From: Acidimicrobiia bacterium
GTDB lineage: Bacteria > Actinomycetota > Acidimicrobiia > Spongiisociales > ZC4RG35
Direction: 5' to 3'
Length of the DNA: 64,000 nucleotides
Assembly (NCBI GenBank): GCA_048595045.1
Contig: JBMDXS010000120.1
Span: 3,736 to 67,735 of the forward strand
The notes below the pieces were generated by a model, which was not told the origin of the DNA, ran no database searches, and saw only the letters and a list, made by a program, of their open reading frames with translations. Within the stretch, counting starts at the first letter, position 1. Every line of letters starts with the position of its first letter. Positions 1 to 64,000 of this stretch are shown piece after piece. Made by a program: the position numbers and the translations under genes.

Positions 1-1
1 G

Positions 2-991
2 GGAATCGGCCTGACCGAGGACCGGGCCGTGGATTTCGTCCACGACCTCATCGAGGGCGAGGTCGACCCGGCTCTCGCCGGGGCGATACTGACCGCGCTG
101 CGGGCCAAGGGGGAGACGCCTGACGAGGTGCGTGGCTTCGCCAGGGCCATGCGGGGTCTCGCCACAGATCCCTTGGTCGATGTCTCCGGTGCCGTGGATG
201 TCGTAGGCACCGGAGGTGACCGGTCGGGCAGCCTCAACCTCTCGACGGGCTCGGCCCTGGTCACGGCGTCGGCCGGCGTGCCTGTGGTCAAGCACGGCAA
301 TCGCTCGATGACCAGTCGGAGCGGGAGCGCCGACGTGCTCGAGGCCCTGGGCCTGCCTATGCCCATGAACGAAGACCAGGTGCGTCGTCTGTTCCAGGCC
401 ACCGGGTTCACCTTCTTGTTCGCCCCGTATTTCCACCCGGCCATGGCAGCCATCATGCCGGTTCGCCGCGCCCTCGCCGTGCGCACCGTTTTCAACATCC
501 TCGGCCCGCTGACGAATCCTGCGGCTACACCCAACTTGGTGATCGGCGCGTTCGACCACGCCGCCGCCGGGCTGATGGCCGGGGCTCTCTCCGGTCTGGA
601 CATCGACCGGGCCTTCGTGCTGCACGGGGCGGAAGGATGGGACGAGCCATCACCACTGGGTGAGTTCCTCCTCTTCGATGTGCGACCGGGCGCCGTAGTC
701 GAAACCACACGCGATCCGGCCGACCTGGGCATGCCGCCCTGTCGTCCCGACGATCTGGCCGGGGGCACTCCCGAACAGAACGCGAGACATCTCCTCGATG
801 TGCTGGAGGGGGCGCGCGGGGCGCATCGTGATTCCATCGTGCTCGGCGCCGCCCTGGCCCTCGAGGTCACCGGGAACGCATCCGCTCCCGCCGAGGCGGT
901 GGAGATGGCAGCCGCGGCGATCGATGAGGGGAAGACCCTGTCGCTGGCCAAGGCCCTGGATGCCTTCGGCCGCGACGAGGCCACCGGATGA
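2..991 (+). CDS. trpD: anthranilate phosphoribosyltransferase (5' end lies upstream of the window)
   Basis: Track ORF 29..991. The frame stays open back to base 2 (GLTEDRAVDF...). Motifs VGTGGDRSGSLNLST and KHGNRS. First gene of a trpDCFBA run, with an ATGA overlap into the next gene. Confidence 0.9.
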   Translation, partial: GIGLTEDRAVDFVHDLIEGEVDPALAGAILTALRAKGETPDEVRGFARAMRGLATDPLVDVSGAVDVVGTGGDRSGSLNLSTGSALVTASAGVPVVKHGNRSMTSRSGSADVLEALGLPMPMNEDQVRRLFQATGFTFLFAPYFHPAMAAIMPVRRALAVRTVFNILGPLTNPAATPNLVIGAFDHAAAGLMAGALSGLDIDRAFVLHGAEGWDEPSPLGEFLLFDVRPGAVVETTRDPADLGMPPCRPDDLAGGTPEQNARHLLDVLEGARGAHRDSIVLGAALALEVTGNASAPAEAVEMAAAAIDEGKTLSLAKALDAFGRDEATG

Positions 992-1797
992 GCAGATTCC
1001 TGACGACGATGGTGGAGCGGTCCCGGTTACGCGCCGATCGGCTGGCGAGGCGCAGGTCGCTGCAAGAGGTGCGGGAAGACGCCCGCTCGGCGCTCCCACC
1101 TCGCCCGCTCGGCGCATTCGGGACCGTCTTCGACGTCATCGCCGAGATCAAGCCGCGCTCACCGGCCGAGGGCGCTTTCGCCGAGCGATCGAGCATCGAT
1201 CGAGCGAGGTCGTACGAGGCTGGGGGGGCGGGGATGATCTCGGTCCTGGCGGAGCCGTCCGAATTCGGTGGGTCGATCGAGATGGTGCGAACCGTTTCCG
1301 AGGTGGTCACCACCCCGGTGTTGGCCAAGGACTTCCTGGTCGACCCGATCCAGGTGTACCAAGCACGAGCTGCCGGCGCGGACGGCGTCCTCGTCATCGC
1401 CCGGATCCTCGACGACCGCGACTTGACCTCACTTCTGGATGCCGCCTCCGACTGCGGTTGCTTCGTCATCCTCGAGGCCTTCGACCGGGCCGATCTCGCC
1501 CGAGTGGCCAAGGTCGCATCGGCGCGGCCCAACACGCTGGTAGGTGTCAACTGTCGTGATCTCGACACACTCCAGGTCGTCCCGACGCGTCACGTTGACC
1601 TGGCCGAGGGCCTGCCCGATGGCCCGGTTGCTGTGGCCGAGAGTGCCATCGGCGCCCCCGCCGACGTCGAGCGGGTTGCTGCCCTCGGCTACCGGGCCGC
1701 TTTGGTCGGATCGGCGCTGATGCGAGCCGAGCGCCCCGACGACCTGGTGAGTGAGCTGATCGAGGCGGGCCGCAGGGTGGCCACGATGGCATCGTGA
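988..1797 (+). CDS. trpC: indole-3-glycerol-phosphate synthase
   Basis: 269-aa ORF with IAEIKPRSPAEG, ISVLAEPSEFGGS and VGVNCRDL. 4-nt overlaps with both neighbours. Confidence 0.9.
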   Translation: MSRFLTTMVERSRLRADRLARRRSLQEVREDARSALPPRPLGAFGTVFDVIAEIKPRSPAEGAFAERSSIDRARSYEAGGAGMISVLAEPSEFGGSIEMVRTVSEVVTTPVLAKDFLVDPIQVYQARAAGADGVLVIARILDDRDLTSLLDAASDCGCFVILEAFDRADLARVAKVASARPNTLVGVNCRDLDTLQVVPTRHVDLAEGLPDGPVAVAESAIGAPADVERVAALGYRAALVGSALMRAERPDDLVSELIEAGRRVATMAS

Positions 1798-2420
1798 CCC
1801 TCTTCGTCAAGCTGTGCGGGATCGCCGACGAGCACCACCTGGAGATTGCGGTGGAGGCGGGCGCCGATGCGATCGGATTCGTCCTCACCCCTTCGCCGCG
1901 TCAGGTCTCGCTGAAGCGAGCCGCACGACTGCGGGCGCTGCTGCCCGATTCGGTCCTGGGGGTGGCAGTCTTCCACGATCCGTCACCGGCCCTCTTACGC
2001 CGGGCCTTCGAGGTGGTCGGGCCCGATCTGCTCCAATCGGAGCGCTCCACCCTGGTGGGGATGCCTGCTGACCGGGTGCTGCCGGTGGTCGTCGACGGAG
2101 CCGGGCTCGAGTCAGACCTGGCCGGCGCCGCGAGCCACACGACGCGGGAGATGGTCCTGGTGGACAGCGCGGCAAGGGGCGGGACCGGCCGCCCTGCCCG
2201 ATGGGAGAGGCTCGCCACCCTGGATTTCCCCGGCCTGCTGATCCTGGCGGGTGGGCTGGACCCGGAGAACGTCGCCGATGCGGTCGGGCTGGTGCGGCCC
2301 TTCGGGGTCGATGTCAGCTCGGGGGTCGAGTCGTCGCCGGGCGTCAAGGACCCAGAGAAGATGCGTGCTTTTGTCGTTGCGGCGCGCGAGGCAGGGAGGA
2401 AACATGACCATCACCGCTGA
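1794..2420 (+). CDS. trpF: phosphoribosylanthranilate isomerase
   Basis: 208-aa ORF with VKLCGI, GADAIGFVL, LAGGLDPENV and GVDVSSGVESSPGVKD. Confidence 0.85.
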   Translation: MTLFVKLCGIADEHHLEIAVEAGADAIGFVLTPSPRQVSLKRAARLRALLPDSVLGVAVFHDPSPALLRRAFEVVGPDLLQSERSTLVGMPADRVLPVVVDGAGLESDLAGAASHTTREMVLVDSAARGGTGRPARWERLATLDFPGLLILAGGLDPENVADAVGLVRPFGVDVSSGVESSPGVKDPEKMRAFVVAAREAGRKHDHHR

Positions 2421-3576
2421 GACCGGCCGATACGGGCGATTCGGCGGCCGTTACGTGCCCGAAGTGCTCGTTCCGGCCCTGACCAGGCTCGAGGACACGG
2501 CGAGTCATCTCCTCGGAGACCAGGGGTTCCTCACCACCTATGAGGCCGAGCTGGCGACCTGGGTGGGCCGGCCGACCGCGCTGACACGGGCCGCCCGACT
2601 CGGAGAGGCCTGGGGGGGTGACCTCTGGCTCAAGAGGGAGGACCTGGCCCACACCGGTGCCCACAAGATCAACAACGCGGTCGGGCAGGCGTTGCTGGCC
2701 AGGGAGCTGGGTGCGCAGCGGGTCATCGCCGAGACCGGCGCCGGTCAGCATGGGGTCGCCACCGCCGCCGCCTGCGCTCGTCTCGGTCTCGACTGCACCG
2801 TCTACATGGGCTCGGTCGACATCGAGCGGCAGGCGCCGAACGTAGAGCGAATGCACATCCTCGGGGCCAAGCTGGCACCGGTGACCAGCGGGGATGCCAC
2901 GTTGCGCGCAGCCATCAACGAAGCGCTGCGCGATTGGGTCACCCACCCTGAGACCACCTACTACCTGCTCGGATCCGCCGTCGGCCCGCATCCATACCCC
3001 TGGTTGGTCAGGGAGTTCCAGTCGGTCATCGGTCGGGAAGCCCGCCAGCAGATGATGGAGCGGGCCGGGCGACTCCCCGACGCCGCCGTCGCCTGTGTCG
3101 GCGGGGGATCCAACGCCATCGGGCTGTTCCATCCCCTGCTCGATGACCCGATCGAGCTGATCGGTGTCGAGGCCGGGGGCACGTCATCGGAGCTCGGACG
3201 CAACGCCGCCACGATTGGCCGAGGCAGCCCGGGGGTCCTCCATGGCAGCTTCTCCTATCTGCTCCAGGACGAGCACGGCCAGATCCAGGAGACTCATTCT
3301 GTCTCCGCCGGCCTCGACTACCCGGGGGTGGGACCGGAGCATGCCTGGCTGGCGGAGTCGGGCCGGGTTACCTACGAGAGCGCCACCGACGACGAGGCCC
3401 TGTCCGCGCTCTATGAGCTGGGCAGGCACGAAGGGATCCTTCCGGCCCTGGAGTCGAGCCATGCCCTGGTCGGAGCCAGGAGATGGCTCGCTGAGCACCC
3501 CGGGTCGTCCGTCCTGGTCGGCCTGTCGGGACGGGGCGACAAGGACATCGACATACTTCGAGGGCTGGCCCCATGA
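2404..3576 (+). CDS. trpB: tryptophan synthase beta chain
   Basis: Track ORF 2251..3576 trimmed to ATG 2404 (MTITAETGRYGRFGGRYVPE). Motifs LKREDLAHTGAHKINN, ETGAGQHG and GGGSNAIG. 17-nt overlap with trpF. Confidence 0.95.
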   Translation: MTITAETGRYGRFGGRYVPEVLVPALTRLEDTASHLLGDQGFLTTYEAELATWVGRPTALTRAARLGEAWGGDLWLKREDLAHTGAHKINNAVGQALLARELGAQRVIAETGAGQHGVATAAACARLGLDCTVYMGSVDIERQAPNVERMHILGAKLAPVTSGDATLRAAINEALRDWVTHPETTYYLLGSAVGPHPYPWLVREFQSVIGREARQQMMERAGRLPDAAVACVGGGSNAIGLFHPLLDDPIELIGVEAGGTSSELGRNAATIGRGSPGVLHGSFSYLLQDEHGQIQETHSVSAGLDYPGVGPEHAWLAESGRVTYESATDDEALSALYELGRHEGILPALESSHALVGARRWLAEHPGSSVLVGLSGRGDKDIDILRGLAP

Positions 3577-4337
3577 GCTCGCGTCTGGCTGGTGCCGCTG
3601 CCCTGGAATCGAGGCTCAGGGGTCCGGGCACATCCATCGTTCCCTACTTGACCGGTGGTTATCCCACCATGGCGGTCTTCGGCGAGGCCCTGGCTGCGTT
3701 GTCGGGCTCGGTGGCCATCGAAATCGGGATCCCCTTCTCCGATCCGATGGCCGACGGGGCGACGATCCAGGAATCGAGCCGGGTGGCTCTGGAGGCGGGC
3801 GCATCGCTGGACTCCATCTTGACGACGATCCAGTCCCTGGGCGGGGTCGGCTCCGAACTCATCGTCATGAGCTATCTGAACCCTCTCATGTCGTTCGGCT
3901 ACGAGGAGCTCCTCCCACGACTGGCCGCATCCGGAGTGGCCGCCCTGGTGGTCCCGGATCTCCCCCTGGAAGAGTCCGGGGAGCTGGGCGCTCACTCCCG
4001 CGAGCACGGGATCGGCTTGGTGCAGCTGGTGAGCCCGGTCACGAGCCAGGAGAGACTGGAAATGCTGGGCAAGGCAGCCGAGGGGTTCACCTATGCCGTG
4101 ACGATGACCGGGACCACGGGAGGGACCATCGGTGGGGGCGAGGAGGTTACCGGGTATCTGGACCGTGTCCGGGCGTCATCGCGTCCCCCGGTGCTGGCCG
4201 GTTTCGGGGTCCGCACCGCCGAGCAGGTGAGGGCCCTTGCCCCACACTGTGACGGGGTGATCGTGGGGAGCGCCCTGGTGGAGGTCATCGCGGCCGGGCA
4301 GGACCCTGTGGCGTTCGTGGCAGGATTGAACCCATGA
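3573..4337 (+). CDS. trpA: tryptophan synthase alpha chain
   Basis: 254-aa ORF with [21 protein letters not shown] and AGFGV. ATGA overlap with trpB. Confidence 0.9.
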
Positions 4338-5377
4338 TCGCCACCCTCTCTTCCGCCTGCACCCTGGGAGAGAAGGCCGCCATCCTTCGCTTCATCGAAG
4401 GCCACGGCCTGAGGGTCCATGTCGGAGAGGCCGGCGCCACGACCATCGTCAGCATCATTGGCGACCCGGAGCCGGGCCTCGCCGAGGCGATCGAGGGTCT
4501 GCCCGGGGTCGCCTCACTGAGCCTCGACGCGCCGAGGTATCCCTTCGTGGCTCGTGAGGCGCGAACCGAGCCGAGCACCGTCAAGGTCGGTGACGTTGTC
4601 ATCGGGGGCAGGGGAGTGGTGGTCATCGCCGGGCCCTGCTCGGTGGAGTCGGAGGACCAGCTGCTGACCATCGCCAGGTCTGTGGCCAAGGAGGGGGCGG
4701 CGCTCTTGCGGGGCGGTGCCTTCAAGCCGCGCACTTCGCCCTACAGCTTCCAGGGGCTGGGCGAGGAAGGCCTGGAGATGCTGGCCCGCGCCCGGGAGGA
4801 GACCGGGCTCGGCGTCGTCTCCGAGGTGGTGGCGCCGGAAGACATCCCCCTGATGAATGGCTTCGTGGACATGCTCCAGGTGGGAAGCAGGAACATGCAG
4901 AACTTCCGACTGCTCTCCGCAGTGGGGGAACAGCCCACGCCGGTGCTGCTCAAGCGGGGCCTCATGTCGACGATCGAGGAGACGCTGCTGGCCGCCGAGT
5001 ACATCGTCGGGGCCGGGAATCCCAGGGTGGTGCTCTGTGAGCGGGGAATCCGCTCCTTCGAGACCGCGACCCGGGGCACCCTCGACATCAGCGCCGTGCC
5101 CGTGCTGAAAGAGCGCACCCATTTGCCGGTCGTGGTCGACCCGAGCCATGCCGCCGGGAAGCGCTCACTGGTGCCCAGTCTGTCGGCCGCTGGTGTGGCG
5201 GCGGGAGCCGACGGATTGCTCATCGAGGTGCATGATCGACCCGACGAGGCGTTGAGTGATGGCCCGCAGAGCCTCACGCTGGAGGGATTCGCCGACACGA
5301 TGGAGATGGTGGGCCGGATCGCGGCCGCAATCGATCGCCCCATCGATCACGCGGCGATGGGTGGAAGACTTCCCTAA
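4334..5377 (+). CDS. 3-deoxy-7-phosphoheptulonate (DAHP) synthase, type I-beta, with an N-terminal regulatory extension
   Basis: 347-aa ORF with [28 protein letters not shown] and VDPSHAAG. About 75 aa precede the barrel. ATGA overlap with trpA. Confidence 0.85.
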
Positions 5378-6570
5378 GCCGTGACCACTATCTGGAGGTG
5401 GACCGGCTCGCTGATCCCCTTCATGGTGACCGGGCCCAGAGGGAGGAGACGCAGGTCGGTGGGCACCGGGTCGAGGACCCCGTCCGCCGTCAGTACCTGA
5501 TGTGGCTCCGCCAAGGCGGCGATCCGCGCCGCCAGGTTGACGGTGCGTCCAAAGTAGTCGCCGTCGCTGAACACGACCGGCCCGGAGTTGATGCCGACAT
5601 GAGCCTGAGGCAGACCGAGCTCGGGGATCTCGTCCACCAGTTCCAGGGCGCACCGAACCGCTGATTCGGGATCATGGAAATGGAGCAGCGCCCCATCGCC
5701 CATGAACTTGACCGTCTTCCCTCCGGCGCCAGCCACCCGCTCTCGAACGGCCTCGGTCAGCCGTTCCGCCACCTCGGCGGCCGCTTCATCGCCTTGTTCT
5801 TCGGTGAGGGCCGTGAACCCGGTCAGGTCGAGGAACATGATCACTGCGGGATCGCCGAGTCGGGTGCGGCGCATGCCGGCGCGCTCCATTGCCATCTCGA
5901 TGGCTTCCACCGTCATCTCGACGCTGTAGTGCTCCAGATGACGTCTGTATCCGATGGCAACGGCCCGCTCGGCTAGAGGGAGGAGACTCCCTGCGATCTC
6001 GGTGATCATCGGGGTCAGCTGAGGCTGCGTGGTGCCCTCGTCGAGGGCCGGGATCATCACCTGGCTGCGGAACCACCGCATCTGGGACTCGGCGATCCGA
6101 CGGAGGTTCTCACCGAAGTACCTGATCCCGGCCACCGTGCGGTCCTCGTCCCCACCGAGCACTTCGTGGACCGCGGCCACCACCTCCAGGATGGCCCGGT
6201 CATCCGCCCGAACCGGATCTCCGGGGCCGGGCGGCGGCACGGACCAAGCCGTGAGCGCACGTCTGGCCAGGGAGAGGGGGATCCCCAGATCCTCGCTGAC
6301 CTCCTCCAGGCTTCCGTCGATGAGCGGCACTGGATCCGAGAAGAGGGCGTCGCCGGCGGCGAAAGAGAACCAATCCTCGCTGATCAGCCGGGCCAGGTCC
6401 TCGGGGGAGATCCCGGCGCCGGCCAGGGCCTCGGTCACCCGGACCCGTTGCACGTCCGCGGGGCGAAATCGACCGGCTATCGGGACCAAGACACCAAGTT
6501 CCACCAACCGGTCGATCCGCTCTGCGGCCGTGCCCGACCGCTGAGCCAGCTCGGCAGTGGTCAGCGTCAC
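5374..6570 (-). CDS. class III adenylate/guanylate cyclase with an N-terminal MerR-like HTH region
   Basis: 398-aa ORF. The N-terminus [26 protein letters not shown] is HTH-like. The C-terminal cyclase core has [21 protein letters not shown] and VGINSGPVV. Confidence 0.8.
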
Positions 6571-6609
6571 CAGTTGAGTTTGTCACGCAGAACGCTCCGC
6601 GAGGACACC

Positions 6610-7527
6610 TCAGCTCTCCGTGGATGACTCCTTGAACATCTCGCCGATGGCGGCCACGCTGCCCAGCACCCCACTGGTGTCCAGGGGTAGGAAGATCTTG
6701 GTGGCCTGGCCGTTGGCGACCTGCTGCAGAGCCTCCAGATAGCGGATCGCGATCAGATCGGGTGTCGGGTCGCCGTTGTGGATTGCGCTGAACACCCGCT
6801 CGATCGCCTGCCCCTCACCCTCGGCCACCGTGAGCAGCTGGTACTGCTCGGCATCGGCGACCCTCTTGATCGCCTCGGCCTGTCCGGTCGCCTCGAGGAT
6901 CTGGCTCTGCTGGATGCCCTCGGCGCGGAGCACCGCCGCCGCCTTGGCGCCCTCCGCCTCGGTGACCTGGGCTCGCCGGTCACGCTCCGCCTTCATCTGA
7001 CGGTGCATGGCGTCGGTGACATCGGCAGGCGGCTCGATTCGCTGCAGCTCGACCCGGACCACGCGCACACCCCACTTGTCGGTGGCGTCGTCGAGGATCT
7101 GACGCAGCTTGGCGTTGATCACCTCACGGGAGGTCAGGGCCGCATCGAGGTCCAGGTCCCCGACGACATTCCTCAGATTGGTCTGGGCCAGCTTGGTGGC
7201 GGCCAGGATGAAGTTCCCGACGTTGTACTGGAGCTTCACCGGGTCGGTGGCCTCGTAGTAGATGACGGCGTCGACGGTCACCACGACGTTGTCCTTCGTG
7301 ATCACCTCCTGGGGTGGCACGTCCACCACCTGCTCTCTCATGTCGACCTTGGTGAGTCGCTTGACAAAGGGCATGACCCATCTCAGACCGGAGTCCACCG
7401 TCCTCTGGTACCGGCCGAGGAACTCGATCAGACCCTTCTCGAATGGCCGCACCACCCTGAAGCCGGCTGCGGCGACCAGGATCAGCACCAGCGCCAGTAC
7501 GGCGAACAGGATGATCACAGGCTGCAT
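6610..7527 (-). CDS. SPFH / band-7 (stomatin-like) membrane protein
   Basis: 305-aa ORF. N-terminal TM helix, then [32 protein letters not shown] and a coiled Ala/Glu-rich tail. AAGGAGAG RBS upstream of the start. Confidence 0.9.
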
Positions 7528-7561
7528 GTCTCTCCTTTCGAATAGCTATGACCTGGCTTTT

Positions 7562-8365
7562 TCACGCTTCGCTCTCCAACGGCTCGACGACCAGACGCGC
7601 CCCGCGCACGTCGGTCACGATGATCTTTTGTCCTGTCGGGACCGCCTGCGGGGCGATTGCCCTCCACTCCTCCGACTCGACCTTGACCATCCCGCTGCCG
7701 CTGATCGGGTCGATGGCTACAGTGACGACTCCTTCCAAACCCACCCAGCGGTTGGCGCCGATGCGTGGCTGGTCACCCTCGTCCTGACGGGAGATGAAAC
7801 GTCGCAGGTAGGCGAGCGAGAAGATGGACACCCCAAAGAAGACGAGCCATTGCGCGATCACGGCTGCGTTGGCCCAGGCCAGGATGGCGGCGGCCCCGGC
7901 GCCGATGGCGAAGGGCAGGAGGAAGAACCCGGCTGTGAAGATCTCGCCGATCCCCATGACGACGGCAAAGATCGTCCATAGCCATCGCCAGACCTCGTTA
8001 TCCACGTCGTTACCTCCTTGTCCGGCCACCGCTACCGCGGCGACCACTGCCGCCATCCCGACTCCATAGAAGATCAGGTCGCGTCTGGTCTTGCGTCTCG
8101 CTTCCGCCTGACCGCTCTGCACCTCGGTCCAGCTGGCGGTGGTCTGGCCCCGTACCCGGTAGGCGGCAGCCCAGCTCTCGGCAAAGGTGGCCGGGTCGCT
8201 CCCGACTACATCTCGCGCGGTTCGCCCATCCGCCTTGGCCAAGGAGAGGTGCTGTTCGAGCTCGGCGCGCATCTCGTGGACCGCCGCCCTGGGCACCCCC
8301 GTCTCCAGCCAGTAGCGCTCGATCCTGTCCACGACGTCGACCCGGTCAGCCACGGTCGTCTCCAT
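7562..8365 (-). CDS. membrane protein fusing a DUF1700/HAAS-like N-terminal helical domain, TM helices and a short-form NfeD C-terminal OB-fold
   Basis: 267-aa ORF. The N-terminus VDRIERYWLETGVPRAAVHEMRAELEQHL...DVVGSDPATFAESWAAAY is followed by about 4 hydrophobic helices (WTIFAVVMGIGEIFTAGFFLLPFAIGAGAAAIL...). The tail is GMVKVESEEWRAIAPQAVPTGQKIIVTDVRGARLVVEP. It sits immediately upstream of the SPFH gene. Confidence 0.7.
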   Translation of the reverse strand: METTVADRVDVVDRIERYWLETGVPRAAVHEMRAELEQHLSLAKADGRTARDVVGSDPATFAESWAAAYRVRGQTTASWTEVQSGQAEARRKTRRDLIFYGVGMAAVVAAVAVAGQGGNDVDNEVWRWLWTIFAVVMGIGEIFTAGFFLLPFAIGAGAAAILAWANAAVIAQWLVFFGVSIFSLAYLRRFISRQDEGDQPRIGANRWVGLEGVVTVAIDPISGSGMVKVESEEWRAIAPQAVPTGQKIIVTDVRGARLVVEPLESEA

Positions 8366-8720
8366 TCAGGACCGCGTCCACCGAATCGCGGAACTCCGAC
8401 CAGTCGTGACGCCACTGCTCGAGGGCGACCTGTCCCGGTTTCGACATCCGGTAGTACTTGCGGGCTGGACCTTCGCTGCTCTGCACGAGATAGCTCTCGA
8501 TCATCCCCTGCTTCTGAAGACGAGATAGGAGCGGGTAGATGGAGCCTTCGCTGGCGAGGCTCAGCCCTCGGGCCCGGAGCTTGCTCACCATCTCGTACCC
8601 ATAGGAGGCCTCCTCGTCGATTATCGACATGAGGCACATGTCGAGGACGCCATGGAGAAGCTGGGTGCCCCGATCCTGTCCGGTACTCCTAGGTACCATG
8701 CGCCACAAACTACCAGGCAC
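8346..8720 (-). CDS. PadR-family transcriptional regulator
   Basis: 124-aa ORF with YGYEMVSKL...SEGSIYPLLSRLQKQGMIESY...ARKYYRMSKPG. The start could instead be the Met at 8699. 20-nt overlap with the downstream gene. Confidence 0.85.
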   Translation of the reverse strand: MPGSLWRMVPRSTGQDRGTQLLHGVLDMCLMSIIDEEASYGYEMVSKLRARGLSLASEGSIYPLLSRLQKQGMIESYLVQSSEGPARKYYRMSKPGQVALEQWRHDWSEFRDSVDAVLNGDDRG

Positions 8721-8760
8721 GGCCTAGAAGCGCAAGCCATCCGGAGATGTTGGGCCGGAC

Positions 8761-9120
8761 TCAGGGACGCGGTCGGGCGCCGAGGCTGTCCCGGATCTCC
8801 CTGAGGAGCACGATCTCCTCGCTCGGCTCCTCCACGACCTCGGCCTCGGTCTTCATCCTGTTGTACGCCTTGACCACGAGGAACATCACGAAGGCGACGA
8901 TCAAGAAATTGATGATCGCCACCAGGAACGCCCCGATCCGGATGTCTGACACGACCCAGCCGTTCAGGTCGTCGACGTTGAAGATCTTGGCGATGATCGG
9001 GTTGATGATGTCGTTGGTGAGACTGGTGATGACGGCGGCGAAGGCCAGGCCCATCACGAATGCCACAGCGATTTCGACAAGATTCCCCCGGTTGATGAAG
9101 TCCTTGAACTCCCGGATCAT
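8761..9120 (-). CDS. mscL: large-conductance mechanosensitive channel
   Basis: Track ORF 8761..9975 trimmed to ATG 9120 (MIREFKDFINRGNLVEIAVAFVMGLAFAAVI...), giving 119 aa. The rest of the track ORF is antisense to the next gene. Confidence 0.9.
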   Translation of the reverse strand: MIREFKDFINRGNLVEIAVAFVMGLAFAAVITSLTNDIINPIIAKIFNVDDLNGWVVSDIRIGAFLVAIINFLIVAFVMFLVVKAYNRMKTEAEVVEEPSEEIVLLREIRDSLGARPRP

Positions 9121-9195
9121 CGTGTTCTCCTCTCTGGGCTCGGGGCCCGACCCTAGCCGGGCATTTCCGCCGCCCCTTCCTGCGATCCTGACCAG

Positions 9196-10407
9196 ATGAG
9201 CCTCAACCATCCAAGGACCGCCGTTCTCGAAGACCCGGCCCTGCCCGAGGTCACCACCCTCCTCTCCTCTCCTACCCCGGGCCCCATCCGCGCCGCGGTG
9301 TCGGCAGCCGGGGGCCGGGTGGAGAACGGGGAGTTGCTCCAGGTGACCTGGTGGCCGGGTGTCAGCATCACTACCCGCTACCGGATCTCGATCGACGGAG
9401 GTGACCTGGCCGGGGTCTCGACGTTCGTATGTGTCGCCGGCCGTGTCCCCGACGGGGCACTTGTTGTCGAGGGTGAGGAGGGTCGTGTCGGTGTCTGGCG
9501 GGTGCCTCATGATCCGGCCCTGCCCGGTCTGGGGGCCGCCCTGGACGCCGAGCGGGCGGCACGGCTGTTGGAGGATCTCGGTGGAGCGCCCGGCCCCGTC
9601 GACACCAGGCTCGTCGCCTATCGCCCGGGTCGCCGGGCCGTGGTCTCGGTCTCGGGGAGGCAACAGGGCCTCTATTTGAAGCTGATCCGGCCCCGAATCA
9701 TCGAAGACCTGCACCGGTCGCATCAGAGTCTGGCCCGGGCCCTTCCGGTCCCGGCCAGTCTCGGCTTCTCGAAAGAGCTGGGCCTGATCGCACTGCAGGC
9801 GGTTCCCGGGCTGACCTTGCGGGCCGTCCTCGAGGATCCGGGCCAGCCGATTCCGCTGCCGGAGGACATCGTCGACCTCCCCCGCCGCATTCCCGCCCCC
9901 GACGACGGGCGTGAGTCGTCGTCTCCCGTGGGCAGGCTCACCGACATCGGCCCGCTCTTGGCGGCGGTCGCCCACGACCTCGCGGGACAGGTCGAAGATG
10001 TCATCGACCAGATCGGCCCCGAGACCTCACCCGCCGATACTCCATGCCACGGTGACTATTACGAGTCCCAGCTCCTGGTCGAAGGGGGGGTGGTGGTCGG
10101 GATGTTGGACGTGGACACCTACGGACAGGGTCGGGCCGCCGACGATGCCTCCACCATGCTCGGTCACCTGGCGATCTGGTCCGGGATGAGCCGGCAGCCC
10201 GACCGGGTCCGACATCTGGGCAGCCGGCTGATCCGGGTCTGGGACGAGCTGCTCGACCCGGGCGACCTGCGTCGAAGGACCGCAGCCGTGGTGTTGTCCT
10301 TGGCGACGGGTCCGTTCCGGGTGCAGACCGCTCGCTGGCCGGAGGAGACCGCCGATCGGGTGTCCATCGCCTCGGAATGGGTGCGGAGCGCCCTCGCGTA
10401 TGGATGA
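9196..10407 (+). CDS. phosphotransferase / kinase-like protein (APH fold)
   Basis: 403-aa ORF with the catalytic-loop-like CHGDYYESQLLV and GMLDVDTYGQGRAADD. Confidence 0.6.
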   Translation: MSLNHPRTAVLEDPALPEVTTLLSSPTPGPIRAAVSAAGGRVENGELLQVTWWPGVSITTRYRISIDGGDLAGVSTFVCVAGRVPDGALVVEGEEGRVGVWRVPHDPALPGLGAALDAERAARLLEDLGGAPGPVDTRLVAYRPGRRAVVSVSGRQQGLYLKLIRPRIIEDLHRSHQSLARALPVPASLGFSKELGLIALQAVPGLTLRAVLEDPGQPIPLPEDIVDLPRRIPAPDDGRESSSPVGRLTDIGPLLAAVAHDLAGQVEDVIDQIGPETSPADTPCHGDYYESQLLVEGGVVVGMLDVDTYGQGRAADDASTMLGHLAIWSGMSRQPDRVRHLGSRLIRVWDELLDPGDLRRRTAAVVLSLATGPFRVQTARWPEETADRVSIASEWVRSALAYG

Positions 10408-10494
10408 GAGAACTCTCATCTCCGTCTCAGAATGATCTAACCCCCGCTTCGGAGAGTGTCATCAGGAAACGAAGGACATTCCACGAAGGAGGGA

Positions 10495-10959
10495 ATGATG
10501 CAAACCGAGGATCAGGGCCGGCGGCCCAAGGATTGGAAGGTCGTGGCGGCGGTCGCCACGGCATCGGCACTCGGGCTTAGTGGCTTGGCCCTTGCCGATT
10601 CCGATGACAGGTCGGGAACCCCCGACCCGATCAAACTCGAAGATGTGACTCCGATCACCGAGGTCACGGTGTCCAAGACCACCTCGACCACACTGGCCGA
10701 TCTGGGGGTGGTGGTGGAGACACTGGACAGTGCCAGCTCGCCGTTCGACGCTCCCACCACGACCACGACGATCGCGGACAGCGTGGCATCGGCCGACCCG
10801 GAACCCGCCCCCGCACCTGCCCCGGCACCCGCTGCAGACTCACCGGACGCGGCGCCGGCCCCTCCGGCCGCCGACTCGCCCGACCCGGTGCCTGCCCCCG
10901 TGGTCGACGACTCGGCCGACTCGGGAGCAGGGAGCGTGGACGGGTCCGCAGACTCCTGA
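10495..10959 (+). CDS. secreted or membrane-anchored low-complexity (Pro/Ala/Asp/Ser-rich) protein
   Basis: Track ORF 10456..10959, with ATG 10495 preferred because it follows AAGGAGGG. Hydrophobic anchor VVAAVATASALGLSGLALA. PAPAPAPAPAADSPDAAPAPPAADSPDPVPAP tract. Confidence 0.55.
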   Translation: MMQTEDQGRRPKDWKVVAAVATASALGLSGLALADSDDRSGTPDPIKLEDVTPITEVTVSKTTSTTLADLGVVVETLDSASSPFDAPTTTTTIADSVASADPEPAPAPAPAPAADSPDAAPAPPAADSPDPVPAPVVDDSADSGAGSVDGSADS

Positions 10960-10974
10960 ATCGAGCCCCGGCGA

Positions 10975-11010
10975 GAAGGCGACCGGTCCGAGACCGGTCG
11001 CCTTCTTCCT
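10975..11010 (+). terminator. rho-independent-type terminator hairpin
   Basis: Perfect 13-bp stem GAAGGCGACCGGT / ACCGGTCGCCTTC (10975..10987 and 10993..11005) with a 5-nt loop, followed by TTCCT. Lies 16 nt after the stop codon. Confidence 0.6.
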
Positions 11011-11023
11011 ACTCTCGATCCCG

Positions 11024-11422
11024 ATGAGGACACGTCTTCGTTGGCTGGCAGCGGCAATGGCCGGCTTGGTCGTCGTGACCGCCGCGATCTCCTTCGCCCC
11101 AAGGCCGATCCCGGCGGGGCCGGCATCCGTACAGCTCGACGGCGAGCTCGTTACGGCGGACACCCCCGCCACCAGCCAGTTGGTGGTCGTGCCCGTACCC
11201 TCGATCGACCTGGGCGGGAGCATCCCGGTGACGACGACAACGGCCACGCTGCCGCCGGCACCGTCTTCCCCAGCAGATCCAGCCCCGGCACCGTCTTCCC
11301 CTGCCGGCCCATCGCCGGCGCCGTCGGTTCGCTCCGACGATGACGAGCCCGACGACGATGACGGGCCCGACGACGATGACGGGCCCGACGATGACGGGTC
11401 GGCGGATAGCCCGGATGACTGA
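11024..11422 (+). CDS. signal-anchored protein with a Pro-rich segment and a poly-Asp tail
   Basis: Track ORF 10730..11422 trimmed to ATG 11024 (MRTRLRWLAAAMAGLVVVTAAISFA). C-terminus DDDEPDDDDGPDDDDGPDDDGSADSPDD. The stop overlaps the kinase start by 8 nt. Confidence 0.55.
   Translation: MRTRLRWLAAAMAGLVVVTAAISFAPRPIPAGPASVQLDGELVTADTPATSQLVVVPVPSIDLGGSIPVTTTTATLPPAPSSPADPAPAPSSPAGPSPAPSVRSDDDEPDDDDGPDDDDGPDDDGSADSPDD
11336..11401 (+). repeat. in-frame tandem repeat encoding (D)DDDGP units
   Basis: Two perfect 18-nt copies of GACGACGATGACGGGCCC (11351..11368 and 11369..11386) flanked by degenerate 15-nt copies. A second direct repeat, CCGGCACCGTCTTCCCC, lies at 11255 and 11285. Confidence 0.85.
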
Positions 11423-12839
11423 AGAGCGAGGGCGCCGAAGGATCTCATCGACTCGAATGCGGATCCTGGGCTGGTACGTCGCATTGCTGGCGGTGGCGAT
11501 CGTCCCGGCGCTGTTGATTCAGCGCTCGTTCATGCTCGATGAGGTCGTGACCCAGGCCGACCAGGCCCTGGACCAGGAGGTCAGCGAGCTGCGCCAACTC
11601 GCCGGCGGGATCGACCCGGACACGGGTGAGCCGTTCGCCGGGGACGTAACCGCCATCTTCGACACCTATCTCGACCGCAACGTGCCACTCAGTGACGAGT
11701 CGGTCGTCACCATCGTCGGCGGCGCTCCCTACAAGAGCGACGTTTCGGGGGCAGCCTTCCGGGGGACCGAGTTGATGGACCGCTGGTCCGCGCTCCAGGC
11801 CCCGGAACGAGCCCAGGTCGATACCGATCGGGGACCGGTCCGGTATCTGGCAGTGCCTCTGGCGTCCGGCGAGAGTGTCGGCGGGGTGTTCGTCGCGGCC
11901 ATCAGCCTCGGGGAGCAGCTGGCGGTGGTAGATGGGGTCATGAGGGTTGGTGGCCTGGTTCTGGGCTCGATCCTCCTCATCTCTTCGGCGGTGGCCTGGA
12001 TCGCGGCCGGTGAGGTCCTCCGCCCTTTGCGGCTCCTCTCCGAGACTGCCCGATCCATCAGCGAATCGGACCTCTCGGCGAGGATCCCGGTCGAGGGTGA
12101 CGATGAGATCGCGGTGTTGGCCGAGACCTTCAACGACATGCTGGATCGGCTCGAGGGCGCTTTCGAGACCCAGAGACGGTTCGTCGATGACGCCAGTCAT
12201 GAGCTGAGGACACCCATAACGGTGATCCGGGGCCAGCTCGAGCTCTTGGGAGATGATCCCGAGGACAGAGAAGCCACGATCCGCCTCGTGACCGGTGAGC
12301 TGGACCGCATGTCGCGAATAGTCGAGGACCTGCTGGTGCTGGCCAAGGCCGAGCAGCCGGACTTCGTCCAACCCCACCCGATCGATCTAGCCGAGTTCGT
12401 CGACGAGCTGTCGATCAAGGCCGCTGCACTCTCCCCACGGCCGGTCTCGGTCGCATCCGCCGATCACGCCGTCGTGGTCGGTGATCGACAGCGTCTCACC
12501 CAGGCGGTGATGAACCTGGCTCGGAACGCCGTCGAGCACACACCCGAGTCTGCGGAGGTGGCCATAGGGGCGCGAGTCGACGGCTCCATCACCCGGCTCT
12601 GGGTTTCGGACACAGGCCCGGGCATCCCGGCGACCGACCGGAAGAGGCTCTTCGACCGGTTCGCCCGCGGCTCTCACGGTCGGAGGAGCACCGGGGGGGC
12701 CGGGCTCGGGTTGTCCATCGTGAAGGCGATTGCAGAGGGCCACGGCGGATCGGTCGAAGTCGAGAGCGGCGACCTGGGCACTACCTTCACCATCGTCATC
12801 CCAACCGATAGCAGCCCGGGAGATCGGGAGGCGAGTTGA
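11415..12839 (+). CDS. sensor histidine kinase (two TM helices, extracytoplasmic domain, HAMP, HisKA, HATPase)
   Basis: Track ORF 11340..12839 trimmed to ATG 11415 (MTEERGRRRISSTRMRILGWYVALLAV). H-box ASHELRTPIT. NLARNAVEHT, DTGPGI and GLGLSIV. Confidence 0.85.
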   Translation: MTEERGRRRISSTRMRILGWYVALLAVAIVPALLIQRSFMLDEVVTQADQALDQEVSELRQLAGGIDPDTGEPFAGDVTAIFDTYLDRNVPLSDESVVTIVGGAPYKSDVSGAAFRGTELMDRWSALQAPERAQVDTDRGPVRYLAVPLASGESVGGVFVAAISLGEQLAVVDGVMRVGGLVLGSILLISSAVAWIAAGEVLRPLRLLSETARSISESDLSARIPVEGDDEIAVLAETFNDMLDRLEGAFETQRRFVDDASHELRTPITVIRGQLELLGDDPEDREATIRLVTGELDRMSRIVEDLLVLAKAEQPDFVQPHPIDLAEFVDELSIKAAALSPRPVSVASADHAVVVGDRQRLTQAVMNLARNAVEHTPESAEVAIGARVDGSITRLWVSDTGPGIPATDRKRLFDRFARGSHGRRSTGGAGLGLSIVKAIAEGHGGSVEVESGDLGTTFTIVIPTDSSPGDREAS

Positions 12840-13498
12840 GCAGGATCCTGATCGCCGAGGACGAGCCGGGAATCGCCTCCTTCCTCGAAAAAGGACTCAA
12901 TGCCGCGGGTCACACGACGATGGTGGTCGAGGACGGGCTGAGTGCGGCGAGCGCGGCTCGTGACCGCGACTTCGACCTCCTCATCCTCGACCTGGGTCTT
13001 CCCGGTATGGACGGCAAGGAAGCGCTGGCCGAGATGAGGGCGAGGGGCGAGCGTATGCCTGTCATCATCCTCACCGCCCGCACCGGCGTCGCCGATACCG
13101 TTGCCGGGCTCGAGGGTGGCGCCGACGACTACGTCACCAAGCCATTCTCGTTCGAGGAGCTCCTGGCGCGAGTTCGGGTGCAGCTCCGTGACCCCGGCAG
13201 CGCGGAGCAGCCCGAGTTGTCGGCCGGAGATGTCGTACTGGACCTGAGGACGCGGAAGGCCTATGTGGGCGGGAGAGAAATCGAGCTCTCGGCCCGCGAG
13301 TTCGTCTTGGCCGAGACTCTGCTCCGCCACCCGGGTCAGGTGTTGTCCCGCCAGCAGCTGCTGTCCAACGTGTGGGGCTACGACTTCGATCCGGGATCGA
13401 ACGTGGTCGACGTCTATGTGGGCTATCTCCGAAGGAAGCTGGGCAAGGGCCTCATCGAGACGGTGCGGGGGATGGGCTATCGGCTCGTGGACGACTGA
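12836..13498 (+). CDS. OmpR-family response regulator
   Basis: 220-aa ORF with RILIAEDE, DLLILDLGLPGMDG and VTKPF. Winged-helix C-terminus (VDVYVGYLRRKL...GMGYRL). 4-nt overlap with the kinase. Confidence 0.9.
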   Translation: MSRILIAEDEPGIASFLEKGLNAAGHTTMVVEDGLSAASAARDRDFDLLILDLGLPGMDGKEALAEMRARGERMPVIILTARTGVADTVAGLEGGADDYVTKPFSFEELLARVRVQLRDPGSAEQPELSAGDVVLDLRTRKAYVGGREIELSAREFVLAETLLRHPGQVLSRQQLLSNVWGYDFDPGSNVVDVYVGYLRRKLGKGLIETVRGMGYRLVDD

Positions 13499-14054
13499 CA
13501 TCGGACAGGGCCCACCAGGTCACGGCGAGGGCGGAGCCCAGATGCCAGACGGCGTGAGGCTGGAACACCGATTGCGGGTCGCAGAACGGGCCGCCGGTGG
13601 CGCCAAGACGCCCGTAGATGGCCACCAGGGCGAGTAGAGACAGCGGGAGCAAGGCGCGATAGTCACGGCCGCGCAGGACCGAGACGATGGCGACGACGGT
13701 GAGGGCCACCGCGATCGGATCTCCCCATGCAGGAGCCAGAGCGAAACCGACTCCGACGACTACGAGAGCGGGGAGATGCGAGTATCGCTCGGCGCGAGTC
13801 CCGGCTGCGGCCACTACGACGAGCAGCCAGGCAATGGTGACGTCATGGGCCCACTCGTCGCCGGGGGGCATCGGGCCGTGGAAGAGAAAGGACCCGACGC
13901 CGGTGGCGGCGAGGGCGATCCCCACCCAACGCCGATTCTGCCGCCGGCTCGCCACGACCACCCCGCCGAGTACGAACCCGAGCGACGTTATCGCGTTCAC
14001 CGGCTGTCCGAGGAACCCGGCCCGGATCAGCTCACAGTCGGCCGCCGCGCCCAT
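13452..14054 (-). CDS. polytopic membrane protein, possibly alkaline-ceramidase-like (CREST superfamily)
   Basis: 200-aa ORF with about 6 hydrophobic helices. Pattern C-x-(QPVNAITSLGF), FLFHG, WAHD and HAVWHLGSA, recalled from ceramidase-like hydrolases. 47-nt convergent overlap with the regulator gene. Confidence 0.4.
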   Translation of the reverse strand: MGAAADCELIRAGFLGQPVNAITSLGFVLGGVVVASRRQNRRWVGIALAATGVGSFLFHGPMPPGDEWAHDVTIAWLLVVVAAAGTRAERYSHLPALVVVGVGFALAPAWGDPIAVALTVVAIVSVLRGRDYRALLPLSLLALVAIYGRLGATGGPFCDPQSVFQPHAVWHLGSALAVTWWALSDVSRPRADSPSPAPSR

Positions 14055-14084
14055 CTCTGACCATTCTGGCGCGGAGATGTGGGT

Positions 14085-14381
14085 CTATAGAGCGTCTTCT
14101 CCCAGCCAGAACGGGGTGCTGCCGCCGAGACTGGTCACCTCGGAGATGGCTTTTTCCCCGTTGGTGCCTTCGGGAGTGAGCTGGGCCCGTCCTCTCCCGT
14201 TGCCGGGCACCTCGAGATCGACCACCAGGGCCTTGCCCGCGACCGCGGTCCCTCTGAGCGTCTCCAGGGTGCCCTTCCAGCCGCCCATGTCGGGATCGGT
14301 CTCGAGGTCGACCATACCGGTGGTGAGGAGTATCCCGTCGGAGCCGAGGACCCGCACCGGACCCTGGAAGGTGTCAGTCAT
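14085..14381 (-). CDS. small conserved protein, possibly DUF4873-like
   Basis: 98-aa ORF. Its ATG overlaps the hspR TGA by 1 nt (TGATG). DLETDPDMGGWKGTLE ... SLGGSTPFW resembles my memory of the DUF4873 pattern. Confidence 0.5.
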   Translation of the reverse strand: MTDTFQGPVRVLGSDGILLTTGMVDLETDPDMGGWKGTLETLRGTAVAGKALVVDLEVPGNGRGRAQLTPEGTNGEKAISEVTSLGGSTPFWLGEDAL

Positions 14382-14773
14382 CAGCGATCGTCCCCGATGA
14401 CCGGGCGGAGATCGGAGCGGAGGACGATGTCGTGCCGGTATGACCGGTGTGTCTCCTCCACCCGGCGTTCCATCTCCTCTTCCAGATCCTCGACCTTGTC
14501 ACGCAGCTTGTCCACCTTGCGCTTGAGACTGCGGTTCTCCTCTTGAAGGGTGAGCACACGGCGAACTCCCTCCAGGTTGAGGCCCTGACTGGTCAGCTCC
14601 TGGATGAGCTGGAGACGCTCGATGTCCTCCTGTGAGTAGCGACGGGTGCCACCGGGTGTCCGAAACGGCTCGAGAAGCCCTTTGCGCTCGTAGATGCGCA
14701 GTGTCTGGGGGTGCATGCCCGCCAGCTCGGCGGCCACCGATATCACGAACACCGCTCTTCTCGTCTCACTCAT
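14381..14773 (-). CDS. hspR: heat-shock repressor, MerR family
   Basis: 130-aa ORF with [47 protein letters not shown]. Last regulator gene of the dnaK operon. Confidence 0.9.
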
Positions 14774-14780
14774 GGGCGCC

Positions 14781-15908
14781 TCATGTTCTCAGATGGGAGC
14801 GGACGTCGTCGGATTCGATGGCGGCCAGGTCCTCGAGGAGCTTCTTCTCCTCCTTGGAAACCTTGGATGGGACCGCGACCTGGACCGTCACCAGCAGGTC
14901 CCCGGTCCGGCCTCGATCGGGTGTGACCCCCTTGCCGCGTACCCGGAACGTCTTGCCCGAAGGCGTGCCGGCGGGGATCTTCAGCTTGACGCCCCCGTTC
15001 AAGGTCGGCACCTCGATCTTGGTCCCGAGCACCGCCTCCGGATAGGTGATCGGAACGTTCAGGGTCAGATCGTTCCCCTTTCGCCCGAAGGTGCGGCTGG
15101 CGGCGACGTGCACCTTCACCAGGAGATCGCCGTTGGGGCCACCGTTGCGACCCGGCCCGCCCTTGCCCGGTATCCGCAGCGTGTTGCCGTCCTGCACGCC
15201 GGGCGGGATGCGCACCTTGATCTGGCGGGTTCTGGTCTCCGACCCGGTTCCCCGGCAGACACGGCATGGGGTCTCGATGAGCCGCCCCGTACCCCCACAC
15301 TGAGGGCAGGGCTGGGAGAATGAGAAGAAGCCCTGGTTCTGGGCGACCACACCCTGCCCGCGGCACGTCGGGCAGGTGGTCACCGGTGTCCCCGGCTCGG
15401 CGCCGTTGCCCCCGCAGTTGGAGCAGGATGCGGCCCCGCGCACATTTAGCGTGGTGGTGATGCCGGTGACCGCATCGTCGAACGGGACGCTGAGGTCGGC
15501 ATGGACATCGCCGCCCTTGGCCGGTCCGGCCCGTCCCCGCGTGCCGAAACCGAAGAGGTCGCCCAAACCGCCGAGCCCGCCGAAGAGATCCGATAGGTCT
15601 TCGACCCTGACCTGCTGGCCACCGAAGCCGCCAAAGCCCCCACCGGGACCCCCGTATCCGGCGAACCCTCCGCTGCTGACCATGCGGCGCACCTGGTCGT
15701 ATTCCTTGCGCTGCTCCGCATTGGACAGCGTGGCGTAAGCCTCGGAGATCTCTTTGAATCTCTCCTCCGCCGCCGAGTCGTTTGGGTTGGCGTCGGGGTG
15801 ATAGGTCTGCGCCAGCTTGCGGTACGCCTTCTTGATCTCGTCGGCGCCCGCCTCGGGCCCGACACCCAAGATCTCGTAGAAGTCCTTCTCGACCCAGTCG
15901 CGGTTCAC
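14781..15908 (-). CDS. dnaJ: chaperone DnaJ
   Basis: 375-aa ORF. J domain (DFYEILGV...YHPDANP), G/F-rich linker, and four CxxCxGxG zinc motifs. Confidence 0.95.
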
Positions 15909-16462
15909 TCTCGTTCTTCCAGCATCACCATGGCGGGGCGGAGGACGCGTTCCCGCAGCCGATACCCGCGACGCAGCTCTGACGAGACCACGAGCTCGTT
16001 GGCTCCTCCAGGCGCCCCCACCGGCTCATGGATCTCCGGATCGAATGCCTCACCGACTGTCGGCACCACCTCGAGGCCCTCCCGGTGCAGGGCGGACAGG
16101 AGCTGTTCCCGGGTGTTGATCATCCCCGAGAGGAGCTGTCGCTCGTTATCGGTCTCGGCGGCAGTGGCCAGTGCGGCATCGAATGTGTCGAGCACCGGCA
16201 GCAGCTCGACCACCACTCGCTCGGCGGCTCGATCGAGGGTGGCGGCCTGCTCGCGGGTGGTCCGCTTCCGGTAGTTGTCGAAGTCGGCGGCAACCCGTTT
16301 CAGATCGTCCAGATAGGCGGTGGCCTCGTCCCGTGACTCCTCGAGGCGGGCGAGGAGGAGGGCTATCGCCTCATCTCGGTCCTCGGGCAGGTCGATGCCG
16401 AGGGCGGCGGCGCCTACCGGGCCCGTGGCTTCCACGATCTCGTGCTTCGAATCACTCATCAC
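15905..16462 (-). CDS. grpE: nucleotide exchange factor GrpE
   Basis: 185-aa ORF with LKRVAADFDNYRKR, FDPEIHEPV and GYRLRERVLRPAMV. 4-nt overlap with dnaJ. Confidence 0.9.
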   Translation of the reverse strand: MMSDSKHEIVEATGPVGAAALGIDLPEDRDEAIALLLARLEESRDEATAYLDDLKRVAADFDNYRKRTTREQAATLDRAAERVVVELLPVLDTFDAALATAAETDNERQLLSGMINTREQLLSALHREGLEVVPTVGEAFDPEIHEPVGAPGGANELVVSSELRRGYRLRERVLRPAMVMLEERE

Positions 16463-16506
16463 GTATGCGGTACGACGTAGAACCTAGAACAGATGATGAG
16501 GACGCC

Positions 16507-18348
<1,842 letters not shown>

Positions 18349-18381
18349 ATTCGAAGATCCTCCAAAATCGGGTCGAAACTG

Positions 18382-18393
18382 CTCAAGTTGAGT
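18382..18393. promoter_or_regulatory. compact palindrome built from the two HAIR half-site sequences (candidate HspR operator)
   Basis: CTCAAG/TTGAGT (minus strand ACTCAA C TTGAG) lies just downstream of the candidate -10. A further CTGAGT sits at 18412..18417. The canonical CTTGAGT-N7-ACTCAAG spacing is absent. Confidence 0.35.
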
Positions 18394-18401
18394 GTGCTGC
18401 G

Positions 18402-18430
18402 ATGGTACAACCTGAGTCGGGCATTGTCAT
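18402..18430 (-). promoter_or_regulatory. candidate dnaK promoter (-35 ATGACA, 17-nt spacer, -10 TACCAT on the minus strand)
   Basis: The plus strand shows ATGGTA at 18402..18407 and TGTCAT at 18425..18430. Position is about 55-80 nt upstream of the dnaK ATG. By-eye match only. Confidence 0.35.
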
Positions 18431-18472
18431 ATTCCAACCAAACGCAGAACGTTGCAGGTGAGGTCGGACCCT

Positions 18473-18901
18473 CTATGCCAGCGACTTGATGTATTCGACC
18501 AGGTCCTGGATCTCGGCCTCGCTGAGGCTGTCGGAATAGGTGGTGGGCATCACCGCGTCGAACCCGGAGACCACCTGGGATTGAGGGTCGACTATCGAGT
18601 TGAACAGGTAGGCGTCATCGGCCACCACGGTCTCGCCGTTGTCGAGGGTGACCGTCGACCCGGCCAGACCCTGCCAGCCCGGCCCGGTGCCGGCGCTCCC
18701 GTCTATGGCGTGACAGGCCAGACACCCGGTCGCCGCCGCCAGCGCCTCGCCTCGTGCCGCCGCCGCCGTGTCGTAGGAGACCGAGGGGCCATCGTCTCCA
18801 TCCACCGCTCCTCCCATGGGCCTGCCGCTGAACAGCCACATGCCCAGCCCGATGACGAGGGTCACCCCCAGCGCCACCAGACCTTCCGCCCAGTTGTTCA
18901 T
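18473..18901 (-). CDS. membrane-anchored class I c-type cytochrome
   Basis: 142-aa ORF. N-terminal TM helix, haem motif CLACHAI, and a distal Met region (DAVMPTT). Confidence 0.8.
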   Translation of the reverse strand: MNNWAEGLVALGVTLVIGLGMWLFSGRPMGGAVDGDDGPSVSYDTAAAARGEALAAATGCLACHAIDGSAGTGPGWQGLAGSTVTLDNGETVVADDAYLFNSIVDPQSQVVSGFDAVMPTTYSDSLSEAEIQDLVEYIKSLA

Positions 18902-18912
18902 GGACCGGCAAC

Positions 18913-18954
18913 CGTACCCATAGAGCGGGCAATCCTATGGTTACGCCTGCTATG
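18913..18954. promoter_or_regulatory. inverted repeat plus a third half-site in the divergent cytochrome c / DoxX intergenic region
   Basis: CGTACCCATAG (18913..18923) and CTATGGTTACG (18935..18945) form 11-bp arms with 1 mismatch and an 11-nt spacer. CTATGG occurs again at 18949..18954. Confidence 0.35.
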
Positions 18955-19015
18955 GCGTCGGCAGTGGTGCCGGCATGACCCGAGAAGCACCTGAACGGTG
19001 CCGGGAGGAGGAGAG

Positions 19016-19528
19016 ATGACGGCCATCGACGTAGCCCTGCTGCTGTTGCGGTTGTGGGCCGCGATCGTGATCATCGCCCACGGCGTGAACCACGGGAGGA
19101 CCCAGGAGGGTACGGCGAAATGGTTCGCCTCCAAGGGGTTCCGGTCACCCGAGCTGAACGCCCGCATCTCCGCACTGAACGAGATAGCCATCGGGCTCGC
19201 CCTCATCGCCGGCTTCCTCACCTCGGTGGCGGCGGCCGCGCTGGTGGCGACGATGTTCGTTGCCTTCTGGACGATCCATCGTTTTGCCGGCTTCTTCAAC
19301 TTCCATCGCCCCGACGAGGGTTGGGAATACGTGGCGACCTTGTCGGTTATCGGCGTGGCATTGGCCATCGCCGGACCGGGCCGGTACTCGGTCGACGAGG
19401 CGATAGGAATCGCAGGCAACCTGGACGAGTGGGTCGGCCTCGCCATCATCGCCGGAGGCCTTCTCGTGGCGGCGGGGCAGCTGGCCACCTTCTGGCGCAA
19501 GCCGACGAACGTCGGGAGCTCATCTTGA
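19016..19528 (+). CDS. DoxX-family membrane protein
   Basis: Track ORF 18998..19528 trimmed to ATG 19016, which follows GGAGGAGGAGAG. LLLLRLWAAIVIIAHGVNH and four hydrophobic helices. Confidence 0.75.
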   Translation: MTAIDVALLLLRLWAAIVIIAHGVNHGRTQEGTAKWFASKGFRSPELNARISALNEIAIGLALIAGFLTSVAAAALVATMFVAFWTIHRFAGFFNFHRPDEGWEYVATLSVIGVALAIAGPGRYSVDEAIGIAGNLDEWVGLAIIAGGLLVAAGQLATFWRKPTNVGSSS

Positions 19529-20241
19529 GGGTCGGCCCCCTGCCCGACGACTTTCAATTCGCCCGCGATCAGTTGCATCAGCTCGCTTTCTTCGCACTGG
19601 CCCCGGCCCGGTATGCCATCGAGGAGCGGATGGGTCTGCGGTCGACGCCCGGAGGTTTCGGGACCCCCGAGTACGACGGCAAGGTGTCGAGGATCGAGGG
19701 CAGTCTTCTGGTGCAGGAGACCGGCGGGGAGATGGCCACTCAGGTCATCACCACGATCCGTGCGGCGGCGGAGTTCTTCGGCGTGGCATACGACGTCGAC
19801 TGGTTCACCGGGTTCAAGGACCCGCTTCCGGCCATGGAGCCCGACCGCCCGTTGCGCGTCGAAGAGGAGCCTGCGCTCGCCCTGGCCGATTGGTTCGCTT
19901 TCGGGTCCCAGATCCTCGAGACGTTGCGAGGTGAGGGGACCGCCACCGATGATGTTTCGGGGGTCCAACTGTGGCCCGAGCACTTCGACCCCGCCATCGA
20001 GATGGGCAGCGAGACCGAGGGGCGGCGGGCCAGCTATGGAGCGTCACCCGGGGACCGGGGCCATCTCGAGCCCTACCTGTATGTGTCGGCTTGGGGCGAG
20101 ATCGACCGGGATGAGCCCTTTTGGAACGATCGATACTTCAACGGGGCCAGTCTCCCTTACGTCACGTTGCTCGAGGCCGAAGATCAGGAGCGGGTCGCCC
20201 TCGAGTTCCTCACCGAGGGTTACCGGCTCCTGCAACGCTGA
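19525..20241 (+). CDS. conserved hypothetical protein
   Basis: In-frame part of track ORF 19054..20241, with high GC3 throughout. The proposed TTG start at 19525 overlaps the DoxX stop (TTGA); the start is uncertain and ATG near 19630 is an alternative. Confidence 0.55.
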   Translation: MRVGPLPDDFQFARDQLHQLAFFALAPARYAIEERMGLRSTPGGFGTPEYDGKVSRIEGSLLVQETGGEMATQVITTIRAAAEFFGVAYDVDWFTGFKDPLPAMEPDRPLRVEEEPALALADWFAFGSQILETLRGEGTATDDVSGVQLWPEHFDPAIEMGSETEGRRASYGASPGDRGHLEPYLYVSAWGEIDRDEPFWNDRYFNGASLPYVTLLEAEDQERVALEFLTEGYRLLQR

Positions 20242-20244
20242 AGC

Positions 20245-20733
20245 TCATTGCCGGCTGGGCAGCCGAGGATCTGCCGAATGGCCGAATAGCTCGGCGACCA
20301 GGCCGCGGGCGGCAGCCCTGACGATGCGGACCGTCTCGTCGTAGCCGGCCTCGGGCCCACCCCAAGGGTCGGGCACCTCGTCGCTTTCGGCCGAGTCGTC
20401 GTAGGTTCGGAAGAGGCGGGCCCGCGCTCTCGCCTCCCGGGTGGGCGCGAGCTCGTGCAGATCGCGCAGATTGGCCCTGTCCATGGCCAGGAGGATGTCG
20501 AATCGGTCGAAATCGGAAGGGGTCACCTTGCGGGCCCGGCCGTCGATGTGCAGCCCCGCCCGCGCCCCGGCGGCGACACTCTCCGGATGTGGTGGCTGCC
20601 CGATGTGCCACGATCCCGTCCCCGCCGAGTCGGTTGTGATCTCGATATCGGCCTCGGACGCCGCTTCCCTGATCGCGGCCTCCGCCGCCGGGGACCGGCA
20701 GATGTTGCCGGCGCACACCGCGAGGATCCTCAC
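20245..20733 (-). CDS. low-molecular-weight protein-tyrosine phosphatase
   Basis: 162-aa ORF. P-loop VCAGNICRSP, DSAGTGSWHIG, and the Asp loop VPDPWGG. Confidence 0.85.
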   Translation of the reverse strand: MRILAVCAGNICRSPAAEAAIREAASEADIEITTDSAGTGSWHIGQPPHPESVAAGARAGLHIDGRARKVTPSDFDRFDILLAMDRANLRDLHELAPTREARARARLFRTYDDSAESDEVPDPWGGPEAGYDETVRIVRAAARGLVAELFGHSADPRLPSRQ

Positions 20734-21650
20734 GTCGCCTCTTCGGCCAGCCGGGCCCGGGCCAGCTCGACATAGCCGGGATCGGTCTCGACGCCCACGT
20801 AACGGCGCCCTGTCCTGGTCGCCGCCACGGCGGTGGTGCCAGAGCCGATGAATGGGTCGAGCACCAGGTCGCCTTCGTAGGTGTAGAGCTCGATCAGACG
20901 GCGGGGCAAGGCGACCGGGAAGGGAGCCGGATGGCCGATGCGCCGAGCGCTCTCCGACGGGATCTCCCAGACGTCGAGGGTCGCCTCGAGGAACTCGTCG
21001 GTCGGGATCGTCGGCAGGTGGGGTCGACCCTCCTCCTCACGACGGGCCCGACTCAGAGCCCGATCGAACCTTCCCTTCGATGCGATGACCACCCTTTCGG
21101 TGACGTCCCGAAGCACTGGGTTCTGCGGGGAACGAAACGAGCCCCACGCGCAACTCCCTCCAGCCCCCTTCGCCTTCTGCCAGATGACCTCGCCCCGCAT
21201 CAGCATGCCGAGGTCGTCCTGGAGGATCGAGATGATGTCGGCAGAGAGGGATCGATAGGGCTTGCGGCCGAGGTTGGCCACGTTGATCGCCATCCGGCCC
21301 CCCGGCTCCAGCTTTCGCAGGCAGACGGCGAGTGCCTCGGTGAGCATCTCGAGGTACTCGACATATGACGACGGCACGTGGCCGGCGGCCAGATCTGTCT
21401 CATACTCCTTCCCGGCGAAATACGGGGGTGAGGTGACCACCAGGGCCACAGAGCGGTCGGCCACCATCTCGTCGGTGATGTCACGTGCGTCGGCGTTCCA
21501 GATCAGGTCGATGGCGACTGGCTCCGCCACCCTCTCGTCCCGGGTGACGGTCGGCGGGGTGAAGCGGTCGTAGAACGACGAGGAGTCGTGTGACTCCCGT
21601 TTCCCGGATCCGAAATGGGTTGTGGCCGTGGCCGTCCGCCGCCTCGCCAT
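20730..21650 (-). CDS. beta-class DNA methyltransferase (N4-C/N6-A family) with an SPPY catalytic motif
   Basis: Track ORF 20730..21752 trimmed to the Met at 21650 (MARRRTATATTHFGSGKRESHDSSSFYDRF). The longer form would overlap the GNAT gene and cover a palindrome. Motif IV is VVTSPPYFAGKEYE and motif I is LDPFIGSGTTAVAA. 4-nt overlap with the phosphatase gene. Confidence 0.8.
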   Translation of the reverse strand: MARRRTATATTHFGSGKRESHDSSSFYDRFTPPTVTRDERVAEPVAIDLIWNADARDITDEMVADRSVALVVTSPPYFAGKEYETDLAAGHVPSSYVEYLEMLTEALAVCLRKLEPGGRMAINVANLGRKPYRSLSADIISILQDDLGMLMRGEVIWQKAKGAGGSCAWGSFRSPQNPVLRDVTERVVIASKGRFDRALSRARREEEGRPHLPTIPTDEFLEATLDVWEIPSESARRIGHPAPFPVALPRRLIELYTYEGDLVLDPFIGSGTTAVAATRTGRRYVGVETDPGYVELARARLAEEAT

Positions 21651-21709
21651 GAGCGGGAAGTTACCCGCCACCCCTGGGGAGACATCGGCATACCCTGATG
21701 GGTCAACTA

Positions 21710-21727
21710 TGCTTGCAATTGCAAGCA
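21710..21727. promoter_or_regulatory. perfect 18-bp palindrome (candidate operator)
   Basis: TGCTTGCAATTGCAAGCA equals its own reverse complement. It lies 8 nt upstream of the GNAT ATG and 60 nt upstream of the trimmed methyltransferase start, and it overlaps a TATGCT -10-like hexamer. Confidence 0.5.
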
Positions 21728-21734
21728 CCGGCTG

Positions 21735-22316
21735 ATGACCATCGAGAACCAAGACGACGAAGTAATCCAGGTACCTCTCCGTGACGGGTCGGTGGCCGAG
21801 ATGAGACCGGTAAATCCCGGTGACAAGGAACTGCTCGTGGAGGGTCTGAGCCAGATGTCACCACAGAGCAGGCGGGCTCGCTTCGGTTCGGGGATCTCCG
21901 CTCTCAGCGCGTCCGAGCTCCGTTACCTGACGGACGTGAACCAGGTGAGCCACGTGGCCTGGGGAGCGACGATCGACGATGACCCAGCCGGCGTAGGGCG
22001 CTACATCGTCGATGGTGTCGATGCCGAGATCGCGATCACCGTGGTCGATCGATTCCAACGACGCGGTCTGGGTCGGGCCATCTTCGAGGCGCTGGCGGCC
22101 ACGGCACGAGCCGCCGGCCTCGAGACGCTGCATTTCGTCGTCGAGCCGTGGAACAGGCCCGTCCTTCACATGCTGGCCGGGATCGATTTCGTCGAGGACG
22201 GCGACGGGATGCTCACCGGCCGTATCGCAGTGGCCGACATACCCAGGGCCGCTCGGGAGCCCGAGTTCGTGGAGTTGCTCGATCGCGACCGGCAGCGCAT
22301 GGCCGGTCCCGTCTGA
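21735..22316 (+). CDS. GNAT-family N-acetyltransferase
   Basis: 193-aa ORF with the acetyl-CoA motif VVDRFQRRGLGRAIFEAL. Confidence 0.75.
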   Translation: MTIENQDDEVIQVPLRDGSVAEMRPVNPGDKELLVEGLSQMSPQSRRARFGSGISALSASELRYLTDVNQVSHVAWGATIDDDPAGVGRYIVDGVDAEIAITVVDRFQRRGLGRAIFEALAATARAAGLETLHFVVEPWNRPVLHMLAGIDFVEDGDGMLTGRIAVADIPRAAREPEFVELLDRDRQRMAGPV

Positions 22317-22317
22317 G

Positions 22318-22734
22318 CTACTCGGCGCGATCGAGGTCGAGCGCAGCCGAGTTGATGCAGTACCGGAGCCCGGTCGGGCTCGGCCCGTCGTCGAACAGGT
22401 GTCCCAGGTGCCCACCGCATCTGGCGCACTTCACCTCGGTTCTCACCATCCCGTGCGATATGTCTCTCGACTCCTCGACCCGGTCGGGGTCCAAGGCCTG
22501 ATAGAAGCTGGGCCAGCCGGAGTGTGACTCGTACTTGGTGTCGCTGGCGAACAACTCCTCGCCACATCCGGCACAGCGATAGGTGCCCTCGGTCTTGGTG
22601 TCCCAGTATTTCCCGGTGAAGGCGCGCTCGGTTCCCGCCTGACGCAGAACCTGATATTGCTCGGGCGAGAGCTTCTCTCGCCATTCGGCATCGGTGCGGG
22701 GGATGTCGGCCGCCGTGTCTCTCTGTTCGCTCAT
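22318..22734 (-). CDS. msrB: peptide-methionine (R)-S-oxide reductase
   Basis: Track ORF 22318..22893 trimmed to ATG 22734 (MSEQRDT...). Motifs CAGCG and [17 protein letters not shown] and GLRYCINS. Confidence 0.9.
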
Positions 22735-22741
22735 GTCAGTG

Positions 22742-23215
22742 TCAATCCACCTCCAAGGGAGATTGTTCCCGGCGTGCTGCGAGATGATCGACGAGGCGGT
22801 CGACGAAGACACCGAGGGCGGGATTGAGCTTTGCCTTCGCCTCCTCCGCGCCCACCCAGCGCACCTGGTCGATCTCGGGGTGGCTGACGCCATTGATGAA
22901 GAACAGACCAGGCACCAGGGTGGCGGGGTCGAAGTCGGCCTCGACGCCGTAAGCCACCACGACCTTGCGCGACTTGAGGGTGGTCTCGCCCAACTCGATC
23001 CAGGGCCGGGCTGGTGCCGGCCAGCCGGTCTCTTCCTCGAACTCCCGCAACGCCGCCTCCAGATCAGACTCCTCCGGCTCCACGATGCCCTTGACGATCG
23101 ACCACCACCCGTTGTCCCGGCGGGCGAAATAAGGCCCGCCCGGATGGGCGATCATGACCTGGATCTCACCGTCTGATCGGAAGGGGAGAAGACCCGCGGA
23201 TCTCAACAAGGCCAA
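22742..23215 (-). CDS. NUDIX hydrolase
   Basis: C-terminal part of track ORF 22742..24379. [25 protein letters not shown] and the Nudix-box-like [22 protein letters not shown]. The proposed TTG start at 23215 is uncertain. Confidence 0.7.
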
Positions 23216-23230
23216 GGTTACGCTGGCCCG

Positions 23231-24253
23231 GTGACTGTGATCCAGGGCAGGGATCGCCTCGCCGATGGAGTGATGATGGCCCTGCCCTCGTTCCGCCTCC
23301 ACCGAGATGAGCCGTTGGGGGCAGGGTTGAAGAGGCTCAGCCTGGAGGCAATCGACGATGCGATCGCGGTCTTCTACGACGGTGAGGACGTGTTCCGGGA
23401 GGCGGTCCACACCTCCCGCAAGGCGACGAAACGGATAAGGGCCTTGCTCCGCCTGGTCCGCTCCGAGTTGGGAGACCAGGTATATCGCTTCGAGAACGTC
23501 TCGATGCGAGACACATCGAGACTGCTCTCCGAGGTCCGAACTTCGGCGGTCTTGGTCAATGGGGCACAGGACATCCGTGACATCTACGCCCCGATCCTGG
23601 CCCCGGGCACCTTCGAGGAGGTGGTGGAGAGGCTGACCAGCCAACGGGACCGCATGGAGCAGAGAGCGATGGAGGATCCCGAGGTGGTGCCCCGCGTCGT
23701 GTCGAATCTGGAGCGGGCCCGCCAGCGCTATGAATCCTGGCCATCGGACTCGGACGCCCGCCGGGTCTATGGCGTCGGCATCCGCAACGACTATCGCGCC
23801 ATCGGCCCCGGATTGAGGAGGACCCATTCCAGGGGCCGTGCCGAGATGGTGGTCGCCTACCAGAAGCGGAGCCCCGAGGCGTTCCACATGTGGAGGAAAC
23901 GAGCCAAATATCTCAAACACCAGATGGAGATCCTCACCCCGCTCTGGCCCGAGGTGATGATCGGCATGACCCTCACCCTCGACCGGATCGCCGAGATCCT
24001 CGGGCAGGATCGCGACCTCGCCGAGCTGCTCGAGACCCTGGCCAAACGTCCCGACATCTGTCCCAACCCGTTGGAACGATCTCTGATGAGCGCGCTGGCC
24101 GAGCAACGGCGCTCTGATCTTCAGACGGCTGCCCGGATCCTCGGCCGGCGCATCTATGCCGAGAAGCCCGATGCATTCGCAGCCCGACTTGGCGCGTATT
24201 GGGAGTCGATGGAGCTGGCTCGCGTCACCACCCTGGCCTCGATTCCCGCCTAG
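23231..24253 (+). CDS. CHAD-domain protein
   Basis: 340-aa all-helical ORF. VHTSRKATKRIRALLRLV and FHMWRKRAKYLKHQMEIL match conserved His/Arg-rich CHAD helices. The start may instead be the Met at 23273. Confidence 0.7.
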   Translation: MTVIQGRDRLADGVMMALPSFRLHRDEPLGAGLKRLSLEAIDDAIAVFYDGEDVFREAVHTSRKATKRIRALLRLVRSELGDQVYRFENVSMRDTSRLLSEVRTSAVLVNGAQDIRDIYAPILAPGTFEEVVERLTSQRDRMEQRAMEDPEVVPRVVSNLERARQRYESWPSDSDARRVYGVGIRNDYRAIGPGLRRTHSRGRAEMVVAYQKRSPEAFHMWRKRAKYLKHQMEILTPLWPEVMIGMTLTLDRIAEILGQDRDLAELLETLAKRPDICPNPLERSLMSALAEQRRSDLQTAARILGRRIYAEKPDAFAARLGAYWESMELARVTTLASIPA

Positions 24254-24287
24254 GTCGACAGGTCGTCCCAGCCGGTAATGTCTGCCC

Positions 24288-25031
24288 ATGGCCGACATGG
24301 GCCGTGTTCGAGTCGAACCGTGCACCAAACGGGTTCGGGCGGTGTTGGGTGACGAGGTCGTGGCCGACTCCTCCGCCACCCTGCTGGTGTGGGAGGTGCC
24401 CTATTACCCCACGTACTACTTCCCATCATCGGATGTGCGCACGGATTTGCTGACCGCGACGGGCGAGTCGAGGCGGTCCCCGAGCCGTGGTGAGGCCACC
24501 CAGTACATCGTGAAGGCGGGGGAGGCACAAGGGGCGGCGTACGCCTTTCACGACCCCAACATGCCCGAACTGGGCGACCGCTACGTGCTGGTGTGGAACA
24601 CGATGGACCACTGGTACGAGGAGGACGACGAGGTCTTCGTCCATGCCCGGGACCCACACACCCGCGTCGACATCCTCGCCTCGAGCCGGCGGGTGCGGGT
24701 CGAGGTCGACGGGGTCACCATCGCCGACAGCAACAAGGGGCGGTTCCTCTTCGAGACCGGTCTCCCTGCCCGTTACTACCTCCCCAAGGACGACGTCCGC
24801 ATGGACCTGCTCACTCCGACCGAGAGGATCACGCAATGTCCTTACAAGGGAACCGCTCGGTATTGGTCGGTGACCACTGACGACGCCACCTACCCGGACC
24901 TGGTCTGGGGTTATGAGAATCCGCTGCCGGAGTCGGAGCGGATCGCGGGGATGGTCTGCTTCTACAACGAGAGTGCCGACATCTACCTTGACGAGGTCCT
25001 ACAGGATCGACCGAAGACCAAGTTCGGTTGA
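24288..25031 (+). CDS. tandem DUF427-domain protein
   Basis: 247-aa ORF. Two internal copies of the pattern (V...ADS...LL.E...P.YYFP..DV..DLL and CPYKGTARYWSV). Confidence 0.6.
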   Translation: MADMGRVRVEPCTKRVRAVLGDEVVADSSATLLVWEVPYYPTYYFPSSDVRTDLLTATGESRRSPSRGEATQYIVKAGEAQGAAYAFHDPNMPELGDRYVLVWNTMDHWYEEDDEVFVHARDPHTRVDILASSRRVRVEVDGVTIADSNKGRFLFETGLPARYYLPKDDVRMDLLTPTERITQCPYKGTARYWSVTTDDATYPDLVWGYENPLPESERIAGMVCFYNESADIYLDEVLQDRPKTKFG

Positions 25032-25135
25032 CCGGGCCCCCGGCCGGCTCAGGTCGTAGCTGAGGGGATCCGGCCAGATTGGGACACGGAGTCATCCATT
25101 GTGCACCTCTCGGTCCAATCTCGGTGCAGGTCTGC

Positions 25136-26197
25136 TCACCCGGGCAGGATCAGATGGCTGTCCCCGAACTCATGCCATAGGTAGCCACATTCGAGGGCGG
25201 CCCGGTAGCTGTTGGCCAGGGCCGATCGGCCGGCGAAGGCCTCGAGCAGGTCGAGATGGGTCGACTCCGGCTCGTGCCAGCCGGTCACCAGCCCGTCGAC
25301 GACCCCGGGCTCGTGATGCGGACCGATCACCAGATCGGTCCAGGATCGCCCCGGGTGGGACACACCCCTGGAATCGGCGGTGGTCTCCAGGGCACGAACC
25401 ACGGTGGTACCCACCGCGATCACCCGGCCCCCACTGGACCTGGTGTGGTTGACCAGGGCGGCGGTCGGCTCCGGGATGTCGAACCACTCCGGGTACGGGC
25501 CCTCACCCGCCTCCAGTGACGACACGCCGGTGTGCAGGGTGAGGGTGGCAATGGCGACGCCGGACAGGGTCAGCTCGGTGACCAGGCGCTCGGTGAACGG
25601 CCGACCGGCGCTCGGCATCTCGGCTGACCCGGGTTTGCGGGCGAAGATGGTCTGGTAAGCCTCGATCTTGTACGGCCCATCGGTGTGCCGATAGCGGATC
25701 GGCCGGCCCCAGGTCGTCAGATACTCCGTCGTCGGACCGGGCAGCTCCGTGCGGGCCACCCAGAGCCGGTGAGGTTCCCCGGCGCCGTCGGGGTAGGGAG
25801 CCAGCAACTCGAGCATGGCGCCGCCGGGCAGACTCAGACGCCCCGGCGCGATGCTCTCGTAGGGGAGCGAGGCGGCGCCAGACGGACGACGCGGCTCCAC
25901 CACATGCAATCCACCAGGGAGCCGGGTCGAGAAGTGTATGACCAGGCTTCGGTCGACCATCACCGCGGCGGGCAAGGTCGCGGAGTCGTTGACGACGACG
26001 AGGTCCCCGGTAGTCAGCAGAACGGGCAGGTCGGAGAAGACGTGGTGGCCGATCCCCTCTGGACCCGTGGTCATCAGACGCACCCGGTCACGTCTGATCC
26101 CCCTCGTCTCTGGCGGCCTGGTCGCCTCCAAGTCAGTCGGGATGGTGAAGCCATCGAGCAGATCGGCGCTCCGCAAGGCCGCAGGGGCGGGGCTCAC
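25136..26197 (-). CDS. divergent QueA-like S-adenosylmethionine ribosyltransferase-isomerase homolog
   Basis: Track ORF 25136..26827 trimmed to GTG 26197, giving 353 aa. YQTIFARKPGSAEMPSAGRPFT, VIAVGTTVVRALE, TGWHEPESTH and EFGDSHLI align by eye with E. coli QueA blocks. GTGA overlap with the SDR gene. Confidence 0.7.
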   Translation of the reverse strand: MSPAPAALRSADLLDGFTIPTDLEATRPPETRGIRRDRVRLMTTGPEGIGHHVFSDLPVLLTTGDLVVVNDSATLPAAVMVDRSLVIHFSTRLPGGLHVVEPRRPSGAASLPYESIAPGRLSLPGGAMLELLAPYPDGAGEPHRLWVARTELPGPTTEYLTTWGRPIRYRHTDGPYKIEAYQTIFARKPGSAEMPSAGRPFTERLVTELTLSGVAIATLTLHTGVSSLEAGEGPYPEWFDIPEPTAALVNHTRSSGGRVIAVGTTVVRALETTADSRGVSHPGRSWTDLVIGPHHEPGVVDGLVTGWHEPESTHLDLLEAFAGRSALANSYRAALECGYLWHEFGDSHLILPG

Positions 26198-26901
26198 GCC
26201 CCCACCTCCTCGGCCAGGAGGTCGGCGGCGCGGTAGCGGCCACTCGGGTGATTCCCATCCAGAAGCCGTATCACCGCGGGCACCCTGGTGGCGGGGAGGG
26301 GACGATCCGAGATGTCCTCTCCCGGGAATGCCTCCTGGTGCATCCTCGTGTTCATGTCCCCGGGGTCGAGCCAGTAGATGGTGATGCCGGTCTCTTCGGC
26401 GGCAAGGACGTTGGATAGCTGCTCCAGGGCGGCCTTGGAGGCGCCATACCCGCCCCACCCCTCGTAGCTCTCGACGGCGGCGTCGGATGTGACGTTGATC
26501 ACGGTGCCCTGGGTCTGCCGGAGGTAAGGCAGCGCGACCTGGATCAGCCGGAGGGGTGCGATCAGATTCGTGGCGAGGACCCTTTCCAGGACCTCGACCG
26601 GATATTCCGCCAGCAATGGCTGTGGGCTGGGGCCCAACAGGCTGGCGTTGTTGACCAGGAGAGAGAAGCCGCCCACCGACGTGGCCGCTTCGACCAGGCT
26701 GCGTAGATGACCGTGATCGGTGACGTCTCCGTCGAGGGCGGTGACGCTGCCGCTCCCGGCCGCGTCGATCCGGGACGCCGCCCGTCCCAGGTCTTCCGGA
26801 TGCCGCGCATCGACTACGAGGTCCCATCCCGCTCCGGCCAGCTCCAGGGCCAGGGCGAGCCCGAAGCCGCGCGATGCCCCGGTCACGATGGCTGTGCTCA
26901 T
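26194..26901 (-). CDS. short-chain dehydrogenase/reductase
   Basis: Track ORF 26194..27015 trimmed to ATG 26901 (MSTAIVTGASRGFG). NNAS and YGASKAAL (YxxxK). Confidence 0.85.
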   Translation of the reverse strand: MSTAIVTGASRGFGLALALELAGAGWDLVVDARHPEDLGRAASRIDAAGSGSVTALDGDVTDHGHLRSLVEAATSVGGFSLLVNNASLLGPSPQPLLAEYPVEVLERVLATNLIAPLRLIQVALPYLRQTQGTVINVTSDAAVESYEGWGGYGASKAALEQLSNVLAAEETGITIYWLDPGDMNTRMHQEAFPGEDISDRPLPATRVPAVIRLLDGNHPSGRYRAADLLAEEVGA

Positions 26902-27018
26902 GGTCCCAAGGTATGACCCGGCCCTTTCGGGGTCATCGGTCCCCGGCCCGATTCGGGCTACGTCTGCGGACCTAGGAGCCCATTTGACCGTCAGACCGGG
27001 AACGCCGGCCGACAACGG

Positions 27019-27663
27019 TCAGTGGTCGACCAGCCCGCTCTTGACGGCGAAAAGGGCGGCCTGCGTCCGGTCGTCCAGGCCCAGCTTGCGCAGTACCGCT
27101 GACACGTGGGTCTTCACCGTCTTCTCCGAAACGAACAGCTCTTCGGCTAGACGGGCATTCGACCACCCCTGGCCCAGCCCGGCCAGGACCTCACGCTCGC
27201 GGGCGGTGAGATCGGCCAGGGCCTCGTGAGGGTCGCCCCCGGAGACGAAGGCGGACAACGCGGCGGCCGCCTCTTGGGCATACACGGTTCTCCCGTCGGC
27301 CAGCTCCCTGATGGCCTCGGCGAGCTGGTCGGGGTCGGTGTCCTTGAGCAGATAGCCGTCGGCGCCGGCTCTGATCGCGGGCACCACTTCGCGTCGATCG
27401 GCGAAGCCGGTGAGGACGAGCACCTTGACGGATGGTCTCCATTTGCGCATCTCCGGGATGAGCTCGGCGCCAGCGGCGTCGGGAAGATGGAGGTCGAGCA
27501 GCACGAGGTCCGGCTCGCCCGTGGCCAGCTCCCGCATCGCCTCGCGACCGTCGCCTGCCTCGCCGACCACCTCCATGCCGGGCTGGGTCTCGAGGAAGGC
27601 GCGCAGGCCCTTGCGCACGACGGGGTGGTCGTCGACGATCATGACTCTGATGTCGTGGCTCAC
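27019..27663 (-). CDS. NarL/LuxR-family response regulator
   Basis: 214-aa ORF with VMIVDDHP, DLVLLDLHLPD, and the C-terminal HTH LTAREREVLAGLGQGWSNARLAEELFVSEKTVKTHV. Confidence 0.9.
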   Translation of the reverse strand: MSHDIRVMIVDDHPVVRKGLRAFLETQPGMEVVGEAGDGREAMRELATGEPDLVLLDLHLPDAAGAELIPEMRKWRPSVKVLVLTGFADRREVVPAIRAGADGYLLKDTDPDQLAEAIRELADGRTVYAQEAAAALSAFVSGGDPHEALADLTAREREVLAGLGQGWSNARLAEELFVSEKTVKTHVSAVLRKLGLDDRTQAALFAVKSGLVDH

Positions 27664-28790
27664 GCCGGCACCTCGAGACGAACCGTCGCACCTCGGCCCG
27701 GGGCGGAGTCGATGGTCAGGCGGCCCCCCAGACCCGAGGCGCGGTCCCGCATCGAGGTGAGGCCGAGCCGTTTCCCCCTGAAATTCCGGGCCTGCGGCTC
27801 GAACCCTTGCCCATCGTCGCTGATGGTCACGGCGAGACCATCGCCGTTGGCAACGGAGACCGTCACGTTGTCCGCCTGGGAGTGGCGTACTGCGTTGGTG
27901 AGGGCCTCTTGCACGATGCGGAACACTTCGTGCTCTGCCCGGCCCTCCAGACCCGGCTCTCCATCGGCGAGCACCTCTATCTCGATGTGATGGACACGGC
28001 TGAGCAGGTCGGCGAGGCTCCGGATCGCCGGGACCAGGCCATCTCGCTCCACATCGGGTGTCCTCAGGCCATCCACCACCGCCCTCAGCTCCGTCATCGC
28101 CTGCCGGGAGAGAAGTGCGATCTCGTTCAGCTCCTCGGCGGCCCGGCCCGGGTCGGTGGCGATATGGCGCGCCGCGGCCCGGGCGGTCAGGCTGAGGCTG
28201 AAGAGGGATTGGTTGAGGGCGTCATGCAGTTCCCGCGCCAACCGTTCCCGCTCCTCGGACATGGCGAGGGATCGAGAGTCCTCGAACATCCCGGCCGCTT
28301 CAATGGCGGCGGCCGCGTGCGAGGCGAGGAGGGCGATCCCGGCCTGATCCTCGTCGGTGAACTCGGCCGCCCCCATCTTATCGGTCAGATAGAAGGCACC
28401 GACCACCTCTCCTTCGCTGACGATCGGGACCCCCAGGAACGAGCTCATCGGGGGGTGGGCCCGGGGCCACCACCCCCGGAATCGCCGGTCCTTCTTGATG
28501 TCGGGGAGACGCACGGGCTCGGGGTCGTGCAACATGACATCGAGCATCCCGTGGGTCCGGGGGAGTGGTCCCATTTCCGCGACCAACTCGTCGCTCATGC
28601 CGACATGGATGAATGCAGCGAAGGCGTCACCCTCCGGCTCGGGTATCCCGATGGCCGCGTAGGAGGCTCCGGAGATGTCTTTGGCGGCCTCCGCCAACCT
28701 GGTCAGCACGTCTTTGAGAGATCTTCCTGAGGCCACCGCCTCGGTGATCGCGGCCAGGATCACTTCCGCCGTGCTCTGCGAGGTGTCCAC
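27660..28790 (-). CDS. GAF-domain sensor histidine kinase (HisKA_3 type)
   Basis: 376-aa cytoplasmic ORF. GAF-like N-terminal half, H-box ARELHDALNQSLFSL, and an ATPase region (NAVRHS, DDGQGF, GLTSMRDRA). 4-nt overlap with the regulator. Confidence 0.85.
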   Translation of the reverse strand: MDTSQSTAEVILAAITEAVASGRSLKDVLTRLAEAAKDISGASYAAIGIPEPEGDAFAAFIHVGMSDELVAEMGPLPRTHGMLDVMLHDPEPVRLPDIKKDRRFRGWWPRAHPPMSSFLGVPIVSEGEVVGAFYLTDKMGAAEFTDEDQAGIALLASHAAAAIEAAGMFEDSRSLAMSEERERLARELHDALNQSLFSLSLTARAAARHIATDPGRAAEELNEIALLSRQAMTELRAVVDGLRTPDVERDGLVPAIRSLADLLSRVHHIEIEVLADGEPGLEGRAEHEVFRIVQEALTNAVRHSQADNVTVSVANGDGLAVTISDDGQGFEPQARNFRGKRLGLTSMRDRASGLGGRLTIDSAPGRGATVRLEVPA

Positions 28791-28799
28791 TTTCGAAGG

Positions 28800-29270
28800 C
28801 TACCGGCCCCCTGGCCCGGGCCCACTTGCCGTCTTCCCTGTGTGCGCCCTCTCCGCCTCTTCGAGTGAGTGTGACTCGGTGAGGTCCCGATCACGCCGGG
28901 CGAGCTCCACCAGCTGGCGGTAGTACCCATGGAGGATGTCGAGGTCGTCCTCGGTCAGGGCTTCGACGTCGATGAGCCGGTTGCTTGCCCCCTTGGTGGC
29001 TGCAACCAGCTCGTTGAGCTTCAGCTCCATGGCCTTGCTGTCCTTGTTCTGGGTCTGCTGGATCAGGAACACCATCAGGAACGTGACGATGGTCGTCCCG
29101 GTGTTGATCACCAGCTGCCATGTGTCACCGAACCCGAAGACGGGGCCGGTCACCGCCCATACGACGATCACGACCAGGGCGATGAGAAAAGCCCACGGTC
29201 GCCCGACGGCATGCGTCACCCGCTGTGAGAACCCCTCGAACCGCTCGGTGAGCCCTTCACTTCTTGCCAT
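28800..29270 (-). CDS. low-affinity iron permease family membrane protein
   Basis: Track ORF 28800..29309 trimmed to ATG 29270, which follows GAGGAGG. GRPWAFLIALVVIVVWAVTGP...WQLVINTGTTIVTFLMVFLIQQTQNKD. Confidence 0.7.
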   Translation of the reverse strand: MARSEGLTERFEGFSQRVTHAVGRPWAFLIALVVIVVWAVTGPVFGFGDTWQLVINTGTTIVTFLMVFLIQQTQNKDSKAMELKLNELVAATKGASNRLIDVEALTEDDLDILHGYYRQLVELARRDRDLTESHSLEEAERAHTGKTASGPGPGGR

Positions 29271-29305
29271 GGCGCCTCCTCGGTCGTTCGTGACAGAGTC
29301 ACTCA

Positions 29306-29328
29306 ACACCCGGCGCGAGGCCGGGTGT
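29306..29328 (-). terminator. hairpin between the ABC permease stop and the iron-permease gene
   Basis: 9-bp stem ACACCCGGC / GCCGGGTGT with a 5-nt loop and no clear U-tract. Confidence 0.35.
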
Positions 29329-29367
29329 CGACTCCGGAGGGACCATGCGATCCAGGTGGGTTCCTGC

Positions 29368-30171
29368 TCAGCGGCGAGCGGCTCGCTTGTACTGGCGAAT
29401 CGAGAGCGGTGCGAAGATGGCGATGAAGATCACCACCCAGATCAGGGTGTACAGGATCGGGTTCTGCAGGGACCACACGGTCGGCTCGGGCGTCCCGGGC
29501 GGGATGTTGCCGAACAACTCCCTCGCCGCCTGGGTCACCGCCGACACCGGGTTCCACTCTGCGAACGTCTGCAGGGCAGACGGCATCGTCTCGAGGGGCA
29601 CGAAGGTGTTCGCCACGAAGGTGAGCGGGAAGATCACCATGAACGAGGCGTTGTTGATCACCTCGACGCTCGGGACCAGCAGCCCGATGTAGGCCATGAT
29701 CCAAGAGATCGAGTAGGCGAACAGAAGGAGCAGGCCGAACCCGGCCGCCGCCTCCCAGAACGAGGTCCTGATCGCCCATCCGACCAGAAGCCCGGTGAGG
29801 GACATGATGGTGATGGAGAGGGCGTTGTAGATGATGTCGCTCGAGGTTCGCCCGACCAGCACCGCCGACCTCGACATGGGGAGCGACCGGAACCGGTCGA
29901 TGATCCCCTTCTGCATGTCGTCGGCCAGCCCGGCGCCGGTGAAGGTGGCCCCGAAGACCACGGTCTGGGCCAGGATCCCGGCGATGAGGAACTCCCGGTA
30001 GGACCCTCCGGCCACGTCTATCGCCCCTCCGAACACGAAGGCGAAGAGGAGGACGAACATGATCGGGGAGAGCAGGACGAAAACCAGGATCTCGGGGACC
30101 CGTTTGATCTTGATCACATTCCGCTTGGCGACGACTGCCCCATCGCCCAGCGCGGTCATCAACTGGCTCAT
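29368..30171 (-). CDS. ABC-2 type exporter permease (DrrB-like)
   Basis: 267-aa ORF with six hydrophobic helices. 4-nt overlap with the ATPase gene. Confidence 0.8.
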   Translation of the reverse strand: MSQLMTALGDGAVVAKRNVIKIKRVPEILVFVLLSPIMFVLLFAFVFGGAIDVAGGSYREFLIAGILAQTVVFGATFTGAGLADDMQKGIIDRFRSLPMSRSAVLVGRTSSDIIYNALSITIMSLTGLLVGWAIRTSFWEAAAGFGLLLLFAYSISWIMAYIGLLVPSVEVINNASFMVIFPLTFVANTFVPLETMPSALQTFAEWNPVSAVTQAARELFGNIPPGTPEPTVWSLQNPILYTLIWVVIFIAIFAPLSIRQYKRAARR

Positions 30172-31178
30172 CGACTTGCCTCCTCCAACTCTTCGGGCCG
30201 GCTGGCGCGTCTGCCGCCGTTCCCGGCGGCCGTTTCCTCCTCCGCAACGTGCCCGGTGAGACTCAGGAACACGTCGTCGAGGGTGGGACGACGCAGGCCG
30301 ACATCCTGGACGATTACTCCTCTTGCGTCGAGGTCACGCAACGCCTGGGTCAGGGTGCTCGCGCCACCGGCGATGGGGGCGGTGAGACCGCGGCTGTGGT
30401 GGTCGATGCGGATCTCGCCCACCGCGAAGGTGGTCAGGATCTCGTGGGCGGTGTCCACGTGGTTCAGCTCCGAGACGGTCACCTCGATTCGCTCGCCACC
30501 CACCTGGGTCTTGAGCTGGTCGGAGCTGCCATGGGCGATCTCATGCCCGTGGTCGATCACGACGATGTCGTCGGCGAGCTGGTCTGCCTCCTCCAGGTAC
30601 TGGGTGGTGAGGAGGAGCGTGGCACCCTCGGTCACCAGGTCACGGATGACCTCCCAGAGGTCCACCCGGCTTCGGGGGTCGAGACCGGAGGAGGGCTCGT
30701 CCAGGAACAGAACCGGAGGCTCGGCCACGATGGCGCCGGCCAGGTCGAGCCGGCGGCGCATCCCCCCGGAGTAGGTCTTCACCGGGCGATCGCCGGCTTC
30801 GGTCAGGTCGAAGATCTCCAGGAGCTCACGAGCCCGCTCCCGGGAACGGGTCTTACCGAGGTGATAGAGCCGGCCGATCATGTCCAGGTTCTCGAACCCG
30901 GTCAGATGCTCGTCTACGGCGGCGTACTGCCCGGACAAGCCGATGAGGCGACGCACGCCCTTGGGGTCCTTGCGCACGTCCTTCCCGGCGACGGTGGCCT
31001 GGCCCTCGTCGGGCTCGAGCAGGGTGGAGAGAATCGACACGGCGGTCGTCTTGCCCGCCCCATTGGGGCCGAGCAAGCCAAGCACGGTGCCCTCCGGCAC
31101 TTCGAGATCGAGGCCGGCCAGCGCGGTCACATCCTTGTACCGCTTGACCAGACCCGACGCCTCGATGACGTTGGTCAT
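30168..31178 (-). CDS. ABC transporter ATP-binding protein (DrrA-like)
   Basis: 336-aa ORF. Walker A GPNGAGKTT, signature YSGGMRRRLDLA, Walker B VLFLDEPSSGLD. Confidence 0.9.
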   Translation of the reverse strand: MTNVIEASGLVKRYKDVTALAGLDLEVPEGTVLGLLGPNGAGKTTAVSILSTLLEPDEGQATVAGKDVRKDPKGVRRLIGLSGQYAAVDEHLTGFENLDMIGRLYHLGKTRSRERARELLEIFDLTEAGDRPVKTYSGGMRRRLDLAGAIVAEPPVLFLDEPSSGLDPRSRVDLWEVIRDLVTEGATLLLTTQYLEEADQLADDIVVIDHGHEIAHGSSDQLKTQVGGERIEVTVSELNHVDTAHEILTTFAVGEIRIDHHSRGLTAPIAGGASTLTQALRDLDARGVIVQDVGLRRPTLDDVFLSLTGHVAEEETAAGNGGRRASRPEELEEASR

Positions 31179-31564
31179 TTGTTCTCCTCTTGCTTTGGGG
31201 ATCTCACTACATCAGACCTCTGACGGATCCAGAACTCATCGGTCCTGGGGACGAGAAGCGGTCCGTCTCGGGGACGATCGAAGTACTCGCGCCGCTGGGG
31301 ATCTGTCTGAGAAATGTATCGGCTAATGCGGACAGTTTCGGTCCGCAATCCCGAGGTGGGGCCTCGGCACGATAGGCGTCAACCGATGACGGTGCGACGG
31401 TATTTCTGATGAGATACCCGTTCCCGTCCCCCGGGGGTGGCTCAGGAGGTGGCCACGTCCGGTCGGTGATCTCCTATCCCGGGAATCATGGCTCACCTGG
31501 CCCAGGAGCCGATGGGGCTCCCCGCCCGGGTTGCGCCTCGCCATTCCGGGGTAGTTTCGTGCCC

Positions 31565-32308
31565 ATGTGTTACAACGGAGACTCGACGCCGCCGATCGAC
31601 CCGATCGACGGCGGCTCCTCTGGTCAGGACCTGGTACTGACGGCGTCGGATGGCAACAAGTTGGCCGCATTCGCAGCCTCCAGCACCGAGAGCAAGGGCC
31701 CCGGCATCGTGATCCTCCCCGATGTCCGCGGTCTTCATCATTTCTACGAGGAGCTAGCACTCCGCTTCGCCGAGCACGGGTATGACGCGGTGGCCCTCGA
31801 CTATTTCGGTCGAACGGCCGGAGTCGGCAAGAGGGACGATGAGTTTCCCTACAAGGAGCATGTGCCCCTCACCACCCTGGAAGGCGTCACCGCAGACACG
31901 TCGGCCGCCATCGCCCATTTGAGGGACCAGGACCCGACGCGTCCGGTGTTCACTCTTGGCTTCTGCTTCGGCGGCTCCAACTCCTGGCATCAGGCTGCGG
32001 CCGGTCATGGGCTGGCCGGGGCGATCGGCTTCTATGGGAACCCCCGACGGCCTCCGGCCGGGCCGATCGAGTTCGTGGACCGGTTCGCTTGTCCCATCCT
32101 TGCGCTCATGGCGGGAAACGACCCCGGTATCCCTGGCGAGGTGGTCGACGAGTTCCGGGAGGCATTGGACCGGGCCGACGTCGAGCACGAAGTGGTGGTG
32201 TACTCCGACGCACCACATTCCTTCTTCGACCGAAAGCAGGAGAGTTTCAGCCGCGAGTCGGCGGATGCATGGGAACGGGTCTTGGAGTTCATCGAACAGC
32301 ACGGCTGA
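31565..32308 (+). CDS. dienelactone hydrolase family protein
   Basis: Track ORF 31409..32308 trimmed to ATG 31565 (MCYNGDSTPPIDPI...). GIVILPDVRGLHHFYEELALRFAEHGY and the nucleophile elbow GFCFGG. Confidence 0.75.
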   Translation: MCYNGDSTPPIDPIDGGSSGQDLVLTASDGNKLAAFAASSTESKGPGIVILPDVRGLHHFYEELALRFAEHGYDAVALDYFGRTAGVGKRDDEFPYKEHVPLTTLEGVTADTSAAIAHLRDQDPTRPVFTLGFCFGGSNSWHQAAAGHGLAGAIGFYGNPRRPPAGPIEFVDRFACPILALMAGNDPGIPGEVVDEFREALDRADVEHEVVVYSDAPHSFFDRKQESFSRESADAWERVLEFIEQHG

Positions 32309-32333
32309 CCCCGGGTTCTTAACATCGATCGAG

Positions 32334-34955
32334 ATGATCCAGCCTCCCGGCAGCCCGCTTCCCGCAGGGACGGTCACTTTCCTGTTCATGGACATCGAGG
32401 GCTCGACCGGGCTCCTCGAACAGCTGGGAGACGCCTATCCCGGGCTGCTCGGTGAGTACAGGAATCTGACCGAGGAGATCGTCCGCTCCCACAACGGGAC
32501 TGTGTTCGGTGCGGAGGGGGATGGTCTGTTCGCCGCGTTCACCGAGGCCGGCGAGGCGGTTTCCTCTGCGATCGACGCCCAGCGGGGCTTCGAGGCGACG
32601 GCCTGGCCCGGGGCCGTCAATGTCAGGGTCCGCATGGGGATCCATACCGGGGCCCCCACGTTGATCGGCGATGACTACACCGGGATCGACGTCCATCGGA
32701 CAGCCCGGATCATGGCTGCGGCCTGGGGGGGCCAGGTCCTCCTTTCGGAGGCGACCCACTCTCTGATCTCCGACCTGGGTCTGGAAAGCCGCGAGCTCGG
32801 CCTCTTTTCCATGAAGGGGCTGAGCCGATCCGAGCGGCTCTATCAGCTCGAGGCGACCGATCTCCCATCCGGGTTCCCCCCGGTCAGGGCACGCCCGCAG
32901 GAGGCTCATCTCCCCAACAATCTCACCGACCTCATCGGGCGGGAGGAGGAGATCGAGGCGGTGATGGAACTCCTCCGAGTCGGCACCCGACTGGTGACCC
33001 TCACCGGGCCCGGCGGAGTAGGCAAGAGTCGTTTGGCGATCGCCGTTGCGGGCCGGCTCGGCTCGCGATTCGCTGATGGGATCGGGTATGTCGACCTCTC
33101 CAACTACGCCGATGCAACCCGCGTCGCCACTGCGATCGCGGAGCAACTCGGTCTCCCCACCGATCCGACCCACCCGGGGTTCGATTCCCTCTCCGATCAC
33201 CTCGCCCCAATGGAATCGCTCCTGGTACTCGACGGCTTCGAAAGGGTTTCCGACGCCGCCGTGGGTGTCGCCGACCTCCTGGCGCAGTGCCCCCACCTCA
33301 CCATCCTGGTCACCAGCAGAGGGGCGTTACGCATTGCAGCCGAGCACGAGTTCCGGGTGGAACCGCTGGGGTGGCCTGCTGACGGCGCTCCGCACGACGA
33401 GATTGCCGCTTCCCCCGCCGTTCGGCTCTTCGTCGCCCGGGCCCGAGCAGTCCGGACGGATTTCATGCTGACCCCGGAGAACTCGGGTGTGGTCCGGGAT
33501 CTGGTTGCCCGGCTTGAGGGCAGTCCACTGTCGATCGAGCTGGCGGCAGCCCGAGCCCGGCTCCTCCCGCCGGAGGGCATCCTGGAGAGCCTGCGCGGGA
33601 TGCTCGATCTCGCGACCACATCTCCGGCACTGCCCTGGCGCCAGCAGAGCCTTCGGGCGACCATCGAGTGGAGTCACGGGCTCCTGTCCACCGCGGATCA
33701 GACTCTGTTTCGCCGGCTTGCTGTCTTCGTCGACGGTTGGACGCTGGACGCGGCCGAGGCAGTGGTTGGGGATGACGCGCCCGATGTTTTCCTGGGGTTG
33801 GAGAACCTGGCGGCCCAGAGCATGGTCTTGGTGGAGGGCGATGGCAGGATGAGCATGGCCAGCGCAATGCGAGAGTTCGCCGTGGAGCGCCTGGCCGAGG
33901 ACCATGACGAGGAGCAGACCCGGCTCCGTCACGCCGAGCATTTCGCCTCCGTCCTGCTCCGCGCCGAACCGATGATGCGGGGCCCGCGCCAGCGGGAGAC
34001 GGTCATCGATCTCTCGCGCGACTGGCCCAACATCTCAGCCGCCGGCGAATGGGCCCTCGAGGCGGATCGGATCGAGTTGGCGGCGGCTCTCTACGCCAAC
34101 TCCTGGATCCTCCTATGGCAGGGCGACCATTGGCTGGGCATGGAGTCGTACACGGAACGTCTCATCGCAGAGAGTGACCGTCTCGACCCTCATCTCAGGG
34201 CGTTCATCTATTTCGTCGCCTCCGGCTATCGGATGGAGATAGGCGACTGGTCGAAGGCAATGGGCCTGGCCCGCACCGCCATCGAGCTGGCCTCGACCGT
34301 GGAAGACCGCGAAACCGAGGCGTGGGGGCGTCTGATGCTGGCGGGCTCTCTGCAGTTCTCCGATCCACTCGACGTGGAGTCTCGCAGTCAGATCGAGGAG
34401 GCTGTCCATCTGGCCCGCACTCTCGACGACCCTTTCCTCCTCGGTTACGCCCTCAGCTTCCAGGCGGGGAGGGCGACCCTGGATGGGGACCTGGTAGCCG
34501 GGTTGGCGTATCACGAGGAGGTGCTCGAGATCGCCAAGGAGCTCGACATCGTCTCCCTGATGTCACAGACCTACAGCCAGGCGGCGATGACCTATTTGAC
34601 CGCAGGGGACGTGGGGCGGGCGAGGAAGAAGCTCGAAGACGGGGTGGAGCTACTCGACCGCATCCGGAGTCAGGAAGCCCTGGCGATCTTCCTCGATGCA
34701 GTGGCGTGGCTGGCCTTCGCCGAGAACGATCCGGTACGTGCCATGACTGCACTGGGGGCAGCCAACGAGGCGAGGTCGAAAGTCGGCTTGACCCGCTGGG
34801 CCCTGCTCGCCGGGCTCCTCGACGCGGCCGGGGTGGCGGCGGAGACGGAGCAGCCCGAGCTGGCCGAGGCTCGGAGCGCCGGGGCCGAGATGACGCCCCG
34901 GGACGCCATCGTCTATGCCCTTCAGCCTCATCACGAACTGGCCCTGACACGCTGA
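32334..34955 (+). CDS. class III adenylate/guanylate cyclase fused to a STAND (NB-ARC-like) ATPase and TPR-like repeats
   Basis: Track ORF 31956..34955 trimmed to ATG 32334 (MIQPPGSPLPAGTVTFLFMDIEGST). GDGLFAAF and MGIHTGAP. Walker A LTGPGGVGKSRLA. Long helical repeat C-terminus with no recognisable HTH at the end. Confidence 0.8.
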   Translation: MIQPPGSPLPAGTVTFLFMDIEGSTGLLEQLGDAYPGLLGEYRNLTEEIVRSHNGTVFGAEGDGLFAAFTEAGEAVSSAIDAQRGFEATAWPGAVNVRVRMGIHTGAPTLIGDDYTGIDVHRTARIMAAAWGGQVLLSEATHSLISDLGLESRELGLFSMKGLSRSERLYQLEATDLPSGFPPVRARPQEAHLPNNLTDLIGREEEIEAVMELLRVGTRLVTLTGPGGVGKSRLAIAVAGRLGSRFADGIGYVDLSNYADATRVATAIAEQLGLPTDPTHPGFDSLSDHLAPMESLLVLDGFERVSDAAVGVADLLAQCPHLTILVTSRGALRIAAEHEFRVEPLGWPADGAPHDEIAASPAVRLFVARARAVRTDFMLTPENSGVVRDLVARLEGSPLSIELAAARARLLPPEGILESLRGMLDLATTSPALPWRQQSLRATIEWSHGLLSTADQTLFRRLAVFVDGWTLDAAEAVVGDDAPDVFLGLENLAAQSMVLVEGDGRMSMASAMREFAVERLAEDHDEEQTRLRHAEHFASVLLRAEPMMRGPRQRETVIDLSRDWPNISAAGEWALEADRIELAAALYANSWILLWQGDHWLGMESYTERLIAESDRLDPHLRAFIYFVASGYRMEIGDWSKAMGLARTAIELASTVEDRETEAWGRLMLAGSLQFSDPLDVESRSQIEEAVHLARTLDDPFLLGYALSFQAGRATLDGDLVAGLAYHEEVLEIAKELDIVSLMSQTYSQAAMTYLTAGDVGRARKKLEDGVELLDRIRSQEALAIFLDAVAWLAFAENDPVRAMTALGAANEARSKVGLTRWALLAGLLDAAGVAAETEQPELAEARSAGAEMTPRDAIVYALQPHHELALTR

Positions 34956-35126
34956 ATGATGGAACCGGGACTCGCCGACCTCTGGACCTGTCCTCGTTGC
35001 AGGGTGGCCCACTACGGCGGGCGTGACTGGGTCTACTACCTCCGCATCTCCAGTCTGGATGACCTCGACGAGGAGATACAACGCTGGCTGTGCCGCTCCT
35101 ATGAGGTGGGCTGCCAGAGGCCGTGA
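34956..35126 (+). CDS. 56-aa ORF below the track threshold, either a small CxxC protein or a remnant of a DUF5655-like C-terminus
   Basis: ATG directly abuts the STAND stop (TGAATG). MMEPGLADLWTCPRCRVAHYGGRDWVYYLRISSLDDLDEEIQRWLCRSYEVGCQRP. About 80 percent G/C at codon position 3, counted by hand. Confidence 0.3.
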   Translation: MMEPGLADLWTCPRCRVAHYGGRDWVYYLRISSLDDLDEEIQRWLCRSYEVGCQRP

Positions 35127-35130
35127 GTAC

Positions 35131-36522
35131 TCAGGCGCCGGCGGGAGGGATGTTCTGGTTGAGACGGAACAGGTTCCCCGGGTCGTAGCGCCGCTTGACT
35201 TCCCGGAGCCGGTCCCAGGTTCCACCTGGATAGGCCTGTCTCACCCTGGCCTCGGCGACATCGCCGAGGAAGTTGACGTAGGCCTCTTCGCCACCCCCGC
35301 TCAGGGTCTTGGCCAAGGTGTCTACCCAGGACTCGTGAGTCGTCCGCTCGGCAGGGTCCGCAAAGGCGGAGGCCACGTTGATCATGATCGGCCGACTGCG
35401 GTGCGCATAGGCGGTTGCGTCGTCGCGCACCCGCGCCACCGCGCCACCCATCACCCTGATCTGGGTGACCGCCATCGGGGCGGTCGACGTCTCCAGTGCT
35501 TCGAGGATCGCATCGCCGTCGGACTTGTCGATGTCGTCGGCGAACAAGTTGCGCACTGCGAAGGTGAACGGTGGCGCCTGTTCCTCTTCCTCTGCCTCGT
35601 AGATCCCGGCATAGGTGCCCGGCTCCACCATGTCGACGATGGGCGTGTCCAGGCCGCGGAAGGGTGCCACGACTTCCTCTCCGGTGTCGACGTCACCTGC
35701 GTAGACGAGGATCGAGAAGAGCACCGGCCGGCCTACCAGGTCCTCGGGGAGGAAGGGCATTGGTGGCGCCTTCATGACGTTGGCGATCGTCGTCAACTCT
35801 TCCGGAGCCGACCCGGCGAGCTCGACGAACGAGGAGATGTTGTCCGCCGTCGCGGGGAGGATCAGCATCCCGCCCACGATCTCGCCCACCTCCTGGAGGC
35901 GGAACAAGAACCCGGTCGCCACTCCGAAGTTCCCGCCTCCTCCCCTGATTGCCCAGAAGAGGTCGGGATGGTTCTCCGAGTCGACCCGTGTCACCTTCCC
36001 ATCGGCGGTCACCAACTCGGCGGCGATCAGTGAGTCGATGGTCAGGCCGAATTTGCGTGACAGGAAGCCCGCTCCACCCCCCAGCGTCAGGCCACCGATC
36101 CCTACCGAGCCCGTGTCGCCGAATCCGACCGCCAGCCCATGGCGGCCGAGAGCACCGGTCAGCTCTCCTGCGGTGAGACCGGTCTGTGCCCAGACTGTCT
36201 TGTTCTCGTCATCTGTGCTCATCCCTTTCATCGCCGACAGATCCAGGACCAGCCCACCATCGGACACCGAGTGCCCGGCGATGCTGTGACCACCGCTGCG
36301 AACGGCCAGCTCGGTCCCCGTGTCCCGGGCGATCGACACGACATATGCGACTTCGTCGGCATCCGTGGGCCGGACGATCGCTGCCGGCTTGCGATCCATG
36401 CCGTAGAAAACCGCCCGTGCTTCGTCATACCCAGAGTCCTCCGGCCCGATCACCTCGCCGGTGAGCACCTGACCTAGCTGAACCACGGACGGTGTCTTCG
36501 GCGTCTGGGACGAATGCTGCAT
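35131..36522 (-). CDS. FAD-linked oxidase (FAD_binding_4 plus BBE-like C-terminus)
   Basis: Track ORF 35131..37575 trimmed to ATG 36522 (MQHSSQTPK...). AVRSGGHSIAGHS and the C-terminal WDRLREVKRRYDPGNLFRLNQNI. Confidence 0.85.
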   Translation of the reverse strand: MQHSSQTPKTPSVVQLGQVLTGEVIGPEDSGYDEARAVFYGMDRKPAAIVRPTDADEVAYVVSIARDTGTELAVRSGGHSIAGHSVSDGGLVLDLSAMKGMSTDDENKTVWAQTGLTAGELTGALGRHGLAVGFGDTGSVGIGGLTLGGGAGFLSRKFGLTIDSLIAAELVTADGKVTRVDSENHPDLFWAIRGGGGNFGVATGFLFRLQEVGEIVGGMLILPATADNISSFVELAGSAPEELTTIANVMKAPPMPFLPEDLVGRPVLFSILVYAGDVDTGEEVVAPFRGLDTPIVDMVEPGTYAGIYEAEEEEQAPPFTFAVRNLFADDIDKSDGDAILEALETSTAPMAVTQIRVMGGAVARVRDDATAYAHRSRPIMINVASAFADPAERTTHESWVDTLAKTLSGGGEEAYVNFLGDVAEARVRQAYPGGTWDRLREVKRRYDPGNLFRLNQNIPPAGA

Positions 36523-36563
36523 GACAATCTCCTTCGAATTCGGGATTCTGACCGCCCGGCTTT

Positions 36564-36587
36564 GGGTTACCCCTTCCGGGTTACCCC
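36564..36587 (+). repeat. direct repeat GGGTTACCCC-TTCC-GGGTTACCCC in a divergent promoter region
   Basis: Copies at 36564..36573 and 36578..36587, followed by ACGTAC. Lies between the FAD oxidase gene (minus strand) and the ECF sigma gene (plus strand). Confidence 0.6.
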
Positions 36588-36699
36588 ACGTACATAGACC
36601 GCAATCACAACCAGAATTGATCGATGCTGCTCTCGAGTCATCGGGCAGGGGGCTCATTCCCCCTCCGACTGGAGACGTAGAACGAGCGATCGGAGCGGG

Positions 36700-37695
36700 A
36701 TGGCCGAATCCATCACAACCGGGCCCGGGCGACAGGCCCCTTCCTTCGAGGACCTGGAGCCATACCGTTCGGAGCTGACCGGGTATGCATACCGGCTCCT
36801 GGGCTCGCCATTCGAGGCCGAAGATGCGGTTCAGGAGAGCATGGTGCGGGCATGGAGGGCGCTGGATCGGTTCGAGGGCCGCTCCGCCCTGCGAACCTGG
36901 CTCTACCGGATCACGACCAACGTCTGCTTCGACATGCTGAAGGGACGGGAACGCCGGGCCAGGCCGATGGACCTGGGGCCTGCGTCGAGTGCGGACACGA
37001 TGCTGCCGGCTCCACTCCCTGAGATCACCTGGCTGGAGCCGGCGCCCGACGGCATCCTCCTGCCTGCCGGGCCCGATCCGGCCGACGTCGTCGTGTCCCG
37101 TGACTCGGTGAGGCTCGCATTCGTGGCCGCCCTCCAACACCTGCCATCGCGGCAACGCGCGGTCCTGGTCCTGCGTGACGTGCTGAGATGGCAGGCCGAC
37201 GAGGTGGCCGAGTTGCTCGAGACCACCGTGGCTTCGGTAAACAGCGCTTTGCAGAGGGCCAGGGCGACCCTGGCCGAGCAGAGCCCTGGAGAATCCGACC
37301 CCCTTGACCCACTCGACGATGACCAGAGGGCCTTCCTCTACCGATACGTCGACGCCTTCGAGCGCTACGACCTGGACTCTCTGGTCGAGCTGCTCCGCGA
37401 AGACGTGGTCCAGTCGATGCCGCCCTACGGGATGTGGCTCCGCGGCCCGGAGCAAGTGCGGGGGTTCTTCCTCGGCACCGGGATCGGGTGCCGCGGCTCG
37501 GTGGTGGTACCGGCGGGCCCGGCCAACGGTCTGCCCGCCTTCGGCCAGTACAAACCCGCCCCGGGAGGTGGCCATGCCCCCTGGGCGCTCCAGGTGTTGG
37601 AGATGTCAGGTGGTTCGATCACAGGGCTCAACTTCTTCCTCGACACCGACCGGCTCTTCCCCCTGTTCGGGCTGCCGCTCAGTTACGAGGAATGA
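36700..37695 (+). CDS. ECF sigma factor with a C-terminal NTF2/SnoaL-like extension (SigG/TIGR02960-like)
   Basis: 331-aa ORF. Region 2 is EDAVQESMVRAWRALDRF...WLYRITTNVCFDML. Region 4 is RQRAVLVLRDVLRWQADEVAELLETTVASVNSALQRAR. A 140-aa C-terminal domain ends in FFLDTDRLFPLFGLP. Confidence 0.85.
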   Translation: MAESITTGPGRQAPSFEDLEPYRSELTGYAYRLLGSPFEAEDAVQESMVRAWRALDRFEGRSALRTWLYRITTNVCFDMLKGRERRARPMDLGPASSADTMLPAPLPEITWLEPAPDGILLPAGPDPADVVVSRDSVRLAFVAALQHLPSRQRAVLVLRDVLRWQADEVAELLETTVASVNSALQRARATLAEQSPGESDPLDPLDDDQRAFLYRYVDAFERYDLDSLVELLREDVVQSMPPYGMWLRGPEQVRGFFLGTGIGCRGSVVVPAGPANGLPAFGQYKPAPGGGHAPWALQVLEMSGGSITGLNFFLDTDRLFPLFGLPLSYEE

Positions 37696-37890
37696 GCTGT
37701 CGCCCAGCCCGCACAGGGTGAGCAACTCCTCGAGCTCGGGTGTGGCATCTCTGAGACGAAGCAAATATCCCATGTGAAACACCGACATGCGGAGACGGGA
37801 CACGGCATCGACGGTCCCGAGATCGGGCGAGGAGACCGCGCCCATGTCGCAGGTGACGAATGCACGACTGGAAGGGTCATCTGCAGGCAA
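37606..37890 (-). CDS. STAS-like (anti-sigma-antagonist-like) small protein, possibly N-terminally truncated
   Basis: Part of track ORF 37606..38010. VTCDMGAVSSPDLGTVDAVSRLRM...LLRLRDATPELEELLTLCGL and the acidic tail RQPEQGEEPVGVEEEVEP resemble an actinobacterial STAS-like family that I recall from memory. The start is uncertain (TTG 37890 or ATG 37845). Confidence 0.4.
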   Translation of the reverse strand: MPADDPSSRAFVTCDMGAVSSPDLGTVDAVSRLRMSVFHMGYLLRLRDATPELEELLTLCGLGDSSFLVTERQPEQGEEPVGVEEEVEPCDRTT

Positions 37891-37951
37891 CGTGGTTAGA
37901 GACTCCCGACGAGGGGGAAACTCATCGAAACCGCCCCAGAGGAGGCAGTCA

Positions 37952-38323
37952 ATGTTCACCGATACCAGGGCTTTCAGCGGGTTCTCGGTCGACGACATCC
38001 AACGAGCCAAGGACTTCTATGGCGGGATCCTCGGCCTCGAAGTGACCGAAGAGAACGGGATGCTCGCCCTGCGGATACCCGATGGTGGGCACATCATGAT
38101 CTACCCCAAGGACGATCATGAGCCGGCCACCTTCACCATCCTGAACTTCCCGGTGGAGGACATCGACCTCGCGGCCGACGAACTGGCCGAGCGTGGTGTG
38201 AGCCTGATCAGGTACGAGCAGTTCGACCAAGATGAGAAGGGGATCTGGCGCGGTGAGGGTGGCCCGCCCATCGCCTGGTTCGAGGATCCCGCCGGCAACA
38301 TCCTGTCGATCCTCGAGGACTGA
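37952..38323 (+). CDS. VOC / glyoxalase-family protein
   Basis: Track ORF 37787..38323 trimmed to ATG 37952, which follows GGAGG. FSVDDIQRAKDFYGGILGLEV ... WFEDPAGNILSI. Confidence 0.8.
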   Translation: MFTDTRAFSGFSVDDIQRAKDFYGGILGLEVTEENGMLALRIPDGGHIMIYPKDDHEPATFTILNFPVEDIDLAADELAERGVSLIRYEQFDQDEKGIWRGEGGPPIAWFEDPAGNILSILED

Positions 38324-38326
38324 CTC

Positions 38327-39679
38327 TCAGAGTTGTCCCGAGCTGACAGGCCCGGAGATGGAGGACAGGTACCCCGGGTCGTCATATCGGGCGAGAAGGA
38401 ATGCCTCGGCGTAATCCGGTAGCTCGGCGCCCACCACGTGCCGGGCCAGCAAGTCGGCCGCTCCGGCTGCCACCATCACCCCGAACCCGGAGAATCCGAC
38501 CAAGAGATGAAAGCCGCTTGGGCCCGCGGGCCCGATGAGGGGGCGATTCTCCCGGGTCTTGGTGTAGTAGCCCCCGTCCACTGTCGTTTGAGGGAGACGT
38601 TCCCGATAGGCGGACAGACCCGGGACCATCGTGCTCAGCCCTCGCAACACCACCTCGGGGTAGAGGGGGTCTGCCGGCAGGGGCCAGACCGGTTCGTCGA
38701 CTATGCCGTGGTACTCCCACAACCCGAGCAGGTAGGGGGAGTCACTTCCGCCTTCGGGTCGGCCGTGACAGAACACGGGGAGCTCTCGGAGCAGGTCATC
38801 ACGCCCTACCGCCGATAGGGCCTCCCGCTCTTCGTCGGTCCAGTCGAGCTGCTGCGGATCGCTCCAGATGATCATCGGGGCGTCCCGGGGGACAACACGG
38901 AGATGGTCCCTGCAAGCGACCTTGAGATGTAGCTCGGAGTAGAGAGGCAGGTCGAGACCGGCCATCGCCGCCACCGGGCCGGCCATCGGACCCGCGGCAT
39001 TCACGACGACCGGTGTCTCGATTGGCCCGTCGCCGACCAGATTCACCTGGCCGACCGCCCCACCAGCCGATTCGATGCCGGCCACCTCGTCGACGACGAG
39101 CTCCAGCCCGTGTGACCTGGCCTGGTCCAGCATCCACGCCCCGAGCTGCTGGGCGCTGAACCAACCGGCCCTGCGTACGTGCACGGCGCCCACCGCCGCA
39201 GGGGTGATATAGGGGAAATGTTCGACGACCATGTCACTCCCAACCAGGAGGTCGACCCCTTCCGGGGCACCGGCGAATCCTTCGTGGTGTGACGGCCGGT
39301 AGGGCAGCGGCCCGGGGTGGAAACGGACCGGGCCCGCCCCGAGGGTGGAGGTGTGGTGAGCGTCTTCGACCATCCGGTGAAAGCGCTCCGCGTCCGCGGT
39401 CACGAACAGGTATCCCCTTCGATTGAGGCCGAAGACGTTTCCTGACTCGGTCGCCATCTTCTCCAGGAGGTCGATCGATCTGCTCATCAGGTCGACCATC
39501 GGTCTGTTGGGCCACCAGTTCCGGTAACACTCCGTCGACTTGTCCGAGGTCAGCGTCAGCGGCGGACGTGGATCGACCACCACGACCCTCCCCACCTCGT
39601 GCCGCACCGCCAAGTCGTACGCCACGGAGACTCCGGCGATCCCCGCTCCGATGACGACTACGTCGACGGTCCGGCTCAA
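38327..39679 (-). CDS. FAD-dependent oxidoreductase (DAO family)
   Basis: 450-aa ORF. Dinucleotide fold VDVVVIGAGIAGVSVAYDL. 4-nt overlap with the transketolase stop. Confidence 0.8.
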   Translation of the reverse strand: MSRTVDVVVIGAGIAGVSVAYDLAVRHEVGRVVVVDPRPPLTLTSDKSTECYRNWWPNRPMVDLMSRSIDLLEKMATESGNVFGLNRRGYLFVTADAERFHRMVEDAHHTSTLGAGPVRFHPGPLPYRPSHHEGFAGAPEGVDLLVGSDMVVEHFPYITPAAVGAVHVRRAGWFSAQQLGAWMLDQARSHGLELVVDEVAGIESAGGAVGQVNLVGDGPIETPVVVNAAGPMAGPVAAMAGLDLPLYSELHLKVACRDHLRVVPRDAPMIIWSDPQQLDWTDEEREALSAVGRDDLLRELPVFCHGRPEGGSDSPYLLGLWEYHGIVDEPVWPLPADPLYPEVVLRGLSTMVPGLSAYRERLPQTTVDGGYYTKTRENRPLIGPAGPSGFHLLVGFSGFGVMVAAGAADLLARHVVGAELPDYAEAFLLARYDDPGYLSSISGPVSSGQL

Positions 39680-41625
39680 CTCGATATCGAGAGATGCTCC
39701 CGGACCTTTGCCGCCACGGCCGGGCCGGTATAGCCGAGCTTCTCGGCGATGACTGTGTCGGGGGCCGATTCACCGAAATGATCGATGCCCAGCATCAGCC
39801 CGTCGGTCCCGATGATGCGCTCCCACCCGAAACTGGCTGCAGCCTCCACTGCCACCCGTGGGGCCTCGCCGAGGACACTCGACCGATATTCCTCGTCCTG
39901 TTCCGCGAACAGCTCCCAGCAGGGCAGGCTGACCACGCGGGCCGCGATGTCATCGCCCTCCAGCTCGGCCGCGGCGTCCAGGGCGACATGGACCTCGGAT
40001 CCGGTGGCGATGATGGTGACATCCCCGCCGTCCCGGAGGACGTAGCCACCTCGTGCCACCCCGGCTCGATCGGTCTGGAGGATGGGCAAGTCCTGGCGGG
40101 TGAGAAGCAGCCCAACAGGGCCGTCGTGGCGGTTGAGGGCGATCTCCCAGGCGGCGACCGTCTCGTTGGCGTCGGCGGGGCGAACCATCCACAAGTTGGG
40201 CATGGCCCGCAGTGAGGCGAGGTGCTCGATCGGCTGGTGTGTGGGGCCGTCCTCACCCAGGAACACCGAGTCGTGGGTCCAAACCCAGACCGAGGGGGCG
40301 GACATCAGGGCCGACAGCCGCACGGCCGGTCGCATGTAGTCGCTGAACACGAAGAAGGTGGCCGCGTAGGGCTTGAGCCCACCGTGCACCGCCATTCCGT
40401 TGGTGATGCATCCCATGGCGTGCTCCCGCACCCCGTAGGGGATGTCCCGGGAGCTCGGGTCGGCAGCCGAGTAGCGCCGGGAGGTGTCGAGGACGGTCTT
40501 GGTGGAGGCAACCAGATCGGCCGATCCACCGAGGAAGCCGGGCACCTTCTCCGAGATCTCGGGGAACACCTTGCCCGAGGCAGACCTGGTGGCCATCGTC
40601 TCGCCGACGGTGAACTCGGGCCCATCCAACGAGACCGGGTCAAAGGAGTGGAGCTCTTCCCAGAGGGCCCGGCGCTCCTCGTCGGCGCTCTCCAGTCTCT
40701 TCTCCCACTTGGCGCGCTCCTCTCTGCCCCAAGCCATCGCCCCCTCGAAGAACTCGTACACCTCCGGATCGACTTCGAATCTTCGATCGACCGGGTAGCC
40801 CATGGCCTGCTTGGCCAGAGCTATCTCCTCTTCGCCGAGGGGTGACCCGTGGGAGGCGGCAGTGTCCTGGGCGTTGGGAGCCCCGTGGGCGATGTGGGTA
40901 TGACAGATCACCAGCGAGGGCCGGTCCTCGAGGTTGATCGCAGCCTCGAGCGCCTCGTCGATGGCGTCCAGATCGTGGCCATCGATCTCCTGGGTGTGCC
41001 ATCCCTGGGCCCGGAAGCGCTTCCCCACGTCCTCCGAGAAAGTGATATCGGTCGACCCGTCGATCGAGATGTCGTTGTCGTCGTACAGATAGATCAGCTT
41101 GCCGAGCCCGAATCGCCCGGCCAGTGAGCCCGCCTCGGCGCTGACTCCCTCCATCAAGTCGCCGTCGCTGACGAACCCGAACGTCCGGTGGTCGACAAGG
41201 TCCGCGCCGAGGCGGGCCCGAAGATGGGTCTCGGCGATGGCCATCCCCACCCCGGTGCCGAAGCCCTGGCCCAGAGGGCCCGTGGTCATCTCGATCCCAA
41301 GCTTCTGATGGATCTCCGGGTGTCCCGCAGTGGGACTACCCCACTGTCTGAAGTTCTTCAGATCTTCCATGGCCATCGGGAAGCCACAGAGATGGAGCAT
41401 CGAGTAGAGGAGCATCGACCCATGGCCGTTGGAGAGGACGAACCGATCCCGGTCGGGCCAGTCGGGGACGTCCGGATCCACCTTCAGGAAACGGCCCCAC
41501 AGCGTGACCGCTATCTCCGCCATTCCCATCGGCATCCCGGGGTGACCGCTGTTGGCCTTCTGCACCGCGTCCATGGCGAGGGCCTTGACGGTGTTGACCG
41601 CCAGCCGCTCCATTCCGTTCCTCAT
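39676..41625 (-). CDS. tkt: transketolase
   Basis: Track ORF 39676..41748 trimmed to the Met at 41625 (MRNGMERLAVNTVKALAMDAVQKANSGHPG). GHGSMLLY and GEDGPTHQPIEH. Confidence 0.95.
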   Translation of the reverse strand: MRNGMERLAVNTVKALAMDAVQKANSGHPGMPMGMAEIAVTLWGRFLKVDPDVPDWPDRDRFVLSNGHGSMLLYSMLHLCGFPMAMEDLKNFRQWGSPTAGHPEIHQKLGIEMTTGPLGQGFGTGVGMAIAETHLRARLGADLVDHRTFGFVSDGDLMEGVSAEAGSLAGRFGLGKLIYLYDDNDISIDGSTDITFSEDVGKRFRAQGWHTQEIDGHDLDAIDEALEAAINLEDRPSLVICHTHIAHGAPNAQDTAASHGSPLGEEEIALAKQAMGYPVDRRFEVDPEVYEFFEGAMAWGREERAKWEKRLESADEERRALWEELHSFDPVSLDGPEFTVGETMATRSASGKVFPEISEKVPGFLGGSADLVASTKTVLDTSRRYSAADPSSRDIPYGVREHAMGCITNGMAVHGGLKPYAATFFVFSDYMRPAVRLSALMSAPSVWVWTHDSVFLGEDGPTHQPIEHLASLRAMPNLWMVRPADANETVAAWEIALNRHDGPVGLLLTRQDLPILQTDRAGVARGGYVLRDGGDVTIIATGSEVHVALDAAAELEGDDIAARVVSLPCWELFAEQDEEYRSSVLGEAPRVAVEAAASFGWERIIGTDGLMLGIDHFGESAPDTVIAEKLGYTGPAVAAKVREHLSISS

Positions 41626-41666
41626 GGTCGGCGAGGGTACCCGGGCCAGGCCCGGGTCAACCATCC

Positions 41667-42422
41667 CTACCCAGGACGGCACTCGGGGCAGGGCTCGAAC
41701 CCTGCAGCCCGCGCTGCATCGGTGGTCTTGAAGTCCACGACGTTCCATTGCCCCGAAGCACGGATGACGTGACAGGTTGGGTGGCAGTACACACCGGTCG
41801 ACGGGTCTGCCTGGACCCGGACGTGATGCTCGGCCAACTCGACCAGATGCCCCAGATCCACACCCTCATGCCGGAGCAGGTCCCACTTGTTGTGCTTGCC
41901 GCCCAGGGAGTACTCCCCGAGGTGCCCGTCGGAGCGCACCACCCGATGACAGGGGATGATGAGCGGGATGGGATTACGGGCCATGGTCGAGCCCACGGCG
42001 CGGGCTGCGTCCGGGCGCTCGGCCTCCCGGGCCAGCCATCCATAGGGCCTGACCTCGCCCCGGGGGATGGATGCGGCGATCTGCAGCACCTTCACCTCGA
42101 ACGGGGTGCGGGACCTCAGATCGACAGGGAGACGGCCGGGCGTGCCTGCCTCCATCGCCTCCGGGATGTGCTTGGCCCACTGCCGCGGTGGCTCGGCCCG
42201 AAGCAGCGGTCGCCCGTATCGGGAGGCGAACCGGCCTTCGAAGCCCGTGGTGGCGAGATCAACCGACGAGACGCCATCCACGTTGAAGGTGATCACGACC
42301 TCGCCCACAGGGGAGGCGTAGATGTCGTAGCCGTCGGCCAGCCCGGTGCCCAGGGCCACCCCTTCGGCAATCCCGTCGGGCAGTGCGCCTGCCAACCCCG
42401 AAAGTCGTTGTTCGATGCTCAT
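41667..42422 (-). CDS. methylated-DNA--protein-cysteine methyltransferase (Ogt-type) with a C-terminal Ada-type Cys4 zinc domain
   Basis: Track ORF 41667..42716 trimmed to ATG 42422 (MSIEQRLSG...). Active site NPIPLIIPCHRVV. The C-terminal 45 aa, TGVYCHPTCHVIRASGQWNVVDFKTTDAARAAGFEPCPECRPG, match the Ada N-domain pattern (CxxxC ... AAGFxPCxxC). Confidence 0.8.
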   Translation of the reverse strand: MSIEQRLSGLAGALPDGIAEGVALGTGLADGYDIYASPVGEVVITFNVDGVSSVDLATTGFEGRFASRYGRPLLRAEPPRQWAKHIPEAMEAGTPGRLPVDLRSRTPFEVKVLQIAASIPRGEVRPYGWLAREAERPDAARAVGSTMARNPIPLIIPCHRVVRSDGHLGEYSLGGKHNKWDLLRHEGVDLGHLVELAEHHVRVQADPSTGVYCHPTCHVIRASGQWNVVDFKTTDAARAAGFEPCPECRPG

Positions 42423-42934
42423 CGTTCTTGCTCCATCACTCGTCTCAAGTGTTCCAGTCCGCGATGGATGTCTGCCTTTACCGTCCCTTCGGGTCGCCCG
42501 GTTGCTTCCGCTATCTCGCCGATGCCAAGACCCACGACGTGGCGCAGCACGACCGCGCGGCGCTGGTGGATCGTGAGGGCTGACAGACGCGCATCCCATG
42601 CTGCGGTGTCGGGGGGCTCGGGATCGTGGTCCCCATGGTCGGTCATCTCGACGAAGACCGGGCGTCGTGACCTGTTGCGCAGGTGGTTGCGGCCCAGATT
42701 GAGGGCGATGGTCCACAGCCAGGGCGAGAGCCGCAGGTCGGCGAAGCGTCCCCGGTCGAACTCACTGAGCGACCGATAGGCCCGAATGAAGGTTTCTTGG
42801 GTCAGGTCCTCGGCTTCCTGGTGATCGCCGCATAGCCGCCGCAGACCCCAGTACAGACCGGGGCCCGCCCTCTTCACCAGATCAGGGAAGGAGGCATCCA
42901 GGTCGGCGGCCAGCTCAGCGGTCAGCTCATCCAT
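42419..42934 (-). CDS. ECF-type sigma-70 family factor
   Basis: 171-aa ORF. Region 2 is EAEDLTQETFIRAYRSL...PWLWTIALNLGRNHLR. Region 4 is HQRRAVVLRHVVGLGIGEIAEATGRPEGTVKADIHRGLEHLR. ATGA overlap with the alkyltransferase gene. Confidence 0.85.
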   Translation of the reverse strand: MDELTAELAADLDASFPDLVKRAGPGLYWGLRRLCGDHQEAEDLTQETFIRAYRSLSEFDRGRFADLRLSPWLWTIALNLGRNHLRNRSRRPVFVEMTDHGDHDPEPPDTAAWDARLSALTIHQRRAVVLRHVVGLGIGEIAEATGRPEGTVKADIHRGLEHLRRVMEQER

Positions 42935-42999
42935 CTCGAGGAAGAACCCCGGAAGAGATGCACCGGTTGCACCAGAGCACCGTACTTAGATGTGCCTCT

Positions 43000-43677
43000 A
43001 TGGACCGGTCGCGGGTCGGGGCGATACTGGACGACGCGGAACGGGCCGCCTCTGCGGGCGAGCCGTTGGGCCCGACCGGGTTCTGGAAGGCTGTTGGAGT
43101 GGTGAAGGGGGACCCGGCCCTGATCGACGAGTATGCCGATCGGATCGCCCGCATCGATCGGGCAGCCTTCAAGACGTGGGCATTGCTCATCGTCCCAATC
43201 TGGCTGGGCAACGTGCTCGCCATTGGCGCGACTCTCGTCGGCCTGGCCCTGGTCGGCTGGTCGTATTACCTGGGCGAGTTCGGAGCGGCGATCGCCTTCC
43301 TCTTCGGGTTCGGGATCGTCCTGGTCACCACCCACGGATTGGCCCACCTGACTGCTGGGACTTTCATGGGGATGCGTTTCACGCACTGGTTCGTCGGCAC
43401 CCTTCTCCAGCCACAACCCGGTGTGAAGCTCGACTACGCCACCTACTTGCGGGCACCGGCATCCTCTCGAGCCTGGATGCACGCTTCCGGCGCCATCGTC
43501 ACCAAGGTGATGCCATTCGCCTTCATCGGCGCGGCCATCGCCGCCGGTGTGCCGGCCTGGGTGCCCTGGGCCCTCGTGATCATCGGCTTGGGGATGATCG
43601 CTATCGACATCCTCTGGTCTACGAAGTCCGCGGACTGGAAGAAGTTTCGCCGCGAGATGAGGTTTCTCCCCTCGTAG
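43000..43677 (+). CDS. hypothetical polytopic membrane protein
   Basis: Track ORF 42958..43677. ATG 43000 (MDRSRVGAIL) is preferred so the gene clears the divergent sigma gene. About 65 soluble aa, then 5-6 hydrophobic helices. Confidence 0.5.
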   Translation: MDRSRVGAILDDAERAASAGEPLGPTGFWKAVGVVKGDPALIDEYADRIARIDRAAFKTWALLIVPIWLGNVLAIGATLVGLALVGWSYYLGEFGAAIAFLFGFGIVLVTTHGLAHLTAGTFMGMRFTHWFVGTLLQPQPGVKLDYATYLRAPASSRAWMHASGAIVTKVMPFAFIGAAIAAGVPAWVPWALVIIGLGMIAIDILWSTKSADWKKFRREMRFLPS

Positions 43678-43711
43678 GGGGGAGTGCCGTCGTGGCGGGG
43701 AGGGGACCTGC

Positions 43712-45367
43712 TCAGTCCGCGTCTTGATCGGCCATGGTCGGAATCGACCCGTCGGTCTGGTGCATCGCCTCGTGGGTTATGACCAGCTCCTCGAAGTTGG
43801 GCGGGTCTTCGACGTCGACCGAGATCAGGTGACGGGTCACCGGGCCCCCTGCGCGATCGAAGGAGCGGGCCCGGGCGATGATGTCGGCCGAGGCGTCGTC
43901 GATCCTTCGGTGTTGGGCGAGATGCTCCTCCCATGAGCCGGTGGCGAAGAGCTCGGTCAGCCTTGTCGGCTCGCTCACGTTGCGCAGGAGACGCCAACGG
44001 TAGGCGCCGGTGCGGAGCCTCACCAGGCGGACCAGGTTCATCACGGCGGTGAAATCGTCGAAGTCCTCATGGTCGATCTTCCAGGTGTTGAGAATCAGGA
44101 CGGGCCCGCCCTCCACGGCCTCCTCGTGGGAGGGGACCGGGCGGTCGGATGTGAACTCCGGGGACTCGATCTCATCGAGGCTGGGGATCCGGAACAGCGG
44201 CACCAGGGCACCGAGGACGACGGAGGCCGAGCAGAGGATGGTGATGGCGGGACCGGTCCCGACGGCGTCGGCCAGGATCCCGGAGATGATCGAACCGATC
44301 GGCATGATCCCGACGAAGGAGAAGCTGTAGAGCGACATCGCCCTGCCCCGGATCCACTCGGGTGCCATGAGCTGAGCCGTGGCGTTGAGGTTGGTGAGGG
44401 TGAGCACCCAGAAGGCACCCGAGAAGAACATGAAGATGCCGGCTACCTCGACGGTGGAGGACAGCCCGAGCCCGATTCCGACCAGGCCGAACGAGCAGAT
44501 CGTCAGCACCGGGGCCCAATTCTGGAAGCGATCGATGAACCGTTGCCTCATCGCGGTCGCCACCAAGGCACCGGCACCCATGGCACCGAGGAGGATGCCG
44601 AGAGTCCCTGGTGTGCCCCCGATGGCCAGGTTGTGGCCCGGTAGCACCGACTGCACCACCGATGAGGTGATGGCGAATAGGGACACCAGGAGGAGGAGAT
44701 TGCGAAATGCCTTGGTGAACCTGGCATAGCGAATGCCGAGCAGGATCGCCGTGCCCAAGGGGGCGGGATCCCTCTCCCGACGTTCGAAGGTGCTCATCAC
44801 CATGAGCAGTCCGGCGATGACGAACCCGTAGGTGAGGGCATTCACCCCAAAGCCCACCGCAGCACCGAACACCGCGTAGATCAGCCCGCCCAGGGCGGGG
44901 CCCACGGCGCGGGCGACGTTGAACGCAGCCGACTGGAGGGCAACTGCCGATGCGATCAGACCCCGGGGGACCATGTCGGGGAGCAGCGCCTGCCAGGTGG
45001 GGAGGTTCAGGGCCACCCCCGTCCCGAGCACGAACCCCAGCCCGAGGAGCAAGGGCGGTGTGATGACATCGGTCCAGGTGAGGACGGCCATCGCCAGGGC
45101 CGACCCGCCCATGATCCCTTGGGCCAGGAGCATGAGCTTGGCCCGGTCGAACATGTCGGCCAGGGCTCCGGCGGCGAGGCCGAAGAAGAGGAGGGGCAGC
45201 GAGGTCGAGGCAACCATCATCCCTACCCAGGTGTTGGACCCGGTGAGATCCAGCATCAGTTGGGCCGACGACAGGTTCTGGATGAACGTCCCGAACGCGG
45301 ACAGCATCGATGCCACCCAGAGCGTGCGGAAAGAGCCGTATCGAAGAGGGGCGACCGCCGAGGTCAT
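43712..45367 (-). CDS. MFS transporter (MFS_3 / EntS-like) with a soluble C-terminal extension of about 130 aa
   Basis: Track ORF 43712..45568 trimmed to ATG 45367 (MTSAVAPLRYGSFRTLWVASMLSAFG). About 12 hydrophobic helices, then the hydrophilic tail ILNTWKIDHEDFDDF... Confidence 0.8.
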   Translation of the reverse strand: MTSAVAPLRYGSFRTLWVASMLSAFGTFIQNLSSAQLMLDLTGSNTWVGMMVASTSLPLLFFGLAAGALADMFDRAKLMLLAQGIMGGSALAMAVLTWTDVITPPLLLGLGFVLGTGVALNLPTWQALLPDMVPRGLIASAVALQSAAFNVARAVGPALGGLIYAVFGAAVGFGVNALTYGFVIAGLLMVMSTFERRERDPAPLGTAILLGIRYARFTKAFRNLLLLVSLFAITSSVVQSVLPGHNLAIGGTPGTLGILLGAMGAGALVATAMRQRFIDRFQNWAPVLTICSFGLVGIGLGLSSTVEVAGIFMFFSGAFWVLTLTNLNATAQLMAPEWIRGRAMSLYSFSFVGIMPIGSIISGILADAVGTGPAITILCSASVVLGALVPLFRIPSLDEIESPEFTSDRPVPSHEEAVEGGPVLILNTWKIDHEDFDDFTAVMNLVRLVRLRTGAYRWRLLRNVSEPTRLTELFATGSWEEHLAQHRRIDDASADIIARARSFDRAGGPVTRHLISVDVEDPPNFEELVITHEAMHQTDGSIPTMADQDAD

Positions 45368-45400
45368 CGGGTACCAGGGTAGGCCCGGTATTTTCTCGTC

Positions 45401-46057
45401 GTGGTTCGCGATCTCGCCTACTTCGTCTCTGGTGACGCGGGGCCGGGCCCGGGCGTGCTGGTCCTGCACTCCTTCTGGGGACTGACCCAGTCGGTGAAGA
45501 GTCTGTGCGACGATCTGGCCGATCACGGGTTCACGGTTCTGGCTCCCGACATCAACTTCGGCGAGCACCCCTCCTCCGAGCAGGAGGCTCTAGACCATCT
45601 GGGCAAGGCCGATCCCAACCGGCTCGCCTCCTTGGTCCTGTCGTCGGCGAAGCTGCTCCACGAGAAATCGACAGAAGGCCCGATCGGGATCGTCGGCTTC
45701 GGGATGGGCGGCTCTCTGGCACTGTGGGCGTCGGTCCGTCTCGCCGATCTGGTCGATGCGGCCGTGTCCTTCTATGGCAGCCAGCAGATCGATTTCGCCG
45801 GCTCCAGGGCCTCCTACCTGATCCACCTCGCCGAGGAGGATGAATACGTCTCGGACGACGAGGCCGCCTTCATGGAGGCGACGATGCGTCTGGAGGACCT
45901 CGATGTCGAAGTGGAGAGGATCCCGGGCACCAGACACGGGTTCGCCGAGCCCGATGGCGCCACCTTCGACCCCCAAGCCCGGGATCGGGCCTGGACACGG
46001 ACGCTCGGCTTCCTTGAGGAGCACCTGCGTTGGGAGGGATCGACGCCGACGGGCTAG
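45401..46057 (+). CDS. dienelactone hydrolase family protein
   Basis: 218-aa ORF with GVLVLHSFWGLTQSVKSLCDDLADHGFTVLAPD, GFGMGGSLAL and GTRHGF. Confidence 0.75.
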   Translation: MVRDLAYFVSGDAGPGPGVLVLHSFWGLTQSVKSLCDDLADHGFTVLAPDINFGEHPSSEQEALDHLGKADPNRLASLVLSSAKLLHEKSTEGPIGIVGFGMGGSLALWASVRLADLVDAAVSFYGSQQIDFAGSRASYLIHLAEEDEYVSDDEAAFMEATMRLEDLDVEVERIPGTRHGFAEPDGATFDPQARDRAWTRTLGFLEEHLRWEGSTPTG

Positions 46058-46149
46058 CCGGGACTCACCGAACCCGACTGCTCCGTTCGACGCGTCGGCT
46101 TCGTCGTCATGGCTAGCGTCGTTCGCCAGCCAACCGAGGAGCATGTCCG

Positions 46150-46704
46150 ATGATGCAGGCCGAAACCTATTCCCTGGGATGGCCGAGATGGGCTCTGATC
46201 ACCTTTGGCGTCCTTTCGATCATCGCCGGCGTCCTGGCCCTGGTTTGGCCCGGTGTGACCATCCTGGCCCTGGTGATCCTCCTCGGCATCCAGATCCTGG
46301 TCTGGGGCGTCCTTCTCGTGGTCAACGCCTTTCAGACCGGTGAAGGGCGCGTCCTCGCAGTCATCTTCGGCGTGCTCGCTCTCATCGCCGGGACCTCGCT
46401 GTTCCTCCGACCGATCCGCAACCTGGGAGCTGTGGTCATCGTGCTCGCCGTCTTCTGGGTGGTCGGAGGCCTGATCGAGACCATCGAGTCGATCGTGGAC
46501 CGAGGCCCGGGATGGGGATGGGAGCTCGGTTCGGGTCTGATCTCGATCGCCGCCGGGATCGTGGCCATGGTCTGGCCGGAGATCACCTTGTTCGTCATCG
46601 CCGTCGTGGCCGGCGTGTGGATGATCATGATCGGGGTCATGCGTCTTGTGGCGGCCTTTGGCCGGTCCGGCAGTGGCGCGGTGCCGCCACCCGCTCCCGC
46701 CTGA
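46150..46704 (+). CDS. HdeD/DUF308-family membrane protein
   Basis: 184-aa ORF. Repeated helical pairs (GVLSIIAGVLALVWPGVT..., GLISIAAGIVAMVWPEIT...). GAGGAG RBS upstream. Confidence 0.7.
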   Translation: MMQAETYSLGWPRWALITFGVLSIIAGVLALVWPGVTILALVILLGIQILVWGVLLVVNAFQTGEGRVLAVIFGVLALIAGTSLFLRPIRNLGAVVIVLAVFWVVGGLIETIESIVDRGPGWGWELGSGLISIAAGIVAMVWPEITLFVIAVVAGVWMIMIGVMRLVAAFGRSGSGAVPPPAPA

Positions 46705-46717
46705 CTCGTCGCCACCA

Positions 46718-47566
46718 GTGAGAGCCGAGCCACTGACCGATCCCGTGGTGTACCACGGGGAGGGACCGGTGTGGTCCGATGCCTGGGGTGGTCTTCGCTG
46801 GGTAGACATGCTCGATGGCGACGTCCTCTCTCTGGGCACGGACGGTTCGATCGACCGCCGCCATGTGGCCGACATCGCCGCCATCGTCAGGCCCCGCCGT
46901 GGAGGGGGGGCGGTGCTAGGGATCGAGCGTGGCTTCGCACTCGAAGAGCCCGATGGCTCGATCCGCCGACTCGGCGATCTCTGGGACGGTGACGACGTCC
47001 GCATGAACGAAGGTGGTTGTGATCCCGACGGTCGCTTCTACTGCGGGTCGATGGCTTACGACCAGCACCCCGGAGCGGGATCGCTCTATCGGCTGGACGC
47101 CGCGGGTGAGGTCGAGGTGGTGCTCGAGCAGGTAACCATCTCCAACGGTCTCGACTGGAGCCCCGACGATTCGCTGGCCTATTACATCGACACCCCGACC
47201 CACGAGGTTTCCGTGTTCGACTACGACTCCGATCGGGGCCTGCGCGGCAGGCGCACCCTCGTCGAGATCCCCGCAGAGAACGGTGGCCCGGACGGTCTCG
47301 CCGTCGACGAGGAGGGAGGGATCTGGGTTGCCCTGTTCGGGGGCAGTGCCGTGCATCGTTACACCGATTCGGGGAAGCTGGACGAGGTGATCGAGGTCCA
47401 GGCGCGTCAGGTGACGGCTTGCTGTTTCGGGGGGCCGGGTCTGGACCGGCTGTTCATAACCACCTCGCGTGAGAACCTCGAGCCCGATGACGACCCCCTG
47501 GCCGGCTCGCTGTTCACCGCAATCCCCGGTGTAGCCGGGCTCCCGGTCCGGGACTTCGCCGGTTAG
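46718..47566 (+). CDS. SMP-30 / gluconolactonase / LRE-family protein
   Basis: Track ORF 46646..47566 trimmed to GTG 46718. HGEGPVWS, SNGLDWSPD, PDGLAVDEEGGIWVA and CCFGGPGLDRLFITTS. Confidence 0.8.
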   Translation: MRAEPLTDPVVYHGEGPVWSDAWGGLRWVDMLDGDVLSLGTDGSIDRRHVADIAAIVRPRRGGGAVLGIERGFALEEPDGSIRRLGDLWDGDDVRMNEGGCDPDGRFYCGSMAYDQHPGAGSLYRLDAAGEVEVVLEQVTISNGLDWSPDDSLAYYIDTPTHEVSVFDYDSDRGLRGRRTLVEIPAENGGPDGLAVDEEGGIWVALFGGSAVHRYTDSGKLDEVIEVQARQVTACCFGGPGLDRLFITTSRENLEPDDDPLAGSLFTAIPGVAGLPVRDFAG

Positions 47567-49320
47567 GCCGCCTCCCCTTCCTCCGCCCAGAGCGATCGCA
47601 TCAGCTCGGAGCGCTCCAGGAGATCGGGCAGCGTTCCGCGGTCGATGACTCGTCCCTGGTCCATGACCAGGATCTGGTCCGCCCTGGAGAGGGCGGCGCG
47701 TCGGTGGGACACGACCAGGCACGTCACATCGCGCTGACTGAGGAGCCGGCGCCACAGCTCGGTCTCGGTGTGCACGTCCAGGGCGGAGGAAAGGTCGTCG
47801 AAGACCAACAGCTCGGCGTCGGTGGCCAGCATCCTGGCTGCGGCAGAGCGCTGCACCTGGCCACCGGACAGCTTGACGCCCCTGGCCCCGACCATGGTCT
47901 GCTCACCCATCTCGAGACGCTCCAGGTCGGGCTCCAGGACGGCCAACTGCACCGCCTCCCGCAGCCGCTCTCGGGCCACCCGTTGCCCGAGGGCGATGTT
48001 GTCGGCGAGCGACTCGGAGAACAATCGGGGAACCTGGGCGGTGTAGGCCGAACGGGGCGGAACGAAGAACGAAGCGAGGTCTTCGACCAGCTTGCCGTTC
48101 CAGCGAACCTCCCCGTCCGAAGGGACCAGCCCGAGGAGGGCGCGGACCAGGGTGCTCTTCCCCGATCCGATCTTGCCGGTGACCACGGTGAACGAGCCGC
48201 GTTCGACCTCGAAATCGACTCCCTCCAATCCCTCTCCCCCGTCCGGGAACCAGTGGTTCAGCCCGCGCACCTCGAGTTTTCGCAGCGGGTCGATCCCGAT
48301 GTCGGGCAGGTCGATATCGGGGATGTCACCCACCAGCGGCACCCTGGTCCGATCGAGCAGCTCCTCGTCGGGGGCGTCTACTGCGAGGGAGCGGATCCGC
48401 TCGAAGGCGACACCGGTCCTCCGATGCTGGGCGACGATGTCACCGACAAAGGCCATGTAGTCGGTCAGCCGGGGCAGATAGGTGAGGAAGAGGGTGAATT
48501 CGAAGATGCTGAAGGTTCCCTCGCTCACGGAGCCGGCCGCGGACAGCAGCACGATGGCGACGGTGATGGTCGACATGTTCCGGTTCACGCCACGAAGCAC
48601 CTCGGTGAGAAAGGTGTCGGACAGAGCTGCTTTGTGTCGGGTCTCGTTGAGCCGGTGGAGACGCTCCAGCATCTGATCCTCGGCCGCGGCCAGCTTGATC
48701 GACTGCACTCCGGCGAATGTCTCCCCAATGAACCCGGTCACCCGATCGGTCGACTCCCGCATCGCCCGACGGCGCTTTCGGATCTGCGGGCTGAGGGCCT
48801 GGGTGAGGATCATCGTCAGGACCAACGGCACTACGAGGATCGTGGTGAGTCCGGCGTCGATGGACGCCATCACCACGATCGCCCCTATCCCGAAGAACAG
48901 CAGGCCACCCATGTCCACCCAGTTCTCCATGTACTCGAGGACGTCGTCCACGTCGTCGCGGAAGGTGCTGACCGCCTGCCCCGGGGCCAAGGGCACCACT
49001 CGTGAGCCCGGGGCCTCCATCAGCCAACGGAGCAGATTGCGCCTCAGTTGGAGAGACTGCTCGAGCCAATGGTTGATCCAGTGGATGTCGCCGAGCCATA
49101 TGACCAGGTTCCGACCGATTGCGAGGATGGCGAAGACGATGGCGGGCGCCCATGCAGTCTCATCGACGGGACTGCCCTGAGCGAGACGGTCGAAGACCTG
49201 TGCGATCAAGATCCCGAAGGCGAGCGGTAGGCCGTGGACGATGGTCCACATGGCGAAGCAGTAGAGGAATCGCCCGGGGCGATACCTGATCACTTCCCAG
49301 ACCAGACGCAGTGTGCTCAT
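47563..49320 (-). CDS. ABC exporter, fused permease-ATPase (half transporter)
   Basis: 585-aa ORF. Six N-terminal helices, Walker A GKIGSGKST, signature LSGGQVQR, Walker B LLVFDDLSSALD. Confidence 0.9.
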   Translation of the reverse strand: MSTLRLVWEVIRYRPGRFLYCFAMWTIVHGLPLAFGILIAQVFDRLAQGSPVDETAWAPAIVFAILAIGRNLVIWLGDIHWINHWLEQSLQLRRNLLRWLMEAPGSRVVPLAPGQAVSTFRDDVDDVLEYMENWVDMGGLLFFGIGAIVVMASIDAGLTTILVVPLVLTMILTQALSPQIRKRRRAMRESTDRVTGFIGETFAGVQSIKLAAAEDQMLERLHRLNETRHKAALSDTFLTEVLRGVNRNMSTITVAIVLLSAAGSVSEGTFSIFEFTLFLTYLPRLTDYMAFVGDIVAQHRRTGVAFERIRSLAVDAPDEELLDRTRVPLVGDIPDIDLPDIGIDPLRKLEVRGLNHWFPDGGEGLEGVDFEVERGSFTVVTGKIGSGKSTLVRALLGLVPSDGEVRWNGKLVEDLASFFVPPRSAYTAQVPRLFSESLADNIALGQRVARERLREAVQLAVLEPDLERLEMGEQTMVGARGVKLSGGQVQRSAAARMLATDAELLVFDDLSSALDVHTETELWRRLLSQRDVTCLVVSHRRAALSRADQILVMDQGRVIDRGTLPDLLERSELMRSLWAEEGEAA

Positions 49321-51059
49321 GGCCGGGTGTCTCCCAGGATGTCGCCTCTGCCCGCGGCCAGCAGCGCTGAATAACGCGTGCCGGGATCGGCTGCCAGCTC
49401 ATGGCGGGGCCCATGCTCGACGATTCGACCGGCATCCACCACCATGATCTCGTCGGCGAGACGGACCGTCTCCAATCGGTGGGCGATGATCACCACGGTG
49501 CGGCCGGCGTACAGGCGCTCCGTGGCCGTGGCGAGCAGAGCCTCGGTCACCGGGTCGAGACGTGACGACGGCTCGTCGAGTATCACCACGCCCGGGTCCT
49601 GGAGGAAGACGCGGGCAAAGGCGAGCAGCTGCTGCTCCCCGGCGGACAAACCCTGGCCACCAGGCCCGAGCTGACTATCGAGCCCGATTCTCCGGATCCA
49701 ATCCCCCAGCCCGACGGATTCGAGCACGTCGTAGATCTCGGCATCCGCTCGCTCCTCGAAGAAGGTCAGGTTCTCCTTGATCGTGGCCTCGAACAACTGC
49801 ACGTCCTGGGTGACGACCCCGACCGACTCCCGCAACGACGCAGAGCGGACACTCCGCAAATCGTGCCCCCCGAGGCGGACCACTCCATGGTCCGGGTCGT
49901 AGAGCCGGGCGATGAGACGGGTGATGGTTGTCTTGCCACCGCCGGTCCGGCCCAACAGCCCGAGCGAACGGCCGGGGGCCAGGGCGAAGCTGACATCGTC
50001 GAGCACGCCGCGGTCCTCATAGGCGAAGGAGACACGATCGAACTCGATGGCGAGAGCGCCGGATGGGAGCACTTCGTCGCCATCGGAGATCGAGGTCCGG
50101 AGACGTCGGAGATGATCGATGCGGACGATTCCGCCTGCTGCCTTCTGCAGCTCCTGGAGCTCCTGTGTGACCTGCTCGATCGGCCGACGCACCAACTGGA
50201 CGTACTGGAGGATCAGGAAGGCCGTGCCCACCGAGATGGTGCCGTTCAGGGTGAGCCACACACCAACGATCAGGGCGAGCGCATCGCCCGCCCAGAAGGC
50301 GGTGTTGGCCGAGACCCAGACCAGGATCCTCTTGCGCCAGGCGTGGGTGGTCCGGGTGTAGAAGTCCCGCATCACCGGGACGAACCGATTCATGGTGAAT
50401 CGACCGGCGCCGAGCGAGCGGATGTCATCGACCCCGGCGAGCCGTTCCTCGATGAAGCCATAGAGCCGGGCCGACGTCTCCCGCTCCTCTTCGGCAGCCG
50501 CGACCGCGATAGACCGGAGACGGACGAGGAAGAGGACGACAGCGATCACATAGATGGTGATCGTCAGGCCCATCGCAGGCGTCTCCAGCCAGCAGACCAC
50601 GATCACACCGGTGAGCAGGATGGCAGCTGCGATCAGCCTGACCAGGAACCGGGAGATGAACTCGGAGAGGGCGGTGACGTCTCCGTCGACCCGCTCGATC
50701 ATCTCGCCGGGAGTCGTGTCGTTGTGGAACCCCATGTCGAGGGTGAAGAGATGTTCGGTCAGCTCCTCACGAAGACGGTTCGTCGCGCTCCAACCGATGT
50801 CCGTGCCCAGATAGGAGGCACCGGCGTCGAGAAACTGGTTGAGGATCCCCGCAACCAGGTAGGCGATGCCGGCGGTGGTGAGCCCGGCCACGGCGGACCC
50901 GCTGATCGCAGTGTCGATGAAGTCGGCCAGGATGAGCGGTATCACCAGTTGCAGCCCGATCGAGCCGAGCAGCAGCACGCCGAGCACGGCCACCCGGCCC
51001 CGCAGCGGGCGGAGGTAGGTGGTGAGTGTGGCGCGGTAGGACGGGGCCTGAGCAGTCAT
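49317..51059 (-). CDS. ABC exporter, fused permease-ATPase (half transporter; heterodimer partner)
   Basis: Track ORF 49317..51146 trimmed to ATG 51059 (MTAQAPSYRATL...). GRTGGGKTT, LSAGEQQLL and VVILDEPSSRLD. 4-nt overlap with the partner gene. Confidence 0.9.
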   Translation of the reverse strand: MTAQAPSYRATLTTYLRPLRGRVAVLGVLLLGSIGLQLVIPLILADFIDTAISGSAVAGLTTAGIAYLVAGILNQFLDAGASYLGTDIGWSATNRLREELTEHLFTLDMGFHNDTTPGEMIERVDGDVTALSEFISRFLVRLIAAAILLTGVIVVCWLETPAMGLTITIYVIAVVLFLVRLRSIAVAAAEEERETSARLYGFIEERLAGVDDIRSLGAGRFTMNRFVPVMRDFYTRTTHAWRKRILVWVSANTAFWAGDALALIVGVWLTLNGTISVGTAFLILQYVQLVRRPIEQVTQELQELQKAAGGIVRIDHLRRLRTSISDGDEVLPSGALAIEFDRVSFAYEDRGVLDDVSFALAPGRSLGLLGRTGGGKTTITRLIARLYDPDHGVVRLGGHDLRSVRSASLRESVGVVTQDVQLFEATIKENLTFFEERADAEIYDVLESVGLGDWIRRIGLDSQLGPGGQGLSAGEQQLLAFARVFLQDPGVVILDEPSSRLDPVTEALLATATERLYAGRTVVIIAHRLETVRLADEIMVVDAGRIVEHGPRHELAADPGTRYSALLAAGRGDILGDTRP

Positions 51060-51105
51060 GGGCTGTGCCAGACGGTATCCCGAAGGGCACCTTTGGCTCG
51101 TGGAA

Positions 51106-51741
51106 TTAGATCGTGGCCGATGGGTGCAAGACGGGCTCGAAGCCATGTCGCATGGCAGCGACGGAGGTTGGTGGTGTGAGCACCTCCACGGTTTCGCCGA
51201 GGGGAATGGGTCTGGGATCGGCCCAGCCCGAGAAGTCGAACGACATCAGGCGATCGTCGATCACCAACAAGGGGTTGCGCCCGGCGTCGATGATGATCGT
51301 TCCCCGTGGGAGCAGACCGAGTGACGTTGCCCATGTGATGCGGTCGGCAGCCCGCTCCAGGCCACGACCGGGCCGGAGCCGCTCCGTTGCCAGGAGCCGG
51401 TTCAACCTGGTAGCGCCCGGAGGAGGCTCGGCTCGCGCTCGGGAGACCGCCTCCCGATATCGGGCGTAATCGGGGCGCCGGCACAACCCACAAGGGCGAT
51501 GACCGGCCGCCAACGCCACCGCATCGTCGAGGAAGAAGAGCGGGGTCCATGTCCCCGGGGCGTCCACCGGATGTCGCCAGCCTCGGTATTCGGTGACACA
51601 TGTGATCCATAGGTCACCGCGATGATGACGAGCTATCCGACCGTGATCGTCGACGAGACAGCCACGGTTACCGGTGAACAGACCCCGATGAGAGACGGCG
51701 TGGAGGTCGCCGAATGGGTCGACCCGGTTACGACGGGGCAC
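51106..51741 (-). CDS. conserved hypothetical protein
   Basis: 211-aa ORF with MPRRNRVDPFGDL...GNRGCLVDD...LFFLDDAVALAAGHRPCGLCRRPDY. 14-nt overlap with the upstream dehydrogenase gene. Confidence 0.6.
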   Translation of the reverse strand: MPRRNRVDPFGDLHAVSHRGLFTGNRGCLVDDHGRIARHHRGDLWITCVTEYRGWRHPVDAPGTWTPLFFLDDAVALAAGHRPCGLCRRPDYARYREAVSRARAEPPPGATRLNRLLATERLRPGRGLERAADRITWATSLGLLPRGTIIIDAGRNPLLVIDDRLMSFDFSGWADPRPIPLGETVEVLTPPTSVAAMRHGFEPVLHPSATI

Positions 51742-52792
51742 TCGGAGAGTCCGGTGGGAGGAACTCGATCACTGTCTTCACGGCATCGGCCTCGCGCCGA
51801 AAGGCGTCCCGCCAATCGTCGATCGGCACACGCCGGTCGATCATCCGCTCCAGCCATGAGTGATCGGCGGCAGCCAGGACCCGGGCCGCCTGCTCGTAGT
51901 GCCGCCGGTTGGCGTTCACCGTCCCGAACATGGTCCGATTCTCCAGGACCATGTCGCGGGCGAAACCGGCGGCTCCGGAGCTTCCTTCCCCGGCCACGCC
52001 GGCCAGGCAGACGATTCCGTTGGGCCGGGTCTTCCCCGGGGCCTCCTGCATCAAACCGGTGTCACCGGTGCACTCGATGACCACGTCGAATCGCTCGTCG
52101 ATGGCGGTCAACCCCTCATGCTGGTAGGTGGCGCCCAGGTCGCCGACCAACTCCGGTTTGGTCCCGTCGGCCACGCGGTCGAGGACGTAGACCTGGTCGC
52201 AGTGGTCGAGGGCGAACAGGGCTGCGAGGAGCCCGATCGGCCCCGCCCCGGTCACCAGCGCCGTTTTGGGCTCCCAGACGGCTCTGGCACCGATGTGGAG
52301 GATGTGCTCCCATGCCTTGGCCACCACGCTGGCCGGCTCGACCAATACCCCGAGAGCCCCGGTGCCGGCCACGACCGGCACGGCGAACTCCTCGGGCAGG
52401 GCGAGCCGTTCTGTGGCGTAGCCGTCGAGCCCGCGTATCCCCGCTTCGGCGAATCGGCCGTTCTGGCACATGTCCCACTCTCCGACCGCGCAGTTGGGGC
52501 ATGGGAATGGGTCGGGCCGGCGGACGATGGGCGCCACCAAGTCGCCGACCGCGAATCGACTTCCCTCCGGTGTGCCTATGACACGGGCCACTGCCTCATG
52601 ACCGAGGACGAGACGGTCCCGCCCAGGAGGCGGGTGGCCGAAGTCGCCCTCGATGATCTCGTGGTCCGTGCCGCAGATGCCGACCGCCAGCACTTCGACC
52701 AGCAAGTCACCCGGGCCGGGCGCAGGCTCGGTCCGGTCCTCCAGGCGTAGCGAGTCGGGGGAGGATCCCGGCTCGATGGTGACTGCTATCAC
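51728..52792 (-). CDS. zinc-dependent medium-chain dehydrogenase, glucose-1-dehydrogenase-like
   Basis: 354-aa ORF with VGICGTDHEI, GHEAV and VTGAGPIGLL. 4-nt overlap with the GH15 gene. Confidence 0.7.
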   Translation of the reverse strand: MIAVTIEPGSSPDSLRLEDRTEPAPGPGDLLVEVLAVGICGTDHEIIEGDFGHPPPGRDRLVLGHEAVARVIGTPEGSRFAVGDLVAPIVRRPDPFPCPNCAVGEWDMCQNGRFAEAGIRGLDGYATERLALPEEFAVPVVAGTGALGVLVEPASVVAKAWEHILHIGARAVWEPKTALVTGAGPIGLLAALFALDHCDQVYVLDRVADGTKPELVGDLGATYQHEGLTAIDERFDVVIECTGDTGLMQEAPGKTRPNGIVCLAGVAGEGSSGAAGFARDMVLENRTMFGTVNANRRHYEQAARVLAAADHSWLERMIDRRVPIDDWRDAFRREADAVKTVIEFLPPDSPSAPS

Positions 52793-54600
52793 GAATCCGC
52801 TGCCCGGTGCCGGGCAGGTCCGTCGGCCTCGGAGGCGAGGTTGTAGGCGGAGTCGATGAGGCCGAGGTGGCTGAATGCCTGCGGGAAGTTGCCCACCATT
52901 CGCTTGGCAGTGACGTCGTACTCCTCGGCGAGCAGGCCCACGTCGTTGCGCAACGAGAGTAAGCCCTCGAATCGCCGCCGAGCGTCGTCGGCTCGACCGA
53001 TCAGGCTGAGGGCGTCAACCATCCAGAACGAGCAGAGAAGGAACGCCCCCTCTTCACCTGGAAGCCCGTCGTCGGTCTCTTCGGTGTCATAGCGACGGAT
53101 GAGGCAGTCATCGATAGACAGCTCACGCTCGATGGCTTCGATGGTGCCGACGACGCGTTTGTCGTCGGGCGGGAGGAACCCGACCTGAGGGATCAGCAAC
53201 AACGCTGCATCGAGCGCCTTCGACCCGAAGGATTGGGTGAAGGTGTTGCGCTCCGATTCGTAGCCCTTTTCTTCGATCTCGGCCCGGATACGTTGGCGAA
53301 GGTCCCTCCAGTGGTCGATCGGCCCGTCGAAGTCCCATTGCTCGGCGCATTTCACCGCCCGGTCGTAGGCCACCCAGCTCATCAGCCGGGAATGGGTGAA
53401 GTCCTGAGACTCGCCCCGGATCTCCCACAGGCCATGATCGGGACGGGCCCATTTCCCCTCGAGATTCTCGAGGAGGAGCTTCTGTAAGTCCCAGATGGTG
53501 GAATCGTGGTCCATCCCCATTCGCCGGGCGACGTAGATGGCATCCATGAGCTCGCCATAGACGTCCACCTGAAGCTGGGAATGGGCGGCATTCCCGATGC
53601 GGACCGGCCGGGAGCCCTCGTAGCCCGCCAGCCAATCCAGCTCCATCTCGGGGAGACGACGCTCTCCGGCCACCCCGTACATGATCTGGAGGTCCTCCGG
53701 GTCCCCTGCCACGGCCCTGAGTAGCCAGTCACGCCAGGCCAGGGCCTCCTGCCTGTGCCCCGCCGTCATGAAAGTATCGAGGGTGAAGGTGGCGTCACGA
53801 AGCCACACGTATCGATAGTCCCAGTTACGTTCGCCGCCGATGACTTCCGGCAGGGAGGTGGTGGGCGCGGCGACGATGCCTCCCGTGGGCGCATACGTGA
53901 GGGCCTTCAGGGTGATCAGGGAGCGGTCCACGGCCTCCTCCCAGTCGCCGCGGTAGGTGTTGGCATCGGTCCACTCACGCCACCACTTCTCGGTGTCCTC
54001 CATGGCCTGTTCGACCTCGACATCGTCGGGCGGGGGCCGATGCGAGGGGTGCCAGGTGAGAACGAACGGGACCCGGTCGCCCTTGCCCACCTTGAATTCG
54101 GCCACGGTGCTCAGGTCCTCTCCGTGGTGCGCCATCGGTGTTTCGAGGGTGAGGGCGTCGGGGCCACCCACCGCCTGGAGTCTCCCGTCCAGCCGTGTCG
54201 CCCAAGGGACCAGGTGGCCGTAGTCGAAGCGGATGGTGAGGTCCATCCGCATCTGCACCGTTCCACTGACGCCCTCGACGACTCGAACGACATCGGCGTT
54301 GTTGCGGTCCCCGCGGCCCCGGATCGGCATGAGGTCGACGACGCGGACCGTGCCGCCATCGGCTTCCATCTCCGTCTCCAAGACCAGAGTGCCGGGTCGG
54401 TACTGTCTTCTGACACGCTTCAGGGCTCCGGCCGGGGCGATCCGCCAGCGCCCGTTGCCCTCGTCACCGAGGAGGGAGGCGAGGCAGGCACCGGAGTCGA
54501 AGCGGGGCAGGCACAGCCAGTCGATCGAGCCGTCCCGGCTGACCAAGGCCGCGGTCTCGGTGTCGCCGATGATGGCGTAGTCCTCGATGGGCCTGCTCAT
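52789..54600 (-). CDS. glycoside hydrolase family 15 (glucoamylase/trehalase-type)
   Basis: 603-aa ORF. IEDYAIIGDTETAALVSRDGSIDWLCLPRFDS is the typical GH15 N-terminus. WDYRYVWLRDA and LAEEYD. Confidence 0.85.
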   Translation of the reverse strand: MSRPIEDYAIIGDTETAALVSRDGSIDWLCLPRFDSGACLASLLGDEGNGRWRIAPAGALKRVRRQYRPGTLVLETEMEADGGTVRVVDLMPIRGRGDRNNADVVRVVEGVSGTVQMRMDLTIRFDYGHLVPWATRLDGRLQAVGGPDALTLETPMAHHGEDLSTVAEFKVGKGDRVPFVLTWHPSHRPPPDDVEVEQAMEDTEKWWREWTDANTYRGDWEEAVDRSLITLKALTYAPTGGIVAAPTTSLPEVIGGERNWDYRYVWLRDATFTLDTFMTAGHRQEALAWRDWLLRAVAGDPEDLQIMYGVAGERRLPEMELDWLAGYEGSRPVRIGNAAHSQLQVDVYGELMDAIYVARRMGMDHDSTIWDLQKLLLENLEGKWARPDHGLWEIRGESQDFTHSRLMSWVAYDRAVKCAEQWDFDGPIDHWRDLRQRIRAEIEEKGYESERNTFTQSFGSKALDAALLLIPQVGFLPPDDKRVVGTIEAIERELSIDDCLIRRYDTEETDDGLPGEEGAFLLCSFWMVDALSLIGRADDARRRFEGLLSLRNDVGLLAEEYDVTAKRMVGNFPQAFSHLGLIDSAYNLASEADGPARHRAADS

Positions 54601-54622
54601 CCCGGTCGAGCCTAGGTGAGTG

Positions 54623-55009
54623 TCAGCCCCATTCCTCGGGCGGGTCGTGCCTCCCGGTCATGAACTCGTAGTACTCGTGGAGGCGGCGGCACCGGCCGTC
54701 GTCGGCGAAGTCGAGGAGCAGGCACCCGGGCAGGGTCACGTCGGCGCCCTCGTTGTTCATCGTCGTCCAGAACTCGACCGACACCCGTTGGCCGTCCACT
54801 ATCGGCCTACCCATCCGCACCTGGATGTCGCTCTGCGTCGAGGTCACCGAGGTCCAATAGGCGGCGATCCCTTCGTGACCGGAATGAGGCTCCTCGAAGA
54901 TGTTCGAGCGATATGTGGCGTCTTCGGTGAAGAGGCTCGCCGCCTTGGCGGCGTCGCTCTCCTCCCACGCCTGTCGATACGTCTCCACCCAGGCACCCAC
55001 GTCGGTCAT
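54623..55009 (-). CDS. SnoaL/NTF2-like small protein
   Basis: Track ORF 54623..56440 trimmed to ATG 55009 (MTDVGAWVETYRQAWEESDAAKAASLFTEDATY...), giving 128 aa. The rest of the track ORF is antisense to the aldehyde dehydrogenase gene. Confidence 0.65.
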   Translation of the reverse strand: MTDVGAWVETYRQAWEESDAAKAASLFTEDATYRSNIFEEPHSGHEGIAAYWTSVTSTQSDIQVRMGRPIVDGQRVSVEFWTTMNNEGADVTLPGCLLLDFADDGRCRRLHEYYEFMTGRHDPPEEWG

Positions 55010-55078
55010 TTGGCTCCTCGCTCTCCAGTTGGGCTGTCCCAGGCTACGACTTGATCGTGTCACACCGGTACGGTTTCG

Positions 55079-56647
55079 GTGATGGGTACGCAGGAGAAAG
55101 CCGCGACCATGGCCCGTCTCCTGCGCGAGCTCGAGGCCCGGTGCCGGCACGAGGGGCGCACACCGATCGAGGTCGTGGCGCCGTTCACCCTGGATGTGAT
55201 CGGACGGGTCCCGCAGGCGACCGAGGACGATGTCCGGGCGGCCGCCATCGAGGCTCGGGCGGCCCAGTCGGCATGGGAGGCGCTGGGAGCCGAGAGGCGT
55301 GCCCGGATCCTGTTGGGATTCCACGACCTCCTCCTCGACCACGTGGACGAGGTGACCGACCTCGTCCAGCTGGAGGGGGGCAAGGCCCGGATGGATGCCT
55401 GGAAAGAGGTCGTCGACACCATCGGAGTCACCCGATACATCGCCAATGTGACACCCGGCGCCACCAGGCGGCGCCGTCGCCAGGGGGCCATGCCTCTCTT
55501 CACCAAGACGCTCGAGTTCAGGCACGCCAAGGGCGTCGTGGGCTTCATCAGCCCCTGGAACTACCCGTTCATGCTGGCCATCAGCGACGCCATCGCCGCT
55601 CTGGCGACCGGCAACGCGGTGCTCATCAAGCCCGACGGCAACACCCCCTTCTCGGCCTTGCTGGGCGCTCGACTTCTCGAAGAAGCGGGGGTGCCCGAAG
55701 GGCTGATCCAGGTGCTCACCGGCGCCGGGGAGCCGATCGGGGAGGTGTTCGTCGATTCGGTCGACTACGTGATGTTCACCGGGTCCACCGAAGTGGGACG
55801 GCTCATCGGCGAGATGGCTGGGCGCCGTCTCATCGGCTGTTCCATGGAGCTGGGCGGGAAGAACGCCGCCATCGTCCTCCCCGACGCCGACATCGGGAGG
55901 ACCGTGCGAGAGCTGGCCGCAGGGAGCTTTGCCAATGGGGGACAGACCTGTGTCTCGATGGAGCGGGTCTACGTCCATGAATCGATCGCGGAGGAGCTCA
56001 CCCGAAACCTGACCGAACACGTCGCCGGGCTTCCCATCACTTCGGGTTTCGACTTCTCGAGCGAGTTCAGCTCCCTGATCGATCAGGATCACCTGGACCG
56101 GGTTCAGGCCCACGTCGACGATGCCGTGGCCAAGGGTGCCAACGTCCTCACCGGTGGCAAGCCCCGTCCCGACGTCGGACCGCTCTTCTACGCACCGACG
56201 ATCCTCACCGGGGTCACCGAGGAGATGGCGATGTGTCGTGAGGAGACCTTTGGCCCGGTCATCGCCATCTACGGCTATTCCGAGCTGTCCGAGGCGATCA
56301 AGAGATCGAATGATTCGGAGTTCGGGCTTCATTTCAGCCTGTGGACCTCGGACACCGGCAAGGCGGTCGACATAGCGGTCGAACTGGAGGCGGGCTCTGT
56401 CACGGTGAACGACGGCCTCGTGGCGAGCTGGGGCTCGCACGACGCCCCGATGGGCGGGATGAAGTCCTCAGGGTTGGGGCGACGTCACGGGCTCGACGGG
56501 ATCCTCAAGTTCACCGAGCCACAGACCGTGGCCATACAACGGCTGATCCCGGCCTATTCGCCTTTTGGTGGGATCGCCCCGGAGCGCTACACCCGGATGG
56601 TCGAGACGCTCACCAGGGTGTTCAAGCGCCTCCCCTGGTACAAATGA
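55079..56647 (+). CDS. NAD(P)-dependent aldehyde dehydrogenase (succinate-semialdehyde dehydrogenase GabD2-like)
   Basis: 522-aa ORF with FISPWNYP, FTGSTEVGRLI, ELGGKNA and GGQTCVSMERVYV. Confidence 0.85.
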   Translation: MMGTQEKAATMARLLRELEARCRHEGRTPIEVVAPFTLDVIGRVPQATEDDVRAAAIEARAAQSAWEALGAERRARILLGFHDLLLDHVDEVTDLVQLEGGKARMDAWKEVVDTIGVTRYIANVTPGATRRRRRQGAMPLFTKTLEFRHAKGVVGFISPWNYPFMLAISDAIAALATGNAVLIKPDGNTPFSALLGARLLEEAGVPEGLIQVLTGAGEPIGEVFVDSVDYVMFTGSTEVGRLIGEMAGRRLIGCSMELGGKNAAIVLPDADIGRTVRELAAGSFANGGQTCVSMERVYVHESIAEELTRNLTEHVAGLPITSGFDFSSEFSSLIDQDHLDRVQAHVDDAVAKGANVLTGGKPRPDVGPLFYAPTILTGVTEEMAMCREETFGPVIAIYGYSELSEAIKRSNDSEFGLHFSLWTSDTGKAVDIAVELEAGSVTVNDGLVASWGSHDAPMGGMKSSGLGRRHGLDGILKFTEPQTVAIQRLIPAYSPFGGIAPERYTRMVETLTRVFKRLPWYK

Positions 56648-56675
56648 CGGGACGCAGGACGGAGAGCGAAGACGC

Positions 56676-57155
56676 TCATCTCTCCGACATCTCGGCCAGA
56701 TCGGCCTCCAGGGTGTCACGCTCTCCGGGATCCTCGATCTCGGTCAGCTTCTCCTTGGCTGCTTCGAGGTGCTCGGTGAACATCTCGATGTCGTCTACGT
56801 CGGCCGCAGCCCGGGCAATGGCCTCGTGGGCGAAACCGGTGACAAAAGCGTCCAGGTCGTGGTCGAGGCAGATCGCCAGCGATCGCTCGCCGAAGCGGAG
56901 TGCGAGGTCGGCGTACCCGAGCACTGCAGCCACCCGGGAGACTTGCCAGTCGGCGATGGCCTGATTGCGAGGGGTACCGACCTGGTACCAGTGGTAACGC
57001 TGGGCGAACGCGGCGGCCAGCATCGCCTCCTCCTCCTCACGGTTGGGGTCGGCGAGATCGAGCAGGGCCCAGGCCTCGTTGAAGGCCCGAGGGGCGAAGG
57101 TGTGATGCCAGATCGCCAGGTCGGCGTCTGCCGGATCTTCGATGGCCTCGGTCAT
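56676..57155 (-). CDS. hypothetical helical protein
   Basis: Track ORF 56676..57782 trimmed to ATG 57155 (MTEAIEDPADADLAIWHH...), giving 159 aa. ATGA overlap with the upstream PLP-enzyme gene. Coordinates follow the ORF track; my hand count differed by 1 nt here. Confidence 0.5.
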   Translation of the reverse strand: MTEAIEDPADADLAIWHHTFAPRAFNEAWALLDLADPNREEEEAMLAAAFAQRYHWYQVGTPRNQAIADWQVSRVAAVLGYADLALRFGERSLAICLDHDLDAFVTGFAHEAIARAAADVDDIEMFTEHLEAAKEKLTEIEDPGERDTLEADLAEMSER

Positions 57156-58804
57156 GTCTGTGATTCCGCCGGGTTGGGAAACCAGCGGAGACCCTCCGCC
57201 GCCGCTCCCAGGTCGGGCGTCGCAATGGCGGTGTCCGGCTCCTCCGCCAGGATTCGCTTCGCCTCTGCCAGATAGGAGTCGAGATCGCTCAACGGTGCCG
57301 TCAGCGGTGGTTCCGCTCCGTTGCCGGCAAAGTCGAGGTCGCTGAGCGAGGTGGGTGGTCTTGGCAGCCCGTCGCGATGGCGCCACAGTGCCGTGTCCGG
57401 CTCGTATCCGTACTGGGGGAGAAGCCGCCATCCCTGATCGGCGACGAGGTGCACCGCCTCCAGGATGTAGGCGAACTCCTCCTCGGCGATGAAGTAGTTG
57501 AAGTTCACCCTGACCCAGCCCGGTTTGATCACCTCGCACCCGTCGGCCACGAGCTCTTCGATGCGCGCGCTCGTCTCCAGGTCGATGCCGAGAAGACGGT
57601 GGCCGTAGGGACCGGCGCACGAGCACCCGCCCCGAGCCTGGATCCCGAAGAGGTCGTTCAGGACCGCCACGACGAAGTTGTGATGGAGGGTGCGGTCGCC
57701 GTGACGGATGACGAAGCTGACTATGGACAGACGCTCCGCCTCGGGGTTCCCCAGGATCTCGATGCTGGGGTTGCGTGACCACGACTCGATGGCGCGGCGG
57801 ATGAAATCGTGCTCCAGGTGGCGGATGGTCTCCACCCCGACCGCCTCCTTCAACCGAAAGGCGAGGCCGGCGCGGATCGACTCGATGATCGCCGGGGTGC
57901 CGCCCTCTTCTCGGTGCTCGGGATCGGTGACATAGCGATGATGATCGGGAGAGACGTAGGAGACGGTGCCCCCGCCCGGGACGACGGGAACCTCGTTGCG
58001 CAGGAGGTCGCGCCGTATCACCAGGACGCCGGGCGTGCCCGGGCCCCCGATGAGCTTGTGGGGCGAGAGGAAGATGGCGTCCAGGTATTCGCCGCTCGAC
58101 GAGGAGCCCACGTCGATCTCCAGATACGGGGCCGATGCGGCGAAGTCCCAGAATGACAATGCGCCATGCTCGTGGAGAAGACGGGCGATGGCCGAGGTGT
58201 CCGAGATGATCCCGCTCACGTTCGAGGCAGCCGAGAAGGACCCGATGAGCAGGGGCCGTCCGGCGTGCTCGACCAGCTTCGCCTCCAGCTCGGTCAGGTC
58301 GATGTGGCCGTCGGCATCCTCCCTGATCTCGATGACGTCGGCGATCGACTCCCGCCAGGGAAGCTCGTTGGAGTGGTGCTCGTAGGGCCCGACGAAGACG
58401 ACCGGCCGCTCCGCTTCGGGGATCGACTCTTCCAGCCGGTAGGCCTCGTTCAGGCCTCTCGGGATTCGGATGCCGAGGAGACCGACCAATCGATCGACGG
58501 CGCCGGTGGAGCCGCTCCCGGCGAAGATGACCGCGTGCTCCTCCCGACTCGCTCCAACGGCGGCGCGGATGATCTCCCTCGCCTCCTCCCGGAATCGCGT
58601 GGTCTGCAGACCGGTGCCCGAGGTCTCGGTGTGAGTGTTGGCATAGAGGGGGAGCACCTGTTCCCGGATGAAGTCCTCGATGATGGCCAATGACCGGCCC
58701 GAGGCCGTGTAGTCGGCGTAGGTGACCCGGCGCAGGCCGAATGGGGTGTGAACCGCGGTGTCCTTCCCGATCACCGCCTCTCTAACCGTCTCGACCAGTT
58801 CCAT
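57152..58804 (-). CDS. class V aminotransferase-fold PLP enzyme (cysteine-desulfurase-like) with a C-terminal extension
   Basis: Track ORF 57152..58951 trimmed to the Met at 58804 (MELVETVREAVIG). YADYTASGRSL...YANTHTETSGTG and the PLP-lysine context FLSPHKLIGGPGTPGVLV. Confidence 0.75.
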   Translation of the reverse strand: MELVETVREAVIGKDTAVHTPFGLRRVTYADYTASGRSLAIIEDFIREQVLPLYANTHTETSGTGLQTTRFREEAREIIRAAVGASREEHAVIFAGSGSTGAVDRLVGLLGIRIPRGLNEAYRLEESIPEAERPVVFVGPYEHHSNELPWRESIADVIEIREDADGHIDLTELEAKLVEHAGRPLLIGSFSAASNVSGIISDTSAIARLLHEHGALSFWDFAASAPYLEIDVGSSSSGEYLDAIFLSPHKLIGGPGTPGVLVIRRDLLRNEVPVVPGGGTVSYVSPDHHRYVTDPEHREEGGTPAIIESIRAGLAFRLKEAVGVETIRHLEHDFIRRAIESWSRNPSIEILGNPEAERLSIVSFVIRHGDRTLHHNFVVAVLNDLFGIQARGGCSCAGPYGHRLLGIDLETSARIEELVADGCEVIKPGWVRVNFNYFIAEEEFAYILEAVHLVADQGWRLLPQYGYEPDTALWRHRDGLPRPPTSLSDLDFAGNGAEPPLTAPLSDLDSYLAEAKRILAEEPDTAIATPDLGAAAEGLRWFPNPAESQT

Positions 58805-58844
58805 CGCTCGCCTTTGCAGGATGATCCACAAGACTAGGAAGACG

Positions 58845-59846
58845 ATGAAGGATGAGACCACGGTCGACGTCGGCGGCGAGGCGATCCGCATCTCCAGCCC
58901 GGACCGTGTGATCTTCCCCGCTAAGGGTTGGACCAAGCTCGACGTGGCCAATCACTTCGCACTCGTCGCCGAAGGGGCCATCCGTGGCGTGTTCGGCCGT
59001 CCCACCATGTTGAAGCGTTACATGGGCACGGTCGACGACGACCCGATCTACCACAAGCGCGCCGCCAAGAACACACCCTTCGAGACGGTGCAGATCCGCT
59101 TTCCCTCGCAACGGCCGGGGATGATGAATGTGCCCCGCACCGAGGGGGACATCGTCCGGCTGGTTCAACTCGGCTGTCTCGACTTCCATCCCTGGCCGGT
59201 CAGGGCCGAGGACATCGACCATCCCGACGAGCTTCGCTTCGATTTCGACCCGACACCCGGCTTCGACTTCGAAAGGGTGAAGGAGGCCGCGCTGGGCATG
59301 CGCACACTTCTCGAGGAGCTGGGGCTTACGGGATGGCCCAAGACCTCGGGGAGCCGTGGAGTCCACGTCTATGTGAGGATTGAGCCATTGTGGGACTTCT
59401 TCCAGACCCGCCGCGCCGTCCTCGCCGCGGCCCGTGAGTTGGAGCGCCGGATGGATGGGCTGGTCACCACCAAGTGGTGGAAGGAGGAGCGCAACGGTGT
59501 GTTCATCGACTACAACCAGAACGCCCGGGACAAGTCGGTCTGCTCCGCGTACGGCGTGAGGCCCACCGGGTTCGTCTCGGCCCCGATCACGTGGGACGAG
59601 TTGCCCGACGTGGCCATCGAGGACTTCCCGCTGGGCTCCTTCGGCGAGCGGTATCGGGCCGTTGGCGACCTGACCGCCGGCATCGATGAAGCGGCGGGGC
59701 GGATCGACACCCTCATGGAGTGGGTCGTCCGCGACCAGGAGAACGGCCTTGGCGACGCCCCCTGGCCACCTCACTATCCCAAGATGCCCGACGAGCCACC
59801 CCGCGTCCAACCCTCCAAGCAGCGGCGGCCCACCGAGGACTACTGA
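58845..59846 (+). CDS. NHEJ primase-polymerase (stand-alone LigD polymerase domain)
   Basis: Track ORF 58758..59846 trimmed to the Met at 58845 (MKDETTVDVGGEAIRISSPDRVIFP). DELRFDFDP and KTSGSRGVHVYVRI. Confidence 0.85.
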   Translation: MKDETTVDVGGEAIRISSPDRVIFPAKGWTKLDVANHFALVAEGAIRGVFGRPTMLKRYMGTVDDDPIYHKRAAKNTPFETVQIRFPSQRPGMMNVPRTEGDIVRLVQLGCLDFHPWPVRAEDIDHPDELRFDFDPTPGFDFERVKEAALGMRTLLEELGLTGWPKTSGSRGVHVYVRIEPLWDFFQTRRAVLAAARELERRMDGLVTTKWWKEERNGVFIDYNQNARDKSVCSAYGVRPTGFVSAPITWDELPDVAIEDFPLGSFGERYRAVGDLTAGIDEAAGRIDTLMEWVVRDQENGLGDAPWPPHYPKMPDEPPRVQPSKQRRPTEDY

Positions 59847-59852
59847 CCCCAT

Positions 59853-59903
59853 CGAAATTGGGAGCGCAAGCTGCGGTATGCGCATCTGTGGCTCTCAATT
59901 TCG
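59853..59903. terminator. hairpin between convergent genes (candidate bidirectional terminator)
   Basis: 13-nt arms CGAAATTGGGAGC (59853..59865) and GCTCTCAATTTCG (59891..59903). One G-T (wobble) position and a 25-nt loop. Relatively AT-rich. Confidence 0.4.
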
Positions 59904-59911
59904 CAAGAGCC

Positions 59912-60640
59912 CTACAGAGCGTCGCGTCGGCGCAGGGCCCAGGTGAGGACGACCAGGCCGAGGACGAGGACACCGGCCAGCTTGGCCACACCGCCGCCGA
60001 CGCCAGGGGTGACCGGGCTCATCGCCTCCTGTGCAAACTCCCCGAACCCCTCCTCCAGGCCGGCGTAGATCGACAGGGAGATCCGCCAGATCGAAAGTTG
60101 GGCCAGGCCCTCCACCGCGAAGGCGAGGATCGTCTCCAGCACGAGGATGTATCCGAGGCCGACGAGGAGGGCACGGGGAACCAGGTACCCGAGTGGTACG
60201 AAGATGGCGGCATAACCGAAGCCGGCGGCGACGAACAGCGATAGGGACCGGAGCGCCGTGTCGAGGTCGCCCCCCACGGCGAGCAGGGCGATCGCCGAGG
60301 CGGCCCAGCCTCCTATCCCGATCACAAGGGCCGCAGCCGTGCCGCCGACGAGCGACTGGATCGCCATCGAGAGCCTGGACAGTGGCCGCATGTAGATGTA
60401 GGGGAGCGTCCCACTGTCACGCTCGTCACGCAGGGTCGCCGTGGTGAGGATCAGCGCGGCGATGGCGAAGGTGTAGCCGACACCGGCGAGGACATCGGTG
60501 TAGATGGCGGTCAGGTTTTCTTCGTCGGCGTCGAAGGCGGAGAGCCAGAACACCAGCCCGGGCACCGCGGCGAGGGCGAGGAGGCCGATCACGCGGCTCC
60601 GCCGCATGATTCGCCGGTAGAGATGGATGGCCAGGGTCAT
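59912..60640 (-). CDS. ABC-2-type transporter permease
   Basis: 242-aa ORF with six hydrophobic helices. 1-nt overlap with the upstream ATPase gene. Confidence 0.7.
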   Translation of the reverse strand: MTLAIHLYRRIMRRSRVIGLLALAAVPGLVFWLSAFDADEENLTAIYTDVLAGVGYTFAIAALILTTATLRDERDSGTLPYIYMRPLSRLSMAIQSLVGGTAAALVIGIGGWAASAIALLAVGGDLDTALRSLSLFVAAGFGYAAIFVPLGYLVPRALLVGLGYILVLETILAFAVEGLAQLSIWRISLSIYAGLEEGFGEFAQEAMSPVTPGVGGGVAKLAGVLVLGLVVLTWALRRRDAL

Positions 60641-61557
60641 CAGCGTCCCTCCACCAGGTAACGGAAAACCGACTCCAGCGACTCGTCGACCGGCTCGACT
60701 TTGGTGATGGGGATCTCTTGTTCGATCGAGATGGCGGGGAGGCGTCGGGCCAGACCAGCGGCGTCCGACGTCTCGACATGAACCGTGTCACCGTCCACCT
60801 GGACACCGAGCACGTCCTGGCCGGAGATCAACGCCGCGGCCAGCTTTCTCGGGTTGCCGGTGTCGACATAGATACGACGGGGCTTGTCGGTCATCGCCGC
60901 CCGGATCGTCGCCACGTCGCCGACCGCGGCGAGACGCCCGTCGACCATGGCCACCACCCGGTCGGAAACGCGTTCCACCTCGGTGAGCACGTGGGAGGAG
61001 ACCAGCAGTGTCTTCCCCTCCGTCCCGAGACGCTTGAAGAGGGTTATCAGGTGTGCCCTCTGCACCGGGTCGGCGCCGTTCAAGGGCTCGTCGAGGAGGA
61101 GGATCTCAGGGTCGGACACCAGGGCGGCCGCCACCTTGGCTCTCTGGCGCATGCCCTTGGAGAAACCGCCGAGGGCCCGGTCGGCCGCCTCGGTCAGGGC
61201 CACCGTCTCGATCACGGAGCGGGCCCGATCGATGGGATGGTCGATCTTCGCCAGCTTGGCAGCGAGCTCGACGAACTCACGCCCGGTGAGCCGGTCGTAC
61301 ACCGACTCGTCCTCCGGCACCAGAGAGATCCGGCGATATATGTCGGTGTCCTTCCTGGGGTCGACGCCGAGGATCCTCACTTCACCCTGTGAAGGGCGCT
61401 GCAGCCCGGCGATGACACGCAGCAGGGTGGTCTTGCCGGCGCCATTGGGCCCGAGAAGCCCTGTGACGCCGGGTCGGAAGGTGATGGTCAGTTCGCTCAC
61501 CGCCACCTTCAGCCCGAACCATTTCGATAGGTTGGTGACCACGACGGTGTCGGTCAC
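60640..61557 (-). CDS. ABC transporter ATP-binding protein
   Basis: 305-aa ORF with GPNGAGKTT, FSKGMRQRAKVA and ILLLDEPLNGADP. Confidence 0.9.
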   Translation of the reverse strand: MTDTVVVTNLSKWFGLKVAVSELTITFRPGVTGLLGPNGAGKTTLLRVIAGLQRPSQGEVRILGVDPRKDTDIYRRISLVPEDESVYDRLTGREFVELAAKLAKIDHPIDRARSVIETVALTEAADRALGGFSKGMRQRAKVAAALVSDPEILLLDEPLNGADPVQRAHLITLFKRLGTEGKTLLVSSHVLTEVERVSDRVVAMVDGRLAAVGDVATIRAAMTDKPRRIYVDTGNPRKLAAALISGQDVLGVQVDGDTVHVETSDAAGLARRLPAISIEQEIPITKVEPVDESLESVFRYLVEGR

Positions 61558-62435
61558 GCCAGTCTCCGATAGCGGTACCGGACGAACAGTGCCGATGCGA
61601 TCGCCAGTGCGACGATTGCCACGACCGAAACCCAGACCTCGAACCCGGCCTGTTCGGGGGCGTAAGCCACGGTGTCCCCGAAGAAGTAGTCCCTGACGAT
61701 CCTCGGGTGATGGTCCACGGCGAGGAGCGCGAAGTACCTGGAACCGGCGAACCCTGCTTCGGCCACCCGCCCGGCGACGGCGGCCCCCGCGAAGAGGATG
61801 CCGAGAAAGGCGGCGGCGGCTATTCCGGTCCGATCGATCACCGCGGACAAGGCGAACACCACCGCGCCATGGACCGCGATGAAGGCCATGGTGGTGACCG
61901 GGACCTTCCAGAGGATGTCGAGGTTTTCACCGAGGTAGGCGAGGAATCCCTCCTCGGCGATGAGGGCGAGGCCGAGGTGGAGGACGATCTGAGGCACGAT
62001 GTAGATGGCGCCGACGACGGTGGCGAAGGCTCCGACCTTGGAGACGAGATACCCATCCACGGTGAGAGGTCGCGAGAAGTACACAGACAGGACGCCCTTC
62101 GTCCGGTCAGGGATGAGGAGCTGGGGCCCGGCGAGGGCGATGAAGAGCAGGGAGATCCCCGAGTAGAAGTCGAAGAGACCGCCGTAGGTGGGTATCTGCT
62201 GACGCAGGCTCTCCTCGATGTTCCCGATCGCCCAGTGGATGCCGATGAAGACGGCTGCGGCGATGACGGCGATCACGATGAGGGACCAAGGGAAGATCTT
62301 CTGTCGGGCCTTGCGACCAAGCCCCAGCACCCGCCGAACGCCGTCCTTGTAGACCGCCTTCCTGGCCCCGATGGTCCCGAGGCGGGGGCCGTCGTAGGTG
62401 CGGTAGCCGCGGTCGTAGAGGACCTGATCGGTCAC
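61554..62435 (-). CDS. ABC-2-type transporter permease
   Basis: 293-aa ORF with six hydrophobic helices. 4-nt overlaps on both sides. Confidence 0.7.
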   Translation of the reverse strand: MTDQVLYDRGYRTYDGPRLGTIGARKAVYKDGVRRVLGLGRKARQKIFPWSLIVIAVIAAAVFIGIHWAIGNIEESLRQQIPTYGGLFDFYSGISLLFIALAGPQLLIPDRTKGVLSVYFSRPLTVDGYLVSKVGAFATVVGAIYIVPQIVLHLGLALIAEEGFLAYLGENLDILWKVPVTTMAFIAVHGAVVFALSAVIDRTGIAAAAFLGILFAGAAVAGRVAEAGFAGSRYFALLAVDHHPRIVRDYFFGDTVAYAPEQAGFEVWVSVVAIVALAIASALFVRYRYRRLA

Positions 62436-63358
62436 GTCGCCGCCTCCCGCTCCAGGAACAGGTCCTCCAGGGACGAGGAGCCCCGGATCATCCTCACCAG
62501 CCCGGAGCCGCTGGCGGCTGCGGCGGCCATGACCAACGGCTCGATCGTCTCGTCACCCGGACCTACCACCATGCGCATTCCGTCCACCGCGACATCCACC
62601 CCTCCGGCCCGGATCGCGGCGGCAACCTCCTCGGGGCGCTCCAGGACCTCCACCAGGACCGTGCCCAGCATCTCGAAGCCCTTCAACGGCCCGTTGCGGA
62701 GCAGGTTGCCGGCGTCCAGCATGATCACCCAGTCACAGGTCTGCTCGATGTCGGTCAGGACATGTGAGGAGACGATGACATTGATGTCGAAGGTCGAAAG
62801 TCTCTTGATCAGATCGAGCATCTGAGCCCGTCCCTCGGGATCGAGCCCCGAAGCAGGCTCGTCGAGGAGGAGGAGATCGGGATCATGGACGATGGCCTGG
62901 GCGAGCTTCACCCGCTGCTGCATCCCGGTGGAGAAATCGCCCAGGAATCGAAACCGCTCTTCTTCGAGCCCGACCAGGAAGAGCGTCTCCGACGACCTTC
63001 TCTTCGCCTCGCGTGGGGGTATGCCGGCCAACTGGGCGGCGTAGGACACGAAATCAGCAGCTGTTTGGTCCTTGGGGAGACAGTCGCCTTCGGGCATGTA
63101 CCCGATCCGGGACCGAACCACCAGGGGCTCCTGCTGTGGATCGTGACCGAGGACCTGCAGCGAGCCGGATGTCGGGTGGAGCAGGCCCAGCATCAGACGA
63201 AGGAGAGTGGTCTTGCCTGCGCCATTGGCGCCGACCAGACCGATGACACCGGGAGGAACCTCGACACTGAGGCCGCTGAGGGCAACGACCTCGCCGTAGT
63301 CGTGGGTGAGGTCCGAGACCTCCAAGATCGCCGGCCGACTCGGCCCGAGCCCGACCAT
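62432..63358 (-). CDS. ABC transporter ATP-binding protein
   Basis: 308-aa ORF with GANGAGKTT, FSTGMQQRVKLA and LLLLDEPASGLDP. Confidence 0.9.
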   Translation of the reverse strand: MVGLGPSRPAILEVSDLTHDYGEVVALSGLSVEVPPGVIGLVGANGAGKTTLLRLMLGLLHPTSGSLQVLGHDPQQEPLVVRSRIGYMPEGDCLPKDQTAADFVSYAAQLAGIPPREAKRRSSETLFLVGLEEERFRFLGDFSTGMQQRVKLAQAIVHDPDLLLLDEPASGLDPEGRAQMLDLIKRLSTFDINVIVSSHVLTDIEQTCDWVIMLDAGNLLRNGPLKGFEMLGTVLVEVLERPEEVAAAIRAGGVDVAVDGMRMVVGPGDETIEPLVMAAAAASGSGLVRMIRGSSSLEDLFLEREAAT

Positions 63359-63458
63359 CAGTGCTCAACATCCTCGGACCGGATGATGGGATCGCCACAT
63401 CGGGCAAACAGACGCCGGTCGGCCGGGGCTGCCGCTCCAGCGGAGGTCAGGCGCTGTT

Positions 63459-64000
63459 TCACTCCACGACCTCGTGGAAGCCAGGTCCCTCGGGCCGCTC
63501 CAGCTGGTCCATGGTGCACTGGAGGGGTTCCTTGTCGGGGCGCCAGCGGTGGAACCGGGTGGCGTGGCGAAAGCGGTCACCCTCCAGTTGGTCGTAGCTG
63601 ACTTCCACCACCACGCCGGCCTCCACCGGCGTCCAGTCGAGCTCCTTGCCGGCGGACCAACGGCTCTGGGCCCCGGGGGCGCGTGCGTGGCCGCCGAAAC
63701 TGTCGTGGGCGATCAGCTCCCTGAAGCGCTGGAATATCTCCACCCGGTCGGCGTCGCCGAAACCTGAGCAATGGCCGATGAAATGGAGCTCACCCCGGTC
63801 GTCGTAGAGACCGAGGAGGAGGGAACCGATCTTGCCACCGTCCTTGTGCTCCCGGAAGCCCCCGACGACGCAGTCCACCGTCCGACGGTGCTTGATCTTG
63901 ATCATCGCCCTCTTGCCGTGCTGATAGGCGAGCCCGGCGTCCTTGGCCACGATGCCGTCGCAACCGGCGGATTCGAAGTCGTCGAACCATTTCCGGGCCA
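63459..64000 (-). CDS. ATP-dependent DNA ligase (LigD/LigC-type); C-terminal part only, 5' end beyond the window
   Basis: The frame is open to base 64000 (…WFDDFESAGCDGIVAKDAGLAYQHGKRAMIKIKH). OB-fold end with motif VI RFHRWRPDK. Confidence 0.85.
   Translation of the reverse strand, partial: ARKWFDDFESAGCDGIVAKDAGLAYQHGKRAMIKIKHRRTVDCVVGGFREHKDGGKIGSLLLGLYDDRGELHFIGHCSGFGDADRVEIFQRFRELIAHDSFGGHARAPGAQSRWSAGKELDWTPVEAGVVVEVSYDQLEGDRFRHATRFHRWRPDKEPLQCTMDQLERPEGPGFHEVVE

What the first reader, a model, noticed from the sequence alone, without database searches (positions are those of the whole stretch)
41667..42934. ECF sigma factor translationally coupled to an Ogt alkyltransferase with an Ada-type zinc methyl-acceptor domain at its C-terminus
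Seen: the 171-aa ECF sigma ORF ends in an ATGA overlap with a 251-aa ORF. That ORF has an MGMT/Ogt core (PCHRV active site). Its last 45 residues (TGVYCHPTCHVIRASGQWNVVDFKTTDAARAAGFEPCPECRPG) reproduce the Cys4 pattern of the N-terminal Ada domain (CxxxC ... AAGFxPCxxC). No AraC HTH and no recognisable anti-sigma factor (no HxxxCxxC, no TM protein downstream) is present. Established: in E. coli Ada, the Cys4 zinc domain accepts methyl groups from methylphosphotriesters and thereby switches on the attached AraC-type activator. The C-terminal MGMT domain repairs O6-methylguanine. Inference: both alkyl-acceptor domains are present here, but in inverted order and without a DNA-binding output. The co-translated ECF sigma may be that output, giving an adaptive alkylation response run through sigma-factor control.
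Basis: partly seen in the sequence, partly recalled or inferred. Interest (0 to 1): 0.7.

Follow-up and report, generated by a model that had tools for sequence, protein, structure and literature searches.

The report
Sigma factor coupled to alkyltransferase sensor
A small alternative sigma-factor gene overlaps by four bases a DNA-alkylation-repair gene that also carries an Ada-type methyl-accepting zinc domain. The pair is conserved in three phyla and has its own promoter, so it probably forms an untested alkylation-damage switch, although the gene association itself is already catalogued as ECF group 122.

Summary
On the minus strand, a 171-aa ECF sigma (42934..42419) ends in an ATGA overlap with a 251-aa protein (42422..41667). 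That protein has an MGMT/Ogt core (Pfam PF01035, 98 bits, PCHRV) and a C-terminal Ada zinc domain (PF02805, 42.5 bits against a cut-off of 23, all four Cys present).

It is not a chance adjacency:
- Every related locus with upstream DNA, in Acidimicrobiia, Chloroflexota and Dormibacterota and in cultured Rubrobacter, Nonomuraea, Streptomyces, Micromonospora and Microtetraspora, has the same sigma directly upstream.
- 76 of 79 loci have a 4-base overlap.
- An ECF-type promoter, TGCAAC-N18-GTT, lies at a leaderless distance from the sigma start.
- In Streptomyces-type actinomycetes the +1 protein has lost DNA-repair residues but keeps the acceptor cysteines, and a canonical Ogt sits beside it. 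In Micromonospora that Ogt has the same promoter motif.

This fits an alkylation-sensing regulator, most likely an anti-sigma, whose output is alkyltransferase. Binding and alkylation-dependent release are inferred, not shown.

The sigma–MGMT association is already listed in the ECF classification (ECF122, "unknown mechanism"), so this is a new member of a catalogued, uncharacterised kind.

The parts
42940..42974 (-). ECF-type autoregulatory promoter. It reads TGGTGCAACCGGTGCATCTCTTCCGGGGTTCTTCC, with -35 TGCAAC at 42971..42966 and -10 GTTCT at 42947..42943. The -10 ends 8 nt before the sigma ATG, so the transcript is leaderless or nearly so.
   Evidence: A PWM built from 70 unique orthologous sites scores this site 25.8 bits. 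The next best site in the 64-kb window scores 9.1, which is the noise level of shuffles. GCAAC-N17-19-GTT occurs in 76 of 77 upstream regions, against a background of 0.004 per 150 nt.
42419..42934 (-). ECF sigma factor, 171 aa, with sigma-2 and sigma-4 domains only.
   Evidence: Pfam Sigma70_r2 at 19-91 and Sigma70_r4_2 at 113-163. The best NCBIfam match is the SigE-family subfamily, below its cut-off, and no equivalog is reached.
42419..42422 (-). ATGA overlap: the sigma stop TGA overlaps the partner start ATG, which implies translational coupling.
   Evidence: Read directly from the sequence. The same 4-base overlap is found in 76 of 79 related loci, 73 as ATGA and 3 as GTGA.
41667..42422 (-). 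Partner protein, 251 aa: N-terminal extension, MGMT N-like domain, MGMT catalytic core and Ada-type zinc domain.
42330..42422 (-). Family-specific N-terminal extension (residues 1-31, M.IE..L..L....P......ALGTGLADG), which canonical Ogt proteins lack. It is the candidate sigma-contact segment (inference).
   Evidence: Conserved across phyla as E..L..L...AP......V...GLAD.Y, and longer in Chloroflexota. The AF2 model gives a helix at 3-11 with low confidence when the protein is folded alone. It is absent from the adjacent canonical Ogt proteins in alignment A4.
41859..42104 (-). MGMT/Ogt catalytic and DNA-binding core (residues 107-188). The alkyl-acceptor Cys158 codon is at 41949..41951, within PCHRV.
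   Evidence: PF01035, 97.9 bits. The best PDB sequence match is E. coli Ada-C, 1sfe, E 2.4e-16. Cys158 is conserved in 77 of 77 unique orthologues. Y127, R141, N150, H159, R160 and E186 are invariant within the close family.
41673..41804 (-). Ada-type Cys4 zinc methyl-acceptor domain (residues 207-250). Cys codons: C213 at 41784..41786, C217 at 41772..41774, C245 at 41688..41690, C248 at 41679..41681.
   Evidence: PF02805, 42.5 bits against a cut-off of 23. It aligns to N-Ada residues 31-74. Foldseek hits 1u8b and 1wpk, the latter at rmsd 2.2 A over 49 columns. AF2 pLDDT is 84-94 in this part. The four Cys are conserved in every orthologue that has the domain.

Best explanation
This is a self-contained, positively autoregulated two-gene alkylation-response module.

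The ECF sigma factor transcribes its own leaderless operon from a TGCAAC-N18-GTT promoter. The translationally coupled +1 protein is made in step with the sigma. It carries two suicide alkyl-acceptor sites. One is the MGMT Cys158, which accepts O6-alkylguanine adducts. The other is the Ada-type zinc-thiolate Cys213, which accepts methylphosphotriesters.

The most likely mechanism is that the unalkylated protein holds the sigma inactive, acting as a soluble anti-sigma factor of a new type. Irreversible alkyl transfer to one or both cysteines would inactivate or consume it. That would free the sigma, which would then resynthesise sigma plus fresh alkyltransferase until unalkylated protein again exceeds the sigma. 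The circuit would be a consumption-sensing homeostat.

Shown here:
- the domain content;
- universal pairing and translational coupling;
- the conserved autoregulatory promoter;
- invariant catalytic and zinc residues;
- alkyltransferase as the predicted output.

Inferred, not shown: sigma binding by the partner, and release upon alkylation.
For: 1. The architecture is confirmed.

2. The pair is the only conserved unit.
- A sigma homologue lies directly upstream on the same strand in 78 of 78 genome loci with upstream DNA. These span Acidimicrobiia, Chloroflexota (Limnocylindria, Ktedonobacterales, Anaerolineae) and Dormibacterota.
- The same holds in cultured Rubrobacter, Nonomuraea, Streptomyces, Micromonospora and Microtetraspora.
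- The flanking genes differ between phyla.

3. A 4-base overlap is present in 76 of 79 loci.

4. From the sigma side, the five best tblastn hits in the plasmid collection (87-106 bits) are all MGMT-paired. Of the lower hits (82 bits or less), three were inspected: Tsukamurella (a SigE-type locus), Miltoncostaea (followed by a 535-aa hypothetical) and Nocardia (no annotation in the stretch shown, neighbours not examined). The SigW-annotated and other hits were not inspected.

5. The promoter TGCAAC(C)-N18-GTT lies at a fixed leaderless distance in 76 of 77 loci, against a background of 0.004 per 150 nt. It is also present in Nonomuraea, Streptomyces and Rubrobacter. A positive loop needs a brake, and the +1 protein is the only universally linked candidate.

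6. The acceptor sites are under selection. Cys158 is conserved in 77 of 77 orthologues, and the Cys4 ligands are conserved wherever the domain exists.

7. Subfunctionalisation has occurred in Streptomyces, Micromonospora and Microtetraspora.
- The +1 protein has lost the Tyr (RPY to RPV/RPL), and three of the four aligned +1 proteins have lost the RAVG arginine. It keeps PCHR, Glu and Cys4.
- A canonical Ogt sits at +2 (Streptomyces) or divergently at -1 (Micromonospora).
- The Micromonospora Ogt has a 20.4-bit copy of the promoter motif upstream.
- Microtetraspora has two extra strong sites (23.3 and 29.9 bits) in front of an MFS transporter and an SDR.

8. A natural sigma-MGMT-like-Ada_Zn fusion persists in three Streptomyces species.

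9. A family-specific N-terminal extension is conserved across phyla.
Against: - There is no direct evidence that the two proteins bind each other.
- No known anti-sigma domain is detectable.
- Five Acidimicrobiia loci keep sigma plus MGMT but lack the zinc domain, so that domain cannot be the sole sensor.
- In the window's own clade the partner keeps every DNA-repair residue. It could be simply an enzyme.
- The fusion lineage has a degenerate sigma-2 region and a degenerate -10 element. It may be decaying, so it is weak Rosetta-stone evidence.
- Streptomyces loci carry a SARP regulator just upstream, which could control the sigma instead.
- No further promoter copies were found in the 64-kb window, so the regulon here is undefined beyond the operon itself.
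Confidence: 0.5

Rival explanations
1. Cargo only. The +1 protein is just a bifunctional repair enzyme (O6-alkylguanine plus methylphosphotriester) co-expressed with the sigma. Sigma activity would be controlled by something else, such as transcription by another regulator, proteolysis, or a factor encoded elsewhere.
For: - In the window's clade all catalytic and DNA-binding residues of a working MGMT are invariant.
- No anti-sigma domain is detectable.
- The ECF classification paper itself warns that conserved neighbours may be targets rather than regulators (PMC7826278).
- Streptomyces loci have a SARP regulator directly upstream.
Against: - A pure target is not expected to be fused to the sigma stop codon by a 4-base overlap in 76 of 79 loci across phyla.
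- An autoregulated sigma with no inhibitor would lock on.
- In Streptomyces-type actinomycetes the +1 protein has lost repair-critical residues yet is retained next to a canonical Ogt.
- The family-specific N-terminal extension has no role in known Ogt enzymes.
Confidence: 0.25
2. Ada-like co-activator. After methylation of the zinc-thiolate, the partner gains DNA affinity and helps the sigma-RNAP holoenzyme at the promoter. It would be a positive regulator, not an anti-sigma.
For: - The zinc domain matches N-Ada, including the acceptor Cys.
- In E. coli, methylated N-Ada becomes a DNA-binding activator that contacts RNA polymerase (own knowledge of the Ada system; 1u8b is the methylated N-Ada/DNA complex).
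- The natural fusion to the sigma C-terminus is compatible with joint promoter binding.
Against: - There is no AraC-type HTH to give sequence specificity.
- No conserved element beyond the -35 and -10 is shared across phyla.
- Five lineages lack the zinc domain but keep the pair and the promoter.
Confidence: 0.15
3. Chance adjacency or a mis-called domain. The two genes would merely be neighbours, and the C-terminal Cys pattern a fortuitous match.
For: None found.
Against: - Pfam scores are well above the gathering cut-offs.
- The four Cys align with the Ada zinc ligands.
- Pairing is conserved in more than 85 loci from at least three phyla at 30-88% partner identity.
Confidence: 0.01

Closest known systems
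ECF group ECF122 of the ECF classification 2.0 (Casas-Pastor et al. 2021, PMC7826278), as summarised in PMC8999054
   Same: An ECF sigma with no recognisable anti-sigma factor whose conserved genomic neighbour is a 6-O-methylguanine DNA methyltransferase. It is listed under 'unknown mechanism', with an exemplar from an actinobacterium (Cellulomonas sp. Root930, WP_057211282.1).
   Different: Membership could not be verified with the ECF Hub models. The published text available here does not mention the C-terminal Ada zinc domain, the ATGA coupling, the promoter motif, the spread into Chloroflexota and Dormibacterota, or the extra canonical Ogt. No member has been studied experimentally. The term ECF122 occurs in one paper of the library.
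Escherichia coli Ada (adaptive response to alkylation)
   Same: The same two suicide acceptor domains are present: an N-Ada-type Cys4 zinc domain and a C-Ada MGMT domain. The best PDB sequence match of the core is 1sfe, which is Ada-C, and the tail matches 1adn/1u8b. The inferred logic is also shared: positive autoregulation triggered by self-alkylation.
   Different: The domain order is inverted (MGMT, then zinc). There is no AraC/XylS HTH. The output would be a separate, translationally coupled ECF sigma rather than a DNA-binding domain in the same chain. The first 21 profile positions of the Ada domain are not matched.
Bacillus subtilis AdaA/AdaB and Mycobacterium tuberculosis AdaA-AlkA/Ogt (split adaptive-response operons; own knowledge)
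   Same: The acceptor functions are distributed over an operon, and a separate Ogt-type enzyme is co-expressed. The Streptomyces variant of this module likewise has a canonical Ogt at +2.
   Different: Those systems still use an AraC-type HTH fused to the zinc domain as the transcription factor. No sigma factor is involved.
SigR-RsrA and other zinc-associated (ZAS) anti-sigma factors
   Same: A cytoplasmic, soluble regulator of an autoregulated actinobacterial ECF sigma. It senses through reactive zinc-bound cysteine thiolates. The promoter has the same format (xxAAC/T-N18-GTT; own knowledge of SigR/SigH/SigE promoters).
   Different: There is no HxxxCxxC anti-sigma domain. The chemistry would be irreversible alkyl transfer by a DNA-repair fold rather than reversible disulfide formation.
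ECF sigmas with fused C-terminal regulatory domains (for example ECF41, ECF42)
   Same: In three Streptomyces species the sigma and the MGMT-like/Ada_Zn protein form a single polypeptide. This is analogous to cis-acting regulatory extensions.
   Different: The fusion is confined to one narrow lineage and looks partly degenerate. In the window and nearly everywhere else the two are separate proteins.

Membership tests
ECF (group 4) sigma-70 family | Sigma-2 and sigma-4 domains only, about 170-200 aa, with no region 1 or 3 | tested here: met
   PF04542 at 19-91 and PF08281 at 113-163 in a 171-aa protein; TIGR02937 sigma70-ECF scores 60.5 against a cut-off of 42.9.
ECF122 | A conserved 6-O-methylguanine DNA methyltransferase gene next to the sigma, and no canonical anti-sigma factor | tested here: met
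   An MGMT-domain protein lies at +1 with an ATGA overlap. No anti-sigma Pfam family is found in it or in the divergent neighbour. The descriptor comes from PMC8999054.
ECF122 | Assignment by the ECF Hub group HMM, or demonstrable orthology to the exemplar WP_057211282.1 | not testable with these tools
The supplement of PMC7826278 is not held, and Staron 2009 and Huang 2015 are not held.
MGMT/Ogt O6-alkylguanine-DNA alkyltransferase (PF01035) | A PCHR active-site motif with the acceptor cysteine | tested here: met
   PCHRV at residues 157-161. Cys158 is conserved in 77 of 77 orthologues.
MGMT/Ogt O6-alkylguanine-DNA alkyltransferase (PF01035) | The DNA-repair determinants equivalent to human AGT Tyr114, Arg128, Asn137 and Glu172 (residue roles from own knowledge) | tested here: met
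   Y127 (GEVRPY), R141 (ARAVG), N150 (RNP) and E186 (HEG) are invariant in the close family. Streptomyces, Micromonospora and Microtetraspora +1 proteins have lost the Tyr, and three of the four aligned have lost the Arg.
MGMT/Ogt O6-alkylguanine-DNA alkyltransferase (PF01035) | An N-terminal ribonuclease-like domain (PF02870) | tested here: inconclusive
   PF02870 is not reported for the window protein. AF2 predicts three strands and a helix at residues 30-69, as in Ogt N-domains, and Foldseek aligns about 165 columns to whole Ogt structures. The model is mediocre (pLDDT 68).
MGMT/Ogt O6-alkylguanine-DNA alkyltransferase (PF01035) | Stoichiometric alkyl transfer from O6-alkylguanine DNA | not testable with these tools
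   This needs a biochemical assay.
Ada zinc methyl-acceptor domain (PF02805) | A profile match above the gathering threshold | tested here: met
   42.5 bits against 23 for the whole protein, and 45 bits for the last 43 residues alone.
Ada zinc methyl-acceptor domain (PF02805) | Four Cys zinc ligands, including the acceptor equivalent to Ada Cys38 | tested here: met
   C213/C217/C245/C248 align with Ada Cys38/42/69/72 (query 206-250 against 1adn 31-74). They are conserved in all orthologues that have the domain.
Ada zinc methyl-acceptor domain (PF02805) | The complete domain, including the N-terminal helix and strand (profile positions 1-21) | tested here: inconclusive
   Only profile positions 22-64 align. 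AF2 places a helix at 190-198 and a strand at 203-206 just before the matched part, with pLDDT 84-92, which is compatible with a divergent full domain.
Ada zinc methyl-acceptor domain (PF02805) | Methyl transfer from Sp-methylphosphotriesters to the zinc-bound Cys | not testable with these tools
   This needs a biochemical assay.
Ada-type bifunctional transcriptional regulator (E. coli Ada, NF011964) | An AraC/XylS helix-turn-helix between the zinc domain and the MGMT domain, in the order Zn-HTH-MGMT | tested here: not met
   No HTH_18/AraC hit at E<=1. NF011964 scores 94 against a cut-off of 345 and covers only the MGMT part, profile positions 257-348. The domain order is MGMT, then Zn.
Class I (ASD/ZAS) anti-sigma factors | A recognisable anti-sigma domain (zf-HC2, RskA and similar; HxxxCxxC) | tested here: not met
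   No such Pfam family at E<=1 in the partner and none in the divergent membrane protein. No HxxxCxxC motif is present in the sequence.

The most novel reading that the evidence does not exclude
The MGMT/Ada-zinc protein is a new class of anti-sigma factor. It would be a suicide DNA-repair enzyme whose irreversible self-alkylation, at the MGMT cysteine, the zinc-thiolate cysteine or both, releases its cognate ECF sigma. That would give Actinomycetota, Chloroflexota and relatives an Ada-independent adaptive response to alkylation. In it the sensor, the brake and the main output are the same consumable protein.
Probability: 0.4. Interest if true: 0.85.

Novelty: new member of a known kind. Interest (0 to 1): 0.6.

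Why it matters
If the partner controls the sigma, this would be the first anti-sigma factor built from a DNA-repair fold. It would also be a second, independent way of wiring a bacterial adaptive response to alkylation: a sigma factor in place of an AraC-type activator.

It would assign a mechanism to ECF122, one of the ECF groups still listed as having no known regulator.

It is directly testable in cultured organisms that carry the module: Streptomyces spp., Micromonospora sagamiensis, Nonomuraea gerenzanensis and Rubrobacter radiotolerans. The promoter motif defined here, TGCAAC-N18-GTT, provides a ready reporter.

Practically, it could supply an orthogonal, alkylating-agent-responsive ECF switch. 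In Streptomyces it may mark self-resistance loci for alkylating natural products.

Tried and rejected
No complex model could therefore be made.

2. AlphaFold of the partner alone with a shallow 40-sequence alignment gave a mediocre model (pLDDT 68, pTM 0.46). It served only to confirm folds.

3. The divergent membrane protein (43000..43677) was considered as the real anti-sigma factor and rejected. It has no Pfam family, and it is conserved only in 23 Acidimicrobiia loci.

4. A PWM scan for further regulon members found nothing above noise in the 64-kb window. In 649 kb of metagenomic and MAG loci it found no intergenic targets.

5. The promoter-like hits inside the sigma ORF of 8 Chloroflexota loci are explained by the coding sequence RNRARVRRVPT, so they were not taken as promoters.

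6. The sigma-MGMT fusion is not widely recurrent. Only three close Streptomyces proteins have it, so it is weak evidence.

7. No experimental study of an ECF-MGMT system was found.

8. ECF122 could not be verified by HMM. The supplement of PMC7826278 is not held, nor are Staron 2009 and Huang 2015.

9. No sigma-70-type promoter or intrinsic terminator was found in 41300-43300.
Full report
**What is in the window**

Both genes lie on the minus strand. The ECF sigma ORF runs 42934..42419 (171 aa). The second ORF runs 42422..41667 (251 aa). The sigma stop codon and the second ORF's ATG share the four bases ATGA at 42422..42419.

Pfam finds only Sigma70_r2 and Sigma70_r4_2 in the sigma. In the partner it finds:
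- the MGMT family domain DNA_binding_1 at residues 107-188 (97.9 bits);
- Ada_Zn_binding at residues 207-250 (42.5 bits, gathering cut-off 23, profile positions 22-64 of 65).

The last 43 residues alone score 45 bits. NCBIfam agrees on the Ogt superfamily. The full-length E. coli Ada equivalog is far below its cut-off and matches only through the MGMT part.

Against PDB sequences, the core is closest to E. coli Ada-C (1sfe, E 2.4e-16) and human AGT. Residues 206-250 align to residues 31-74 of N-Ada (1adn, 1u8b, 1zgw). This places C213, C217, C245 and C248 on the zinc ligands Cys38, 42, 69 and 72.

An AlphaFold model of the partner alone is mediocre overall (pLDDT 68). It is confident in the zinc domain (84-94). 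Foldseek returns only Ogt/AGT structures plus N-Ada.

No AraC HTH and no anti-sigma family is detectable. The only addition is a multi-pass membrane protein encoded divergently upstream (43000..43677).

**Is the pairing meaningful?**

The partner belongs to a large family. At least 120 clusters at 90% identity have the same PF01035+PF02805 architecture.

A scan of one genome per species returned 80 loci with near-full-length relatives at 42-82% identity. They come from Acidimicrobiia, Chloroflexota (Limnocylindria, Ktedonobacterales, Anaerolineae), Dormibacterota and others. In all 78 loci with upstream DNA, a homologue of the window's sigma lies immediately upstream on the same strand. Its identity falls in step with that of the partner. 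In 76 of 79 distinct loci the two ORFs overlap by ATGA or GTGA. The other three overlap by 11 bases or are separated by 1 (L055) or 16 (L072) bases as called.

The flanking genes are not conserved between phyla:
- Acidimicrobiia have the divergent membrane protein and a downstream transketolase.
- Chloroflexota have a divergent SAM-dependent methyltransferase and a downstream EamA transporter.

Seen from the sigma side, the five best matches in the plasmid collection (87-106 bits) are all MGMT-paired. Of the lower matches (82 bits or less), the two with usable annotation are other ECF contexts: a mycobacterial SigE-type locus in Tsukamurella and a sigma followed by a 535-aa hypothetical in Miltoncostaea. 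The Nocardia stretch has no annotation and its neighbours were not examined. The remaining lower hits (SigW-annotated and others) were not inspected.

The sigma-partner pair is therefore the unit of selection.

**Promoter**

Upstream of the sigma start there is a conserved bipartite motif, TGCAAC(C)(G)-N-GG(T/G)GTT(C)(T), with GCAAC and GTT separated by 18 nt in 73 of 76 loci.

In the window it is at 42974..42940. The -10 element ends 8 nt before the ATG, which implies a leaderless or near-leaderless mRNA. In Chloroflexota it sits at a fixed -36 in most loci. The background frequency of the pattern in the same loci is 0.004 per 150 nt.

The format (xxAAC-N18-GTT) is that of actinobacterial SigE/SigH/SigR-type ECF promoters (own knowledge). 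The motif is also present before the sigma in Nonomuraea, Streptomyces and Rubrobacter.

I infer positive autoregulation. Within the 64-kb window no second site stands out from noise. There is no second MGMT gene or related sigma gene in the window.

**Residue conservation**

Across 77 unique orthologues the acceptor Cys158 is invariant. The four zinc cysteines are present in every protein that has the C-terminal domain.

Within the close family, the equivalents of the human AGT residues Tyr114, Arg128, Asn137 and Glu172 are invariant (Y127, R141, N150, E186; residue roles from own knowledge). The window's protein therefore looks like a working DNA alkyltransferase.

It also has a roughly 30-residue N-terminal extension that canonical Ogt proteins lack. 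The extension is conserved across phyla as E..L..L...AP......V...GLAD.Y.

Five Acidimicrobiia loci have a partner that ends after the MGMT core (191-201 aa). They keep the sigma, the overlap and the promoter. The Ada zinc domain is therefore usual but not indispensable.

**Cultured relatives sharpen the picture**

- Rubrobacter radiotolerans (plasmid 2) and Nonomuraea gerenzanensis carry the same pair with overlapping genes.
- In several Streptomyces plasmids and chromosomes the order is SARP regulator, sigma, a 4-base overlap, a protein annotated 'Ada metal-binding domain-containing' or 'MGMT family', then a canonical Ogt.
- In these actinomycetes the +1 protein scores only about 40 bits on the MGMT profile. 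It has RPV/RPL in place of RPY, and three of the four aligned proteins lack the RAVG arginine. It keeps PCHR, the Glu and the complete Cys4 domain. The neighbouring Ogt keeps all repair residues.
- In Micromonospora sagamiensis the canonical Ogt is divergent from the sigma and has a 20.4-bit copy of the promoter motif upstream.
- In Microtetraspora two further strong copies (23.3 and 29.9 bits) face an MFS transporter and a short-chain dehydrogenase.
- In three closely related Streptomyces species the sigma and the MGMT-like/Ada_Zn protein are one 448-502-aa polypeptide. That lineage's sigma-2 region and -10 element look degenerate.

**Interpretation**

Taken together, the evidence shows the following:
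- a two-gene module is under joint selection;
- it is very probably transcribed from the sigma's own promoter;
- alkyltransferase is its predicted output;
- where a separate Ogt is available, the +1 protein keeps its alkyl-acceptor cysteines while shedding DNA-repair residues.

The most economical mechanism is that the +1 protein is the sigma's cognate regulator and that self-alkylation is the signal. I favour an anti-sigma role, because a positive loop needs a brake and 1:1 coupled synthesis is typical of sigma/anti-sigma pairs. This would give a consumption-sensing homeostat for the active alkyltransferase pool.

None of the following was shown here: binding, release on alkylation, or which cysteine matters. 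The rivals are a pure co-expressed repair enzyme and an Ada-like co-activator. A partner deletion and cysteine mutants would separate all three.

**Comparison with what is known**

The link is not new as an observation. A 2022 review of non-canonical ECF sigma factors lists '6-O-methylguanine DNA methyltransferases (ECF122)' among conserved neighbours of ECF groups that lack anti-sigma factors. It files ECF122 under 'unknown mechanism', with a Cellulomonas exemplar, citing the 2021 ECF re-classification (PMC8999054; PMC7826278).

I could not run the ECF Hub models, so membership rests on the shared defining context.

No paper in the library treats the system experimentally.

Relative to E. coli Ada, the module has the same two acceptor domains in inverted order. 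It lacks the AraC HTH and would use a separate sigma as its output. It is not a member of the Ada regulator family, but it plausibly works like one. Relative to ZAS anti-sigma factors such as RsrA, it shares the reactive zinc-thiolate idea and the promoter format, but not the fold.

**Verdict**

This is a real, strongly conserved and mechanistically uncharacterised module. The window's copy is a new member of a catalogued kind. The mechanistic hypothesis is well motivated, testable in cultured strains, and would be of high interest if confirmed.

Noticed in passing
window 42975-43000, with the divergent gene 43000..43677 (+): A conserved block, CATCTAAGTACGGTGC as read on the minus strand, lies between the sigma -35 element and the start of a divergent 225-aa multi-pass membrane protein with no Pfam family. 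Block and gene co-occur in about 20 Acidimicrobiia loci and are absent elsewhere. The block may be the promoter or an operator of the membrane-protein gene.
   Followed up: partly
Chloroflexota loci, for example L049:2278-3315 (-) and L063:4841-5878 (+): In about 30 Chloroflexota loci a SAM-dependent methyltransferase (Methyltransf_31/25/11) is divergent from the sigma, about 60-75 bp away. An EamA transporter follows the partner by about 45 bp. This may be clade synteny or part of the same response.
   Followed up: partly
L087, L089, L090, L091 (Streptomyces): A SARP/BTAD regulator gene sits immediately upstream of the sigma, and metF/metH (methyl-cycle genes) are nearby on the plasmids. This may point to a link with secondary metabolism or self-resistance to an alkylating product.
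   Followed up: no
L094:6565-6665 (Microtetraspora malaysiensis): Two back-to-back strong copies of the promoter motif (29.9 and 23.3 bits) lie in the intergenic region between an MFS_1 transporter and a short-chain dehydrogenase. This suggests a regulon beyond alkyltransferases.
   Followed up: partly
L038, L040, L044, L045, L048, L060, L064, L067, about 260 nt into the sigma ORF: A second promoter-like match (18-25 bits) lies inside the sigma coding sequence. It encodes RNRARVRRVPT, so it is probably a coding coincidence, but an internal promoter for the partner is not excluded.
   Followed up: partly
L023, L026, L032, L033, L036: These Acidimicrobiia partners end after the MGMT core (191-201 aa) and lack the Ada zinc domain. 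They keep the sigma, the ATGA overlap and the promoter.
   Followed up: partly
L088:2356-3702 (Streptomyces sp. NBC_00212), P0121, P0122: A natural single-chain fusion of sigma (region 4 detectable, region 2 degenerate), MGMT-like domain and Ada_Zn domain occurs in three related Streptomyces species. Its upstream -10 element is degenerate.
   Followed up: yes
window 51106..51741 (-): A 211-aa ORF with no Pfam family contains 'ALAAGHRPCGLCRRP', which resembles the C-terminal half of the Ada zinc motif (tblastn E 0.02 to partner residues 185-249).
   Followed up: partly
L007 and L013 (same MAG, MFD00962.bin.2.52, labelled Acidobacteriota): One bin carries two copies of the module at about 80% identity to the window. 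The L013 partner appears frameshifted near residue 60. The taxonomic label disagrees with the Acidimicrobiia-like sequence, so the bin may be mixed or mislabelled.
   Followed up: no
window 39676..41640 (-): Transketolase starts about 26 nt after the partner's stop codon on the same strand, with no terminator-like site between them. It also follows the pair in several related Acidimicrobiia loci and could be co-transcribed.
   Followed up: partly
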